DNA from: a virus
Taxonomy: Duplodnaviria > Caudoviricetes
IMG/VR virus record: IMGVR_UViG_3300037808_002146
Reading direction: 5' to 3' (one strand)
Length of the DNA stretch: 64,000 nucleotides
The number at the start of each line of letters is the position of its first letter. Position 1 is the stretch's first letter. Shown here piece after piece: positions 1 through 64,000 of this stretch. The notes beneath the pieces were generated by a model. It had not been told where the DNA came from. It worked only from the letters and a program-made list of their open reading frames with translations, and made no database searches. The position numbers and the translations under genes are program-made.

Positions 1-2148
1 ACTAGCACTTTTTCTTTGTGATTTTAAGAGAGTCTTCTCTTTTTCAAGCAAGTGTTCTATATTTTGTAAGCTTCCCTCTATCTCTTTTTGTTGATTAAGT
101 TTTTCTTTTAACTCTTGAATAGGAAATTGTTCTTTGATAGCAGAAATTTTTTGAAGTTTGTTTTCAATCTCAATTATTTCGTCAGATATGTCTATTATTT
201 TAGACTTCATGAGATTGCTTCTTGATTTCAACTTTACTATCAATTTATCTTGATCTTCTATCTCTTCTTCGGTAAAAGCTTCAGAGTTTTCGTGAGTAGC
301 TAACATCAATTTCATGCTATCAGTTTCTTCTCTAACTTTTCTACATTGCTCTTCAGTTTCGTCTCTATCGCTAGTAATAGACTCTAGTTCTAGTCTTTTA
401 TTTCTAATTATTGACGCCCAGTCTCTGTCCGGAGCACTCTTCATTGAACCTTTTAATTCGGAAAATTCATTTTTTGCAATATTGAGCATATTGTCGAAAA
501 TACCAAGATCTAGAAACTTAGTGAGTATAGATTTTCTTATAGTTGCTCCATTTTTGATAAAATTATTCATAGAGCCTTGGCTTGCTAGAGACGTTAAAAG
601 AAAATCGTCAGAAGTTCCAACTAAGTTTTTTAAATCTTTCTCAGTTTCTCTTCGTTGTTCTCCGCTTAAATCCTCTACTTTGTTTCCTTCACTATCTGTT
701 TTCCACAAATTCAAAGATGTAGATGCTGAGGTCTTTCCAGCTCGGCTGGTATGCTTCGCTGATTGTCTTTCTACTTTATAGGGTTTTCCGTTTACGGATA
801 TATCTAACTCAATATTACAAAATCCTTTTCTAGAATTGATAATATGAATATTCTTAATAGCTCCTCTATCTGTTGAATTAAATAGACTATACATAATAGT
901 CCCTGGGATAGAAGATTTCCCTGTTCTGTTTTTACCAAAAATGCCGGTAATACCATTCATTTTTTCGAAATTAATAATATTTCCATTGCCGTACCCAAAT
1001 GTATTATTAAATTTAAGCTTTTTCAAAGACCATTTAAGATTTTTTCGATACTCTCCTCTAGCAGCTTCAGAAGCAACTCTTTTAGTTAATCCTTCAAGCA
1101 TTTCTCTCTCTTCATTTGAGAGAGGAAAGGTTTTTGTATAGTTACTCATAAGCTTTACGTGAGTAGCTGGGTTTAGGAGATCTTCTTTATCTAAAGTTGT
1201 ATCTCCAATGTTGATTTTATCGTCTTTTGTATCTTCGACGTCCCACTTAAAAACAACTTCTGTTGCTTTATACGTTTCTTTCAACCCATTAGAAAGCTGT
1301 TTTATTTCACTTTGCGGGATTATCGTATTTGATCTAATTCTAAAGCGGCCGTGTTCCATTGATTCGCTTATGTTCTTTAAAGTATCTTCTACGTTTCCCT
1401 CCCAGGGTATTGTATAGAAGGAAAACCTATTTTTAACTGGATAAAACTTGACTTTGAAATCTTCTTTGCTTTCTATATCCCAGACTAAAAAACCTTTTTC
1501 TACATCTTCGCCATAATTTTGTTGGATAGTTGATCCGCAATAAGCGATTCTATTTTCCTCGTCTAAAAATTGACTTTTGTGAATATCTCCAAGGAATGTA
1601 AAATCAAACTCTTTAAAGAAATCTACATTAATTTGATTCGGCTCGTCTATCTCCCAGTCGCTGTCTACCTTTGAGCCTTGAACTGGACCGTGGAAAAGGG
1701 CAATATTGGTCGTATTAGGCACCGGCTTAACTCTTGACCAGGATTCTTCATCGAAACAAGAAAATACGCACCAGCTCACATCATGTGACTCTAACGTATA
1801 AGAATCAGAATCTTTGTAGAGAAAAATTCTATCGTCTCCTATAGCTTGTATGATTGGAGTGATTGCATCTTGGCGATCTTTGTTTAAGATCAAGCCATCA
1901 TGGTTGCCAAGTATTACGTGGACTGGTGCAATGTCGGCTAAACCTTTAAACCACCAAACTAATACATCAATTAATTCGGGTGATATTCCCTGAGTCTTTG
2001 AGTGAACAATATCACCACCGATGAATATTGCATCTAAATTCATTTTAGATATTTTTTTAAAAATATTGCTGAATACTTCTCTGTATTCTTCGTGTCTAGA
2101 TAAACCCCTAAAGTGAATATCAGCAAAATGTGCGCACTTAAAACCCAT
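1..2148 (-). CDS. sbcCD: Fused SbcD(Mre11) nuclease-SbcC(Rad50) ATPase, 3'-truncated by window edge (>=716 aa)
   Basis: Hand translation from ATG at 2148 (MGFKCAHFADIHFRGL) stays open to position 1. Metallophosphoesterase motifs DIH, GGDIVH, LGNHD, FHG and LGDIH plus YCGSTIQQNYGE are present. In the same frame follow KLKFNNTFGYG, Walker A GKNRTGKSS (~910-940), Q-loop SQG and a coiled coil. SD-like TAAGGA upstream. Missing from the ORF track. Confidence 0.93.
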   Translation of the reverse strand, partial: MGFKCAHFADIHFRGLSRHEEYREVFSNIFKKISKMNLDAIFIGGDIVHSKTQGISPELIDVLVWWFKGLADIAPVHVILGNHDGLILNKDRQDAITPIIQAIGDDRIFLYKDSDSYTLESHDVSWCVFSCFDEESWSRVKPVPNTTNIALFHGPVQGSKVDSDWEIDEPNQINVDFFKEFDFTFLGDIHKSQFLDEENRIAYCGSTIQQNYGEDVEKGFLVWDIESKEDFKVKFYPVKNRFSFYTIPWEGNVEDTLKNISESMEHGRFRIRSNTIIPQSEIKQLSNGLKETYKATEVVFKWDVEDTKDDKINIGDTTLDKEDLLNPATHVKLMSNYTKTFPLSNEEREMLEGLTKRVASEAARGEYRKNLKWSLKKLKFNNTFGYGNGNIINFEKMNGITGIFGKNRTGKSSIPGTIMYSLFNSTDRGAIKNIHIINSRKGFCNIELDISVNGKPYKVERQSAKHTSRAGKTSASTSLNLWKTDSEGNKVEDLSGEQRRETEKDLKNLVGTSDDFLLTSLASQGSMNNFIKNGATIRKSILTKFLDLGIFDNMLNIAKNEFSELKGSMKSAPDRDWASIIRNKRLELESITSDRDETEEQCRKVREETDSMKLMLATHENSEAFTEEEIEDQDKLIVKLKSRSNLMKSKIIDISDEIIEIENKLQKISAIKEQFPIQELKEKLNQQKEIEGSLQNIEHLLEKEKTLLKSQRKSAS

Positions 2149-2157
2149 TAATAATCC

Positions 2158-3123
2158 TTAAACTAACGACCCTGATTTTATCGAAGATATTAAACTCAAA
2201 AGTCGATCGTCGTTGCCAAACGGTTTGGCATCTTGAAATCGCTTATAAAAATCTTTTTTTGACATAGCCCCTACATCTTCATAGTTTGAACAATCTAAAA
2301 TTCTTACGCTTATACCATATGAAGTAAGCAAACGAGCAATATTATAAGATTTGTTTAGAACATCCGGATCCAAAGCTAAACAAATCGGTGTACCGTTTCT
2401 TACTATCTTACTAAACAATATCTGATCTTCCTTCAAAGTACAGCCAAGTAGACAAGTAGCGTTTTCATTAGCTTTAATGAGATCAAATGGACCTTCGACG
2501 AGAGTCAGCTCGGAATTCCAGTCTATATTGATTTCGTTGAAGATGATATTTTTCTTTGGTACTCTAGAATTGATGTATTTCATCTTAGAGTCACTCCCAA
2601 CAGTTCTAGCTACATAATAATTTAGTTCTCCATCACAGTCAAAAGATGGTATTATTATCCGCCGCCTCAAACGTCCTGTTAAAGTAGCTCCAATCTTAAA
2701 AAACCAAAAATCTTTTTCGCATATCTCTCTTGATTTAGCGTATTTAATAGTAGCTTTGATGTCTGGATCTATATGATTATTAGATTTTGCTAGTAGGACA
2801 AAGTTTTTAGGTAACTCTAAATAGTACTCTTTTTCTTCTACTAGCTCTTTTGAACGCGAAAAATCCTTAAATACCGACGACACTTCCGAAATTAAAGCTC
2901 TACGGAATTTCGAAATTATCTTTTTAACGCCAACGCCAGATTCTCCGCAAACCCAGCAGTGATACTGCTGAGTGTCTAATTGCACTATTAATTTTAACTT
3001 ACTAGAGTTGTAAGATTTGCACTTCTTATTAGGACAAAGTACCTCAGCATTTTCGTTATCAGACGTTAAGTTAGCTTTCTTAAAAGCTTTTCTTAGGAAA
3101 CTTAGTTTTTGAGTCTTAGACAA
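2158..3123 (-). CDS. dnaG: DNA primase (DnaG-like: Zn finger + TOPRIM)
   Basis: N-terminal CPNKKC...HCWVCG zinc-binding motif, RRIIIPSFDCDGELNYYVAR, KYIN, TOPRIM LVEGPFD, ALDPD and DVG. TTG start; no C-terminal helicase-binding domain. Confidence 0.9.
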   Translation of the reverse strand: MSKTQKLSFLRKAFKKANLTSDNENAEVLCPNKKCKSYNSSKLKLIVQLDTQQYHCWVCGESGVGVKKIISKFRRALISEVSSVFKDFSRSKELVEEKEYYLELPKNFVLLAKSNNHIDPDIKATIKYAKSREICEKDFWFFKIGATLTGRLRRRIIIPSFDCDGELNYYVARTVGSDSKMKYINSRVPKKNIIFNEINIDWNSELTLVEGPFDLIKANENATCLLGCTLKEDQILFSKIVRNGTPICLALDPDVLNKSYNIARLLTSYGISVRILDCSNYEDVGAMSKKDFYKRFQDAKPFGNDDRLLSLISSIKSGSLV

Positions 3124-3665
3124 TTTTCTTCCTGTATTACAGCGCTTTGGGCAATTACATAAGCATCTGCCATATCATAACACTCTTTTACAAGAACTAC
3201 ACTTCCTTTTCTAGGACCTCCCTTTAATATTTTGGTTGGCCATACCAGAGAGGGATCTCTCTCTTTAACGAAATCTAATATTTGTTCTTTGGTATTTTTA
3301 TCGGATTTTCTATTAATCTTTATCCCAACAAGTTTTCTTGCAGCGTTTACGTTCATAAACTTAGGGGTAATTCCAAAGACTTCAGAAGAAATATACGTAC
3401 AAACGCCGTTGAATCTAGCTAAAGAAACTATAGTCTTCGCGCTAGATAAGCCCGGGCGGAATGCTTGAAGGTTTTCTTCTATTGCTATTTCATTAACATT
3501 GTATTGTGACTTTATAGTCAACAAATTGTTTTTAAATTTTTCTGCTTTAGAGAAAAGCGTTTTCTCTTTTGATAAATCTAGAAAGCTTATAAGCTTTACT
3601 TTTTTGTTTTTTTCAACTATGCACAAACCGATAGCTGAAGTTGATATATCTAAACCAAGAAACAT
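3102..3665 (-). CDS. ruvC: RuvC-like Holliday junction resolvase
   Basis: RNase H-fold acidic motifs FLGLDISTSAIG, IAIEE, SLARFNGV and YDMADAYVIA. Overlaps the primase start by 22 nt. Confidence 0.85.
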   Translation of the reverse strand: MFLGLDISTSAIGLCIVEKNKKVKLISFLDLSKEKTLFSKAEKFKNNLLTIKSQYNVNEIAIEENLQAFRPGLSSAKTIVSLARFNGVCTYISSEVFGITPKFMNVNAARKLVGIKINRKSDKNTKEQILDFVKERDPSLVWPTKILKGGPRKGSVVLVKECYDMADAYVIAQSAVIQEENCLRLKN

Positions 3666-3698
3666 ATAATATTATAAGAGTCAAAAGTCGAGTTTAAA
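3666..3698 (-). promoter_or_regulatory. Candidate sigma70-like promoter giving a leaderless ruvC transcript
   Basis: Minus-strand TATAAT (3676-3671) lies 5 nt before the ATG, with TTTAAA (3698-3693) at a 16-nt spacer. No SD is present before this ATG. Confidence 0.35.
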
Positions 3699-6600
3699 CT
3701 TAAAAACGTATCTATCTTCATCTTTTCTAACTATTGGCCTCGATAAATTCACTTTGCCAATTACATTTAAGTTTTCATCATGAAGAAACATGTTGGTGAT
3801 TAAATTACATCCTGTCTCTCTATCAGAAGGTAGATCGGATGGCGACAGCTTTTTATATGTCGGGTTAGTTGATATCCTTGCTTCATCTGCTGAAATTGGT
3901 ACTCTCATCTCTAGCACGTGAAGATTTCGATCTCCCTTGAACTTAGTACTGAACTGATTTACCCCAAATTGTGGAATCGTTGGGTTTGTTAAACATGCTA
4001 AACCTTCTTCATATAAAATTATTCCCGCTTGAGCCCATGTTGGGTGGCTACCAGAAGCGTCGCATCGATATAGCATACCGGTGCCGTTATCTTTAAACGT
4101 CAAGTTTATTTTACCAGCAGAGCCTGTCACCAACGGATCGCTAATAGAGAAAGATTCTCGTTTGATAGCATCACCATAAAAAATATTAGATATGTCTAGA
4201 AACATAATCTCGTTAGAGTCTGGATCTCTAGTTCGATTCAAGACTGTCAAGCCAATTTTGCTTTGTTGCCCATAGACTTCTGAATGTGCTATTTCGCTGA
4301 TATTGCCGGCGTATTCTCCAGACACAGATCTAGCAACAGTGATTTTTGGAAAAAGTCGGCTGACCAAAGAGCCTGGATTTCCATTATCATCGCTAAACGA
4401 AGAAAAATCATTATACTGCTGGCCCATATCTACCATATTACGAAGATTTATCATCCCAGCATATTCTTCTTTTCTATCATTAACGAAAAAATCAACTGAG
4501 CTTTGTTTTGTCAAGGTTGCAACTCTAGAATCTAGATTTCTAAACTTAGGTTTGAAGTTTCCTAAATCACTTGGTAATATAGACAAATTTCTCTTTCGAT
4601 TTTCAGGCTTTAAAACTATAGCTTCAGTGGCGGGCATAAAATCAAAATCATCAGCAGAGAAATTTGACCATGTGCCTGTTGGAGCTGTAGCTGATAGGTT
4701 GTAACACAAAGCTTGATTACCAGTAACTAGATCATGACTAAAGTTTTCCAAATTTATTAGTCGACCGCCTTGGCCAAACGACAAGTCAGTATTAAAAGGA
4801 GTATGGCTACTAGAGTAGTGGGTTTGAGTTACTGTTGACATCATTTGTCTAACTGAGCTAGAAGGTATAAAATAAGGAGGTAAGTAAAACAGCAAGTCCT
4901 TATCCCCAAAATCATAGTAGCCATTTTTAGCAGTAGCTTTAATTTCAGTGTTATTTCTATACTTTGAGAAAATTCTCACTTCTTGTAACTCTGCGTTAAG
5001 CGGGAAGTCTAAAGTATGTGAAACACCTTCACCAGCCGAGATATCGCCAAGTAAACTCTCTACTCCAAACCTGTTAGCTGATCCTGAGTCAAACAAAAAG
5101 CTAGTTTTAGAAGCTGTTGAATTCGAGTTACCATAAATAGGGTTTTGGCTGCTTATTTGAAACATATCAGATAAAAAGTTACCTAAGCTGCCAGATGCTC
5201 TTTGCGCAGGGGAAATTTGAATAGAGCTCGATGGGATAATATCTATCCGGTGATCTGCAATGCTTAAAACTACCTTATTTCCCGATGTTGAAGTAGACAA
5301 ACCAGCTAGTTGCGGATTTTCAGAATTTTCACCGCCGGCAAAGGCGGAGGGAACTGTTGCTGAAGCTGCAGCAGATATTGTGTTTGCAATATTTTTATTG
5401 CCAGCTGTCCCTTTTACGTTTTGAGTCAATACTAACCTGCCAGATGAAGCATTCGCGACTATAGCTCCATTATGTCCAGAGGCATGATTGATAGCTAAAG
5501 CTAAATTGGAAGCTGCAATCGTTGCTGAATTTGCATCGCTGATATTAACTCCACCCACAAAATTTGAAAAACCGGTGATGGCCGCGTCTGTAACCATAGC
5601 TGTAGCTGCCACTACCTTATCTCCCGAAGCGCCTCCAAAATCTTGAACGAAGATCAACTGTTGATTTCCAGTGACCCCGGCTGAGTCGGGATTTGTTACT
5701 GTGTTTGGCGTAATTGAAATTAATCCAGCGTTAGATCTTGCCAAAACTACATTTCTAATAGTATTCGCTAAAACCGATTTATTAGCAGCGCCTTGAATAC
5801 CGATCAAAATGTTACCGGCAGAAGATGGGTTGGCATGGGTGGTAGTTCCATTGTTAGTCGCATGATTAAATGCTACTGCTGAATCAAATTGAAACACTGC
5901 CGTTCTTGCGCCATCAGGGTGGTTATCTATTAAAGAAAACGTTTTGTCGTCTAAGCCCGAAATTGAATCTGCTATAGGATCAGCAGCGTTATTTGGTATT
6001 GCTAAGGTTGATTTAGAAGCAGTAAGCCCACTTTTGAAATTGGGTGGTACAGAAGTGTTGAAATTCTCCGAAGTGTACGCTTTAGAGTTATTTCCAGAGT
6101 CTATCAAAGTAATCGTATTCCCTTTCGGTATCGCTTTAGTAAAGTCGATAATTGCAGTAGCTGCAGCTCCATGGGCTAGCGTATTATTTACCAAAGCTCC
6201 CGTAAAAGCCGCCCTAGTTCTAGAGATTAAATTAGAAACGCTTGTATTTGCATGAATATTACTTGATATGTTATTTACCCTAACGGTATCTGCCGGTAAC
6301 GAAGCTAGCGAAGATGTTACAAAAAATATGTCTCTAGTAACCTTAGCATCTGTGCTATTATTGGTGGTAGTCACCGTGAGTTTTCCAGTAGCTTTTGTGC
6401 TATCAAATGCTGGAGAAAACAAAGAACCTGTCAAAAGTGTTACGACATCGTCATCGTCAACTGCAGTGGTGCCAGACACTGTAGCTTGATTACTACATCT
6501 ATATCTGTTACCAACTAATAAAGCTGATGGGATATTGTTCAAATCGGTAAATTTTTCTTTCCCAAAAGATAATGTAGTATTCGGTATTGTTATATTACCC

Positions 6601-7574
6601 GCATGCTGGCCATCTATATAAAAACTTCCTGTATAATTGTTTTGTTTTGGGCCACCCCATCTAATTGCACAATAGCTCCAACGGTCTTTTTGCAAAAAGT
6701 TGTCAGCAGAGACGTAGGTTAGCTCTGGTTCATTACTGCCCGAAGATGAGTTACTAGGTAGGGTGATTAAATTCAAGGGCCTAGTCGTATAGTCTCCTAA
6801 CTGCAGCGCTAATCGAAATGACTTTGGTCGGCCAAATTCATCGACGTGTGATCCTGAGTGTAACGAAACAGTGTAACAATTAGGCATATTTAAGATTGTG
6901 CCAGGTTGATAATGATCATTGCTTGTGTCAGTTGTGTATCGCGGATTGATATAGAATTCAAAACTAAATGAAGCCGACGGGAAATACCTAGCTGGTTTAT
7001 ACCTAGTGACTCCATCAACATCGATGCTGCTAGTTGTTGGAACTGGATAAATAAAAGCAGAATCGCTTGGAACGTTAGACGGAAAAGCTGCCGAAGATGT
7101 AAAGAAGTTTAAACTATGGTAATTAGAAAAACCAAAAGACAAAGGTCTTTCATATTCTCCTTGGTAAAATGGCAATAAGTTCTTAACGAAAACAGATTTC
7201 CTCATAGTATTTGCATTAAGACGGTGAGGCATATCAAATCTGTAGACTATTAATTTCTTGTCATTATCCAGTGAGCCAGCTAGTTGTCCTATAGATGTTA
7301 TGTAGTTGTTAACAAAACCAGATATATCTTTTTTGTTTTTTCTACTATCTTTTCTAATGATATCGCCAGAATCGTCCAACGTAAGTAAAGACTTTACATC
7401 AAACATATATTCTTCTAACTCGGGAGTTATTTCCTTAAGCGTGTTGCTTCTTTCAGCAAATAAGAAAACATCTCCAGTTATCCCGGAAATAGAAGAAGAA
7501 ATAAAGTGCTGGTTTGGATGAACTTTTACCGAGCTGACTCTTATGTCTTCAGGTAGAATAGGGATGAGCGCCAT
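3681..7574 (-). CDS. Virion (tail/baseplate) protein, 1297 aa, with LamG-like domain split by nested plug-in modules; C-terminal ...SRPIVRKDEDRYVFKFKLDF
   Basis: LamG-like motifs FSFEFYINP, WSYCAIRW, FYIDG and LLVGN, with the closing strand LQEVRIFSK far downstream. C-terminus is paralogous to 7587..8978. Confidence 0.7.
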   Translation of the reverse strand: MALIPILPEDIRVSSVKVHPNQHFISSSISGITGDVFLFAERSNTLKEITPELEEYMFDVKSLLTLDDSGDIIRKDSRKNKKDISGFVNNYITSIGQLAGSLDNDKKLIVYRFDMPHRLNANTMRKSVFVKNLLPFYQGEYERPLSFGFSNYHSLNFFTSSAAFPSNVPSDSAFIYPVPTTSSIDVDGVTRYKPARYFPSASFSFEFYINPRYTTDTSNDHYQPGTILNMPNCYTVSLHSGSHVDEFGRPKSFRLALQLGDYTTRPLNLITLPSNSSSGSNEPELTYVSADNFLQKDRWSYCAIRWGGPKQNNYTGSFYIDGQHAGNITIPNTTLSFGKEKFTDLNNIPSALLVGNRYRCSNQATVSGTTAVDDDDVVTLLTGSLFSPAFDSTKATGKLTVTTTNNSTDAKVTRDIFFVTSSLASLPADTVRVNNISSNIHANTSVSNLISRTRAAFTGALVNNTLAHGAAATAIIDFTKAIPKGNTITLIDSGNNSKAYTSENFNTSVPPNFKSGLTASKSTLAIPNNAADPIADSISGLDDKTFSLIDNHPDGARTAVFQFDSAVAFNHATNNGTTTHANPSSAGNILIGIQGAANKSVLANTIRNVVLARSNAGLISITPNTVTNPDSAGVTGNQQLIFVQDFGGASGDKVVAATAMVTDAAITGFSNFVGGVNISDANSATIAASNLALAINHASGHNGAIVANASSGRLVLTQNVKGTAGNKNIANTISAAASATVPSAFAGGENSENPQLAGLSTSTSGNKVVLSIADHRIDIIPSSSIQISPAQRASGSLGNFLSDMFQISSQNPIYGNSNSTASKTSFLFDSGSANRFGVESLLGDISAGEGVSHTLDFPLNAELQEVRIFSKYRNNTEIKATAKNGYYDFGDKDLLFYLPPYFIPSSSVRQMMSTVTQTHYSSSHTPFNTDLSFGQGGRLINLENFSHDLVTGNQALCYNLSATAPTGTWSNFSADDFDFMPATEAIVLKPENRKRNLSILPSDLGNFKPKFRNLDSRVATLTKQSSVDFFVNDRKEEYAGMINLRNMVDMGQQYNDFSSFSDDNGNPGSLVSRLFPKITVARSVSGEYAGNISEIAHSEVYGQQSKIGLTVLNRTRDPDSNEIMFLDISNIFYGDAIKRESFSISDPLVTGSAGKINLTFKDNGTGMLYRCDASGSHPTWAQAGIILYEEGLACLTNPTIPQFGVNQFSTKFKGDRNLHVLEMRVPISADEARISTNPTYKKLSPSDLPSDRETGCNLITNMFLHDENLNVIGKVNLSRPIVRKDEDRYVFKFKLDF

Positions 7575-7586
7575 TTTATCCCCTTA

Positions 7587-8978
7587 TCAGAAGTCTAACC
7601 TTACTCTAATCGTTAAATCTTTTTCGTCATTCTTTTCTATTGGTCTAGATACCTTAGCGACTGCGAGTAAGTCATCATAATCGCCATACAACCCAACTGT
7701 TGTAATATAAGAAAACGGCTTATTCAAACTATTAACTGAGCTATCAGTAACCAAAATCTCTCCAGTATCACTAACATAAGATGGGTTAGAGGAATAATTA
7801 AATTCATCAGGTTGTGCTCTGACAAAGTAAATAGTAGAATTAATTTCTGTCTTGTTTTGAAAAGTAATAGCTGTGCCGGCATCGCTTCCAAACCTAGTTA
7901 CACAAACATGATTTACTATGTCATTAATAGAACCCGACGTGAAAAAGTAGGGAAATACGTGACCGGCTTTTTGAAGCCCTAAGGTAGATACTTCTGCAGA
8001 TGTTGGAATAGTTGCGTCCCCAGGACCAAGTTTACCGAAAGTTAGTATAGGAGTAGCATCTGCAGTTTGAAGAGGCGGCCCAAAGAGTGCTTTGCCGGCA
8101 GGAATTCGACCGGTGGGGCTAAATACACTAGCAGCAGATCCAGAAGATACAGTTGCAGTCATTGCGTCGATCATCCCATGACCAATATCAGATTTAGAGA
8201 AAACTTTTTCAATGTCTAAAATGACTGTCCCATGATCATAAAAGATTAAACCAACAACTTCGCTAGTTTTAGATGCCCTCACTATATTGCCAACCGGACC
8301 ACCAACAGAAGTTGGCTGATTCGTGGAAGAACCAAAGTCCGTATATATTCGTTCTGTAGTTCCCATTGTTTGAAATAGATTATCAGTAAAAGCTGATGCT
8401 GTTCCTGAGGCATTTGCTATGTTGTAGTTCAACCTCATAGCAAAAGTTTCTCTCTTTATTCCGTCTCTTACAAAAAGGCGGTGGAAACTAATAAACAAAG
8501 CTGAGTTTATTTTGCCAGTAGCATTTGCGTCTCTAGAATAAGGAGCTGCAAAGAAATCTTCTGGATGTCCCAAAAGAGTAGCCGCAAACTGCTTATAGAT
8601 ATCTTGCTTTTCCCTCATCATTAAAGAGGTATGCTTATATCGCCTTTTGCCTGCGGTATCCTCTGTGATGAAAGCACCGGCAGAGGTATTAGCTGAACCA
8701 GCGGCCGAAACTGGAGTTTTTGCTTCTGCAGAATCGTGATAAAAACCAAACGTCATATCAAAAAGACTGTTTGCTGTTTGCAGACTGAAATCTTGATCAA
8801 AGACTGTTTGGTATAAAGAAGACGTTACGCCAGGACCAAAACTAGAAGTTACAAAAACTTCATAACTTTTCCTAGAGTTAGAACCTGAAACATCTTCTCT
8901 TACGATATCTACCAGCTGGTTTAATACTGATTTAGTATTCTTGATATCGTTGCTTAATAAAGATTTGAAAACTGCCAC
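7587..8978 (-). CDS. Virion (tail/baseplate) protein, 463 aa; C-terminal YITTVGLY...LLAVAKVSRPIEKNDEKDLTIRVRLDF
   Basis: GTG start with AGGAGA SD. The C-terminal motif is shared with 3681..7574. Lies in the structural cluster. Confidence 0.65.
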   Translation of the reverse strand: MAVFKSLLSNDIKNTKSVLNQLVDIVREDVSGSNSRKSYEVFVTSSFGPGVTSSLYQTVFDQDFSLQTANSLFDMTFGFYHDSAEAKTPVSAAGSANTSAGAFITEDTAGKRRYKHTSLMMREKQDIYKQFAATLLGHPEDFFAAPYSRDANATGKINSALFISFHRLFVRDGIKRETFAMRLNYNIANASGTASAFTDNLFQTMGTTERIYTDFGSSTNQPTSVGGPVGNIVRASKTSEVVGLIFYDHGTVILDIEKVFSKSDIGHGMIDAMTATVSSGSAASVFSPTGRIPAGKALFGPPLQTADATPILTFGKLGPGDATIPTSAEVSTLGLQKAGHVFPYFFTSGSINDIVNHVCVTRFGSDAGTAITFQNKTEINSTIYFVRAQPDEFNYSSNPSYVSDTGEILVTDSSVNSLNKPFSYITTVGLYGDYDDLLAVAKVSRPIEKNDEKDLTIRVRLDF

Positions 8979-9018
8979 TTAAATTATCTCCTAACTTACG
9001 ACTTACACAAAAATAAAA

Positions 9019-9777
9019 TCAAGTAGCGTCATTGCTATATTTTAATGGTAAAGTGATCTGGTGTTGAATGCCTGTCAATAAACCAGTTACAACTGCTACT
9101 GTTGTAATAATTCCAGATGAATCTCCAAAAGTATTAAAGACTGTTTGATTTAAAGTTTGTTTCACTTTAAATGTTAGGCTCAAGCTTGGCGAATTTTTAA
9201 CGCCGCCGGCGGACGCTGCCACTCTGTATGTTGCCATTTGATCTCTTTCGGAGATATAAGAAGCCGGTAAAACACCAGCACCGGAGGAAACTTCTAGAAA
9301 TCTGCTTGAAGCTTTAACCATGAATACGGATTCTTGCATATCAATAGGTATAGCACCATCTTGCTGAACCCTGTTTCCTGTCCCAATTCTTTGGGAAAGA
9401 TTAACTGTAGCTGGGGTTTGGCCAACTCTCGTTAGAGCGTTAGATGTACTTATATTAGTCGAAGAAGAGTTATCAGCTATTGTGTTTACTAAACTAGGAA
9501 TAAAAGTTTCAACTTGAGACGACATACTGATTAATTTATATTTAAGCCCTAAGTTAGAGCTAGTTTGAGCCTCGAATATTGGAGTGTTTTTCTCTATCTT
9601 CTCTCTGCCAACTGTTAACCCAAATTTCTTAATTATAGAATAATCAATCTCATCATCGCCTAAAGCGAATTTTACAATTGAAAAAGAACCATCGTTTTGA
9701 GACAGCCTCTTTCTACCCAAATCAGTTAGAACAGCATCTACTATAATATTGTTCGTGCTGTGATCTAAGAATCCCAT
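9019..9777 (-). CDS. Virion structural protein, 252 aa; N-terminal DAVLTDLGRKRL...FALGDDEIDY motif
   Basis: AGGAGA SD. The N-terminal motif is shared with 22855..26037 and recalls phage tail/baseplate anchor domains. Confidence 0.65.
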   Translation of the reverse strand: MGFLDHSTNNIIVDAVLTDLGRKRLSQNDGSFSIVKFALGDDEIDYSIIKKFGLTVGREKIEKNTPIFEAQTSSNLGLKYKLISMSSQVETFIPSLVNTIADNSSSTNISTSNALTRVGQTPATVNLSQRIGTGNRVQQDGAIPIDMQESVFMVKASSRFLEVSSGAGVLPASYISERDQMATYRVAASAGGVKNSPSLSLTFKVKQTLNQTVFNTFGDSSGIITTVAVVTGLLTGIQHQITLPLKYSNDAT

Positions 9778-9800
9778 ATCTTTCTCCTGATTTATACTTT

Positions 9801-9808
9801 TTAAATAT
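9801..9808 (-). promoter_or_regulatory. Candidate late-promoter motif ATATTTAA
   Basis: Instance of ATANTTA(T/A) in the intergenic gap upstream of the 252-aa gene. Confidence 0.4.
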
Positions 9809-9867
9809 ACTTAGCAGCAAAAAAAAGTAAAATTTATTATGGCAAGCCACAAGGCCAAAAAAATCTA

Positions 9868-12216
9868 TTAATTTATTAAATTTCTCTTTGGCATTCCAAT
9901 TAAGCTTGCAATGTTTCTTAAAGTCTCTTCGTCATTTTCCATGACTAACTTATCATCAATTTGATATTTTAAAATAATATCATTTGCCCTATCGGGGTTA
10001 ATTATTTGCAAAAAATAGCTATTTGCCTCATTTCCGCCAAATTCAGCATCTATTCCGTTAACAATATTTTTGCTACGTTCACCAATTTTAACAGATTTAT
10101 AATCTGGTCTAAATCTCAAAACTGCTCTTTTATAATTAGATGCTCTAGCAACATCTTGAAATGCTTTTGTCTTTACGAAGTAATTTGGAAAAACTAAAGG
10201 AGCTCCAGGCGGAGATATTTGCTGAATTTTTAATTCATAAAGTTTACTATCTAGTCTGACTTTTATTTGGGAACTATAGTTCGACATTTGACCATGAGCA
10301 TCTATTGCGCAAACTGCATAAATGTACTCTGTATCTGGTTTGAAAGACTTATCTTTATACATAGTCTTACAATCGCTTGAGGATAGTCTTGTTATTTTAT
10401 TGCGCGTAGATGAATTGCTAGCATTGGCCGAGCTGCTAAAACGTTCATCGCTAGCGTGTCCAAATATTCTAGGTTTTATCTCTCTAGCGCTTTGATTTTC
10501 GTCAGTGATAGAGTAGTTAAAATCGTAAACTTTCAACAATTGAAAAGGTTCATAGATCGACTTTCTTCTAAATACTGCGAAGTATGTTACATCCCGTTGC
10601 TTATTTACTGGAAAAGCCCAATGTAGCGCCAAGCACCCATCTTCTCCAGTATAGTATTCATGGAATGCCCAAACATCTCTAGGATATGGCGGAGGTAACA
10701 CTTCCCTAGTTTCAACAGTCAGGAGCGTAGAATACGGGGAGTTCAAAAAATACTTAAAAGTAATTGCTTTTCTATTTTCACCTTCGTCAATAGGGACTGT
10801 TAAGTGAAACGAATAAACTGCCCTCACTGTATAATCATACTCTTTGTCATAGTTTACGGCTGCGTCTAAGTAACTAGTGACAACGCTGTCTCTACTGCAG
10901 GGAATAAAAATTAAAGGAAATTTTTCGGAATCGAAAGGCACTTCGTCTTCTTCCGGAGTTTCTGTCTCAACGCCGTCGATGGTTGTTGTTTTCTCTGTTT
11001 CTACTTTTTGGGTTTTTTCAATAACGAACCCGACTATCTTAAAGGTTAGATCATCGTCACCGGCAAACCTGTTTAATTCCTCTATTTCGTATGCTTTAGC
11101 ATTTTTGAAAATTGATTCCAAAGGACCAGACGTTAATCCAGTATTTTCAAAAACGTCATCAAAAGTAATGCTTTGAGATTCACGTTCTGGTCTATATCCA
11201 GCCTTTGTCAAAACTTCTTGCCAATATCTTACGTTTCTCATTCTAGTTTGCATATTCAAAAGTAGACCTGAGGATTTTGAAGACGCTCTTGATAAACTCC
11301 AAGCATAATCTGAATTTAAAACGATAGTGGTATCTTCTGGTATCACTTTATCGTGGATTGGCAAATTTAAGTCTTCCAATAAAGCGCTATCAACAACCTG
11401 GACTATCCCGGGGCTTTCGCTAGGATTTCCATTAGTGTTTTTAAAATTTTGATCCGCTGAATTTAAGTTTTGATTACTCATCATAGGCGCGTTGCCGCCG
11501 GAAGTAGCAGATTGGTTTGCGAAATTTTTATATTTTTTGTTAGGCTGAACTATAGAATCGTATAGAAACTGAAGTCTTGGTTGAAAAAAAGTAGAGTCTA
11601 CTTCTTCCGCAAACCAATTATTGGTTGATTTTCCATCTTCTCCAAAACTAAACATATCTAGATATTCGTTAGTTATTCCAACGTACTGTCGCTGTTGAAG
11701 CTCAAAACTCTCTCTAGTAAGGGGGCTAAAACGATGGCTATTCCCGAGGTTAGTTTGACCCACTCCGCCTAAGTAAGCAAAGGCATCTATATCACTTTGT
11801 GAAGCTATAGAATTTGAGTTTTCGAAACCTGGTGGCGGCTTCCAACATAATCTTATATATGAGGGGATTCTTTCATTCACTGTTCTATTAAAGTTATCAA
11901 AAGTCTCTGGATCTATTATTGTTTTTCCAGTAATATCTCTTATTGCGGAGTCTACGTCTACTCGCGGGTGGGTGAGGTTTCGATCTTTACCTGCAGGGAA
12001 AAAGTGGGGATTATTAAAACTGTACCTAGTTCTCTCTTCAAGCGTATAGAAATTATAGACATAAATATTTTCAAAATTCAAACTAGAAACTGACGGGTCT
12101 TCATCTTTTGCAAACGGAGATCTCCATTGAGGAGGCTTTGAAACCGCGATGACAACTGCTTTAGACAGTTTAGATTTCGAACCATCTGAATAGTTTAAAT
12201 TTTCTAAATTACTCAT
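9868..12216 (-). CDS. Hypothetical virion protein with fibronectin-III/Ig-like repeats, 782 aa
   Basis: FN3-like patterns YLDAAVNYDKEYDYTVRAVY, PPPYP...LHWAFP...YFAVFRRK and YKDKSFKPDTEYIYAVCAIDAHGQMSNYS. Start overlaps the upstream stop (TAATG). Confidence 0.6.
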   Translation of the reverse strand: MSNLENLNYSDGSKSKLSKAVVIAVSKPPQWRSPFAKDEDPSVSSLNFENIYVYNFYTLEERTRYSFNNPHFFPAGKDRNLTHPRVDVDSAIRDITGKTIIDPETFDNFNRTVNERIPSYIRLCWKPPPGFENSNSIASQSDIDAFAYLGGVGQTNLGNSHRFSPLTRESFELQQRQYVGITNEYLDMFSFGEDGKSTNNWFAEEVDSTFFQPRLQFLYDSIVQPNKKYKNFANQSATSGGNAPMMSNQNLNSADQNFKNTNGNPSESPGIVQVVDSALLEDLNLPIHDKVIPEDTTIVLNSDYAWSLSRASSKSSGLLLNMQTRMRNVRYWQEVLTKAGYRPERESQSITFDDVFENTGLTSGPLESIFKNAKAYEIEELNRFAGDDDLTFKIVGFVIEKTQKVETEKTTTIDGVETETPEEDEVPFDSEKFPLIFIPCSRDSVVTSYLDAAVNYDKEYDYTVRAVYSFHLTVPIDEGENRKAITFKYFLNSPYSTLLTVETREVLPPPYPRDVWAFHEYYTGEDGCLALHWAFPVNKQRDVTYFAVFRRKSIYEPFQLLKVYDFNYSITDENQSAREIKPRIFGHASDERFSSSANASNSSTRNKITRLSSSDCKTMYKDKSFKPDTEYIYAVCAIDAHGQMSNYSSQIKVRLDSKLYELKIQQISPPGAPLVFPNYFVKTKAFQDVARASNYKRAVLRFRPDYKSVKIGERSKNIVNGIDAEFGGNEANSYFLQIINPDRANDIILKYQIDDKLVMENDEETLRNIASLIGMPKRNLIN

Positions 12217-15200
12217 TACTCTTCTCCTTTACGACATATTGAAGCTCTCAAAGTTAGCGGGTAAAGAGCGCTTGTAGTAACCTTACCCTCATTGTCTTCA
12301 GTAGTATCCAAATACGGGAGGGAAGCGAGCAATTGCTTAAAGTAATCACCGGTGAGTGTGATAGTCCCGTTGTTGTTGCGAACATAATTTTCTCGTTCTA
12401 GCGTAGATAAATCTATGCTTTCACCAGAGAGCTCTGTTCTTATTTCCTGACTTATTTCAAAGTTGCTTAACTTATATGGTATACCAACTATTCTATCAAA
12501 CATAAACCCATTCCTAAATTCTTTCATTATATTAGAAGAATATTCATTTACTGCAGTTAATATCTCCGCGGCTGCTAAGCTGGTCTCCGTGATTGGTTTT
12601 GAAAACTTGTAAGGAAAAAACTTTGGGAAATCTCCATCCACATCGCTAACTACATCTGGGCTGAATAGCCCAAAACCAGATTCACCTGCAATCAGTGATG
12701 ATCGACCAAAACCGTCTTGGTGAATAATGGTACTAGACTGATCTATTGTCGTTTTTCTCTCGAAGAAATACTTTAATATATGACCAACACTAGAGAGGTT
12801 TTTTGATTCTTGGGCAACTTTAATTTGATCAAATAAAATCTTAGTATATTCATTTAAATACTCTTGATAGTTTCTCTCTTCAGGGAGCAAACCTTCTCCG
12901 CTACTAGAATCTAGAGAGTAATCTGAAATTGGTGGTGTTGTACCCCTTCTTGGAATCATGAAAGAAAAGAAGTCTAACCCTAAGACTTTGCTAGCGTAAG
13001 CTTTTAAAAATATATCCATTTTATTATATTTATCTTCTTGATCATTGCCTCCGAAACTAGGGCCTGCTCCTCTCGCGGTTTGGCCGTGTTTCACCGGTGA
13101 GATTAATCCATCCGTTAAGAGATTCTTTACCGTTGGCGAAATCATATGATTTTTGGAAAGGTAATCGTAATCGGACATGAGGGCATTCCCGTGAAGTGAC
13201 GGTGAATATATCCTCCATGGTTTTTGCCTAGAAAAATAGATAGGTTCTATATACTCAAATTTCAACCAGGGGCGAAAGAAATCAAAAAGTTCAAGTTTGA
13301 CTTGGAAATTCTCTAGCTTGTCAGTGTCTAGGGAGTCAGCACGGTCATTATATGTCTCTAATGGAGCGTCTAGAATCTTTTGTAATTCTCCGCTTTCTAT
13401 GCCTATGAAGCAAACTCGGGTAAAGTTAGAGTCTAAAGCAGCAGCTCCATAGACTTCAGGATCTGCGAACCCTCGTTCATAAACTTTCCATTTTTGAATT
13501 GGATGGGTTTGCTGAACTGCGAGTTGTCCCCTTATTTGATGCGGGGTTTGAATATCATATGGGGATAATTTAAAAGGAACTTGAATAGTCATGTCATTAG
13601 ATATTCTTAATCCCCTGCCCTTATGGTTAGCACTAAAAGTTTGATAGTCAAAACCAGAAGTCAGAGTGCCGTATTGTTCTTTATAGAGCCGGTAAATGCA
13701 ATCTAAGCTCGAGATAGTATCTGGAGTTACACCTAAGAAACCATTATTAGTAATAAATTCTTTTATTTCCCTAGATATGTTCGCTGAAGATGCTTTACCA
13801 ACGATAGAAGTTGAATTCGAATCGCGGAAACTACTATACGGACTGTAAACAGGCGGCTGCTTATTGGAGGCTAGGTCGCTGACCCCCGAGGGGGTACTTA
13901 AAAATTTATCAATGTTTTTGGTCATCGCAGTCATAGTTGCGGGGAACGCCTTAGCACATGTATCGGCATATTTTTCTTGTAAAGATACAAAATCTAAATA
14001 CTGGTTTTCTAAATGATAAATATCCATCACGGGTTCTTGCGTGAAATTACTTCCGGGATTGCTAAAATCATCAGAATGTCCCTTTATGTATCCCCAATTA
14101 ATATCAGCAAGGATGTCATACTCATCTCTGACTGTAGTAGTTTGAAAACTCATATCTAACTCTAGCGATGGGTATTGAATTCTCCAATCGTAAAAATAGG
14201 GAATATTGTGGGGTATTGTCCTTAACCATGCCTTTTGATTAGAATCCATATCTTCATCATGGAGGGTGATATATCTTTCAATAGAATATCTAACAGAGTT
14301 TAAAAAGCCAAGGGCTGCGGGGATTTCCGCAACCGCCATTTGCTCGCAGATTTCTCTAAAATGCAGGGACAAATCGGGTAATGTTATACCAAGAAAGTTT
14401 TCAGTAGTTATTGGCGTTGTTGGGTGTCTCCATGCCGAATCAGAATGAGATGCGACTGGGACATTTGTTAAAGCGTCGTGTAAGTGTTTTCCCCAATCAA
14501 AAGACGGAAGAAATGGAAGTTGTTCATTTGCAAAATAACCTTCAAAAGACAATTCAGATGTATCACGAATAATAGGACCTAGGTATTTAGGATCTAAGCG
14601 ATTGAATTTATATTGTAAACCAGTTACTACATCAGGCCTTAGAAAAATATATGCTAGTGCATCTGTATGCACGCCCAATAATGTATCTATAGGCCGAGCG
14701 GAGGGATGTTCGTGTTGATGAGATTCAATTCTCTCAGTGCTATAGTGGGTATAAGTCGAGCCACCATCATTTGATGCTAGATATACTTCTATTTTTATTT
14801 TTTCATCGCTCTTTATGGTTTTGTGCTTATTGGCGTGGAAAAACTCAGGTATAATAGGGATGCCTAGCGCTGTGTCTTGAATGATTCGATCGTCGGGGTT
14901 ATCGGGTATATATGAATAAGTCGTTCCAGATTTGAGTGATCCTAAGATAGCTTTTTGAGGTGAATTAGGCCATGATGATCGATCAGCATTTATTGGGGAA
15001 CTATCAGAAATACGATGATCCATGTTGGCACGATAATACGCTCCAGCGCTTGTCGATGTTTGGGCTCTATAAAAGTAATAATTTGACCATTCGTGAGGAT
15101 GACCAGCCGTTCGGTCTCTTGGGCTAGCCCAATCTTCTAGCCAATCTTGAATATCTTGCGAATAACCACGGCCAGAACCCTTATTCCAAACATAGGCTCC

Positions 15201-18200
15201 AGCGAGGTCAGAGATATCTTCTGGTCGAATTCCAGATCTAATTGAGTGTAAGTCAACTGGGGCGTTCGTTGTTGTCCCGGGACTATATACACGATAATCA
15301 TGATTACTCATGCTGCTATATTCAGACATAACTTTGCACAATACATCAAACTGCCAATTCCATGCTAGCTTTGCAGGGTGGTGAGAAGCATCTGTTTGCG
15401 GGACAGGAATTGGGCCGTGGATAGAATTCCGCATATGATTGCCCAAATCATTTAACTCAACTGTAGTAGTGTTGTCTCGATAGCCTGAATATGGACGCAG
15501 ACGGATTATCCCGGGATTTTCTGCTTTAGTTGGAACAGTGTTACCCTTGAAAAAAGTAGCTATTATACTAATCAAATCATTGTAGGAGCCATTTGTTGAA
15601 CCTAGCCCAGACTTGTCGGCAGGTATGACTCCGTTAATTTGTCCAGTATTTACATCTGTGTGCGCGGCTTTATACGCTTTCATAAATTGGTAAGAAGTCT
15701 TGCATACCGTGATCTCTAGAGTAACTTTCTTAATCTTTGCTTCTCGCGGGGGGTGCAAGGTATGAAGCACAAAAGCTGGGTTACTTTTGGACGCCTCGTG
15801 GAGAGCATCTATGGCCTCGTCAGTGGACGATGAATGATTTCGTTTATGTTGGCTGATTAGCTTATTGACCGCAGGAAATCTTTTAACTAATTTGCTATAT
15901 ATTTTCGGAGGTGTTGTTCCTAATCGCTGTTCATAAAACTTATTCAAATTTTCAAACCCAGTATCGGTAGAAATCAATAAATCTTTTTTTATTTTTTCTC
16001 TTTCTGGTCCATCAGGAAACTGATTTAAATTAGTGAGTTGGTGATCTTCCATTTCCACCCTAAAATTAGAGTCAAAATATTTATCATCAAAGCGAGTATT
16101 GTTATGTTGATTTATTCCTAAATTGTATACAAACCCAAAGCAAGAACGAGGTAATATCTCCAGAGATTTAAAAGGCGACCGCGGTCTCTGCGAGTTTTGT
16201 GCCTGCAAGCTAGATTGAGTTTCTTGGGCGTAATGTTTAATCCGACCGCGGTCGTCCTCCTTCGGTATAAGCGAGTCATAGTGAGATAAAGTTTCGGTAG
16301 ATATAATTTTAAGCGAGTGAATCTCACCTGTCGATGAAGATTTTTCTCTTAAACCAACGTAGCGTGCAACTGCAGCTTTACCGGTCGATGTACTTGGGTG
16401 TTGTCCGGACAGCAAGTCGACATCACCGGAGACGTGGTTTTCTTGAAATTTAGTCGCAAATCTAGAAAAATCAGAATCTATTGATAGATGAGGCAAAAAC
16501 CCTAGCTTCATAGCCTTAGCTAGAATGGTGAAGTCGGGGGCGCGACCATCCACAGTTTTTCTAGAAAATTTTAGTTTAAATTGTGGTTCTCTTGAAACCT
16601 CCATATCAGCTTTACTAAAGAAAACCGCAGCCCGGGCAGCTAAATCGCTTAAATCTTCAGTCAACTCTCTTTTTCTTTGCTGAGATTCTTCAAGAGTAGT
16701 AGCACCAAATGTTGTGTAATCTGCATGTGGAGAACCACCACTACCCTTACCACCAGAGTTAGGTGGAAGGTATTGATTTATAGTTGCAAATACTTCTCTG
16801 CTCGCAGCATTGAAACCATTAAGGTACGAAGCGTCTAATGGGCCGAGAAGATCAGGCGATTCCGTATAGACTCCGTCTTGCCACATGTCTTCTCTGTAAA
16901 CTGATTTGCTGAATTCAAACTTCATTTCAACATTGGGGAGAGAAGAAATTAAACTATCTGCAATTGTGCAATACTCCCAAACAACTTCAAATATTTCTTT
17001 TTGTGTCATATGGAGATGGCCAGAATCTAAAAGTCCGAGATAATTCAAAATTCCTATTTCATTTTTTTGAAACGAAGATTTAAATTGCTGTTCGAACATA
17101 TTTTCGCTAGAATCATCGGGAAAGCCATAAAATAATATTGCGCATATATTTTCTGCCAAAGATATTAAAATATTATCCCTTCTATCAAAATTTAATACTT
17201 TATCTCTGATTCCTTTTAGCGCTGAATCTTTAAAACTATTTGCTACAGGGTTTTCATCTGTCTCCATTAACATGCTAGCAAAACCGTTTGTAGTACGATT
17301 GTAGCCAGCTGCAATGCCTGTAATCCCGATTACTTCCCCAAATCGCGTTTCGAAAATTGGATCGCCTTGAGCATTATACCTTATTTGAGATTGCCTAGCC
17401 GATTTTCTGCCATATTCATGAAGCCTAGAATCATCATCGTCAAACAAAATTTCAGCTTGATTATTTTCAGCTCCGTTAGTCAAAAAGTCTCCGATAACCA
17501 AAGACCATTTATCTCTAGTGGCTGCTGGATTACTTTGCAAGAAAGATTTCACCGCAGCAGCGCGCTGGTGATTTGAATTTGATGAAGCTCCAGCTGCAGT
17601 AAGACGGCTAGCTACATCATTCAAAATTTCCCTATATTGATTTCGAGCTGAATCTATCAATCCGGGTAACGTGTTTACTCTTCGCTGCTGATCTTTTATG
17701 TTATCAAAAATTCCGTGTGTTGGACCGTCTCCCGAGTTAAAACACTCAGATTTCATATCCTCAACTAAGAAGCTGTTAACCCTTGATTTTGTTTCAAGAT
17801 CTATAGACGAAAAAGTATCGTTATCTCTCAGCGTAACCTGGGCTGCATCAAAAAAATCTCTAATATTAGGGAAACGCCCGGTGATTTCATCTTGCAAGTT
17901 CTCTTTAAACTGGCTATAAAGAGCGTCTGCGATTCTAGGAAATTTTTCCGTGTTAACACGATCTGGATTATCGGCATCAAACTGCATAAAATAGGGAGTT
18001 CTCATACTATTTCCTGATGTATCATAATCGGAAATTTGTAATAATATGCACCAGAATATGAATTCTTTCCGTTTGGCCGGAGAAACATACTGGACAAAAG
18101 TTGAATTAAGGAGACAAGATAATTCCTTAGAAACGCTATTTTCAGAGCCGCCTGTAAATTTGTTGAATATTTTTCCAGTTATTTCGTCAGTATTTGGATT

Positions 18201-20141
18201 TATAACGTTGTTTGCGACTAAATCACCAGAGTATTCGCCAGTCAAATCAAACTCGGCCGTGCTAGCAAAAGTCCCCGAATTCGAAATTTTTATCTCGTAG
18301 GTAGCGAGTGAGGCGATGTCGGTGTGATCAATAACTGAAACTTTCTCAAGTGCGGCGTTAGTAATAAATTGTCCAACGAGGCCGTGCGTTAGGTGAGCTA
18401 CAACGTTTCTATGATCAAGCAACAGTAAAGCATTTTTAGCATTGTAGTTAGATTCGCTGTTTATAGGACAAAGTTGCAGCTTTAAACTACTCATGAAGTT
18501 TTTTAATTGGTCCGGACCATAATCAAACGTGAATTTATTCATCCTTGTAAGATCATCCACGGGGAATGCGGCGTTGGGGTTAGAAATTCTAAAATCAACC
18601 AAATTTAAAAGAGTAGACTTCTTAAAGTCCATGGAGTCTTTCAAAGATAAAAAGTGAATTACTTTTTCGTCTTTTTTTATAAGGTGATCAGAAGTTAGAT
18701 AAGGCGATATTACGATAGAGTTTCTTTCATCTATCCTCAGTTTTCGACTCATTAGTTTTTCGATGTCGTCTTGGCTTGATTGATCTTGAAGATCAATAAC
18801 TGACTTGCCTTCTTCGCTTTTTAAGCCTTTTAAATAAACTCGTTTTTGTGGATTGTTTTTTAAAAAATAAGAATTTAAAAACATCCTTCTAATTTTGTGT
18901 GCCTTAACGTACACATTACTGCCGTGGTAGATTTTAATTTCTTGAATATCACCTCGATATACATCAAAACTGCCGAGACGTTGGGCGTTGATGGCGGTGG
19001 TGTCGTCGTAGAGATCATCATCCGAGCGATATGAAAACTTTTCGTCTTTTAAAAAAGTGCCAATGTGTCTAGAAGACTCTATTACTGATTTTATATATCC
19101 CTGCTCTGTTTGAGGGAAATCTAAAGCAAAGTGGGTGAAGTCGCGTTGTTGCGACGCGAATGATTTGTAAGAAAAGCCCTTAGCGATTCCAAAATTTTTG
19201 TAGAATTCATTTTTAGCGCTGAATTCATCATTAAATTGTTTGAGGAGATCATCATCGCCCATCGGGCCGACGTTTTCTGCTAAGGAATCCCCCTTGTCAT
19301 GTATGTTATTATAGGAAAGGTTGAGCGCGCCTTTTTCATGGAAAGGAGTGTGAGAAAAAACTGACTTAAGAAAATGTTCAGCTAAATAAATGTTTGCGTA
19401 ACCCTGCTTCAAATTTGAGACAACAATCGAATTCTCTAAACTTTTATATGATTGGCGTGTTGTGTCGTATATCATTCCCGGTCCAGGACCGGCTATTGAA
19501 ATTGTCATTTGGTCGGGATTTATAAGACGGTGCATTGCAGAGATTGCGTCGGGGGTGGAAGTGGCGATTGAGCCGGCGTGCTCAGGGCCAATTGCCATAT
19601 CGGCAAATAAGCAACCAGCAACCCATTCCCTCCACTCGCGTGCGTTTTCATTCCTGCACCAGATTCTCGCAGCACCGGATGACCGGTTTCTAGACTCTTC
19701 ATCCGGGACAGCGTCGGGGTCTAAGCTCATGTTTAGGGTTGCGTAATCAAAGTCTGCAAGAATGTGCACTGGTTTTCTAATATTTTGAAGTTTAAGAAAA
19801 TTAGATCCTTGATCCCCTTTTAGAAAATCAATCAAATTTGAATCTTCATAATTAGGGTTCCTATCAGAACCAGCAATCGAGTTGTTATGTGGGGCATCTA
19901 ATAACGTAGTTCTGACTTCATCTCCAGACAAAATTGTACCAATGAAATTGCCTAGTGGAATGTTACTTAGTATTGCTGCTTCAATCGGGGCAAAAGTAAA
20001 CTCCGTTATGTTTTGTGGGAAGCGGGTAAATGACCTAAAAGCGCTGGAGAATATACTAGAGCTTCGAGTTGATGCAGCTGCAGCTGTCAATGCGGAACTA
20101 GCATTTCCAGATAAGCTAGATAAACCTCTTATGATAGCCAT
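12216..20141 (-). CDS. Very large hypothetical protein, 2641 aa (probable virion component)
   Basis: Uninterrupted 7.9-kb ORF with AGGAGGT SD, coupled to neighbours on both sides. No domain recognised by eye. Confidence 0.6.
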   Translation of the reverse strand: MAIIRGLSSLSGNASSALTAAAASTRSSSIFSSAFRSFTRFPQNITEFTFAPIEAAILSNIPLGNFIGTILSGDEVRTTLLDAPHNNSIAGSDRNPNYEDSNLIDFLKGDQGSNFLKLQNIRKPVHILADFDYATLNMSLDPDAVPDEESRNRSSGAARIWCRNENAREWREWVAGCLFADMAIGPEHAGSIATSTPDAISAMHRLINPDQMTISIAGPGPGMIYDTTRQSYKSLENSIVVSNLKQGYANIYLAEHFLKSVFSHTPFHEKGALNLSYNNIHDKGDSLAENVGPMGDDDLLKQFNDEFSAKNEFYKNFGIAKGFSYKSFASQQRDFTHFALDFPQTEQGYIKSVIESSRHIGTFLKDEKFSYRSDDDLYDDTTAINAQRLGSFDVYRGDIQEIKIYHGSNVYVKAHKIRRMFLNSYFLKNNPQKRVYLKGLKSEEGKSVIDLQDQSSQDDIEKLMSRKLRIDERNSIVISPYLTSDHLIKKDEKVIHFLSLKDSMDFKKSTLLNLVDFRISNPNAAFPVDDLTRMNKFTFDYGPDQLKNFMSSLKLQLCPINSESNYNAKNALLLLDHRNVVAHLTHGLVGQFITNAALEKVSVIDHTDIASLATYEIKISNSGTFASTAEFDLTGEYSGDLVANNVINPNTDEITGKIFNKFTGGSENSVSKELSCLLNSTFVQYVSPAKRKEFIFWCILLQISDYDTSGNSMRTPYFMQFDADNPDRVNTEKFPRIADALYSQFKENLQDEITGRFPNIRDFFDAAQVTLRDNDTFSSIDLETKSRVNSFLVEDMKSECFNSGDGPTHGIFDNIKDQQRRVNTLPGLIDSARNQYREILNDVASRLTAAGASSNSNHQRAAAVKSFLQSNPAATRDKWSLVIGDFLTNGAENNQAEILFDDDDSRLHEYGRKSARQSQIRYNAQGDPIFETRFGEVIGITGIAAGYNRTTNGFASMLMETDENPVANSFKDSALKGIRDKVLNFDRRDNILISLAENICAILFYGFPDDSSENMFEQQFKSSFQKNEIGILNYLGLLDSGHLHMTQKEIFEVVWEYCTIADSLISSLPNVEMKFEFSKSVYREDMWQDGVYTESPDLLGPLDASYLNGFNAASREVFATINQYLPPNSGGKGSGGSPHADYTTFGATTLEESQQRKRELTEDLSDLAARAAVFFSKADMEVSREPQFKLKFSRKTVDGRAPDFTILAKAMKLGFLPHLSIDSDFSRFATKFQENHVSGDVDLLSGQHPSTSTGKAAVARYVGLREKSSSTGEIHSLKIISTETLSHYDSLIPKEDDRGRIKHYAQETQSSLQAQNSQRPRSPFKSLEILPRSCFGFVYNLGINQHNNTRFDDKYFDSNFRVEMEDHQLTNLNQFPDGPEREKIKKDLLISTDTGFENLNKFYEQRLGTTPPKIYSKLVKRFPAVNKLISQHKRNHSSSTDEAIDALHEASKSNPAFVLHTLHPPREAKIKKVTLEITVCKTSYQFMKAYKAAHTDVNTGQINGVIPADKSGLGSTNGSYNDLISIIATFFKGNTVPTKAENPGIIRLRPYSGYRDNTTTVELNDLGNHMRNSIHGPIPVPQTDASHHPAKLAWNWQFDVLCKVMSEYSSMSNHDYRVYSPGTTTNAPVDLHSIRSGIRPEDISDLAGAYVWNKGSGRGYSQDIQDWLEDWASPRDRTAGHPHEWSNYYFYRAQTSTSAGAYYRANMDHRISDSSPINADRSSWPNSPQKAILGSLKSGTTYSYIPDNPDDRIIQDTALGIPIIPEFFHANKHKTIKSDEKIKIEVYLASNDGGSTYTHYSTERIESHQHEHPSARPIDTLLGVHTDALAYIFLRPDVVTGLQYKFNRLDPKYLGPIIRDTSELSFEGYFANEQLPFLPSFDWGKHLHDALTNVPVASHSDSAWRHPTTPITTENFLGITLPDLSLHFREICEQMAVAEIPAALGFLNSVRYSIERYITLHDEDMDSNQKAWLRTIPHNIPYFYDWRIQYPSLELDMSFQTTTVRDEYDILADINWGYIKGHSDDFSNPGSNFTQEPVMDIYHLENQYLDFVSLQEKYADTCAKAFPATMTAMTKNIDKFLSTPSGVSDLASNKQPPVYSPYSSFRDSNSTSIVGKASSANISREIKEFITNNGFLGVTPDTISSLDCIYRLYKEQYGTLTSGFDYQTFSANHKGRGLRISNDMTIQVPFKLSPYDIQTPHQIRGQLAVQQTHPIQKWKVYERGFADPEVYGAAALDSNFTRVCFIGIESGELQKILDAPLETYNDRADSLDTDKLENFQVKLELFDFFRPWLKFEYIEPIYFSRQKPWRIYSPSLHGNALMSDYDYLSKNHMISPTVKNLLTDGLISPVKHGQTARGAGPSFGGNDQEDKYNKMDIFLKAYASKVLGLDFFSFMIPRRGTTPPISDYSLDSSSGEGLLPEERNYQEYLNEYTKILFDQIKVAQESKNLSSVGHILKYFFERKTTIDQSSTIIHQDGFGRSSLIAGESGFGLFSPDVVSDVDGDFPKFFPYKFSKPITETSLAAAEILTAVNEYSSNIMKEFRNGFMFDRIVGIPYKLSNFEISQEIRTELSGESIDLSTLERENYVRNNNGTITLTGDYFKQLLASLPYLDTTEDNEGKVTTSALYPLTLRASICRKGEE

Positions 20142-22853
20142 TTAATTAACCTCCTGGATATTTTTTTTGATATCTTTAATAACAACAGTAGTTGCTCCTA
20201 ACATACTATCTACTTTATAATCGGAATATACTGTATATACTTTGAACTTAACTTTTGAAGTTACCCCTAGAAAAGAAAAAGTTCTAATTTTATATTCATG
20301 GGAAAAATTAACGAAAGGATGACTAGTTACCGGGATTTCTAATCCATTTACCTCAGCGGTCACCACAAAAAAGTCAACATGCTTATTATCGCGCATGGGA
20401 TGTACGACTTCTGGATTACATTTCCAAGAAACAATACACTCACCATCGTCTGGATAATATAGACTTTCTAAATTTGTTATCTTTGTTTTGTTGAGAAGGG
20501 TATCTCCAGGATTTTTGCCTACCTCAAATATGCCGCCATTACATGTGACATTATTGAAGGCATCATTCGAATTAAACTTGGAATTCTTTTTGTATTCAGT
20601 TCGTCCCGTTTTTGGATTTAAAACGGCAACTGGTAAAGTCCCGGTAGAAATAGTAAAACTATTAAAATATGCTGCAGTTCTTCTAAGAAATATTTCTCTA
20701 GTTTTTTTGTTTTGAATTTTTTCAAGACCACTGTCTACGATATCTAGCGGATTAGATATCATTAAGTTGTAGCTTACAATTTGGCCGGTATGCGAGAAAT
20801 TTTCTATAGGTACTTTGAATTCTAATTTTTCTCGATTTTCTTCTAAGTTTAGAAATACTCTTTTGCCAAAATTGCCAGTAGATTTATAATAGTACTCTAC
20901 TTGGAGTTGTAATATATCACCTATGTTTTTTAAATTTTCGCCTATCTTCTCTGCAAACAATTCTTCATAAAATTTAGCAGCCTCAGCATTAGTCCCTTGT
21001 TTAGAGGAAAATGCTCGCTTTAAACCATCCTGTATTTTTGCTGCAATGTTTTCTAATGATGTTTCAAGCGATACAGAGGCGTAAGCTCTATCTAATACAC
21101 CATTATACCTTAGTTTGTAACCTTTCTTACACCTTGGCAAGGTTCTGTGAATTATAGATAATGGTTCTTCTATAGGCGTACCATCTATGTGGGCTAGATA
21201 TATTTTATACTTGTATTTAGAATCGGCGACAGGATCTGTATGCTCTATTTCTGGAACTTCAGAATTAAATACTGGAATCCTAAAGTTGGATCCAGTGCCT
21301 ATTGGTTCACATACTACTTTATGAATTTTAACCTCTGGTGTCAATCCGATTATTTTTATAATATTCGTTGGGAAATTTTCTAAACCATTTCTAGAAATAG
21401 TAGTAACGTAAGTCTTTATATTACTCAGTTGTTGTTTAAAAACCGTTCTATTATAATGCCCCAAGATCTTGCATGGCTTTACAGTCGAATTTACCTTAAT
21501 CTCGCCTGTCCTTTTATTAGTTATGATATCCCTTTTGAGTATATTATCGCCAATAGCTGGCAAATCTATTGTTGTCATAAGATTTATTGCATTGGCTGCT
21601 TTTAAATCGTAAAACTTAAAGCCTGAATTGATATTTTTATCATAGCTTACTACCCTGGTACTCGAGTAAACTCCAATATCCGAATTGTCGAATTGATTTT
21701 TTTCTATTGCGATATCATTGACTAAACAATCATCATCATTTCTATATTGCTGTGGCATGGAAATTGGATAGTTTCCTAAATCGTCGACTCGAGAAACTTT
21801 AGAGATATTTTTTTGATTTCTAAACGTATTGTTTGCTTTAACTGTTTCAATAACTTCGCCAATAGAGTCTTTTCGGGTTAAGGCAATTGTAATATTCTCG
21901 ATGACGTTTATATCAAAACCAAAGTAAACAAAACTAGCAGTAATTTTTTTCAAATTACTAAAACTGTTGACCAGGGAAACATCGCTTTCGTATGGCTTCA
22001 GATGTCCATTGTCATCTATCAAGCTCATCGCTTCTATCTCAGCGTCTCTTATAAATTCGGCAAACATCTCAATCTCTTCTTGAGATAATTTTGATATTTC
22101 ACTTCGGCCGTCATTAGATTTTATAAAATTTGCTTTTAAAAAAGATTGCATTGGGTCTTTTTTTTGAGCGATTAAATGATGACAAGCTTTTTGAAAATTA
22201 GAGTAATTTGAATCATTTTCATGCCTATTTTTTGAAACTATACTTGTTATTTTCTTGTAGTCACTAGAGAGTGGTACGTTTTGGACAACTTTATTTCCGT
22301 TCGCTTTTTCTATATCTTCGTAATAAGAATTGCTATATAAGTATGCAACATCATCGACTATATTGATTTCCGGAAATTTAGAAGATATTTTGGGAATTCT
22401 TACTTTAGATTTCGGATTTATACTATCTTTAGTGCTGAAGGCTGCTTTGAAAAAAGCATCTCTATTTTTACCTCCGTCTAAGTTTCCGCTTAATACATCA
22501 GTGTCTTCGGCATGTTTAATTACGCCAGAAATGTAACTCACTACTTCCTGTTCTCTGGAATTTAGTCTTTCGTATAAATTTATTGATTTTATGCTTTTTT
22601 TGTTATCGCCACCTCCAGCGAAAATCTCTAAAGTATCATATCCAAATGGCAAAGCAAAAACATTGTAGTATATAGTAAACTTTACTTCGACATCCTTTTG
22701 ATTTGTTTTGCGATTTTCTTTTTCGCTGAGTATTCTAAAAAAATCGTCTTTTAAAACAATCATAGGACTATTAAAGATGCTCGGGAAGTTTGGAAGATCT
22801 CTAGGGCGACGAGGTTTAAGCCGAAACTTTTTTCTCATATATGGCAAAATCAT
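20142..22853 (-). CDS. Hypothetical virion protein, 903 aa, with probable Ig/FN3-like segments
   Basis: GGGAGA SD. Beta-rich patterns HTDPVADSKYKYKIY and the C-terminal CIVSWK...VDFFVV...VKFKVYTVYSD. Confidence 0.55.
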   Translation of the reverse strand: MILPYMRKKFRLKPRRPRDLPNFPSIFNSPMIVLKDDFFRILSEKENRKTNQKDVEVKFTIYYNVFALPFGYDTLEIFAGGGDNKKSIKSINLYERLNSREQEVVSYISGVIKHAEDTDVLSGNLDGGKNRDAFFKAAFSTKDSINPKSKVRIPKISSKFPEINIVDDVAYLYSNSYYEDIEKANGNKVVQNVPLSSDYKKITSIVSKNRHENDSNYSNFQKACHHLIAQKKDPMQSFLKANFIKSNDGRSEISKLSQEEIEMFAEFIRDAEIEAMSLIDDNGHLKPYESDVSLVNSFSNLKKITASFVYFGFDINVIENITIALTRKDSIGEVIETVKANNTFRNQKNISKVSRVDDLGNYPISMPQQYRNDDDCLVNDIAIEKNQFDNSDIGVYSSTRVVSYDKNINSGFKFYDLKAANAINLMTTIDLPAIGDNILKRDIITNKRTGEIKVNSTVKPCKILGHYNRTVFKQQLSNIKTYVTTISRNGLENFPTNIIKIIGLTPEVKIHKVVCEPIGTGSNFRIPVFNSEVPEIEHTDPVADSKYKYKIYLAHIDGTPIEEPLSIIHRTLPRCKKGYKLRYNGVLDRAYASVSLETSLENIAAKIQDGLKRAFSSKQGTNAEAAKFYEELFAEKIGENLKNIGDILQLQVEYYYKSTGNFGKRVFLNLEENREKLEFKVPIENFSHTGQIVSYNLMISNPLDIVDSGLEKIQNKKTREIFLRRTAAYFNSFTISTGTLPVAVLNPKTGRTEYKKNSKFNSNDAFNNVTCNGGIFEVGKNPGDTLLNKTKITNLESLYYPDDGECIVSWKCNPEVVHPMRDNKHVDFFVVTAEVNGLEIPVTSHPFVNFSHEYKIRTFSFLGVTSKVKFKVYTVYSDYKVDSMLGATTVVIKDIKKNIQEVN

Positions 22854-22854
22854 T

Positions 22855-25800
22855 TTAATCTCCCTCTATCAAACATTCTAGAGTAAATATAGGGAAAAAG
22901 TAAATTTTTGCCCCAGGAGTAGCGTCGCTAGCGTCATCGATGATTTTGCCAAAAGCGAAGACATGACTTAGATTATTCTCTTTTTCACCAAAATTAGAGT
23001 TTAGCGGATCGTGCCTTATTTTACCACCAAATATTTGCTCTCTACTCGAGTTTCCGGTGATCTCCACGGAAGTTTCGTATGCGTAATTTAAGTTTATGCT
23101 AGTATTAATGACGCCCAAATCCAATATTGCCAACTTTTCAAAAGTTACTTTTCCGTCTTCTTTAGCAACCTCAAACATTTGAATAAAAGAAGCGTTAGAT
23201 TCGCTGGTTGCTGTAAATTCAATTATTTCGCTAAAGCCATCTAATTGCCATTCTATATCGTTGGTCAATACGGAATTCGTGTCTCTAGTCAAATAATTAA
23301 TTAAACCAGCGTTGGAGTCATGCAAAGTTTCATCGGAACCTCCGATTCCTAGATTCCCCACCATACTTTCGATAGTTCTTTTGGGAATCAAAGATTTATA
23401 CCAACTCTCCATTAAAGACGTATACCTTTCTAACGACGCAGCTGCATTGATTCGTGTTTCTTGAAGGAGCCCTTCGTTTATTTTCTCTACGTTTTGTTCA
23501 GTATTACGTGATCTTCTTCGAAGGAAGTCTGTCCAAGCCATTACATCTTCAAGAGTATCTGGTTCCCCATCATGATTAAACGAAAAATAATCAGCAGCTA
23601 TCGGGGGTAAGAAAAAATAGTTTGGTAATCGAGAACTCGAGTGAGTAAGCTCGTCACCGTCTAATTCATTGTCCATGATCTCATTGAGATGATAAACAGT
23701 AGCTGCTTTTTTCAAAAAATCGCCAGATGCAGGGCCTCTAGTTGAGCTAATTTGCACTGCCTCAGCAGATATATAATTATGAGGGCTTTGGCCATAAACA
23801 GCCTCTACTAAGGGAAAACCTTCAACTCGAGTTTTAAAAAACCCAGTTTGTCCTAAAGGAATTTGGCTTTTTTCAGCATTATCTATGTTGTCTACCTTAT
23901 ACCTGCTAGCTTCCAAGAGGGAGCTAGGATCACCAGAATTCGTTTCTAAATCTAGATGCTGAAGTAGATTTAATTGTCTATAAGCTCTTAAGCTACCTGA
24001 CATTGCTGACTTAGCCCTGTTGGCCGCAGTAGATACTGTCGATCTGCTTACACCTCTTTCGAGTTGCTGTTCTTTTACATAGGAATCGGAGAGAGCCGCG
24101 AAATATAAACACGCTTCGTCTCTGATTGGGTTATAATTTATCCATTCACGGAGAGATTCTCTAGAATCAATTCTAGAACCACTTAACACTACAAACTCAT
24201 TTTTACCCTCCGGGGGGCTATTATACCTAACATAATGGTCTATAATTAAGTTTACTTCATCGCTCCCATTGTCTGTAGTATTTCTCCCTGTCACATTGAA
24301 TATATCGTTATCAGCAAAATTTGAAAACGTGTCATATTCTGTATTGAGAAGTTCGTTACCAAAAGCCGGAACAAGAAACCTAGGACGAGCGTAATTGCTT
24401 AATGGACTTGATGGAGATGGGAGTATAAAGTATTGGCACTCTTGAATATAACCTAACATTCTCCTAGATTCATTGGGTTGGGAATTAAGGGACGATAAAC
24501 TAACTCCTAAAACTAAATCAGTCATATTGTTAATTCTATTGTTTCCAGTTATATTTAACCTGACTGATTTTCTCTTATCACCATCAACGACAGCATGCAA
24601 AAATGAAGTAGTGTCAACTGCTCCGAGTTTACTCCCATAAACAACAGATATTCTATGCCATTTTTCCGGATCGATCTCGTTTGTTACTTCATGAGTAGTT
24701 ATTCCATCGTCTATAGAGTTATACACTAAAACCCTCAAGACTGGGCCGACTGTTATAACTTCTAACCTCTTTTTTCCACCTTGGAAAAACTGCATAATTG
24801 TTTGAGTTGGTACAGAGCCAGAAAAAGCTTCTTCTTTTAAGTTAAACCAAACTGAAACTTGATTTATGTACTTATCTAATATATCAATTACATTGCTATT
24901 TCCCCAATCAGTATCCCACCTCTCAGAGTTATAATGCTTCTCTTTTAAGTTGACTCTTATAAAGCTATTAGCTTTTGTTTTGTAAGATTTGTTTAAATCA
25001 GAAATTCTAGGCAGCGCAAATTCTTCAAAAATAGGAGTTGGGTCTATTACATTCTTGCTTGAAGCAGAGTCGTACGTCATATAGGCGGCGTTTGTTGCTA
25101 AAGGGCTGCTTGAAGATAAATTTTGCGCTATATTAGCACTTAAAAAATGTATACTATCAATATCAGCAATTTGCAAAGCTAAATCAGAATTATTTTCATT
25201 CTCAGCATCAGAATCATCCGCCGCAGCCTGATCTGCTCTTAGAGAAAAAGACGGAGAATAGATAACGCTTAAGTTAGGAGTATTACCAGTCGCAACTGCA
25301 GTTTGAACCGTGAATGCAATTCTTTTACCATTAGCTGCCTTAAAACCAACTGTATCTCCCACGCTAGCGTTAAAGTCTATATTACTATTAAAAGTTATAG
25401 TAGTTGTACTAGAAGTAAGAGCTCCACCTGTTAGCCCATTTGTAGAAACAACTGTTCTGCTGGTTCCTGTAGTTCTTTCAAAATTTAAAAAAGATGGATT
25501 ATTGAATTCGCTTAATTGATTTGCTGATTCATCAAATATCCACCAGCCCCTAAACCCGTTCGTTTTGTTATTATAAAAAAGTTCTTGTGATTTGCTCCCG
25601 CTTATGTGAAAAGAGCTTCTTAAATCATAATCGATTATTTTTTTATCAATGCCACTTCCGGTAACTACTTGAATTTGCCGGCCGTCGGGCGGTACTAGTA
25701 ACTCTCTGCCAAACATAGCAGATTCTGTCATAGGGCCATCATCGTCATCACCTTCGGCGAGAAAAGACGGTTGGGCTTCTGGATTTCTTAGTTCCATCAT

Positions 25801-26037
25801 ATTGATGATACTTGGGTTTTCTGTAACTATTTTATCTTGCGGACGAGACATAGCTTCAAAAAACAAAGCTCCATCTTTCGAGTCAATAACACCAAGTTCT
25901 TTTTGGTCGTAACCAGTTAAACTGTCTGAAAATGATATGAAACGAGTGCGGATCTCTCCGCTAGCGAGTTGGCGACGCCCTTCTTTAGTCAGAAAAGTAT
26001 CGAAGAATCGTGTTTTTGGATCTAAAATTGCAGCCAT
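22855..26037 (-). CDS. Virion protein, 1060 aa, with DTFLTKEGRRQL N-terminal motif, a plug-in module and a LamG-like domain
   Basis: N-terminus resembles the 252-aa protein. LamG-like VSVWFNL...WHRISVVYG...VVDGD...LVLG...LGYIQECQYF. Module TTTITFN...VGDTVGFKAANG at ~25100-25415. Confidence 0.65.
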   Translation of the reverse strand: MAAILDPKTRFFDTFLTKEGRRQLASGEIRTRFISFSDSLTGYDQKELGVIDSKDGALFFEAMSRPQDKIVTENPSIINMMELRNPEAQPSFLAEGDDDDGPMTESAMFGRELLVPPDGRQIQVVTGSGIDKKIIDYDLRSSFHISGSKSQELFYNNKTNGFRGWWIFDESANQLSEFNNPSFLNFERTTGTSRTVVSTNGLTGGALTSSTTTITFNSNIDFNASVGDTVGFKAANGKRIAFTVQTAVATGNTPNLSVIYSPSFSLRADQAAADDSDAENENNSDLALQIADIDSIHFLSANIAQNLSSSSPLATNAAYMTYDSASSKNVIDPTPIFEEFALPRISDLNKSYKTKANSFIRVNLKEKHYNSERWDTDWGNSNVIDILDKYINQVSVWFNLKEEAFSGSVPTQTIMQFFQGGKKRLEVITVGPVLRVLVYNSIDDGITTHEVTNEIDPEKWHRISVVYGSKLGAVDTTSFLHAVVDGDKRKSVRLNITGNNRINNMTDLVLGVSLSSLNSQPNESRRMLGYIQECQYFILPSPSSPLSNYARPRFLVPAFGNELLNTEYDTFSNFADNDIFNVTGRNTTDNGSDEVNLIIDHYVRYNSPPEGKNEFVVLSGSRIDSRESLREWINYNPIRDEACLYFAALSDSYVKEQQLERGVSRSTVSTAANRAKSAMSGSLRAYRQLNLLQHLDLETNSGDPSSLLEASRYKVDNIDNAEKSQIPLGQTGFFKTRVEGFPLVEAVYGQSPHNYISAEAVQISSTRGPASGDFLKKAATVYHLNEIMDNELDGDELTHSSSRLPNYFFLPPIAADYFSFNHDGEPDTLEDVMAWTDFLRRRSRNTEQNVEKINEGLLQETRINAAASLERYTSLMESWYKSLIPKRTIESMVGNLGIGGSDETLHDSNAGLINYLTRDTNSVLTNDIEWQLDGFSEIIEFTATSESNASFIQMFEVAKEDGKVTFEKLAILDLGVINTSINLNYAYETSVEITGNSSREQIFGGKIRHDPLNSNFGEKENNLSHVFAFGKIIDDASDATPGAKIYFFPIFTLECLIEGD

Positions 26038-26041
26038 ACAC

Positions 26042-26049
26042 TTAATTAT
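26042..26049 (-). promoter_or_regulatory. Candidate late-promoter motif ATAATTAA
   Basis: Instance of ATANTTA(T/A), 4 nt upstream of the ATG at 26037. Confidence 0.4.
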
Positions 26050-26102
26050 ACCCCTTCAGAATTCTATAAGCATAATTGATGATAGTATATTTTAAAATTT
26101 TA

Positions 26103-26558
26103 TCAATTTTCTTCATTTCTAATTGATTTTAACTTTTCGGGTCGTTCACCAATTCTTCTAACTTGCTGCGATTTATTATTTTCGTTGTCAAAATTAAAAT
26201 CGTTTTCGTTGTGTTGGGATACTTCGTTTTCAGTCTTGATAATTTCTTCTATTTCGATAAATTTGGTATAGTAATCCTTCAAGGAATTTACCCTACTTTT
26301 TTGTTCTCGTCGAGAAATATTTACTTCGTTAATAGCAGCATCGAGTATGCTTGCTGAACTTCTGAGGAGAGAAATAGTATTAGTTAGAAGAACCTGAGTA
26401 TCTGTTATTTGAGCTATTTCATTCATTTTTTCCTGCATCTTAGAAGTATATATAAGCGAAACTCTCTTTCCATTGATGTCAGATGCTAGCATTTCATCAT
26501 TTTTTTTCATTTCTTCTTTAAGCTGATTTTCTAGTGTTACCTTAAATCTTGAATCCAT
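26103..26558 (-). CDS. Hypothetical coiled-coil protein, 151 aa
   Basis: GGGGGA SD. Charged, helical heptad-like sequence. Confidence 0.6.
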   Translation of the reverse strand: MDSRFKVTLENQLKEEMKKNDEMLASDINGKRVSLIYTSKMQEKMNEIAQITDTQVLLTNTISLLRSSASILDAAINEVNISRREQKSRVNSLKDYYTKFIEIEEIIKTENEVSQHNENDFNFDNENNKSQQVRRIGERPEKLKSIRNEEN

Positions 26559-26614
26559 ATCTCAATCCCCCAAACATGCTTGATCATTTTAAAGCTTTTT
26601 TTCTTCCAGTTAAT

Positions 26615-26641
26615 AAAAAAAAAGGGAGGCCGAAGCCTCCC
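26615..26641 (-). terminator. Rho-independent terminator with cUUCGg tetraloop
   Basis: Minus strand reads GGGAGGC-TTCG-GCCTCCC followed by 9 T, about 40 nt after the stop of 26680..30243. Confidence 0.93.
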
Positions 26642-26679
26642 CTTAAAATTATGACTCATCCTAAGTCAAAGATTTTTAA

Positions 26680-29600
26680 TTATGCGTAAACAATTACCTG
26701 GATTACATCGTCTGCAACAAGATCACCCGAAGATGTCCATGTTAGCTGACGGTCGGTGCTTGTTAAGTTAACGTCTGTATTTGATGCGCCAGAAGCACCA
26801 AGAAGTTGAAGTTGACCATTTAAGTAAACAAGCGTTTTTGCAATTGTGCCGCTACTACCACCAAAGTCTGTAGCTGATGATCCCGAAGGACTATGATCAC
26901 CACCAACCATAGTAAAACTCTGGCTGGAGTTCGAAATATCGCTCGAAGTCAACGTATGACGATAAATAGTCGGAGCAAGCGTTGCCCAAGTAGCTTTTGA
27001 ACCGTTCCACTGAAGGAAAAATCCGGAAGTAGCTGTTGAATCGCCAATTTGCGTAACGTGACCAGAACTATTACCCTTTAGAAGAGTAGTCGTTCCAAAC
27101 GTGGTACCGATACCGAGTTCAAAGTCGTCTTCAGAATCATCAAGACCCAATCGGACATCCATTGCATTACCATCAAACACGAGCATTGTATCTTCAGCAC
27201 CAGCATCACCAATGACGAGTTTTGGATTAGTACCAGCGATAACAACACCAGCGGCTGGCTGATGAATTCTCAACTGATCAGTTCCATCTTCATCATATTC
27301 AATCTTGGCATCATCACCTGAACCGAAGAATAGCGCCAAATCGTCAACGATATGAAGACCCGTTGCCTTTACAGCAACCGAATCAACACCACCAGCTTCA
27401 AACGTAATTACGTCATCAGCGGAAGCGCGGATTGAAGTATCATCATCGGCATCTAGGTCAATGCGGCCAGTTCCACCCATACTGATGCTACCCTGACCGT
27501 TAAGGTCAATAGCATCAACATATAGGTTTGCCCAAGCGACAGCTGATGCTGCTGCTGTTATTGAACCACCAGCTTTAGCATCGGAAGGTGTTCCAGAGAA
27601 CGTGCTTGCAGTACTTACATCATTTCTTGGATCACCAACAAAGCCCCAAGGGGTGCTTGAGGAAGGTCCCACTACAGATACGAATACTGCAGATCCACCG
27701 CTTAAGGTAAATGATACGGTTTGACCGGCAGATACTGAAACTCCTGATAGTGCACCAGACCCAGAAAACCCAGAGCTAGTATAAGAACTTATACTTGATA
27801 CTGAGCCTATAGACGTAGAGTGACCACTAACATTAGGCATTGCGCAAATCGACATTGACGACCCAATGGAATAGTCAGACGTGACGACAAAGTAGAACGA
27901 ACTGCTGCTGCCGTTAAGCGATAAGATAGTTCCTGCGGATATAGTACTACCACTGTACGAATTTGAAATAGTCAGTGTACCATTATAGGTACTAGAAAAA
28001 GAACTAAGACTGACCGATGAACCTATAGCTGTAGCTAAGCCAGAAGGAGCTGAGCCGGCTGAAGGAGCTGACAAACTCGATCCGAAAAGAACTGCATGAT
28101 TGCCGGAAGCACTCATGGTAATCGACTGTGATGAAGTAAGGCCACTCGTAGATAAGGTCTGAGACCCGGCGCTATGCGAAGCATCAGATGCTGGAGATCC
28201 TAAGGAATCGTCGCTATCTGAACCTGGTAAAACATTGTTGCCAGCTGGATCAAGGATGATATCTCCTAGAGCTGCCAACTCAACGCTTGTAGTACCTGCC
28301 ATGGTAAATCTAGCAGATTCTGTGCCACCATCACTTAAGATAATGTCAGCGCCATCAGCATCAAGCGTAATGTCACCTTCGGAATCTAATGAAAGCGCAC
28401 CTGCAGCAATAGTTATTGTACCACCGTTGTTTGCACTAATGCCGTCAGCGTCATCACCAAATTTCAAGCCAACGTTCACTGGAATGTTGATGTTGGTTGT
28501 AGCTGTCAAGTCAATATCAGCGCCAGAAGCTAACGTTAAGTCAGTCCCGTTGCTAGTAATGTGCTCGCCTGAGCCAGCTGAACCAAATTCAAGCTTTTGA
28601 GAAGTGCCGTCGATAACAACATCTCCGCCTGCATCAAGAATGATATCCGAAGAGCCGCCAGCAACAACTTCAACAGCTGCATTACCAGTTACAGTAAAGA
28701 CAGACCCATTCATTGCGACATGGTTGTTAGCACTATCAAATTCAACTTTGCTTAATAGCAAGTCATCATAAGAAGATACTGAACCAAACGAAGATGAAGT
28801 TGGGCCGGTTACTGAAACTCCTAATTGATAACGGGTACCGTTATAAAACAAGCCAGACTGTGCTGCAGTGTCTGCGCCACGAGTAAAGAGGATACCTCTA
28901 TCACCGGTTAAGCTATAGCCACCGTCAGAACCAGAAACGCCAAGAGCGATAATTGAATCTTGGATCGACATATTTGCAGTATCAATTGTTGTAGTCGTGC
29001 CGTTTACATCTAAATTACCAGCGATAGTAACGTTAGAATCAAATGTAGCAGCTTCATCAACATTAAGTGTACCCTGAACGGTAGTCATTACACCTGACTT
29101 CGAAAGAGCGAGTGAAGTCCCAGCGGATGAACCAATAGAGATAGCGGCAGAAGCATCAATAGCAACAGCACCACCGTCGGCGTCGATGTCGAATGAGGCT
29201 GCTCCCATCGTTGCAGCTCCAACAGCATCCAGAACCAATGTTCCAGCAGAGTCTAACTCGATTGCTAACGCGTTGACGTCAACTTTCGTTGATTCATCAG
29301 CGCCTATAGTAATGGTCTTTGCTACAGCCTCAGTACCAAGATTAACCGCATCAGTACCGTCAGAGTCCAAGGTCAGACCACCAGCACCATCTATCACTAG
29401 TGCACCTGCAGATGTCGACCAAGTGGCCGCGGCCGCAGATGTTAATGTAAGAGCACCAGCAGAAGTACTGAAGTTTGAAGCAGCATCTGAATCAATTGAA
29501 ACGCCAGTTGCATCTAAAGTATATGCACCCTGAACATCAACGTCCATAATACCAGCGTCAACATTCAGAATAGAACCAGCATCTTGGTTTGCGCTAATCA

Positions 29601-30243
29601 CAATTGCATCACCCGCTACGTGAGCAGAAGTTAATGAAATGTGCGAAGCTGCACCACTAGTGTCAACAGTAACAGCACCAGAAGCATCTAGGTCGAAAGC
29701 AGCTGAATCAACATCGAAAGCGACGTCAGCAGCAGTACCGATACTGATGCTAGTAGCTGAATCAAGAGTTAATGCGCCCGATGCGTCAAGATCGAAAGTG
29801 GAAGAGTTAAAATCAACAGCAACATTAGCTGCTGTACCAATGTTGATACCACCAGCACCGTCAAGTGATAGTGTACTATCTGCGTCAACATCTAGGGCTA
29901 AGCCCTTTACGGTGATGTTTGCGTTAGAAGCAGAAACTGTCAGGGCTGCCTGCGAAATTAAGTTATTAGCGTGGACTTGTCCCCACTCTTTTGTGGTAGA
30001 TCCAAGGTTTGCTCCAGCATCAGAAACAGGCGTAATCGTTTGGCTAAATTCGCCCGCTGGGTTTTCGGAAAATGTAGCATCGCCGTGGATTCTTTTGATA
30101 GCGGATGCCATGTGACTCAAAACCGTGCTTAAATCACCAGCGCCAATATCAGCGCCAGCAGCTAGAGTGGTAGCATCATTGATCTGGCCAGATGAAGTAC
30201 CGAGAGATCCGGTTAATTGAGATAGTCTTATTTGTGTAGCCAT
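26680..30243 (-). CDS. Fibre/decoration-like virion protein, 1187 aa, with Asp-rich beta repeats and a Ser-rich insert
   Basis: Repeats of the type DVDSAAFDLDASGAVTVD. Fibre motif ITPVSDAGANLGSTTKEWGQVH. C-terminal VYLNGQLQ...GDLVADDVIQV domain. AAGGAGA SD and its own terminator. Confidence 0.75.
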   Translation of the reverse strand: MATQIRLSQLTGSLGTSSGQINDATTLAAGADIGAGDLSTVLSHMASAIKRIHGDATFSENPAGEFSQTITPVSDAGANLGSTTKEWGQVHANNLISQAALTVSASNANITVKGLALDVDADSTLSLDGAGGINIGTAANVAVDFNSSTFDLDASGALTLDSATSISIGTAADVAFDVDSAAFDLDASGAVTVDTSGAASHISLTSAHVAGDAIVISANQDAGSILNVDAGIMDVDVQGAYTLDATGVSIDSDAASNFSTSAGALTLTSAAAATWSTSAGALVIDGAGGLTLDSDGTDAVNLGTEAVAKTITIGADESTKVDVNALAIELDSAGTLVLDAVGAATMGAASFDIDADGGAVAIDASAAISIGSSAGTSLALSKSGVMTTVQGTLNVDEAATFDSNVTIAGNLDVNGTTTTIDTANMSIQDSIIALGVSGSDGGYSLTGDRGILFTRGADTAAQSGLFYNGTRYQLGVSVTGPTSSSFGSVSSYDDLLLSKVEFDSANNHVAMNGSVFTVTGNAAVEVVAGGSSDIILDAGGDVVIDGTSQKLEFGSAGSGEHITSNGTDLTLASGADIDLTATTNINIPVNVGLKFGDDADGISANNGGTITIAAGALSLDSEGDITLDADGADIILSDGGTESARFTMAGTTSVELAALGDIILDPAGNNVLPGSDSDDSLGSPASDASHSAGSQTLSTSGLTSSQSITMSASGNHAVLFGSSLSAPSAGSAPSGLATAIGSSVSLSSFSSTYNGTLTISNSYSGSTISAGTILSLNGSSSSFYFVVTSDYSIGSSMSICAMPNVSGHSTSIGSVSSISSYTSSGFSGSGALSGVSVSAGQTVSFTLSGGSAVFVSVVGPSSSTPWGFVGDPRNDVSTASTFSGTPSDAKAGGSITAAASAVAWANLYVDAIDLNGQGSISMGGTGRIDLDADDDTSIRASADDVITFEAGGVDSVAVKATGLHIVDDLALFFGSGDDAKIEYDEDGTDQLRIHQPAAGVVIAGTNPKLVIGDAGAEDTMLVFDGNAMDVRLGLDDSEDDFELGIGTTFGTTTLLKGNSSGHVTQIGDSTATSGFFLQWNGSKATWATLAPTIYRHTLTSSDISNSSQSFTMVGGDHSPSGSSATDFGGSSGTIAKTLVYLNGQLQLLGASGASNTDVNLTSTDRQLTWTSSGDLVADDVIQVIVYA

Positions 30244-30271
30244 TATTTTCTCCTTTAGAATTTTTAAGGCC

Positions 30272-30302
30272 AGCTAGGAAATTCATACTATATTGCCTAG
30301 CT
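30272..30302 (-). promoter_or_regulatory. Hairpin in the presumed 5' UTR of the 1187-aa gene
   Basis: Inverted repeat AGCTAGG...CCTAGCT (7 bp, extendable past one mismatch), about 30 nt upstream of the start codon. Confidence 0.4.
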
Positions 30303-30373
30303 TTTGACTAAAGTAAAGTGACTCTAATGAAATGTAATGAAATTAAAAGAAAAACAGAAGGAAAGGAACTTTT

Positions 30374-30381
30374 ATAAATAT
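30374..30381 (-). promoter_or_regulatory. Candidate late-promoter motif ATATTTAT
   Basis: Instance of ATANTTA(T/A) in the 180-bp gap upstream of the 1187-aa gene. Confidence 0.45.
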
Positions 30382-30423
30382 AACGAAAAAAACTTTTTAA
30401 CCAACAAAAATAAACTAATTAAA

Positions 30424-30636
30424 CTAGTACATCAACTTTTTTAAATTTTTCAAATGAGTATCAAAAACGCAGTATTGTGATGAAATGTACTCAACAGCAA
30501 ACGATTGTGCTTCGCCTTTGGGATTTTCGAAATCAAACTTAAATCTACCGCTAGCTTCTCTCGTCGCAGATAAAAGCTTTAGGCCCTTTAGCATTAAATA
30601 AGCGGCTATTGCAATATCTGATGTTGTATAATTCAT
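30424..30636 (-). CDS. Small protein, 70 aa, DUF5659-like
   Basis: TSDIAIAAYLMLKGLKLLS...GRFKFDF resembles the DUF5659 pattern as I recall it. GAGGTAGGG lies upstream. Confidence 0.5.
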   Translation of the reverse strand: MNYTTSDIAIAAYLMLKGLKLLSATREASGRFKFDFENPKGEAQSFAVEYISSQYCVFDTHLKNLKKLMY

Positions 30637-30666
30637 ATTTAGTTAAACCCTACCTCTATTCTAAGA

Positions 30667-30674
30667 ATAAGTAT
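30667..30674 (-). promoter_or_regulatory. Candidate late-promoter motif ATACTTAT
   Basis: Instance of ATANTTA(T/A) overlapping the stop of the 483-aa gene, upstream of the 70-aa gene. Confidence 0.35.
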
Positions 30675-32125
30675 TACATTACGCTTATTATTACATTGTC
30701 GTCGGCCAAAAGATCGAAAGTAAAAACGACGTTATTAGTTGGTTGTATAATATAATCATTGTTAGAGCCACTAGTAAGTAAAACTCCGTTAACAAAAACA
30801 TCTATTCTTTCCGGGTTATAGCCAACATTTAAAAAATTATAACCTGAAGCTAGCGGACTTCCAGTAGACAGCGCAGAAGATATTGGAAGCATAATTTTTT
30901 TTCTTTTTATATCTAGATCAATAAAGCCAGCGGAGCCGGTTGTTAAAGTTAAAAATTCAGAGGTTCTCAAAACTCTCTCATTAGATAGAATATCATGAGC
31001 TTCGAAAGTTAAAAATGGTGCGTCTGCGGGCGCACCACCTCCAGATATAACTACATCCAATAAATCATCGTCTTGCACTGCAAAGGAAAACTTTAAAGAG
31101 CTAGGACCAGTTAGGTAGTAATCAGCTTGGGAGCTGGAAACTTCGCTAGCCGATCCTGAGTGTAGAAGCATACCATTTAAAAAAACATCTATAGATTTAG
31201 GATCGTAATCTACAGTTGATAAGTCACTACTAGAAACTGATACGTCCGTCATCCTATTGGCTGGACTCAACTCATATATGTCTTTATCCCTACCATTTCC
31301 GCTGCCCGTACCTCCGGAACTTCCAACTAACGTTTTTAATTGAGTTAGCGTAATTTTTTTCGGATTGTTGCTATCGCTAGCGTCAGAGATAGCAATAGAA
31401 TCTCCTAAATTTCCAGAGTTAGAATCCGCTGATAGGTTGTTTATATCTAAATTCAATGTTGCAGAACCTGAGTTAGCTCCGCCACCCATACCGGTGCCCG
31501 CTACAACAGCTGTAATGTCTCCGCTACCACCTCCAGAAGATTCACTTAAATAATCTCCTACGTATAGGAAACATTCAACATACGTTGGATTTTGGGAATG
31601 ATTCCCGGTACCAGGTGGGTCTTGTTGGAAAAATATACCATTAAAATAATCTAAATTCCAATCGCGAGCATCGGCTACAGGAATGACTGTACCTGAGCCG
31701 AATGTGCCATAATAAGGCTTAGCTTCGTAGCTTGGCGAAAACGAAGTTGGTATTAATTGTAAAGAACCAGAAGTTATGTTGATTGATTGGTTATTTAAAT
31801 AGGGATAAGTACCTTTTTTAGAGTTACTCGAAGAACTTTCATAGTCAGAAGGGAGTTTAATTTCAAATGCGTGACGGCCTGATGCAGTGTCTGTACCATT
31901 TATAAATGTAACTGGCAATCTCAAGAACTCAACGTTACCAGTTTTTGTGTATGGGCTCGAGCTAACCGGAGATGAGGTAATATCACTCGCAAATATAGTT
32001 GTTGTGCTAAGTGTTACTCCAGATGGTAACGCTTCGTTGATCAAACCTTTTTCGTTAGAAGTATGCGCTTTTCCAGACAGCTTCTTAAGAGAAATAAGTC
32101 TTTCTGTTTGAGCGCTATATGCCAC
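30674..32125 (-). CDS. Short fibre-like virion protein, 483 aa (anchor X + two VF[LV]NG..L..G..DY tip domains)
   Basis: GTG start with GGAG SD. The N-terminal ~195 aa is highly similar to 32148..38474 (ISLKKLSGKAHTSNEK; PVADARDWNLDYFNGI.FQQDPPGTG). Confidence 0.72.
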   Translation of the reverse strand: MAYSAQTERLISLKKLSGKAHTSNEKGLINEALPSGVTLSTTTIFASDITSSPVSSSPYTKTGNVEFLRLPVTFINGTDTASGRHAFEIKLPSDYESSSSNSKKGTYPYLNNQSINITSGSLQLIPTSFSPSYEAKPYYGTFGSGTVIPVADARDWNLDYFNGIFFQQDPPGTGNHSQNPTYVECFLYVGDYLSESSGGGSGDITAVVAGTGMGGGANSGSATLNLDINNLSADSNSGNLGDSIAISDASDSNNPKKITLTQLKTLVGSSGGTGSGNGRDKDIYELSPANRMTDVSVSSSDLSTVDYDPKSIDVFLNGMLLHSGSASEVSSSQADYYLTGPSSLKFSFAVQDDDLLDVVISGGGAPADAPFLTFEAHDILSNERVLRTSEFLTLTTGSAGFIDLDIKRKKIMLPISSALSTGSPLASGYNFLNVGYNPERIDVFVNGVLLTSGSNNDYIIQPTNNVVFTFDLLADDNVIISVM

Positions 32126-32147
32126 TTAGTTTCTCCAAAGTTTTAAC

Positions 32148-35100
32148 TTATGACCAGCTAAAGGTAATGCTGCTTATATTACCTGTCCAAGTCTTATCTG
32201 CTACTATTTTAATTATAACGTAATCGTCGTCTCCCACACCTTGAACTCCAAATGTGCCTGTATTTGTAGCATTGAGACTTGAATCGAAAGATCCGGTAAA
32301 GCAACCATCATTATCAGCATATTGCCCGTTAGCGAAAGCTACTGCCAAATCTAAGAACCCGGTAGAAGTAGATGTAGAAGTCTGGGGCAACTTTATAAAA
32401 ACTCTAAATCGATTTCCCGATAGTGATGTTGAACTATTAACTATAGTTCCTGTTCCGTTGATAACGATACTGAAATTGTATTTTGTAGCTCCGGTATTAT
32501 TTTGAAAATATCTTACGTAATCCCTTGTTGCATTTGATAAAGAATTGTAATTGGGGTTTCCAGTTGGCGAAATAATATTGCTTGATCCGTTGTCAACTGT
32601 TCCTCTGAAGTCTCCCAATTGGCTAGCATGACCTGCTTTTTGAGGCGAAACTAGCTTATTGTTATAGATCATAAGCCCAGTATTATGACTAGCGGTACCT
32701 CCGTTTAGGCTCGTTTGGCTATTCCATGGGTAAACAAAAGAGCCACCCGTGTAGACATCTGATTGAGAGTCATAGTCATTGTTAATTCCAGCATTTGCTT
32801 TTTGTAACCTCTTTGATTCACCCTTAAAGTTTTCGACTAAGACAGTTGAATTATCGGCATCTGTAAATACTAACCACTGGACTGTAGATGTTGAAGATGT
32901 AGAACTATCTCCTGCCAACGGGTGATTAATACGGCCTTGGAGAGTTGCTATATGCGCTGTTTCCCCGGGCAAGGACGAAGATTGATCAAAAGTAAAAGAT
33001 CCCGTAACATTTAATTGCAAATTATATGCTCCCGAAACCCCGGTACTTAGACTTGGCAGGCTTCTTGATGTTGAAGAAACTGAGCCATCTGCAATGCCGC
33101 CGCCGGCGCATGCTATAGAAGTTATAGTCGAATTTGTCGTTACTGGATAATCAATCGCATCTGCATCGGTGCTGTAAATATGCTTGTATATATCGGCAAC
33201 TCGATACTTAAACTTAGCAGTTGGAGATACAAAATATTTGATACCAGATAAGTTGTACGCACTACCAGTTTCTGCAAAGGTATCTATTGAAACTCCCGAG
33301 AAAGCTATTGTCCTCGAAGCATCGTCATTTACCCATTCAACGTATGTAGATGCATGGTCAGTAGCGCTAATTGTATGAATAACTCTAGCGTAGTTCCAAC
33401 CCGATCTTTGATCAGCTGTACCGACTTGATAACCACCAGTTCTATAAAATTTTGTAAAGTCTGGTAAACTACTGCTATCTAGGCCAGCTGTTGCAGCCAA
33501 AAGGCTTGAAAAGCCTGAACCATTAGAATTCAAGCTATTCCCTGATGTAAAAGATGCTAAGTTGACCGAGTGAATAACGCTGCCGTTAACTTCAAGTTTT
33601 AGCGTCCCCGTATTTGCCGATCCGCCGCCAAAAGCGTTGGCTGGATAAGCATTTCCGCTAGCGTTAGTTGTTTCGTTTATTTCGCCAGAGATAACAGTCG
33701 AACCGTTGAATACGCCTCTTCTAATTCCAGAAAGAGAATAAGCACCATTTGCGTTCACTTCTGAAGAACCCGCGGTTGTTTCTACATTATTGTATCCTGA
33801 CTTTGTAAGAGTGTCACCGAATGATAGCTTACCATTAACGCCAGATTGATTCGAGTCAATATTTCCTACAGCGGGAGAAGCCGATACACTCCCAACAGCA
33901 CCAAAACTAACTGCAAAGTTTTCTAAATAACCGCTCCAGTTTGAATCAGCTTCGATTCTTGCAACGATGAACTCATTTGTTCCAACCTCTACGGTTCCAA
34001 AAGATATGTTATTTGTCATTGAAGTTGAAGTATCAACGCTGCCAATTGCTCCGCCCGCTCCGTCTGTCGTGGTACCAAAACTAAAAGCATTTTTCGCATC
34101 TAGATAACCAGTTACATTTCCTGATCCATCTGAAGGCATTCTAAATGATAACTTGAAGTTTTTGTTTGTCCCAACAGAATCGCCAGCTCCAACCAGTGTT
34201 GCGTCGCCTGTTATTGTATAAGAAAAATCCCTAACTGAAGAGCCTGCGTTTTGAAATTTTCTATAATATACTCTAGTACCAGATATTCCGGAGTAATTTG
34301 GGTTGCCGGCAGGGCCATTAGCTAGAGAACCTCCATCGCCTGAGTTTCTAAAATCGCCAGTATTAAGTGTATTTTTTGGAGAGTATAATCTTTCTCTGTA
34401 TACTTGCAATCCTGTATTGTGACCCGCATCGCCGCCGACCATGGTTGTTGCTGAATTCCATGCATTGCCGCTAGCGGCATCCGATTGATTTGCGTAGCTT
34501 CCGGATATTATCCTATAGGTTTCGCTAACGAAAGGTTCAGAGGTGACAGTAGCTGACTCTGACACGTTATAAAGTAGTATACCAGCAGCAGAAGCTTGGC
34601 CGGCATTTGAGAGATTGGATTTAATAGGATGAGAAACGTTAACACCGGCTGTAATTGACCCGCCTAGTATATAATTTGCTGTTATATTATCAGTTTCATC
34701 AACAACTATTTGTTTGGTATGAGATTCACCACCGCCTGTGTTTATAGACGCTTTCGCGATACTGCTGATTGCGTACGATACTCCGGAGGTAGTTCCGGAA
34801 TTTGACGTTGTAAAAGAAGTAGCGGTAGAATCATAGACATATTTATACGCATTCGTTACAGTAACTTGATATCGACCTGTACCACTGGCATTATAAGTTA
34901 TTCCTGAGAGTCTATTAGTTCCAACTCCGGCATAAGCTAAAGAGTTTGAACCAGCCGCTAGGGCTGAAGAGTTGTTATCGTTAACCCACTCAATGTAATT
35001 CGTCGTAACAGTAGTACTTCCATTGTTATGCTTTACTCTAGCATAGTTCCACCCGTTTCTTTGAGATGCTGCAGCTACCTTAAATTGTCCTGTTCTGTGC

Positions 35101-38100
35101 TTAAAATTATCGAATGTAGTCCCATTATCGAATTGGCCAGAACTAGTAGCTGATATGTTTATAAACCCAGAGCCATCACCATCAACTTCGTTATCGGTAC
35201 CCGATCCAGGAGAGCCGGTACCAGTTGAAGCTGAAGTTAAACTCACTGTGTGGATAGTACTTCCATTAACCTCTAAGATTAGGGAGCCAAGCTGAGCATT
35301 TCCGAAAGAGTTTGCTGGATAGTTTGTCCTGCTAGACGGTGAGGTAACATCTGCGGCAATATCTTCGTTTAAATCACCGATAATATCGGTTGAACCATTA
35401 AAAACAGCTACCCTTAAGTTATTAGAACTTGTAGCTGTTGCGTAATCGCCATTAACATCAACAGCTGCAGCGATACCAGCAGAAGCTGCTACTGAGATAT
35501 ATGGTGGTGAAGCTGCTGATTGATCATTTGACGTACCAAAAGCTAGCTTAACATCTACACCATCAACATTTGAATCAATATCATCTAAATCTGGGGCTGG
35601 AGCTGGAACTAGCAGTTTAAGAATTTCATTAAAACGATCAATAGGAGTACCTACCGCGGTTGAAGTTGTGAAATCTGTAAAGAGTCCGTCAGTATAATCT
35701 CCATCTTCTGCGGCGCCAATATTACCGCTACCGCTTCCACCTGGAAGTTGGCTAGCTGCAACGTATTTGACATTACCATCGGTTATGTCTTGTACTAAGA
35801 CTAAATCTCCGCTTGCGACAGTTATATTTCCACCGCCACTAGTGCCATCAGCAGCTGCTTTTATAATAGAATCAGCCCCTGCATAATCTACATTAATGAC
35901 ACCGGCCGATGCGCCTAGCCCAGTTCCTGCTGCTGATGACATTATATCTACAATTGATTCTTTCTTAGAAGCATTGCTATCATTAGCATCTATAATAGCT
36001 ATTGAATCGTTAGCCATATCGACTGTAGCTGCTGTTAGCTCATTCAAATCTAGTTTCAAAGCATTCGAGGCGTAAGCTAGACCATCGCCGGCTGCATTTG
36101 CGTTAATCATCGAACCTTCGACAGCATTCGCTCCAATGGTGAGAGCTCCTCCGGCAGCGATTGTAGCATCGCCTGTAATGTTTCCAAATATCGCATCTTC
36201 TAGATTTGAGAACGTAATCTTTTTCTCTGTTCCATTATCAGAAAATATAAAATGATCTTGCGTCTGGTGCAATCCCGTGCCGCCCAAAGCGCTTAATTCA
36301 TCAATATCAACAGATAAGACGCCGGCCGTGGCTACTAATCCAGAACCCGCTGTGGCAGTTATAATGTCAGCAATTGATTCTTTTTTGGATGAATTATCAG
36401 TTGCGTCAACGATCGCGATTGAGTCATTAGCCATATCAACGTCTGCAGCTGATAATTCATTTAAGTCGACAGCCAAAGCTGAGCCACCGCCACCTGTCAA
36501 CCCGCTGCCTGCGGCAGCTGCAGAGATTCTCAAATTGTCAGATCCATCATCTTCTAAACCAGTACCTGCAAAGTTTGCTGGTTCTACAGCTAATTCCGTA
36601 GAGTCTATCTTTATGCCTCCCGATGTTTTTAGATCTAAGCTGAATACTTTTCCTGTTAAATCAAGACCATCACCAGCAGAAAAAACGCCTGGGCCGGAAA
36701 ATTGCGACCATGTGATTGCGGTAGTACCAACAGTGATTGTTCCATCGTTTGTGCAAACATAGCCTGTATCTCCATTTACAGTTCCCTGTTCGACGAAGAC
36801 ATGCGCTCCACCAGTTATATCTCCTTGGTCAGCATCATCAGCTCGAGTCAACGTTAGAGTAGCCCCATTGAGGGCTCCAACTGTATAAATACCATTCCAC
36901 TTATTATGAACGCCAGCTGAGTTTGAGTTAACACCATCTTTGATTAAAACCCTGCTACCTGCAGTGACTGAAATTGCATCAATAGTTAGCGTGTCCGCTG
37001 TAGCATTGAAACCGCCTTCGCCGTCAGCCAAAACCAAAGTGGATCCTGAAGCTGTAGAAGCCATCGTAAATGAAGCTACTGTTGCTGCCATAACTGAATC
37101 TTTTGGATCTAGACCGGCAGCAACAGAATCTACGTAAGCTTTAATCGATTGTTGAGTTGCTAAGGAGGTAGAGCTATTTGATGCCATGTTATCTTCATCT
37201 AAAATGGCTATAGCAGCTGGACCTGCAGCACCTCCAGAAACATTACCAATAACTTTCATATCAGCTAAGTTTGCCATTTTTGTTAGTGTAACGCCAGAAT
37301 CTTTTAGCCTTAATGCATCAGAATTAATTTCAATGCCAGTATCGTCAACGCCAACTGATAATACGCCCGACGTTGCTGCTAAGCCGGCTCCAGCCGCAGC
37401 GGTAATAACATCTGCAATTGACTCCTTTTTAGAAGAATTGTCCGTTGCATCAATGATTGCGATTGAGTCATTAGCTACGTCTACCGCTGCTGCGGTAAGC
37501 TCATTGAGATCAACTTTAAGAGCATTCGAAGCGTATACTAAACCATCACCAGCAGCATTTGCATTTATCATTGAACCTTCAACCGCGTTGCCGCCGATTG
37601 TTAGAGCACCGCCGGCAGCAATAGTAGCATCGCCGGTAACATTTCCAAATATTGCGTCTTCTAAATTAGAAAATGTGATCTTTTTCTCTGTTCCATTGTC
37701 AGAAAATATAAAGTGGTCTTGCGTTTGATGGAGGCTTGTACCACCTAGGGCGGATAATCCATCGACGTCTAAATCTAAAGTAACGGCTCCTGAGCCTCCA
37801 CCTCCGGATAAACCGGTTCCAGCCGTGACGCCTGTTATGTCACCCGTTTGAGAAACTATTGAGTCTAAAAAGTCTCCAATATACAAGTAAGCTTCAATAT
37901 AATCTGGATTCTCAGCGTGTGCTCCAGTCCCAGGAGGATCCTGCTGAAAAAGTATACCATTGAAATAATCTAAATTCCAGTCTCGAGCATCTGCTACTGG
38001 AATTAGAGATCCACTCCCTATCGTTCCATAGTACGGCTTAGCTTCGTAATCTGGAGCAAAAGAAGGGGGAATTAGCTGCAATGAACCAGAAGTTATATTA

Positions 38101-38474
38101 ATTGATTGGCTGTTTTTAAAAGGATAAGTTCCCGCTAAAGGATTATCAGATTCAGCTTCGTAATTGGATGGTAGCTTTATCTCAAAGCCATGCCTACCAC
38201 TCGCAGTGTCTGTTCCAGCAATAAAACTTACTGGTAACCTTAAAAACTCTACAATGCCACCGCTATATTGCGTTGAGCCGGCACCACCGGTAACCTTATA
38301 AGGGAATGGGGAAACAATTCCAGGGGGTGGAGCTTCTCCAAATATTGTATTAGAACTTAATGTTACCCCTGTGGGAAGAGCTTCGTTATAAAGCTCTTTC
38401 TCATTGGACGTATGAGCTTTTCCGGAAAGCTTCTTTAACGAAATAAATGTTTTCGAGAGATCACTGAGGGCCAT
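32148..38474 (-). CDS. Long fibre-like virion protein, 2108 aa (anchor X + repeated shaft + two tandem ~580-aa domains)
   Basis: Common phage-fibre module LATQQSIKAYVDSVAAGLDPKDSV...NGIY...VFVEQG...GTTAITWSQFSG (~36700-37170). Shaft repeats DLNEL.AA.VD.ANDSIAI.DA.D.SSKKESI. Duplicated C-terminal block. Confidence 0.75.
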   Translation of the reverse strand: MALSDLSKTFISLKKLSGKAHTSNEKELYNEALPTGVTLSSNTIFGEAPPPGIVSPFPYKVTGGAGSTQYSGGIVEFLRLPVSFIAGTDTASGRHGFEIKLPSNYEAESDNPLAGTYPFKNSQSINITSGSLQLIPPSFAPDYEAKPYYGTIGSGSLIPVADARDWNLDYFNGILFQQDPPGTGAHAENPDYIEAYLYIGDFLDSIVSQTGDITGVTAGTGLSGGGGSGAVTLDLDVDGLSALGGTSLHQTQDHFIFSDNGTEKKITFSNLEDAIFGNVTGDATIAAGGALTIGGNAVEGSMINANAAGDGLVYASNALKVDLNELTAAAVDVANDSIAIIDATDNSSKKESIADVITAAAGAGLAATSGVLSVGVDDTGIEINSDALRLKDSGVTLTKMANLADMKVIGNVSGGAAGPAAIAILDEDNMASNSSTSLATQQSIKAYVDSVAAGLDPKDSVMAATVASFTMASTASGSTLVLADGEGGFNATADTLTIDAISVTAGSRVLIKDGVNSNSAGVHNKWNGIYTVGALNGATLTLTRADDADQGDITGGAHVFVEQGTVNGDTGYVCTNDGTITVGTTAITWSQFSGPGVFSAGDGLDLTGKVFSLDLKTSGGIKIDSTELAVEPANFAGTGLEDDGSDNLRISAAAAGSGLTGGGGSALAVDLNELSAADVDMANDSIAIVDATDNSSKKESIADIITATAGSGLVATAGVLSVDIDELSALGGTGLHQTQDHFIFSDNGTEKKITFSNLEDAIFGNITGDATIAAGGALTIGANAVEGSMINANAAGDGLAYASNALKLDLNELTAATVDMANDSIAIIDANDSNASKKESIVDIMSSAAGTGLGASAGVINVDYAGADSIIKAAADGTSGGGNITVASGDLVLVQDITDGNVKYVAASQLPGGSGSGNIGAAEDGDYTDGLFTDFTTSTAVGTPIDRFNEILKLLVPAPAPDLDDIDSNVDGVDVKLAFGTSNDQSAASPPYISVAASAGIAAAVDVNGDYATATSSNNLRVAVFNGSTDIIGDLNEDIAADVTSPSSRTNYPANSFGNAQLGSLILEVNGSTIHTVSLTSASTGTGSPGSGTDNEVDGDGSGFINISATSSGQFDNGTTFDNFKHRTGQFKVAAASQRNGWNYARVKHNNGSTTVTTNYIEWVNDNNSSALAAGSNSLAYAGVGTNRLSGITYNASGTGRYQVTVTNAYKYVYDSTATSFTTSNSGTTSGVSYAISSIAKASINTGGGESHTKQIVVDETDNITANYILGGSITAGVNVSHPIKSNLSNAGQASAAGILLYNVSESATVTSEPFVSETYRIISGSYANQSDAASGNAWNSATTMVGGDAGHNTGLQVYRERLYSPKNTLNTGDFRNSGDGGSLANGPAGNPNYSGISGTRVYYRKFQNAGSSVRDFSYTITGDATLVGAGDSVGTNKNFKLSFRMPSDGSGNVTGYLDAKNAFSFGTTTDGAGGAIGSVDTSTSMTNNISFGTVEVGTNEFIVARIEADSNWSGYLENFAVSFGAVGSVSASPAVGNIDSNQSGVNGKLSFGDTLTKSGYNNVETTAGSSEVNANGAYSLSGIRRGVFNGSTVISGEINETTNASGNAYPANAFGGGSANTGTLKLEVNGSVIHSVNLASFTSGNSLNSNGSGFSSLLAATAGLDSSSLPDFTKFYRTGGYQVGTADQRSGWNYARVIHTISATDHASTYVEWVNDDASRTIAFSGVSIDTFAETGSAYNLSGIKYFVSPTAKFKYRVADIYKHIYSTDADAIDYPVTTNSTITSIACAGGGIADGSVSSTSRSLPSLSTGVSGAYNLQLNVTGSFTFDQSSSLPGETAHIATLQGRINHPLAGDSSTSSTSTVQWLVFTDADNSTVLVENFKGESKRLQKANAGINNDYDSQSDVYTGGSFVYPWNSQTSLNGGTASHNTGLMIYNNKLVSPQKAGHASQLGDFRGTVDNGSSNIISPTGNPNYNSLSNATRDYVRYFQNNTGATKYNFSIVINGTGTIVNSSTSLSGNRFRVFIKLPQTSTSTSTGFLDLAVAFANGQYADNDGCFTGSFDSSLNATNTGTFGVQGVGDDDYVIIKIVADKTWTGNISSITFSWS
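35940..37790 (-). repeat. Intragenic direct repeat (~120 codons, copies ~35940-36310 and ~37390-37790; shorter third copy ~36350-36475)
   Basis: LHQTQDHFIFSDNGTEKKITFSNLEDAIFGN.TGDATIAAGGALTIG.NAVEGSMINANAAGDGL occurs twice, nearly identical in protein. Confidence 0.9.
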
Positions 38475-38478
38475 TTAG

Positions 38479-41400
38479 CTAACTCCAATTTAGACTTATA
38501 GAACTAACGTTACCAGACCATGTAGCGTCTGCTTCGATCTTAATTAGTATGTACTCACCGTTTGCAACTGTTTTTACGCCAAAAGATGCATTATTTGTTG
38601 CCGGCAAAGAACTATCAAAAGCTCCTATTAGACAACCACTATTATTCGAATATTGCCCATTGGCAAATGGCAAGCTTAGATCCATCAACCCAGTCGATTG
38701 GCTGAGGCTGGTTTGAGGAATTTTAAAGAATACTTTTATCTTATTTCCGTTTAAGGCGCTGTTGTTAGAAATTATAGTACCGGTGCCGTTAATCGTAATA
38801 GAAAAATTAGATTTAGAACCACCAGTATTATTCGTAAAATATCGATAAAAAGTTCTTACTCCAGATGTTATGCCAGAGTAATCAACATTTCCAGCTGGGC
38901 TATTAGCCACTGAAGCAAAATTGCTGTTAAGGACGCCCGCCTTAGGTGCTATCAGTTTTTCATCATAAAACATTAACCCATTATTGCTAGATAAACTAGT
39001 AGAAGAATTCCAAGTGCCAGAATCTACGTCAGATTGGTTATCGTAATCGCCAGAGACTAATCTATAATTTTCCCTTTTAAAAGTTTCGCTAGTTACGGTA
39101 GAGGTATTGTTTATATTGTATAACAATATACCATTTATAGCAGCAGAACCAACCCCTGAGAGGTTACTTTTAATCGGGTGAGTTACGTTAGTGGAAACTG
39201 TAATTCCTGAATTTAACATCTTATTAGAGTTTATAGTCGCTGATCTTGATATATTCAAAATTTTGCTAGTATCTTCACTGGCAAAGTTAATGCTGGGAAT
39301 TGCTAAAGAAGATACAGCACAGTTAGTAGAACTAAAGGTTATGTTGTTTGTTGGGTAAACGTTTTTGTATAAATTCGTAATGTTTATCCCGTATGTGGCT
39401 GTTCCCCCCGTATGATATTTTACACCTGAAAGTTGGGTTGCTCCGGACATTGATAAGTTTATTAATTGAGAACTGTTGTGACCTAAATTCGAAGAATCGC
39501 TGTCATTTACCCATTCAATATAATTAGTTGTTCTATCTACACCACTTATAGTTTGAACTACACGAGCATAGTTCCACCCTTGTCTTTGATCAGCGGAATT
39601 AACTTTGTAAGTTCCAGTCCTATGTTTAAACGTATCGAAGTTCGTCCCATCAGCAAAGTGCCCAGGCTGAGCAGCTATCAAATTAAAACCAGAGCCGTTA
39701 GAATTTACCGAATCTCCCGAAGAGAATGAAGAAACGTTTACTGAATGTACTGGAGTAGAATTATTATTAACAAAAAGTTTCAAAGTACCTAGATTTCCAT
39801 CAGAAAAAGCGTTTGCAGGATAATTTGGAGAGTCAGCAACAATTCCAGAATTTAAAATACCATTAATTTCAGTAGTTCCATTAAAAACTCCCAATCTAGC
39901 ATGATTTCCTGATGTTTCACTCGAATAAGCTTGATTAACAGCTATTGAAGAAAATGGGTTAGCCGGAGTTAGTCCGGAGGTAACTACATTCGAGTAACTT
40001 GGAGAAGAGATTGCATTCGACGCGTCGAACGATAGTTTTGCGCTGACTCCAGAATCAACTGAATTCATTTTTGACAATTGACTAGCTGGCGATGGAGCTA
40101 AACTTTTTAAAATCTCGTTGAAACGATCTACCGCGGTACCGATTGCGGTAGACGTTGTAAAGTCTTCGAATAATCCGTCGGTATAATCTCCGTCCTCAGC
40201 AGATCCTATAGCAACCCCTGAAAATGATAGTTGGCTCGGATTAATATACTTCACAGTACCGTCCGTGTTATCCTGAATGAGTAGTAGGTCATTAGAAGAG
40301 TCTACTGTAACGCCAGTTCCGTCTGTTGCGGACTTAATTATTGAATCATTTCCCGCATAATCTAGATTTAAGGTAACTTCGCTGGTTATACCACCGCCTA
40401 ATATGCCTGTTCCGGCTGTAACTCGAGAAATACCACCGCCACTTCCACCACCGGATGACAAAGAACTAATCACTACTTGCCCTAATGAAGATGTCGTAAT
40501 CATAATGCCGGTACCGCCGACCATGTAGGGGCTTCCGTCGGTTAGCGTCTGTAAAGATCCAGAAACACCAGAGTTAAACTTTATATTCCCCGTAAATGTA
40601 TTAGCTGTCGTAAGCTGCGGGATTACAGCGGTGTTTATAGCGATACTACTAGCTGATGAGCCATCATACGAAAAAGCAGATATGCCTGTACCATGCGATA
40701 TTGCGCTTGGCACTTTTTGTACAAAAATGCCGGAACCCCCAGAACTTATTGTATCATTTGCTATTTTTACAGAAAATGTAGAAGCAGTAGCAGCATTTGG
40801 CGAAACGACGCTAATTGTATTACTACCTAGCGATAAGCTAGTTTTATCGACTAAGTCTGAAATAGCTCCAGCTGAGGTTTTTTTATTAGTTCCACTTTGA
40901 TCTATCAAAACTAAATCTGATCTCGCTGGGGTGCCTGAATTTAGGCCAGTGACGTTTACTGCCGCTGTAGCATTGATTGTTAATGTGCCATGCGTTGCGT
41001 TTTTGTTTATTGTGACGTTTGTTCCAGCTTGTACTAAGTCGTTGTTGTCTCCACCTTTTAAAACTTTAGTTTGTAAATCTCCACCAATAACTAAATTTCC
41101 GGAAAAAGTATTAGAAGCAGCCCCAAGCTGAGGGACTACTGCAGTATCTATCGATATGGTTGAATTAGAAGAGCCATTAAAATTTAAAGAAGATATTCCT
41201 GTAGAATGTGTCAATGACCCAGGCGTAGACGCAACGGATATTCCAGATGCTCCAATAGATATTGTAGAACCGTTAGCTTTAACTTTTATAGTTTTTGCAG
41301 CGCTGTTATTGTATTCAGAACCAGCGCTAGTATATTCTAAACCATCTCCAGTTGTTAGGGCGTTACTTAATTGAGACGGGCGTAGATTTGCTATTGTTAT

Positions 41401-42204
41401 TTTTTTTACATTTCCGCTATCGGAAGCATCCCCAATTAAAACTACATCGGTGTCTTGAGTAGTACTAATTTCCGTAGCTGCAGTGGGAGATATTATTAAT
41501 TCGTTACCAACATTAAAATCTAGACCAGCGTTTGATGCAAAGTCAACCTCCATCGTTTTTGCAGCACTGTTATTATAGGTATCTCCAGATGTTGTGTAAG
41601 TTAAACCTTTTCCTGATGTCAATGCGTTATTTAGGCTAACACTAGCTTGCGCATTTGTGCTAATACTCGAAAAGTTAAATTTTTTCAGTGTATTGTCAGT
41701 TGCGTCTCTTAACACTAAAAAATCGCCAGCAGCTGGGGAGACTTCGTTGAGAGAACTTATATCTACCTTTAAGCCTGATGCTGATACGTTTAGAGCAGAA
41801 TCTGAAGCTAACGCAATTGATAGTGTTTTTGCGGCAGCACCATTAAAAGTAGTTCCACTGTTCAGCTCTACCCCATTTCCAGTAGTAAGGCTATTAGTCG
41901 TTGCTCCGGAGAAAGCACCGCCAGCAGTCCCGATTGTTATCGATCCATCTAGATTATTAGTTACTTGTAAGTTTTCTCCAGCACGAAGATAATCGGTACC
42001 ATCAGGTAACTTTTGAAGCGATCCAGTTAAACCCTGCTTAATAACCGCGCCACCAAAAACCGCGAGGTGCGAATTAAACTCTGGATCTTCTAGACCGATT
42101 TGAAAATGCTTTGGAACTACTGTTTTTTGCACGTTACTGTTAGCAGTACTCCTAACAACAATATACTCTGATTTTCTTAGTTCATCCCTATTATTCGTCG
42201 ACAT
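38479..42204 (-). CDS. Fibre-like virion protein, 1241 aa (anchor W + shaft + one ~580-aa domain shared with the 2108-aa gene)
   Basis: Motif GSLQ.L.DG..Y...G occurs twice. IGSAEDGDYTDGLFEDFTTSTAIGTAVDRFNEILK matches the 2108-aa gene. Both end in W[ST]GN[IV]SSI...WS. Confidence 0.75.
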   Translation of the reverse strand: MSTNNRDELRKSEYIVVRSTANSNVQKTVVPKHFQIGLEDPEFNSHLAVFGGAVIKQGLTGSLQKLPDGTDYLRAGENLQVTNNLDGSITIGTAGGAFSGATTNSLTTGNGVELNSGTTFNGAAAKTLSIALASDSALNVSASGLKVDISSLNEVSPAAGDFLVLRDATDNTLKKFNFSSISTNAQASVSLNNALTSGKGLTYTTSGDTYNNSAAKTMEVDFASNAGLDFNVGNELIISPTAATEISTTQDTDVVLIGDASDSGNVKKITIANLRPSQLSNALTTGDGLEYTSAGSEYNNSAAKTIKVKANGSTISIGASGISVASTPGSLTHSTGISSLNFNGSSNSTISIDTAVVPQLGAASNTFSGNLVIGGDLQTKVLKGGDNNDLVQAGTNVTINKNATHGTLTINATAAVNVTGLNSGTPARSDLVLIDQSGTNKKTSAGAISDLVDKTSLSLGSNTISVVSPNAATASTFSVKIANDTISSGGSGIFVQKVPSAISHGTGISAFSYDGSSASSIAINTAVIPQLTTANTFTGNIKFNSGVSGSLQTLTDGSPYMVGGTGIMITTSSLGQVVISSLSSGGGSGGGISRVTAGTGILGGGITSEVTLNLDYAGNDSIIKSATDGTGVTVDSSNDLLLIQDNTDGTVKYINPSQLSFSGVAIGSAEDGDYTDGLFEDFTTSTAIGTAVDRFNEILKSLAPSPASQLSKMNSVDSGVSAKLSFDASNAISSPSYSNVVTSGLTPANPFSSIAVNQAYSSETSGNHARLGVFNGTTEINGILNSGIVADSPNYPANAFSDGNLGTLKLFVNNNSTPVHSVNVSSFSSGDSVNSNGSGFNLIAAQPGHFADGTNFDTFKHRTGTYKVNSADQRQGWNYARVVQTISGVDRTTNYIEWVNDSDSSNLGHNSSQLINLSMSGATQLSGVKYHTGGTATYGINITNLYKNVYPTNNITFSSTNCAVSSLAIPSINFASEDTSKILNISRSATINSNKMLNSGITVSTNVTHPIKSNLSGVGSAAINGILLYNINNTSTVTSETFKRENYRLVSGDYDNQSDVDSGTWNSSTSLSSNNGLMFYDEKLIAPKAGVLNSNFASVANSPAGNVDYSGITSGVRTFYRYFTNNTGGSKSNFSITINGTGTIISNNSALNGNKIKVFFKIPQTSLSQSTGLMDLSLPFANGQYSNNSGCLIGAFDSSLPATNNASFGVKTVANGEYILIKIEADATWSGNVSSISLNWS

Positions 42205-42230
42205 ATATCACTATACCTATTTTACATGTA

Positions 42231-42238
42231 ATAACTAT
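42231..42238 (-). promoter_or_regulatory. Candidate late-promoter motif ATAGTTAT
   Basis: Instance of ATANTTA(T/A) in the 48-bp gap upstream of the 1241-aa gene. Confidence 0.4.
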
Positions 42239-42252
42239 TAGCTAATAAAGAT

Positions 42253-45200
42253 TTAGTTAAAATCATCGAAAACATCGTTTCCGTCAGAGTTAAAGACAGA
42301 AACTTGGTTGTTTACGATGTCTGCCTTTCTACGGACCCTTCCGCCCAAAGCTGATTCATGTAAGTTAGGATTGGGTGTATCGAAGAAAGGAACTCTGGAT
42401 CTCTGATATCTATCTAGATTTTGAGAAAATAAAAATTTTAGTTTATCTTCTCCAGATTTTATCAAAGCCATACTTGCATCATAAAAAGATACTTCCACTG
42501 TGGGTACTCTGCGATCTGGTCCTACTTCGCTATATTCTATAGAAGATAGATTAGCAAATACTCCCGACTTTCTGCCCTCTATTAAATCACAAAAATTGCC
42601 AAATTTGCTTCTGCTAAATATCACCTTTGGACGTAACATATCGTAGTTCATCATCCCGTATTTTACCCCAGCTGGGTGAATTAATGTTTGGCGTGTATGT
42701 CGAGGGATAAGTTTTAATGTGCTTGTCCTAGAATCATCTACATTTCCAAAAGGGATAGCACTAGTACCGGACAAAGATCCAAGGTTGATTGTTTCTAAAT
42801 TGTTGTTAACTTCTTTGCCAAAACCAAATAGGATTGCCGCCGCTTGTCTATATGGCGAGTCGTTCACTTGATTAACACAATTCGTATATAATGAGGGGTA
42901 GTAGCTCTTGCTAGCTATATATACATTTTTAGTTTGTGCATCATATCGTGCTGAAAATACGCCCGCTTTGCTTTTAACATTAGCTAACGCAGCCAGCAAG
43001 TGTGTTTTTTGGTCTGCTTTGCTTATATCATAAGTTACAGGAGCGCCACTGCCGCTAGTTAGAAGAAGTTCTCCTGACCCGTAATTTGGGCTTTGAAATA
43101 TATTTAATACAGGCGAAAATTTAGAAAATCCGGCTGGCATTGTAGATGGGGGTAAGTCTAAACCAAATGTTGCTTCTTTATCGTTTCGAAATAATAATTT
43201 AGAATCTGCTGGATCAAAGCCACCACTACCAAAAATATTAACTTCCTTGCCATCTGAATCCCTGGTAGTCTTTTCGAAAATGAACCTTTTACGCCACTCG
43301 GTGAAATATCTGTCTTCAAACGCACTAATAGGTAACTGAGTTGTGCTCTCTAGGGAATCGCCAAATTCCGAAAACACCATTACTCGGCATGGATTTGAAT
43401 TCGCTACCGTAGATGGTGTTATCCCGGAAGATTCAATAAAACTACCCGAACTTATGAAAGAAACGTTAATATTCGTACCAGATATCCCTGTTATTTCAAA
43501 TTTAATCCCGTCTCTTTCGGGATTTGAACCGGTAGAAAAAATAACCTTTGCGCCAGTTTTAGCACCCATAAGGTTTATTGCGTTCGCTGTACCTACGTTT
43601 ATAGTAGCCGTTTGATAAGTCAATAATTGGCTACCTGGAAATGAAGAATTTAAGGTAGTTAGTGTATCGTTAAAAAATGTTGTTGTACCCTGTTGCGGAG
43701 ATCCTATAAAAAGTGCAACGCCTGAATCATCTATTGGGTGATTTGTTATTAAAGGCTTATTACTCCCGGAAGTTAAAAACTTGACTGGAATAATTTTTCT
43801 AGTCTTATGCTTCTTTTTAAAGTAGGGTGTAATATTCACAGGGAGGGAATCCCAATAAACTAAATCAACGTCATCTCCAGCAGATAGTGCTGTATACCTT
43901 TCGACTGAGCCAGTCGCGAATAGCTTTTTAGGACTACCACCAATATCGTTAGTTCTTTCGCCAAAAGCAACATCAATTTTAGATAAATCTATATCGTTGT
44001 TACTATCTTTTCCAAAACTTATGCTGGTTTTAGATATTATTTCAGAGCTCATAGAACCTGAAAACTCAGAATCAAGCGATAGATCAAATTTATCGTAATC
44101 TTCTTGGCCAATGACTTCGTAAACAACACCCGAAGTTGAAAAACTAGATTTATGCTTTGGGCGTTTAGGTACACTATTTTGTAAATACGAACCGTATAAC
44201 ACGAGCTTAGAGTTAGAATATGGAGCAAAAGTTGTTTCTATACATTTACCAGTGTCGATAGCTCGAGACCTTACATATTTGGGAGGGTAGTAGTAACCCC
44301 CGCTGCTGTAAATTGCTGCTGTAAAATCTACTGGGTTAGCTAGGTCGCCGTCGGTGTATAGCTCGAAAGTTCTATTCGATAAAACACGAACTCGGAAGTA
44401 AACATCGTTTAGCGCTGTCCCCGCATTTCCGGTTGCTACATCTTTAATTTGAATCTGATTGCCATCTCGTAGTTCATGATATGTAGCAGTTGTTACTACT
44501 GGAGGTTTAGCAGTAGTTACCCCCGTAATAAAAACTTGAGCTGTATTTACTGTTTGCAAATTTCCTTGATCATCTAGCTCGGGTGGAGTTGAGCCTCCTC
44601 CAAGATTAGCAAAAGATGTAAAACCAGAATGAAATCCAGGTACCGCTGTTTGAAAACCTAAAGTTATTTTATCACTTGGTTTTAATACATACGCATTTCC
44701 AACTTCAAAATTCTTTCCAGTTGATATGGAATCAGCAAAAGTCGAATCGAAACTTTGCTTTAGTGGATCCATTCTGTCAAAATCATCCAAATAAAATGGC
44801 ATTTGGTTTATTTTAAAATTTATTCCGCTAGGTTCGTCTCCAGTGACTGCCCTCAATGCTCTTGTTCCTCCGACACCGTCGTGATCGAACCCGCCAAGAA
44901 AAGCACCTTGTGGAGATACAGAAACAAATTTTGGTAGTGTTTGACTCGAAGGATTATTATATTGATCCAATACAGCTAGTCGGTAAGAGAAATACGTATC
45001 AAGTTTAGGAGTGGATTTACATACCGCTTTTATTCTTAAAACTCCATCATGAAGATTGTAAGACGACGTCAAGTGAGTGAATTTTTGCCTGTATTTTTCA
45101 TTTATTTCATTATTTTCAAACCTGATTTGAGATAGAAAAGTAGGAGATTTAGTTGCAGTTGTATCATCGGTATCGGTAACAACCAATGTTAAACCATCAT

Positions 45201-48200
45201 CGCCGACAATATCAACGTTTCGTTTTGTTGCGTGGCCTGCAGAGGGAATAAATTTTGGTATAGAAAACTTAAGACCTCTAACTTCGTTTCCAGATACAGT
45301 TGTTGTATGAGATAAGTCTAAATGAGGATTCAAATGCGCTTGAGTGCCTATTTTAATATTAAGTTCTCTGCCTAGACCATTTTCCAAAAGGTTAAACCCA
45401 TTAGAACCGGTTGATTCAAAACTCCCAAATCGAGTTTGATGAGGGTGCTCCATAGTTTGTTTATTAGAACCTGATACTGCGCTTGTGTGATCAGTTCCAC
45501 GATAAAACATATAAGCTGGATCATTCACGAAGTAATAATGTGCCATACTGCCGTCGTTGAAGCCGGTGCCTGAAACTGAGTCCGAGTTTTGGTTAGCATA
45601 CCCGTGATAAGCAACTTGCGCATAACTAATTAACTCCCTAGTAGTAGAAGTAATTTGGCAACTTTGAGTCGTCATATTGAAACCAGATGTCACACCATTT
45701 ATAGTGACAGGCCGTTCAATGCTAGCGCCTTCATAAACTAAGCTTTCTGGCGTTGCTCCGGACGGGGTATTACTAAACTCTACCGGGACGGTTCCTAAAT
45801 CATCAGTGAAATATTTTATCTTACCCGAAAGTTTCCAAGATCCTCCGGCACCAGCAGGCCTGTAGTGCGAAGAGTATCTGCTCCCGGAGTTAAAAGCTAT
45901 TGATGCTGATGTGTTTAAAACTCCTCCATCGAAATCATCTGAAACTGCATTATTGATAGATAACTCCATAGTAGCATCGGTACCAGCTGGAGGCTTCATG
46001 GTAATCCCGGATAAATATCCAGCTGCGGATGCGGCACCAATAATTTCGTAAATAAAAGCTGCGATTAAATATGTGACTGGATAAGTTGTCCAGTTGGTCC
46101 AGGCTAGATCGATAGCGTATCTAATACTTCCGTCTCTTTTTTGAGCCTCTGTAAAGCTTCCAAGATTTTGAAGAATTGGTGAAGATGTTCCAGTTACAGA
46201 AGATGCAATATAGATTCTAATTCTTTTTGGGTTAACTTCTCTCAGCTTTGTGTTAGTAGTACCGGAGACAGTCCCTGTCGAAGTGCATGTTATTATGTCT
46301 CCTACATCATAACTAGTGCTCACAGCATTAAATCCAGCATTTAAATTCTCGCCGGCGTCATTAATAACTTCGTACTTAACCCCATCGATTACAGAGGTTA
46401 CTGCTGGATTTATAACAGGAGCGTGCGAAACTATCTCTACCCATTTAGGAGTAGTAGTGATGACCAATGTTGAGGCTATAGTTCCCAGGGGCGATTGGTC
46501 CCGGGCTTCTCCCGTGATATACTCATGCCAAGAAATGTTTCCGGTAGCTGCGTCTTTTATTTCGGGCCAGTTTGCTGGATCAGTCTGATAATCAGTACCA
46601 AAAATATTTATAATCAGTTTTGAATCTTCATGAAACCCAAAATACATTTTACCACCGACAACAGTTGATGTTGTTTCTAAACCAGAAGATTTTATTGCTT
46701 TTGGAATCGCTGCTTCGAAAGTTGTATCGACGCATTGCTTTTCACGTAACAAAAAGAAAGTATCACACCTCCACCACGCCGAGCCCTCTACAGTATTCGT
46801 TTTTCCTGTTGTTGAGTTTATATAGTCGTTAACTTGACCCTCTCTGGCATATACATTGCCACCAACGCGGTGGTAAGCTCCCTCTTTCTTTATCTTCTCT
46901 TTAGTAAAAGTAGACTTTCCACGTAGACGATGGTATGCAGATCCTGTACCTACTAGATAATATGAATTACTCGATGAATTAGATAAGGCTGACCATATTA
47001 CGCCGGTGGATGTCCACGGGTAGTACCGGTCATATATCCTCTGCGCTTCAAGATTTCTAAACCTGTCATCGTATAGTCCAAAATACCCACCGAAAGCACT
47101 TTTATCATCGTAAACTTCTTTCTGCTTTGAAAAAGAAGTGGAGTTGGAGTTGGATTGGCCGTAATTAGAGTCTGGCAAATCAATCGCGGATTCTGGGAGT
47201 AATCTTCCCATTCCCTCTTGCACTTCATCTCTAATTGATGAGCTGCAAATTATTTCAAATTTCTCAAGTAAGAATGGACCGTCTAAATAACTAGAAAGGT
47301 CTAGTTTTTGACCGTCAGTAGGTTTAAAGGTATCGGAGAATGGAAAACCAAAGTTAGATACCGGCCGACCTCTCAGGGGCAATTCTGCATAGTGCAGCTT
47401 GCTATATTCCGAGCCTTTGTTTGGATCATTTTCCTCTGTTAAGATGCCACCGACGAAAGAAGTGTATTTGCCATTCCATGAATCATTAGCCGAATTAGAG
47501 AAGCCTTTACTTTCAGTGATTTCAACGTTAGATGTCGTTGTATATACACCATGGTCGTATATAGCTACCCTGTCTCCATAGGGCCGAAATTCTAAAACAT
47601 CGCTCCCAACTGGACTGCTGTGCTGAATATTGGGGTTTTTTCCTAATTCGGTGTTAAGAGCTATTATTGTATCTGATAGCGATGACCTTATCGGTACCGG
47701 ACTACCAAAAGACCCTTCGGTTAAGGTGTATTTGAAATTGTAGATTATTATACTATCGCCGGCGATTGCTGATACTAATTTTCTGACACGCAAATAAGAA
47801 CCGCCTACAGGCATATCAGTAACGTTAATACGAAATTTTGTTAATGTTGCTGTATTGCTAGTATTATCATCATCGGCTGGTAAATCGCCGCCGTTTATTC
47901 GGCCGGCACCAGAATCGGTGGTTGAAACGTAAGCGCCTCCGTTATTAATAGATTTTTCAAATCTTTTATTTACGGTGTAAACAGTAGTACTGAAATTGCT
48001 AGTAGAACAATACTCAAGAACTAAGTCATCGGTGGTATCTGATGTTGATGCATCGAAAGTTCCTCCGATGATATCTTCTCGAGTTGCCCAAAACTCGATT
48101 GTTATAGTACAACCATATGGGATTTTATCGCTAATTCGAATTTCACCCCTGTTACCAGAACCATCAAATCCGCCTAAGCTTATTACATGCTTCGTGCCTG

Positions 48201-51200
48201 AACCGAGATCATTTCCGGAACCTAGGTTTACAGCGCATGCCGTAGCTTGTTTTAAAGTCATTGCTGCGTTGCCACCTACAATTTGAAAACCCGCAGATAA
48301 GGTTGCGCTAGATGGATCGTCTTCGAACGATATAGGATCGGAACCATAACTAAAACCAACCGGTGTATTGACAAAGCCGTAAGTTTTGTTTATTTCGTTG
48401 TTACCAAAAACAGTTAGCTCATCACCGGGGGAAGGGTTTTGAGAAAACTTTAAACTAAAAGTAGATCTAACATGACCAGGAATTCTAAATCCATTGATGC
48501 CATTATGGATTCGAGTATTACCCGCAGCACCTAGCACTGCTTGCGTTAACTTCAAACTTACATGCGAATCGTCCAAGATATCGACATGGCCACAATAGAG
48601 AAGCATAGCAGAGCTCACTGTAACAGTATCTAGTAAAGTTGTGTACCTTTTGGCATTTGAGTTATTGCGAGTGACAGTTACAACGTCGCCATGACCGGAG
48701 GGACCGGTTCCGGATATGGAGCTTACATTAACCGAAATATAGTGGCTTTTGTTGGGTGATCCATTGATTTCAAAATAAAAATAAAGTATATCAGATGAAG
48801 CGTAGGCTTTATCAAACCCTTTAGAAACCTTTATTTTAAAATTACCGGTTATTGGAATTGTAACTAATGGTGAGTCGTTCGTTTGGAGGAAAGTGACTGT
48901 TCCCCAAGATTCGAGTAAATCAGGCAAAACGTTTGAGCATATTATCTTTCCGGCGTGGGCTGTTGCTATTGCGGCTTTTAGTTTCATCAATAAGCTTTTA
49001 AAGTTATCAGCTAATTCGAGAGGGCCAATTGCATATGCACCGTCTTTTGCAACTTGTTCTGATCTCCTATAAAGTGGAGCGTTTGGGCCAATCCACTGAT
49101 TGTTCATTGAAGTAGTTAAAGCTACTCCAGCGCTTTTTGAGTCGGCGCCGGTAAGAGTGTGCATCACATAATCAATCTCAGTGCCATCAGTTGATGTAAT
49201 TCTAATGCTTTGGTTTGCTCGAAGACTAGGGGTAGTAAAGTGACTATCATTATAATTGCTACCGCTTACATGGGTTATCTCAGTAAATGCTGCTGAGGTA
49301 GTATTTTTCCTGTGCAAAGAAAACCCATATGTACCGCCAAAGGCAATAGGAGCAGATTTTTGAAAAATAGATACCGCGTCTTTTATAGCATCATCTCGAG
49401 ACTGACCGGCTCCCGCTGCATCTCTTTTAGTCTCTATCTTTCCGGAAAACGTCGGTGATATAGATTCCCACTTTTTACTAGCGAAGTCAAAGTAGCCTAT
49501 TGGATTATAGTTACCAGCAGCAAAACCTGATGTTAGAGTATTGCCGGAGCCTGTTGTGAATCCCAACGTGGTCTTGGAGACTGGATTAATATCTATTTCT
49601 ATCCTAACCCTGTCCCTAGTGGCTGATGCGAAAGAGCCGGCGGATCCAGAAAGATAAGATCCCATAGAGAAGAAATTGTCTTCGATATCATTTTTTCCAT
49701 CGTCTAAAAATGGAGAAGAAACCAAAGAGCTCTTTTTAACTACTAAGGACTCTCGAGAACGTTCGGAAATCTCTGGATTTCTAGTCGTGTTGTATCCTAC
49801 GGTTTCAAAAACAGACTCGGAAGAAACACCTTGACCAGAGATAATTGTTCTAGAAGGGATTATGTTTTTATCATCAACTGTTAACGTAACGACGTCATTT
49901 GAAAAACTAACCGTTATTGGCAAGTTATCGAAAACTACTGCATCGTTGATAGAATTAGCTAAAGACATAGCTAATTGGTTACTAGACGTAACTTCCTTAA
50001 CTCCAATATTGTATTTGTTGGAATTAGAAGGATTTAAAAGAGAATCTACTCTAGCACAATATTTTTTGCCGCCAATGCTAAATTCAATCGCAGGTCTAAG
50101 AGGGATTTCGGTATCCTTTCGACCTCTTGACAAAAATTGCACATTAACTAGTCTACGGATTAACCCACCGCGGGGAGGAAAGAAGCGATTAGACAAATTG
50201 TCTTCTACATAATCTCTAGTTACGGAAGAAGCTTCGACTAATTCATTAAGTTTACTAACGTCGCACTTAATCGTCGCTTTTATTGTATCTTGCGTAAAAC
50301 CAGCGATTATAGAATCTTTTCTTGGAGTTAAAGAAAAATCATCGAAGCTTGAATCACCAAATGCTTGACTAGATAAAGTGTTATCCAAAATTGTAATATT
50401 AGAAGCTGGAGAACTAGATACTAAGGCTAGTGAAGTAGAAGCTGGGATAATTTGACAAAATGTAGAACTAGTTCCAAACTCTTTATTTCCTGCAGGATTT
50501 TCTAAAATTATCAAATCTTTTCCAGAATCTGGAACAAGCAGCATGCTAGCTCGAGTTAAGTCACCATTATAGTTTCCTTGGTCTATTGCTGTTATTCCAA
50601 ATCCAGATACTGCGTTAATCTTTGCAACAAATTCGTCAACTGCGTCTGTCACGGAGCGATTTGTAGTAATACCGATTTTGTCAGCATCAGCGTGATCGTC
50701 AGCAGCTGCTGTAGCTGTGTAGTTTACCGTAGTTGTCCCATTAGCTATTTGCAGAACGCTTGAAGCGGCTACATTACTTGGATCAAATGTGTTATTGAAA
50801 ATAACAATCTTTGCGCTAGAATTATATTCTGGTGTACTTGAACCTGCATCTAACATTTCTATTCTAATAGTATCGAAAGCAACCCTAGAAGCTTTTACTG
50901 GTATTCCGGAATAGCGGTTAGTCGCATTGATGAAAGTTTTAATCCTATCTACCTTAGAGGTTATGGTAGAAGCTCCAGAAAGACCGCATTTAAATCTAGT
51001 TAACGAAGCTAGCGGGGCAGAGATATGATTAGCATCTTTAATAGGACTGGTGAGGCTATCTAACGAAAAGCCATCAGCAACTGTAGAACTGGTATCAAAT
51101 ATTACCTGAAAATCTTTGCCATTCGGGAGTCTTAAACTAAATCCCGAATTATCTGCTGGACTATTTGTAAATTTGAAAGATATAGATCCTGTGGTACCCG

Positions 51201-54200
51201 CATCTAGATTTGATGGGAAAACAACATCTTTAGAACTATAAGCCTGAGTAGTACTCGAATCTTCCTTAAAAGGCTTGAAGTTAGCTTCTAGGTTTTTAGA
51301 TTCTTGATATTTTTCTTGTAGCAATTTTTTCGGTAATTGATTTCTAAATCCCGACTTGCTTCTAAGCGTCAAGTGAGATTCGGCAATTTTAGCCATTTCA
51401 GTTATTACTAACTGGCTACTAAGAATACTCAGCTCAGCAATATTAAAATTGTTATAAAAACTCGCAGAATCAGCTGGGTTAGTTCCAGGATCACTATTCC
51501 CGTAGTTTGTTGCTAGGCCTGTAGATGTATTTCCATAACCGATGAACAATCTAGGTGAACCACCTAATGTCAATTTCGCAGATTGATCACCAGAAGGAGC
51601 CGAATTGTTTATCGAGAATGATGTTGAACTTAATAAACCACCATGATTTTCGGAATCGTAAAGGGCAAACATATTTTTAGAGTTTGCGACATTAAAAGTT
51701 GACTCATCAAATGTAATAAATAGGGTATACCATTTGTCTTTTGCTAATGCACTTCGATCAATAGTTGCTTTCCAGTAGTCACCAGCTGCACTAGAACCGT
51801 TAGGGCGAATCCTGAATTCCAAATTTCCATCAATAGAGAGTAATTGCCATCTGCTTGACGTGGTTCCAGAAACTGTGAATATGGTACCCGTACCTGAACT
51901 TGAGTTATTATAAACCCTAGTTATAATAGTTTTCTTCCCAAGTGACACTAAACCTTTAGAGTTTCTTGTCATAGCACCAGCGTTTACATGTCCACGTGAG
52001 AATGGCATAATAGTTAAAGTTGGTACTTTGGTAGTAAGATCGATTGACCCTGATTTAAAAGTAATTATTCCTTTGCCCGTATTTGTATTGGGATAAACTG
52101 AGTCTGAGTTTCTCAACCTAAGAATAGTTTTGCTTTCTTTTAAGGTTGAATTTCTAAATTTTTTCTCTAAAGTTGGACCAACGATAGAAGAACCTATTAC
52201 TTGCTTTCCAGAAACAATATGACCTGCTGCTTGCGGGTGGGATATCGCGGTTTTAAAGTTATCAAAAAAGTCAACGAAGTTTGAATTATTAGTATACCTT
52301 ACGACTACATTGTTTATCCGAGGATCTCCAGGGCCAACTATACCGACACCATCAAAAGAATTTTCTAATATTTTTTGTCCTGTAGCTGGTACATTATATT
52401 GCGGAGTTGGAAAAGAATAAGAGTTAGAATTAAAACTAATGAAAGAATCAGATATTGCAGTGCCGGTAGCAGTTATTGCGCCTGCTTTCTCAGAACCATC
52501 ATGAATAGAAACGATAATAAACTTAGTCTTAAGATCATATGCAGTCGGTATTTCGCAAAGCCCAAAAGCATTACTTAAAACAGTTACTTGCTCCGAAGTT
52601 ACCGATGCTGAGAATGCAGCACCGGATGACATTGCATTTGCACCCGTTCGATTAGATGCAGGTAAATTTTCGATAACTGACTCAAGAGCGGTTGCAACAG
52701 CGCTTGAGTCAGCCGAATTTGCATAAGTTACAGCTATAGAACCAGCTGGAGCTGCAGCTGAAGCTGTTTTTCTAAAAAATAGTCTATATGAAAACCCGGT
52801 GGTATCCGTAATTACAATCGATTTTTGATCTGACTCGGTAGCATCCGGACACTTTATAGTAAATTTTTGTTTTGGGCGGGCATCCATTCGAATATCTTCG
52901 TTTTCAACCGAATTTAAAGATATACCGGTTAGCGTTCCGGAGTTGCCAGAACTAACATTTGCGTTAATAGCAGCTTTAACTTTGTCCCTTATAGCCAATT
53001 TAGTAGATAAATTTTGAATGTTTATTATCGAATTAGTCGCAACATGGTTATCGGCTGTGCCGTCTGTTTTGAAAGTAAAATTAACAGAAATGTCGTTAAA
53101 ATCTTTTACTGTCAATATTTTTCCATCAGATATTATTTTTTCTAAAAATAATGTAGTAGCTGTTTCGGAATTAGAAAACAAAGCACATTTTTTATCTCTT
53201 CTATCTTTCGAAGAATAGAGTATCAATGCAGAACTTTGAGAGTTTGATGGTTTTTCTGGATAGCTTGATGTTAGAGTGCTTACCGACTGTATTAAACTTT
53301 CGTTTTGTTCTATTTTCACCGTGGGATTTCGAAGTGATAAATTTGGATTAGTAGCTGAAATATTAATAGTTGAGTCGTTATTAATTGCTTTAGATAAATT
53401 TATAGCGACTTCTTTGAGGCTGCTAGCACTATGGTTTCGAGTTGCAAAATATATTGCAAACACTTCAGAATCAGAGAGCAAAGAATTCCAGATTGCAACT
53501 TCGGTTATCTCTCCATTAAAAGCTCGGTCATGAGTATGCCTATTCCCTATGTAACCGGCTTCTGTAGCTATTCCGGAATAAGTTGCATGTTTAGCTTGTG
53601 ATGAACCTAAATGACTTGAAGCTACGCGCTGTCCATTTACATATATAACCGGATCGTTATTCAAGGTATCAGACGCATCGTAAGTAACTGCTACATGAAC
53701 CCACTGATTTAAACCAAATGATGATGGGCCTGTTCTCCACTCAGCGTGAGCATTATTTAGTCTTGAGCTAAACGCTAGCTCTTCTGTACCGGTGCTGTAG
53801 AGAAAAATATCGCTTTGACCAAAATCGAATATTCTGCCTAAATTTCCGCCCCCATCTGCGGTTTTATTAATCCACGCAGAGAAAGACATTTTTTCTGTTG
53901 AACTAGCACCGGTGTTATCACCAATAGTAGCATCCCATTGCGCCGCTGTGCCGATATTTACTGAGTCTGTATCTCCTGCAAATTTGTAAGCAGTGTATTG
54001 ATGATTTCCAATAGCATTCTTACTGGTAACATTTTCAAAGGCTGAAACATTTGTATATGATGGAGTTATTGCTAGCGCGCCGGTTTTCTTTATATTTTTC
54101 CCTAAATTGATGTGTAGCTGTAAATTGCTGTTAGCACGATAAGATGCGAGAGGTCTAGAATAAAGATCATAAATTTCGCCAGCTGTTAAAATCTTATTCC

Positions 54201-56268
54201 AAAAGCCTAAATCAGCAAACTGACTGTATAGTCTACGTGAACCGGCTGGCTTATCTCCTAAAGTCGTACGGTGGGCGTTATTAGTACCAGACACATTGAT
54301 TATCGTTTTGTCTGAAGCTGGTGTCGAGCTAGCAGACGCCATAGCAACAGGCATACCATTTATATATATAGATGCTGTCCCGTTGTATGCTGGGCCATTG
54401 TAAGTTATACAAATATGTGTCCATTGAGCGGCAGGGAATCTCTCGGCGCTGCTATTAGCAACAGTGAACACGGGTTTTTCAGTTTCTACTGTATAGGCTG
54501 TGCTACTTGAAAAGTTTCTAGTAAATTTAATCTTGCCGCTATCAGGTATGCTTATTAGATAGTTATCTTGCTGCGATGAAAAAATAACGTGATCTTCTGT
54601 ATGGCCTTGATTTTCCACTGGCTGTATCCAGCAAGAGAATGTACTTTTGCCACCAGAAGATGCGCCGGTAAGACCGGCCCATTGGTCTGGAGTACCCAGG
54701 TATAACCTTTGGCTGGCATCTTTAGAAGTATCAAGAGCGTTTCTATACAATCCGTTTACTAATTGAGTAGTAAATGTATTCGCATCATCCGGAGCATCTT
54801 GAAACGCAAATGTTACCGAAGCTGAACCTGAGCTGACTGGAGTTGCGTTAACAAAATTGCCAACCCAAACCTTTGAAGATGTTATTATGTCTAAGCTGCC
54901 GGATGCATACGCTTTTTCGTAACTCGAGCCTGTAGTGAAGCAGTTGAATTTATTATTTAAATCGTACCCAGCATTAGGCACAAAGGTGACGCTGCCAGTG
55001 GTAAAGGTAACTGTAGCTTCGCTATCTACTTTGAAGATTTTTCTAGTTGGAGAACTTTTAAAATCAGCCAAAGAAATAGAGAAATCAGCTTTCTGTCCAT
55101 CAGTTAATTTGAAAGTTCCATCAGAATTAATATAGTCTTCCAGAAATGACAAAGTTAATGAAGATTTTTTAGCTCTTTCCTGGAAGAACAGGGATGAATA
55201 ATTTCTAGTAACGTCAGAAGAACCAACTTGAGGAACTGTTAAAGACAAAACAGAACCAGATATAATATTTCGACTGGCTTTTATATGGCTGCCTACAGAA
55301 ATCTCCGCAACATTGGGAGAGCTTCCTTGCAAAGATAAGGATCTAGGGTTATATCTAGTCAATATTTTAGAGCTATAATTTTCTGGCCTATAAGAAAAAT
55401 AATAATTCGTAAAGAAACTCTTGTCTCCTATTTCCATCTTTCTTGATTTAAATGGAGAATTACTCACTAGAAAAGATTTAAAATCTATTGATGTATTTTC
55501 GGTATATTTTCTCCGAGTAAACGAAGTGACTGAGATGTTTGTAATATTGTTAGTTATTTCTTCATTGCCACTGAATCCACCAACAGTCTGTGTGAGAGAT
55601 AATGTTTGTGGGGTATTAGCTGCAGATGGCGCCGAGCCAACGATTATCTTCCCGTTATGCCCATTCGCATGCTCAATGGCAGCTTTTAGTAAACCAAGAA
55701 ACTCAGCTTGATCGATGCCGGGAGCCAAGGGTGCTCCTAAATTAAAACCAATTGCTATGCCTACAGCACCTAGCGTTAGCGAAGCTGTTTTGCCACTATC
55801 GAGTGTAGCTCCAGAAGTAACAATACCTAAATTAGCAACGTGGCCTGATCCCGCAGAACCATTAGCGGTATTTGAAATAAAATAATCTACAATTGTTCCA
55901 TCTGTACTTGTTAACGTTATTTTTTGGCTAGCCGTCATGCCATGAATTAAAGAGCCATTAGTTACAGTTAGTATAGCTGTTGATCTAGTCGAAGCACCGA
56001 TTGATTGCCTAGGAAATTCCCCGTCAGATCCGCTGGCGTTCGTCATTATTTCATTCGTTAAACCTTCGATTTTTTCAAAACGTTCGTTAAAAAATATTAT
56101 GTCATTTAAGCCATCGGCTTCTAGATATCGATTTGCTAAAACATCGTCAGTCATTCTATCAAAGACGAAATTAGCTATTACACTTTTATTAACATTTATT
56201 CGACCGCTTTTGTGCTGGACGTCTGTTAATAAATCTGGTACAATTAATTTTTTTCTGCTATCAAACAT
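42253..56268 (-). CDS. Giant virion protein, 4671 aa, with ~3 LamG-like domains and many plug-in modules
   Basis: 14-kb uninterrupted ORF. LamG motifs TFSCWIQP...WTHICITY...IYING...LGFWNKIL and MSFSAWIN...WVHVAVTY...IYVNG...FNGEITEVAIWNSLL, with a third near 51400-51950. Confidence 0.75.
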   Translation of the reverse strand: MFDSRKKLIVPDLLTDVQHKSGRINVNKSVIANFVFDRMTDDVLANRYLEADGLNDIIFFNERFEKIEGLTNEIMTNASGSDGEFPRQSIGASTRSTAILTVTNGSLIHGMTASQKITLTSTDGTIVDYFISNTANGSAGSGHVANLGIVTSGATLDSGKTASLTLGAVGIAIGFNLGAPLAPGIDQAEFLGLLKAAIEHANGHNGKIIVGSAPSAANTPQTLSLTQTVGGFSGNEEITNNITNISVTSFTRRKYTENTSIDFKSFLVSNSPFKSRKMEIGDKSFFTNYYFSYRPENYSSKILTRYNPRSLSLQGSSPNVAEISVGSHIKASRNIISGSVLSLTVPQVGSSDVTRNYSSLFFQERAKKSSLTLSFLEDYINSDGTFKLTDGQKADFSISLADFKSSPTRKIFKVDSEATVTFTTGSVTFVPNAGYDLNNKFNCFTTGSSYEKAYASGSLDIITSSKVWVGNFVNATPVSSGSASVTFAFQDAPDDANTFTTQLVNGLYRNALDTSKDASQRLYLGTPDQWAGLTGASSGGKSTFSCWIQPVENQGHTEDHVIFSSQQDNYLISIPDSGKIKFTRNFSSSTAYTVETEKPVFTVANSSAERFPAAQWTHICITYNGPAYNGTASIYINGMPVAMASASSTPASDKTIINVSGTNNAHRTTLGDKPAGSRRLYSQFADLGFWNKILTAGEIYDLYSRPLASYRANSNLQLHINLGKNIKKTGALAITPSYTNVSAFENVTSKNAIGNHQYTAYKFAGDTDSVNIGTAAQWDATIGDNTGASSTEKMSFSAWINKTADGGGNLGRIFDFGQSDIFLYSTGTEELAFSSRLNNAHAEWRTGPSSFGLNQWVHVAVTYDASDTLNNDPVIYVNGQRVASSHLGSSQAKHATYSGIATEAGYIGNRHTHDRAFNGEITEVAIWNSLLSDSEVFAIYFATRNHSASSLKEVAINLSKAINNDSTINISATNPNLSLRNPTVKIEQNESLIQSVSTLTSSYPEKPSNSQSSALILYSSKDRRDKKCALFSNSETATTLFLEKIISDGKILTVKDFNDISVNFTFKTDGTADNHVATNSIINIQNLSTKLAIRDKVKAAINANVSSGNSGTLTGISLNSVENEDIRMDARPKQKFTIKCPDATESDQKSIVITDTTGFSYRLFFRKTASAAAPAGSIAVTYANSADSSAVATALESVIENLPASNRTGANAMSSGAAFSASVTSEQVTVLSNAFGLCEIPTAYDLKTKFIIVSIHDGSEKAGAITATGTAISDSFISFNSNSYSFPTPQYNVPATGQKILENSFDGVGIVGPGDPRINNVVVRYTNNSNFVDFFDNFKTAISHPQAAGHIVSGKQVIGSSIVGPTLEKKFRNSTLKESKTILRLRNSDSVYPNTNTGKGIITFKSGSIDLTTKVPTLTIMPFSRGHVNAGAMTRNSKGLVSLGKKTIITRVYNNSSSGTGTIFTVSGTTSSRWQLLSIDGNLEFRIRPNGSSAAGDYWKATIDRSALAKDKWYTLFITFDESTFNVANSKNMFALYDSENHGGLLSSTSFSINNSAPSGDQSAKLTLGGSPRLFIGYGNTSTGLATNYGNSDPGTNPADSASFYNNFNIAELSILSSQLVITEMAKIAESHLTLRSKSGFRNQLPKKLLQEKYQESKNLEANFKPFKEDSSTTQAYSSKDVVFPSNLDAGTTGSISFKFTNSPADNSGFSLRLPNGKDFQVIFDTSSTVADGFSLDSLTSPIKDANHISAPLASLTRFKCGLSGASTITSKVDRIKTFINATNRYSGIPVKASRVAFDTIRIEMLDAGSSTPEYNSSAKIVIFNNTFDPSNVAASSVLQIANGTTTVNYTATAAADDHADADKIGITTNRSVTDAVDEFVAKINAVSGFGITAIDQGNYNGDLTRASMLLVPDSGKDLIILENPAGNKEFGTSSTFCQIIPASTSLALVSSSPASNITILDNTLSSQAFGDSSFDDFSLTPRKDSIIAGFTQDTIKATIKCDVSKLNELVEASSVTRDYVEDNLSNRFFPPRGGLIRRLVNVQFLSRGRKDTEIPLRPAIEFSIGGKKYCARVDSLLNPSNSNKYNIGVKEVTSSNQLAMSLANSINDAVVFDNLPITVSFSNDVVTLTVDDKNIIPSRTIISGQGVSSESVFETVGYNTTRNPEISERSRESLVVKKSSLVSSPFLDDGKNDIEDNFFSMGSYLSGSAGSFASATRDRVRIEIDINPVSKTTLGFTTGSGNTLTSGFAAGNYNPIGYFDFASKKWESISPTFSGKIETKRDAAGAGQSRDDAIKDAVSIFQKSAPIAFGGTYGFSLHRKNTTSAAFTEITHVSGSNYNDSHFTTPSLRANQSIRITSTDGTEIDYVMHTLTGADSKSAGVALTTSMNNQWIGPNAPLYRRSEQVAKDGAYAIGPLELADNFKSLLMKLKAAIATAHAGKIICSNVLPDLLESWGTVTFLQTNDSPLVTIPITGNFKIKVSKGFDKAYASSDILYFYFEINGSPNKSHYISVNVSSISGTGPSGHGDVVTVTRNNSNAKRYTTLLDTVTVSSAMLLYCGHVDILDDSHVSLKLTQAVLGAAGNTRIHNGINGFRIPGHVRSTFSLKFSQNPSPGDELTVFGNNEINKTYGFVNTPVGFSYGSDPISFEDDPSSATLSAGFQIVGGNAAMTLKQATACAVNLGSGNDLGSGTKHVISLGGFDGSGNRGEIRISDKIPYGCTITIEFWATREDIIGGTFDASTSDTTDDLVLEYCSTSNFSTTVYTVNKRFEKSINNGGAYVSTTDSGAGRINGGDLPADDDNTSNTATLTKFRINVTDMPVGGSYLRVRKLVSAIAGDSIIIYNFKYTLTEGSFGSPVPIRSSLSDTIIALNTELGKNPNIQHSSPVGSDVLEFRPYGDRVAIYDHGVYTTTSNVEITESKGFSNSANDSWNGKYTSFVGGILTEENDPNKGSEYSKLHYAELPLRGRPVSNFGFPFSDTFKPTDGQKLDLSSYLDGPFLLEKFEIICSSSIRDEVQEGMGRLLPESAIDLPDSNYGQSNSNSTSFSKQKEVYDDKSAFGGYFGLYDDRFRNLEAQRIYDRYYPWTSTGVIWSALSNSSSNSYYLVGTGSAYHRLRGKSTFTKEKIKKEGAYHRVGGNVYAREGQVNDYINSTTGKTNTVEGSAWWRCDTFFLLREKQCVDTTFEAAIPKAIKSSGLETTSTVVGGKMYFGFHEDSKLIINIFGTDYQTDPANWPEIKDAATGNISWHEYITGEARDQSPLGTIASTLVITTTPKWVEIVSHAPVINPAVTSVIDGVKYEVINDAGENLNAGFNAVSTSYDVGDIITCTSTGTVSGTTNTKLREVNPKRIRIYIASSVTGTSSPILQNLGSFTEAQKRDGSIRYAIDLAWTNWTTYPVTYLIAAFIYEIIGAASAAGYLSGITMKPPAGTDATMELSINNAVSDDFDGGVLNTSASIAFNSGSRYSSHYRPAGAGGSWKLSGKIKYFTDDLGTVPVEFSNTPSGATPESLVYEGASIERPVTINGVTSGFNMTTQSCQITSTTRELISYAQVAYHGYANQNSDSVSGTGFNDGSMAHYYFVNDPAYMFYRGTDHTSAVSGSNKQTMEHPHQTRFGSFESTGSNGFNLLENGLGRELNIKIGTQAHLNPHLDLSHTTTVSGNEVRGLKFSIPKFIPSAGHATKRNVDIVGDDGLTLVVTDTDDTTATKSPTFLSQIRFENNEINEKYRQKFTHLTSSYNLHDGVLRIKAVCKSTPKLDTYFSYRLAVLDQYNNPSSQTLPKFVSVSPQGAFLGGFDHDGVGGTRALRAVTGDEPSGINFKINQMPFYLDDFDRMDPLKQSFDSTFADSISTGKNFEVGNAYVLKPSDKITLGFQTAVPGFHSGFTSFANLGGGSTPPELDDQGNLQTVNTAQVFITGVTTAKPPVVTTATYHELRDGNQIQIKDVATGNAGTALNDVYFRVRVLSNRTFELYTDGDLANPVDFTAAIYSSGGYYYPPKYVRSRAIDTGKCIETTFAPYSNSKLVLYGSYLQNSVPKRPKHKSSFSTSGVVYEVIGQEDYDKFDLSLDSEFSGSMSSEIISKTSISFGKDSNNDIDLSKIDVAFGERTNDIGGSPKKLFATGSVERYTALSAGDDVDLVYWDSLPVNITPYFKKKHKTRKIIPVKFLTSGSNKPLITNHPIDDSGVALFIGSPQQGTTTFFNDTLTTLNSSFPGSQLLTYQTATINVGTANAINLMGAKTGAKVIFSTGSNPERDGIKFEITGISGTNINVSFISSGSFIESSGITPSTVANSNPCRVMVFSEFGDSLESTTQLPISAFEDRYFTEWRKRFIFEKTTRDSDGKEVNIFGSGGFDPADSKLLFRNDKEATFGLDLPPSTMPAGFSKFSPVLNIFQSPNYGSGELLLTSGSGAPVTYDISKADQKTHLLAALANVKSKAGVFSARYDAQTKNVYIASKSYYPSLYTNCVNQVNDSPYRQAAAILFGFGKEVNNNLETINLGSLSGTSAIPFGNVDDSRTSTLKLIPRHTRQTLIHPAGVKYGMMNYDMLRPKVIFSRSKFGNFCDLIEGRKSGVFANLSSIEYSEVGPDRRVPTVEVSFYDASMALIKSGEDKLKFLFSQNLDRYQRSRVPFFDTPNPNLHESALGGRVRRKADIVNNQVSVFNSDGNDVFDDFN

Positions 56269-59200
56269 ATCTTAAACCGCTAAAAACTATTGAATCTGTC
56301 CCCGGGTGGGGGGAAGAATAATCATATCCAGCTTTTCTTCTAAAGTTTTCGCCACCCAAACTCTCGTTGCCGGCAACTCTCGTAGCTACAATATTGCTAT
56401 TCATCTCTTGTAAAGTCAACACTAGAATATCCATCTCATTCGTTTCCGGATTGTTACCATTTAAGGGATTAGTTCTAAAAATCACTTCTTCTGTATCAAT
56501 GTAAGGCTGAATCCTAGAATCATTTTTAAAAATAACACCGGGAACCCTAGAGTAAAAAACGTTATCTCGCTCTGCTGTTTCGGCTGGGTCAGCAAAGTTT
56601 ACGCCTAACTCTTGGTATCCTTTCATATAGTCGGAAATGCCCGGGCAGTTATCGAAAAAAGCAACGTTTTTAGATTTTTCAAATGTTATTTTGTTGCTTA
56701 TTTCGTAAGATTCTTTTCTAATCGATGAATATGCGTATTCGCCGCCTAACTCACCGGATAAACCCTTTATAGATTTCTCGGTAATAACACGCCCGAGCAT
56801 TAAGTCTCTTATCCCTAGCGGCTCTATAACACCATCATGCTCAAACCCTAAAGAGCTTCCCAGGTTATTTACTTGAATTGGAAATCTTACGCTAGAATCA
56901 GACTTTACAAAAAAAACAGGATCCATGTTTAAAGTTCTATTGTATCCATCTAAGTGCAGCTTAGGACCATTAAGAGAAAGATCTTCATAGAATCTTAAAT
57001 CGCTAGTCCTTTGACCAAAACCAAAACTTCTCACTTCTACATCATGGTTAGGTTTGAGATAATATGAATTTTGATCAGCCCCGTCTCTCATTTCTACAGT
57101 TATAACTGGGTTGGAAAAATCTTCTAAAGTGTATGCATTTTGAGCGTTGATATTTGGACCAATTTGATAAAAGTTTCTCTGGTTGTCCAAAGCATTCGTC
57201 GGTATATAGGGAGTCCCATTATTAACGGTATTTTGAAGCTTTACGCAATTTTTTGATATGTAATTGTTAGCATTAATAAAACCTATGATGGTAAAAATAG
57301 AAAAACCATTCTTAGTAATTGCGTTATTGCCTATAGTTCCAGGAACTCTTTGTTTAAGGTGCAAGTATTGTGTTGATGGAGAATTAGGATCCATTGGAAA
57401 CGCGCTGATTACATGATTATCAAGACCTGAATTGTGTCCATTCACGGTGTTCATAGCATTGGCTAGCTCGTTTAAAACGTCTCTTTTCGAAAAGTTAGAT
57501 CTTATATTGACGGCAATTGTTCCTATTGCAGCGTTTGATGAAGGGACAACTAGACCGGGAGCATACTTCGAACCTTCTATTAGTTTTTCTCCCGTAGGTA
57601 CTGCTTTACTGCCACCGCGGCCTCCATGAACAATAGTATAGGTTTTTTGATTACCAGAAGATGACTTTATTGTAATCCTATCCGTTAGCGGGGTGGTGCC
57701 ATGAGGATCACTCCCACTGGTTACTGCAATGCGCGCATATGCATTTTTTGTCGAAGGTGTTAAATCAATATCGTCATTATCCTTGGCCAATAATATAGCA
57801 TCGAAAAATCGATCTTTAAAATCTTGTAAAGAGGTAACTCCCCTGATGCCTATTTGATATTGTACGGAATTAGCACCATCTTGCGTAATTCTATAACTTC
57901 CATATTCTGCCCTGTTTGGGATTAATTGTATTAGTTTTTTGCTATTTGTCTCTCTATCATATATTCTAAATACCCTATTTTCTTGCATAAATGAGCGATA
58001 ATCATTAGAGAAAGTTATATACAATTGGCTTTTATCGGTTGCGACCTTGGTTTCTGAAAATGCTTTAAAATAAGTGAGCCGAGTTTTATTTTCAGTTACT
58101 TTTATGGAATACTCTTCGTTATCAGCCGAAATTGTCTCAAGCTCAAGTTTGAGGTGGAAATTTTTATTTAGCCGCTCAAGGCTTGTTCGTAATCTTTCGA
58201 TAAAAAGCTTTTTTCTAAAGGAGACTATTTTTGATGAATCGTTCCCGTACTCTCCAGAGAATGACTTTATAAGAACTTCTATTTCACTATTATTTTTTCG
58301 AATTATTCTAACGGGGTCTGTATTATCGTCTCCATTAATTATATAAAAGTCAATCTCAGCATTAGATTTAGAATCCAAGAGGGGATTTTTTGAGATACGC
58401 GTGTTTAAAATGTCGTACCTAATATGAAAAAACCTGATTTTGAGATTGGAACTGGGTCGATAGAACGATAAATCTGGAAAAGCTAATAATAAAGTAGCGC
58501 TCCTAGAGCTAGCGTCTGCTTTTTTCCCTTCGGTCAAAAGATCATGGAACATAAAGTCATTTACAGCTTTAGTAGTTAATTTCCAATTTTCTAGTCCAAA
58601 GATCGTAGTTTCAGGAGACGAATTATTTAATCCTTCTTGCTTTATTTTTTTGCCAATACCGGATTCAACTGATAAACTTCCAACTTCTTGAGTTAGCAAA
58701 AGAGTATCATCTTGAATAATTCTAGAAGTAACGCCAGATGTTGAGGCATTATAATTTATGATATTATTTAAATCAAAAGTTATTTTTTTGATTTTTTGAA
58801 TACTGGAATTTATAACATCGTCATATGGAACTGCGTTTGGTTCACCAACATAGTATCCCGGAGCGTCCATCAACCCAAGAGCGAAGGCATTATTATCTCG
58901 AGGGTGACGTAAATCCCCGGTGTTTAAAGTCCTCAATAGACCATTTTTCCCAGTTGAAAAACTTGGTAAAGTTATAAAACTGCTAGATATCAAAGTACCC
59001 GAGTTTGCTAAGTTTCCAATTTCGCCTGATTTATTTTGAGTAATAGCAATTACATTAGTATTAAGAGAAGCCGATATATCTAAATCCTTGTCTGAAGATA
59101 CTTGGCTTAAAGCTAAGTGAATCTTAGACGCAACTCCATTTCTCACCGTTGTATCGCTAGTATTATCGATCCCAGCTAAGCTTACATCCCAGCTAGTACT

Positions 59201-61924
59201 TGAATTTCTAGTGGTTCTAGAAATGTCAAACTTAAGAGTAACAGTTAAGAAATTTCCTTTTGAATCAGCTAAGACGAAATTTTTATTATGTAACGCTCCA
59301 CTCGCTCCGGCATCATATATAGTTTTAGAAACATTATTAGTAATGGTAAGATTTGTTTTCGCTTTATAGCTACTAACAACCCTTATTTTTAAATCGCTTC
59401 CAGAACCTTTAAAAGACTCTATGTGCAAGTTATATAAACCATCACCAGGATCTTTTGGTATATCTTTAATTCTCAAAACCAAAGAGGGTTTCTTGTCAGA
59501 TTTATCGTTGAGAACAACTTTCGGATTAGCTAATGGTTGAAATCTTGCTCGAGTTTGATTTCTTAGTTGCTCGATAGTTCTTAAGTTGATGCCTTGTTCA
59601 AAACCTATAAGCTTAACTTCTGATGAATCTCTTATTGAAGCCATTTAAAATCTCCTTATTACGCCTGATCTTTGAGATACCAGTATTTTAGAGCGTAATT
59701 TCGAACGCTCATCTTCTCCCTTATATATCTCTTGATGTCCATATGCTACCTTATATCTCTCTAACGCGTGCGATTCTATTATTAAATTGATACCTAAGAA
59801 ATTGTTATTCCTAGGGACTAGTCGTTCTATCATATCAGAAAAAGCGTCATCTAACCATCTAAATAAATCGAAAAAATTTCTATAATTGACTTTCTCAGTT
59901 AGCCTATTAAAATATAAATTCCTCATATTTCTTAAATCCGGATATTCCTGCGCGAACACTAACTCTGGTTTTCCTAGTGCATCGTCCAAAGCATCGATAG
60001 CCGAGAATATATTCATTATATCTTCGTCTAGTCCTCTTTGCAAGTGTATTTGAACTTCGAACCTATTATCATTTGCTTTCTTTTCAAAAGGTAAAACTTC
60101 TGTTACGGGTGCTATTTTTGAATTGTAGAGTTTAATATTTGATCCGTCAGAAAAGCCAGCTATTTTAATTTTATCGCTGTCTAAATACTCATCAAAAAAC
60201 GGTGATATTATCGTATAGTCAAAACGTTCATTGTGAACAATTTTATTGTTCACTTCAAACCCAAACCCAAGAGCACCAGACAAACTAGTATAAGTTCCAT
60301 TAGATATTTTTTCTTGATTATCCAGGGTGAAAGTTTGACTAAAATCTAAAAAGTTTAATTTCCCAAAAGGGTTTGATTTCATCTCTGGCTGATCGGTGGA
60401 TATATTTAACCTTAGTTTTTGAAAAGAACCAGACATGCTAGTACTAAATGTATTGCTAACTAACGGGTTATCAACACCTACCGACTTGAAGTTACGAGCG
60501 TGTTCTATAGATTCTGTTACTGTTAAATACTTCGACCAAAACCTAATATGACCAACTTTACCATCAAAGTATGATGTTCTTGCATGATTTATAACAGCTG
60601 AATCATTTATAAACATGCTATTTCCAGCTGGATCTACCATTGATTGAGAGCCTATTAGAATTTGAGGTGGATTATAGTTTTCCGACTCGTGCTTCAAATT
60701 TTGAAACATATTATCGTTAGCTAACCCTTCATCAAAAAATGATCCAGTAACAATAAATGTAGATAACTTATCAAAATCTAAAGAAGCGGCTCTGATAAAA
60801 TAAGAAGAACTAACCGGTTGGTTCATATCATCATTTCTTCTTCGGCCATAAGTTATATGCCATTTTTTGCCATCCAAACAGTTTGCGCCAGTTAAAATTG
60901 TTTTTAAAACCGGAGCTGTATTGGTTTGGCTATTCCTAACATAAAGTGTTAACTCATTGCCAAATGGTGACAATACTAAGTTAGATAATACTGCATGTTT
61001 ATCTTTAAAATTTTGGCCTGGAGTGACTCCTTGGGTTACTATCCTGGACAAGCTTCTTCTACTCTCATTAGATAAATTACTAGGAAACTGATAAATACCT
61101 TCTACTGTCCAAGAACCTGAAGTAAATAGTCCATCGTTTGGAGAAGCGGATATACCGGCGTATGAGTATCCCGGGGTGTTTGCTCTAACCATGCCTTTAC
61201 CACTCGAAAAGCCAGAAAGAGTTAAGTTAGAATCAGATGGTGCCATGGAGATTGTATGATTACCTAGGTTACGTCTGTTGAATCCTTTAGTCGTTATCTT
61301 TATTGTGTCTAAATTTGTACCAGCTGCGCTATTTTTAGTTTCTACATTAAATGAGTTTGGAAAAGCAGTAGTAATCGCAGTGCTAATATCTGTTACTAGC
61401 TGCATTGTTGTTTTGTTAGAACCACCAGCCTGCCTATTTATTACAATAGAGCCTCCAGAGAAATTAGTCGGAGTCAAATTAGAAATATTGTTAGTGATAC
61501 TCTTGTTACCAATATTGCCGGCTGTTGTTTGAGTAATCGTTATAGACTGATTTCCGTCAGCAGCAGACGGAGCAGCTGATACTGTTATTTTTCCATCGTG
61601 ACCATTTGCGTGTTCAATAGCTGCCTTTAATAAACCAAGAAACTCAGCTTGATCAATTCCAGCTGCTAGAGCTGCTCCTAAATTGAAGCCAACCGCAATT
61701 GCCTTATGAGCTCCTGGAGTAAGGGTTGCTCTAATATTTCCAGTTGTTTTTAACAAAGCATTATTAGCTATAATACCTAAGTGCGCTACCCCTCCATCGT
61801 TAGTATCTGAAACGAAATAGTCGGCTATAGTTCCTGCTGCTGATTGGATTGTTATTTTCTGGCCGGCTGTCATACCATGGATCGCGTCGCCATCGGTAAC
61901 AGTTAGGGTTGAAGTGGCTTTATC
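55520..61924 (-). repeat. Dispersed repeat: plug-in module copies at ~55520-55980 and ~61451-61924
   Basis: Exact 21-aa match GIDQAEFLGLLKAAIEHANGH and exact 24-nt match taaaccaagaaactcagcttgatc (55690-55713 and 61631-61654). Confidence 0.88.
56261..59644 (-). CDS. Virion protein, 1127 aa, with plug-in modules
   Basis: AGGAGA SD. Modules at ~58950-59365 (…IAITQNKSGEIGN…FSTG) and ~57270-57745 (…LKQRVPGTIGN…). 8-nt overlap with the 4671-aa gene. Confidence 0.65.
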   Translation of the reverse strand: MASIRDSSEVKLIGFEQGINLRTIEQLRNQTRARFQPLANPKVVLNDKSDKKPSLVLRIKDIPKDPGDGLYNLHIESFKGSGSDLKIRVVSSYKAKTNLTITNNVSKTIYDAGASGALHNKNFVLADSKGNFLTVTLKFDISRTTRNSSTSWDVSLAGIDNTSDTTVRNGVASKIHLALSQVSSDKDLDISASLNTNVIAITQNKSGEIGNLANSGTLISSSFITLPSFSTGKNGLLRTLNTGDLRHPRDNNAFALGLMDAPGYYVGEPNAVPYDDVINSSIQKIKKITFDLNNIINYNASTSGVTSRIIQDDTLLLTQEVGSLSVESGIGKKIKQEGLNNSSPETTIFGLENWKLTTKAVNDFMFHDLLTEGKKADASSRSATLLLAFPDLSFYRPSSNLKIRFFHIRYDILNTRISKNPLLDSKSNAEIDFYIINGDDNTDPVRIIRKNNSEIEVLIKSFSGEYGNDSSKIVSFRKKLFIERLRTSLERLNKNFHLKLELETISADNEEYSIKVTENKTRLTYFKAFSETKVATDKSQLYITFSNDYRSFMQENRVFRIYDRETNSKKLIQLIPNRAEYGSYRITQDGANSVQYQIGIRGVTSLQDFKDRFFDAILLAKDNDDIDLTPSTKNAYARIAVTSGSDPHGTTPLTDRITIKSSSGNQKTYTIVHGGRGGSKAVPTGEKLIEGSKYAPGLVVPSSNAAIGTIAVNIRSNFSKRDVLNELANAMNTVNGHNSGLDNHVISAFPMDPNSPSTQYLHLKQRVPGTIGNNAITKNGFSIFTIIGFINANNYISKNCVKLQNTVNNGTPYIPTNALDNQRNFYQIGPNINAQNAYTLEDFSNPVITVEMRDGADQNSYYLKPNHDVEVRSFGFGQRTSDLRFYEDLSLNGPKLHLDGYNRTLNMDPVFFVKSDSSVRFPIQVNNLGSSLGFEHDGVIEPLGIRDLMLGRVITEKSIKGLSGELGGEYAYSSIRKESYEISNKITFEKSKNVAFFDNCPGISDYMKGYQELGVNFADPAETAERDNVFYSRVPGVIFKNDSRIQPYIDTEEVIFRTNPLNGNNPETNEMDILVLTLQEMNSNIVATRVAGNESLGGENFRRKAGYDYSSPHPGTDSIVFSGLRYV

Positions 61925-64000
61925 ACTGGCGCTTGAGTTAGCAAACTTAAAAATTTCTGTATTGTTGTAAGCGTCTTGAATTGTTACTTTAGTGTTTATA
62001 GATGGCAAAGCAGTTTGATTTGTAGAATGGAGCTTTATGGTTCCTGTTGCTAAAATTCCGCTGTTTACGCCACCCGAAATCTCTGGATATCCTGGCTCAA
62101 TCCTGCTACCGGATAGCGGAGCAGAAAGTAATGTAGGCCTACCGATTATAGTCCCGTCTGGTCGAGGTGTTTCCTTTATCGTACTCAAACTTCCAGAAAA
62201 ATTTAAAAGAGTTGACATTTCTGTTATTTTTTGTCTAGAAGTACCTAACCTAAATTCATCCACCCCATTATATTCTACTAACCTGAATAGTCTATCTGGT
62301 TCTATGCCGGCGGATCGAAATATAGATTCAATAGCATATTTAGTTCCTTTAGATTTGAATATATGACTTATATTTTTTAATACTCTTCTCCATATTAAAT
62401 TTTGTACTTCTGACAGGCTTTTTTCATATATGCTATATTCTAACCCTAGATTTTCTTTACCTAAAAATTGTTCTAACGCAACATCACCAAACACTTTTGG
62501 CAATTCAAACCCATAGTATTTCGCTAAGTCTGGTAAAAATGCGTCAGCTACGCCTTCAACTCCTAGATAGTCGGGATTCAAAAACTGAGATACTTGATCA
62601 ATGTACATTTTATACTGGTCTAACTCTTCAGCCATATAATAAAGGAACATTGAAATCAATTGAGCATGGCCGAGTCTTCCCGATTTTGGCAAATTAGAAT
62701 AAGAACTATAAGATTCTACGATATCTCCGTCTACAGTAGAGCCTTCTAAATAAGCTCCTTCTTGCAGATAATGGTTTGGTACCAGCTTGGTAATCAAATT
62801 CGGATTATTCACATCATATAAAGTTGCTTTTTGTAAAAGTTTTGAGTTGAGGCTTATTACTTCTGGGGAGCTTGGAAAAAGTACAGGGTTATAATGAGAG
62901 TCTTCCAAAAACATTGGATTATCGACTTCATGGGGCAGTCTCATCGCTTCTTTGTAGTTAGATATTTGAGTGTGCAAACTATTGCCACTGTGATCTAAAG
63001 CTAGATTGTTGTTTGTATGTGATCCTGTTGGCTCATTAAACTTAAAGTAAAGTTTTAAGCTATCATGAGCAAATATATTTCGGCGTGAATAGTAACTAAC
63101 TTCGTCAAGATCTCTAATACCATGAAATAACCTGAATTCGTCTAGAGAGCCGCTGAATGTTGATGATTTATTGAATACGAGGTTGTTATTTCCAGCATCT
63201 AAGTTTTCTCCATCACCAATTTTTAATTTTTGATTTCCTGTGTTGATAATACCATAATCGAAAAAATCGCTAGTAGATAAAACTGTTGAACCTGAGAGAA
63301 TTTTTAGTGTTTGTTGTTCTGTCCTATTATCATACTGAAAAGATAAGTTATGCCACTTTCCTTTTTTTATTGTGTAACTAGCACTAGCGTAATTATAGCT
63401 GCCACTCATAAGAGCAAAATTAACTTTGCAGTTTTTTGACGATGCTGTTTGATTAAAAAAAACAGCATACCCAGAATTTTCGCCTGCCGTTGAATTTATA
63501 CTATGAAACAAAAAGCTGTTTCCGTTAGATTCTTCAGGTAATCTTAAACAGCACTCTATAGAAAAGGAGTTATTTCGAGGGTTAATATGAGATACGCCTT
63601 GTTCACCTTTTAATAGGGTTTGGCTATAATCGCCAGACTTATCTTTTACCTCAATGTATTGACTACTAGAAGAATCAAAGGTCAAAAAACCTCTACTCTT
63701 TGGGAATTTATTAAACACATGTTTTTCGAGAGAAGATAAATTGTCTTCAAATGTTTCGATTTCTTCTAATGTTCCATCAAAGGGATATTCGTTAATAATT
63801 TTATTAAAAGCGACATTTATCTTTGCTTCAGCAGATCCAAAAAAAGTATTATTTTGAAAAAGAGAATTATCAACCGGGAGCTGCTGAGTTGAAATTAATC
63901 CATTGCCAGCTTCCTTTCTTTTAAAACTAGATTCGCTAGTGTTAACGCTGGTTTTTGTTAATTTTTTTTGATTTTGATCTAAGAGTATCCCTGTTGTAGT
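59645..64000 (-). CDS. Baseplate wedge-like protein (P2 gpI/T4 gp7-like region + LamG domains), 5'-truncated (>=1451 aa)
   Basis: The frame stays open from the track's GTG (63718) to 64000 (…STQQLPVD…FFGSAEAKINVAFNKIINEYPFDG…), so the true start is off-window. FLPDLAKYYGFELP and FKSKGTKYAIESIF match gpI-like baseplate motifs. Two LamG-like domains. Confidence 0.7.
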   Translation of the reverse strand, partial: TTTGILLDQNQKKLTKTSVNTSESSFKRKEAGNGLISTQQLPVDNSLFQNNTFFGSAEAKINVAFNKIINEYPFDGTLEEIETFEDNLSSLEKHVFNKFPKSRGFLTFDSSSSQYIEVKDKSGDYSQTLLKGEQGVSHINPRNNSFSIECCLRLPEESNGNSFLFHSINSTAGENSGYAVFFNQTASSKNCKVNFALMSGSYNYASASYTIKKGKWHNLSFQYDNRTEQQTLKILSGSTVLSTSDFFDYGIINTGNQKLKIGDGENLDAGNNNLVFNKSSTFSGSLDEFRLFHGIRDLDEVSYYSRRNIFAHDSLKLYFKFNEPTGSHTNNNLALDHSGNSLHTQISNYKEAMRLPHEVDNPMFLEDSHYNPVLFPSSPEVISLNSKLLQKATLYDVNNPNLITKLVPNHYLQEGAYLEGSTVDGDIVESYSSYSNLPKSGRLGHAQLISMFLYYMAEELDQYKMYIDQVSQFLNPDYLGVEGVADAFLPDLAKYYGFELPKVFGDVALEQFLGKENLGLEYSIYEKSLSEVQNLIWRRVLKNISHIFKSKGTKYAIESIFRSAGIEPDRLFRLVEYNGVDEFRLGTSRQKITEMSTLLNFSGSLSTIKETPRPDGTIIGRPTLLSAPLSGSRIEPGYPEISGGVNSGILATGTIKLHSTNQTALPSINTKVTIQDAYNNTEIFKFANSSASDKATSTLTVTDGDAIHGMTAGQKITIQSAAGTIADYFVSDTNDGGVAHLGIIANNALLKTTGNIRATLTPGAHKAIAVGFNLGAALAAGIDQAEFLGLLKAAIEHANGHDGKITVSAAPSAADGNQSITITQTTAGNIGNKSITNNISNLTPTNFSGGSIVINRQAGGSNKTTMQLVTDISTAITTAFPNSFNVETKNSAAGTNLDTIKITTKGFNRRNLGNHTISMAPSDSNLTLSGFSSGKGMVRANTPGYSYAGISASPNDGLFTSGSWTVEGIYQFPSNLSNESRRSLSRIVTQGVTPGQNFKDKHAVLSNLVLSPFGNELTLYVRNSQTNTAPVLKTILTGANCLDGKKWHITYGRRRNDDMNQPVSSSYFIRAASLDFDKLSTFIVTGSFFDEGLANDNMFQNLKHESENYNPPQILIGSQSMVDPAGNSMFINDSAVINHARTSYFDGKVGHIRFWSKYLTVTESIEHARNFKSVGVDNPLVSNTFSTSMSGSFQKLRLNISTDQPEMKSNPFGKLNFLDFSQTFTLDNQEKISNGTYTSLSGALGFGFEVNNKIVHNERFDYTIISPFFDEYLDSDKIKIAGFSDGSNIKLYNSKIAPVTEVLPFEKKANDNRFEVQIHLQRGLDEDIMNIFSAIDALDDALGKPELVFAQEYPDLRNMRNLYFNRLTEKVNYRNFFDLFRWLDDAFSDMIERLVPRNNNFLGINLIIESHALERYKVAYGHQEIYKGEDERSKLRSKILVSQRSGVIRRF

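What the first reader, a model, noticed from the sequence alone, without database searches (positions are those of the whole stretch)
5250..6395. Three-level Russian-doll insertion inside a LamG domain of the 1297-aa protein
Seen in translation order: module 1 (KATGKLTVTT…, ~6395), then module 2 (GAAATAIIDF…GNTITLIDS…, ~6170), then a complete module 3 (ASKSTLAI…KTFSLID…VFQFD…VQDFGGASGD…FVGG, ~6020-5551). Module 2 then resumes (VNISD…NLALAINHASGHNG…LTQNVKGTAGN…FAGG, 5550-5331), followed by module 1 (…STSGNKVVLSI, ~5330-5250). The whole stack lies between the LLVGN strand and the closing LQEVRIFSK strand of a LamG-like domain. Inference: successive insertions built a stalk of stacked domains.
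Basis: partly seen in the sequence, partly recalled or inferred. Interest (0 to 1): 0.75.

Follow-up and report, generated by a model that had tools for sequence, protein, structure and literature searches.

The report
Nested add-on domains in phage protein
A likely structural protein of an uncultured marine T4-like phage carries small add-on domains inserted one inside another within a lectin-like domain, and relatives that lack the innermost one, or the whole stack, show it grew by insertion; this is a clear new example of an architecture already known from phage tail sheaths and flagellins.

Summary
Every quoted motif is at the stated place in the 1297-aa gene (window 3681-7574, minus strand).

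Inner level, firm:
- Eleven homologues lack exactly residues 520-678, which is module 3.
- A profile built from their unbroken module 2 matches this protein in two pieces, on either side of module 3.
- Single-domain tail-sheath and FliD structures align across the split.
- A tree of the core, backed by an AU test, makes module 3 a gain in the ancestor of this protein and one relative.

Whole stack: about 53 shorter homologues lack it, and lectin-fold matches span both of its flanks.

Modules 2 and 3 belong to one domain family that recurs in neighbouring giant genes. Its fold resembles the outer add-on domains of tail sheaths, FliD and flagellin.

Weaker points:
- Module 1 is not detectably of that family.
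- No homologue has module 1 alone, so module 2's insertion into module 1 rests on a confident AlphaFold model and a weak-support two-chain prediction.
- The insert is wider than stated (about 364-818), with an extra neck layer.

Nested domains are already known in T4 gp18, flagellin and cyanobacterial Si3, and this scan has noted similar nests in other phage genomes. This is a new variant of moderate interest.

The parts
3681..7574 (-). Gene for the 1297-aa LamG-bearing protein (P0001). It is the last large gene before the RuvC-like, primase and SbcCD genes.
   Evidence: ORF list and translation. Homologues sit at the same syntenic position next to TerL, Portal_T4 and Peptidase_S77.
6486..7007 (-). 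LamG/ConA-like jelly-roll, N-terminal part (residues about 190-363, ending with the LLVGN strand).
   Evidence: Weak Pfam Laminin_G_3 match at 275-336. VIA-align Z up to 12.7 to CBM40, pentraxin and PAPP-A LamG domains, with about 150 aligned residues spanning model 9..701.
6396..6485 (-). Neck layer, N part (residues about 364-393, with the DDDD motif and strand 377-380).
   Evidence: Present only in the 13 stack-bearing homologues. DSSP strand in the model.
6171..6395 (-). Module 1, N part (residues 394-468): three strands, then a helix.
   Evidence: AF2 pLDDT 87-95, with E397-405, E411-419, E430-432 and H446-457. No match to the module family profile.
6018..6170 (-). Module 2, N part (residues 469-519): strands 1-3/4 of the plug-in domain.
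   Evidence: Matches positions 1-60 of a profile built from the unbroken module 2 of P0004-P0014. Sheath and FliD domains align over model 285..567.
5541..6017 (-). Module 3 (residues 520-678): a complete, contiguous plug-in domain and the most recent insertion.
   Evidence: Absent as an exact block from P0004-P0014. Scores 17.5-18.6 bits against a family profile that never saw it, while 200 shuffles reach at most 9.1 bits. AF2 with the family alignment gives pLDDT 79.4 and pTM 0.79. pN is 0.115, as in the core.
5331..5540 (-). Module 2, C part (residues 679-748): helix, strands 5-6, the G..GN motif and the closing FAGG.
   Evidence: Matches profile positions 56-127. pLDDT 83-97.
5250..5330 (-). 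Module 1, C part (residues 749-775): a beta hairpin.
   Evidence: E760-764 and E767-771 at high pLDDT. A two-chain prediction of the N flank with the C flank gave weak support: 0.46 against a best control of 0.00.
5121..5249 (-). Neck layer, C part (residues about 776-818).
   Evidence: Present only in stack-bearing homologues. Strand 775-783; pLDDT is lower, about 56-68, further on.
4920..5120 (-). LamG jelly-roll, C-terminal part (residues about 819-885, including the closing LQEVRIFSK strand).
   Evidence: Aligned in all 66 homologues. It is part of the jelly-roll match that spans model 9..701.

Best explanation
This 1297-aa protein belongs to an uncultured marine T4-like myovirus. Its role in the virion is inferred, not shown.

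Architecture. One surface loop of its LamG/ConA-like jelly-roll, the loop after the LLVGN strand, carries a nested set of inserted domains. From outside to inside these are a neck, module 1, module 2 and module 3.

What the modules are. Modules 2 and 3 belong to one family of 110-160-residue alpha/beta 'plug-in' domains. The family recurs in the neighbouring giant genes. Its fold resembles the outer add-on domains of myophage tail sheaths, FliD and flagellin.

Why nesting works (inferred). The N and C termini of this domain lie together, so it can be dropped into a loop without breaking the host domain. Its own variable loop, between strand 3/4 and the helix, tolerates another copy. Repeated insertion would therefore extend the structure outward, domain by domain.

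Shown here:
- The stack was gained once in a 13-member clade.
- Module 3 was added later, as an exact 159-residue in-frame block, in the common ancestor of this phage and one Tara Oceans relative.
- Module 3 has since been kept under purifying selection as strong as that on the protein core.

Inferred:
- The stack forms a protruding stalk with module 3 at its tip.
- The stalk serves surface adhesion or virion decoration.
For: Exact indels:
- P0004-P0014 lack residues 520-678.
- About 53 homologues lack about 364-818.

Split domain:
- A profile of the unbroken module 2 matches residues 469-523 at profile positions 1-60, and residues 677-748 at positions 56-127.
- Contiguous PDB domains align to model 285..562-567 with only 92-102 aligned residues, so they bridge the module 3 gap. 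These are A-1(L) sheath 91-184 (Z 9.3, rmsd 2.2), PhiTE sheath (Z 8.7), Mu sheath (Z 8.5), FliD (Z 8.3) and T7 gp12 (Z 8.0).
- The same chains and chain ranges also match the separate model of module 3, at Z 5.7-7.4.

Family membership of module 3:
- It scores 17.5-18.6 bits against a profile built without P0001 or P0003. The best of 200 shuffles scores 9.1 bits.
- It folds confidently with the family alignment: pLDDT 79.4, pTM 0.79.

Host domain: LamG-fold matches reach Z 12.7 and span both flanks of the insert.

Direction of change:
- In the core-only tree, (P0001, P0003) sits at 100/100 inside (P0004, P0005), inside the two-level clade, inside insert-less lineages.
- The AU test rejects monophyly of the two-level proteins, p = 0.0002.

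Selection: between P0001 and P0003, pN is 0.115 for module 3 and 0.115 for the C-terminal core, while pS is about 0.7.

Orthology and phage type: synteny is conserved with RuvC-like, primase, SbcCD, TerL, Portal_T4 and Peptidase_S77.

Not an assembly artefact: an identical protein occurs on an independent ENA contig, and P0003 occurs in 3 samples.

Another self-nest of the family lies in the same window, at 61199-62050.
Against: - Module 1 gives no signal against the family profile: -0.7 bits by hmmsearch, and hhalign probability 6.7% over the helix only.
- No homologue has module 1 alone. The claim that module 2 was inserted into module 1 therefore rests on AF2 confidence and a weak-support two-chain prediction. 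That prediction scored 0.46 against a best control of 0.00. This mark was reached by 58 of 80 solved complexes and 2 of 110 mismatched pairs. At a score of 0.60 or under, only 7 of those 80 solved complexes reached it, and so did both mismatches. The runs agree in at least 75% of contacts, and the partner's pLDDT is at least 57.
- Model coordinates could not be inspected, so the stalk geometry is inferred.
- No donor of module 3 was found.
- Structural Z scores for module 3 alone are below 8, a range the tool calls common.
- Virion location and function are untested. PHROGs, Pfam and PDB sequence searches gave no functional name.
Confidence: 0.8

Rival explanations
1. Only two insertion events took place. 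Neck, module 1 and module 2 arrived together as one pre-assembled cassette, or module 1 is an adaptor domain unrelated to the plug-in family. Module 3 was added later. On this reading the 'three successive insertions' are really a cassette plus one insertion.
For: Neck, module 1 and module 2 appear together on the tree, with no intermediates. Module 1 is not detectably a family member. Its insertion point is after the helix, whereas in module 2 it is before the helix.
Against: The order of secondary-structure elements in module 1 (three strands, a helix, then a hairpin) resembles the family. Its helix carries a similar L..RL..AI.G motif. Missing intermediates may simply reflect sampling.
Confidence: 0.4
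2. Module 3 is ancestral to the stack and was precisely deleted in the other lineages, so the variation reflects loss and not insertion.
For: Deletion of a self-contained domain with adjacent termini is structurally harmless. All two-level proteins share the same junction.
Against: The three-level pair is nested at 100/100 inside (P0004, P0005) and deeper two-level clades. Loss would therefore need at least 3-4 independent deletions with identical ends, against one gain. The AU test rejects a single two-level clade, p = 0.0002.
Confidence: 0.06
3. The modules are a linear tandem array with strand swapping or repeats, not a true nest. The apparent 'resumption' of the outer modules is then a chance motif resemblance.
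For: Pairwise similarity between the modules is not significant.
Against: The natural unbroken module 2 in 11 homologues equals the two flanks of module 3 joined together. Structural matches bridge the gap. Module 3 folds alone as a complete domain.
Confidence: 0.03

Closest known systems
Phage T4 tail sheath protein gp18 (domain I inserted into II, II into III, III between the termini that form domain IV; PMC3004832) and the 'additional domains' of type 2 and type 3 myophage sheath proteins (PMC9230969)
   Same: Both have Russian-doll topology, with each outer domain made of the segments that flank the next inner one. In both, the added domains point away from the conserved core, and larger phages have more of them. 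Modules 2 and 3 match the outer sheath domains of A-1(L), Mu, PhiTE, XM1 and E217 structurally, at Z 6.2-9.3.
   Different: The host here is a LamG jelly-roll of a non-sheath protein, with no Phage_sheath Pfam match. Two of the nested domains are homologous to each other. Natural intermediates with 0, 2 and 3 levels are available.
Flagellin D0-D3, FliD D2/D3 and giant flagellins
   Same: These have nested hairpin domain architecture with variable outer domains. Stepwise growth by insertion has been shown phylogenetically for giant flagellins (PMC6248924). The best structural match of module 3 is FliD D2/D3, Z 7.8.
   Different: There is no sequence relation, the core is not a coiled coil, and this is a phage protein and not a filament subunit.
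Si3 insertion of cyanobacterial RNA polymerase beta' (eight SBHM domains, four of them built from distant parts of the chain; PMC10895346)
   Same: Copies of one domain family lie inside each other and produce an elongated appendage on a loop of a host domain.
   Different: The fold is different (SBHM), the host is a different machine, and this nest is shallower.
The 'plug-in' module family in the neighbouring giant genes of this genome (scan notes e1-5376946 and e1-5376936)
   Same: Modules 2 and 3 match a profile of that family. A second self-nest lies at window 61199-62050.
   Different: In this gene the family sits inside a LamG loop, on top of a non-family module 1 and a neck.

Membership tests
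ConA-like / LamG jelly-roll (Pfam PF13385 Laminin_G_3), host domain | Jelly-roll beta-sandwich fold shared with LamG, pentraxin and CBM40 domains. | tested here: met
   VIA-align Z 11-12.7, rmsd 2.4-3.3, 145-154 aligned residues to NanB CBM40, PTX3, SAP and PAPP-A. Foldseek E about 1e-3.
ConA-like / LamG jelly-roll (Pfam PF13385 Laminin_G_3), host domain | Pfam profile match above the gathering score. | tested here: not met
   P0001 scores 23.9 bits against a cut-off of 27.6, matching only residues 275-336 because the domain is interrupted. Several homologues carry a precomputed PF13385 hit.
Plug-in add-on domain family of this phage group (no Pfam entry) | Significant match to a family profile built without the sequence under test. 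| tested here: met
   Module 3: 17.5-18.6 bits, i-E about 1e-7 at Z=1, with shuffles at most 9.1 bits. Spliced module 2: 82-96 bits.
Plug-in add-on domain family of this phage group (no Pfam entry) | The same test applied to module 1. | tested here: not met
   Spliced module 1 scores -0.7 to -1.3 bits. hhalign probability is 6.7%, over the helix only.
Outer (additional) domain fold of myophage tail sheaths, FliD D2/D3 and flagellin | Structural superposition over most of the domain. | tested here: met
   Module 2: A-1(L) sheath Z 9.3, rmsd 2.2, 92 aligned. Module 3: FliD Z 7.8 with 106 aligned, and A-1(L) sheath Z 7.4. Z values under 8 are common according to the tool, so this shows a shared fold class and does not prove homology.
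Tail sheath protein | Conserved sheath core formed by the N and C termini (Pfam Phage_sheath families). | tested here: not met
   No sheath family in Pfam or PHROGs for P0001. The core is a LamG domain plus unknown domains.
Nested (Russian-doll) domain insertion | The inner domain is contiguous, and the outer domain is formed by the two flanking segments. | tested here: met
   Shown for module 3 in module 2 and for the stack in LamG.
Nested (Russian-doll) domain insertion | The same for module 2 in module 1. | tested here: inconclusive
   High AF2 pLDDT on both flanks. Two-chain prediction gave weak support, 0.46 against a best control of 0.00.
Intein or other self-splicing protein insert (considered for module 3) | Hint/intein or homing-endonuclease domain. 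| tested here: not met
   No Pfam family at E up to 10 for residues 519-675. The fold is an alpha/beta add-on domain.

The most novel reading that the evidence does not exclude
The plug-in domain is an evolvable 'telescopic' building block. Because its own distal loop accepts another copy, phages can lengthen a surface stalk one domain at a time. The newest, outermost copy (module 3) is the most conserved part of the stack. It would be the functional tip that binds a host-surface ligand, so recursive self-insertion would be a general way for marine T4-like phages to tune the reach and specificity of a virion adhesin.
Probability: 0.2. Interest if true: 0.6.

Novelty: new variant of a known kind. 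Interest (0 to 1): 0.42.

Why it matters
Nested domain insertion is usually inferred from a single finished structure. This case offers three things together:
- orthologues at one syntenic locus with 0, 2 and 3 levels
- an exact 159-residue junction
- a rooted order of events

That makes it a clean natural series for studying how a domain is inserted into a copy of itself without loss of folding, and how large phages enlarge their virion proteins. It also adds to the evidence for an undescribed add-on domain family, with no Pfam entry, that decorates several giant proteins of abundant marine T4-like phages.

Tried and rejected
- Pairwise Smith-Waterman comparison of the modules with shuffling was not significant.
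- phmmer of module 3 against 1.84 billion representative proteins found 0 hits.
- A word-indexed search of residues 519-675 found only the protein itself and P0003. No donor was found.
- tblastn of P0001 against GenBank phages found no match.
- PHROGs on P0001, its neighbours and 30 short homologues gave nothing useful.
- PDB sequence searches with the protein and with a family profile gave nothing.
- The first AF2 run left module 3 unfolded (pLDDT below 50) because only two sequences cover it. Refolding it alone with a family alignment solved this.
- Foldseek against the PDB for module 3 gave only weak rows, E at least 0.19.
- The long homologues (1673-1850 aa) were checked for deeper nests. 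Their extra length lies elsewhere and does not match the module profile.
- GC and GC3 of module 3 do not differ from the rest of the gene, so composition gives no sign of recent foreign origin.
- dN/dS could not be computed properly because synonymous sites are saturated.
- The intein reading of module 3 was rejected.
- In-silico deletion constructs were not folded, because altered sequences are not accepted by the tools.

Full report
**Observation.** The finding lies in one gene, window 3681-7574 on the minus strand, which encodes a 1297-aa protein. Residue n starts at window position 7574-3(n-1).
- module 1, N part: 394-468
- module 2, N part: 469-518
- module 3: 519-675
- module 2, C part: 676-748
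- module 1, C part: 749-775
- LLVGN: 352-356
- LQEVRIFSK: 863-871

Pfam sees only a sub-threshold Laminin_G_3 fragment (residues 275-336, 23.9 bits against a cut-off of 27.6). It sees nothing in the insert.

**Context.**
- The window is a run of giant minus-strand ORFs, up to 4671 aa, several with LamG or pentraxin matches.
- These are followed by a RuvC-like resolvase, a primase and an SbcCD-like nuclease.
- Orthologues of the 1297-aa protein occupy the same position in other marine contigs. The next genes there are RuvC-like, primase, SbcCD, TerL (Terminase_6N), Portal_T4 and Peptidase_S77.
- The element is therefore an uncultured marine T4-like myovirus, in agreement with earlier notes of this scan.
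- No match exists in GenBank phages, PHROGs or PDB sequences.
- Atlas neighbours of a short homologue are viral 'hypothetical protein' clusters, some with Laminin_G_3.

**Natural deletion series.** A search of 5.8 billion proteins gave 66 homologues that fall into length classes. In a joint alignment:
- P0003 (1294 aa, 77% identity) has all three modules.
- P0004-P0014 (1125-1181 aa) lack exactly residues 520-678. Their sequence runs without a break from ...FKSG.TAS to SDA..., so module 2 is contiguous in them.
- About 53 proteins (748-1003 aa, plus some longer ones) lack about 364-818 altogether. They join the LLVGN strand to the K-T-S-F-L-F-D strand by a short loop.

At DNA level the inner indel is an in-frame 477-nt block, window 5541-6017, with a serine codon kept on each side. 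Its GC and GC3 do not stand out. The identical protein occurs on an independent ENA contig, and P0003 occurs on a Tara scaffold seen in three samples. The architecture is therefore not an assembly artefact.

**Is module 2 really one domain split by module 3?** Three lines of evidence say yes.
1. A profile built only from the unbroken module 2 of P0004-P0014 matches the window protein in two pieces. Residues 469-523 match profile positions 1-60, and residues 677-748 match positions 56-127.
2. AlphaFold2 on residues 185-885, with a 55-sequence alignment, models both flanks at pLDDT 83-97. Exactly residues 521-674 are left unmodelled, because only two sequences cover them.
3. An exhaustive structural comparison of that model finds contiguous single domains that align to model residues 285..562-567 (protein 469..746-751) with only 92-102 aligned residues, so they bridge the module 3 gap:
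   - cyanophage A-1(L) sheath 91-184: Z 9.3, rmsd 2.2
   - PhiTE sheath 84-179: Z 8.7
   - Mu sheath 97-215: Z 8.5
   - P. aeruginosa FliD 102-232: Z 8.3
   - T7 gp12 142-247: Z 8.0

In the same search the LamG, pentraxin and CBM40 matches (Z up to 12.7, about 150 aligned residues) span model residues 9..701. This shows that the whole stack sits inside the jelly-roll (Foldseek agrees).

**Is module 3 a domain of the same family?**
- Pairwise comparison says nothing. Module 3 has no detectable relative outside P0001 and P0003 in 1.84 billion representatives, nor in a word-indexed search.
- I therefore built a family profile by iteration. The database held the window's proteins, the homologues and 22 related viral loci. 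P0001 and P0003 were left out.
- Module 3 scores 17.5-18.6 bits against this profile (i-E about 1e-7 for one sequence), while 200 composition-matched shuffles reach at most 9.1 bits.
- Folded alone with an alignment of 43 family members, it gives a confident single domain (pLDDT 79.4, pTM 0.79). The element order is b1-b2-b3-b4-helix-b5-b6.
- Its best structural matches are H. pylori FliD (Z 7.8, 106 aligned), A-1(L) sheath 93-184 (Z 7.4), Mu, XM1, PhiTE and E217 sheaths (Z 6.2-6.8), T7-like nozzle proteins and T4 gp11.
- Five of the chains and chain ranges that match split module 2 (A-1(L), PhiTE and Mu sheaths, P. aeruginosa FliD, T7 gp12) also match module 3, at Z 5.7-7.4.
- Predicted-structure libraries give phage 'baseplate J-like' and uncharacterised proteins (E 3e-5 to 2e-4). 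They also give viral clusters, sheath, T4 gp13, FlgE_D2 and flagellin at TM 0.6-0.68.
- Z values under 8 are in the range the tool calls common. I therefore claim a shared fold class with these outer add-on domains and do not claim proven homology.

**Module 1 and the neck.**
- Module 1 has three strands and a helix before module 2, and a beta hairpin after it, all at high pLDDT.
- It does not match the family profile: -0.7 bits, and hhalign probability 6.7% over the helix only.
- No homologue has it without module 2.
- A two-chain prediction of the unaltered N flank (366-468) with the C flank (749-830) stands in for deleting modules 2 and 3. It gave weak support: 0.46 against a best control of 0.00. 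The mark was reached by 58 of 80 solved complexes and 2 of 110 mismatches. At 0.60 or below it was reached by only 7 of those 80 solved complexes and by both mismatches. The runs agree in at least 75% of contacts, and the partner's pLDDT is at least 57.
- The outer level is therefore probable but not demonstrated.
- A further neck layer (about 364-393 and 776-818) is also specific to stack-bearing proteins.

**Direction and order.**
- A maximum-likelihood tree on core columns only, with the insert left out, places (P0001, P0003) at 100/100 inside a clade with P0004 and P0005. That clade lies inside a 10-member and then a 13-member two-level clade, which in turn lies inside insert-less lineages.
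- Two state changes suffice.
- The AU test rejects a tree in which the two-level proteins form one clade (delta lnL 102, p = 0.0002). I named the group after seeing the first tree.
- The stack was therefore gained once, and module 3 was added later. The loss scenario would need at least three or four identical deletions.
- Between P0001 and P0003 synonymous sites are saturated (pS about 0.7). Non-synonymous divergence of module 3 (pN 0.115) equals that of the conserved core. Module 1 (0.37) and module 2 (0.21) evolve faster. Module 3 is thus a selected, functional domain.

**Mechanism.**
- Shown: this is a nest made of an add-on domain family, and the family also self-nests in a neighbouring gene (window 61199-62050; profile pieces 1-39, then 1-124, then 50-124). 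The family also occupies a different site in homologue P0033.
- Both insertion points fall in the length-variable region between strand 3 and the helix.
- Inferred from general knowledge of insertion domains: the domain's adjacent termini let it enter loops harmlessly. Its variable loop, presumed to lie opposite the termini, lets it accept a copy of itself, so the structure grows outward.
- Also inferred: the result is a protruding stalk on a virion protein, used for adhesion or decoration.

**Comparison with what is known.**
- Russian-doll topology is textbook for T4 gp18: domain I lies in II, II in III, and III between the termini that form domain IV (PMC3004832).
- Extra sheath domains increase with genome size (PMC9230969).
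- Giant flagellins grew by stepwise insertion (PMC6248924).
- Cyanobacterial Si3 has SBHM domains built from distant chain segments (PMC10895346).
- This scan has also reported nested lectin-type domains in phage proteins of other genomes.

The present case is a new variant. It has a different host domain and same-family recursion, and its natural series of intermediates is unusually clean.

**Verdict.** The outer level remains provisional, and novelty is moderate.

Noticed in passing
window 61199-62050 (minus strand; residues 651-934 of the 5'-open ORF 59645-64000): A second self-nest of the same domain family. Profile positions 1-39 fall at residues 651-694, a complete copy at 695-850, and positions 50-124 at 859-934. 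The split point here is earlier in the domain than in the 1297-aa protein.
   Followed up: partly
P0033 residues 112-242 (homologue of the 1297-aa protein): This 1075-aa homologue has no insert in the LamG loop. It carries a full plug-in module in its N-terminal region instead, so the family has entered this protein family at two or more different sites.
   Followed up: no
P0029, P0031, P0037, P0039, P0043-P0045, P0048 (1673-1850 aa homologues): These carry about 200 extra N-terminal residues, and roughly 700 more between the positions that align to residues 185 and 345 of the window protein. That places the extra sequence in other parts of the LamG region. It does not match the module profile or any Pfam family.
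   Followed up: partly
P0015, P0017, P0018, P0020, P0023, P0024 (910-950 aa homologues): These have a small, different insert at the same LamG loop, plus a conserved segment of about 22 residues (…DP..F.P.F.F.GDG…) in the next loop. The same loop therefore hosts several unrelated additions.
   Followed up: no
window 1-2148 (minus strand, runs off the window) and L023:14091-17240: A single ORF combines SbcD-like (Metallophos) and SbcC-like (AAA_23) parts. It is 1049 aa in relatives, and so is a fused version of the T4 gp47/gp46-type nuclease pair.
   Followed up: no
window 5250-6395, P0001 against P0003: The innermost and youngest module is the most conserved part of the stack: pN is 0.115, against 0.21 for module 2 and 0.37 for module 1. 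This is unexpected if the tip were under diversifying selection for host range.
   Followed up: partly
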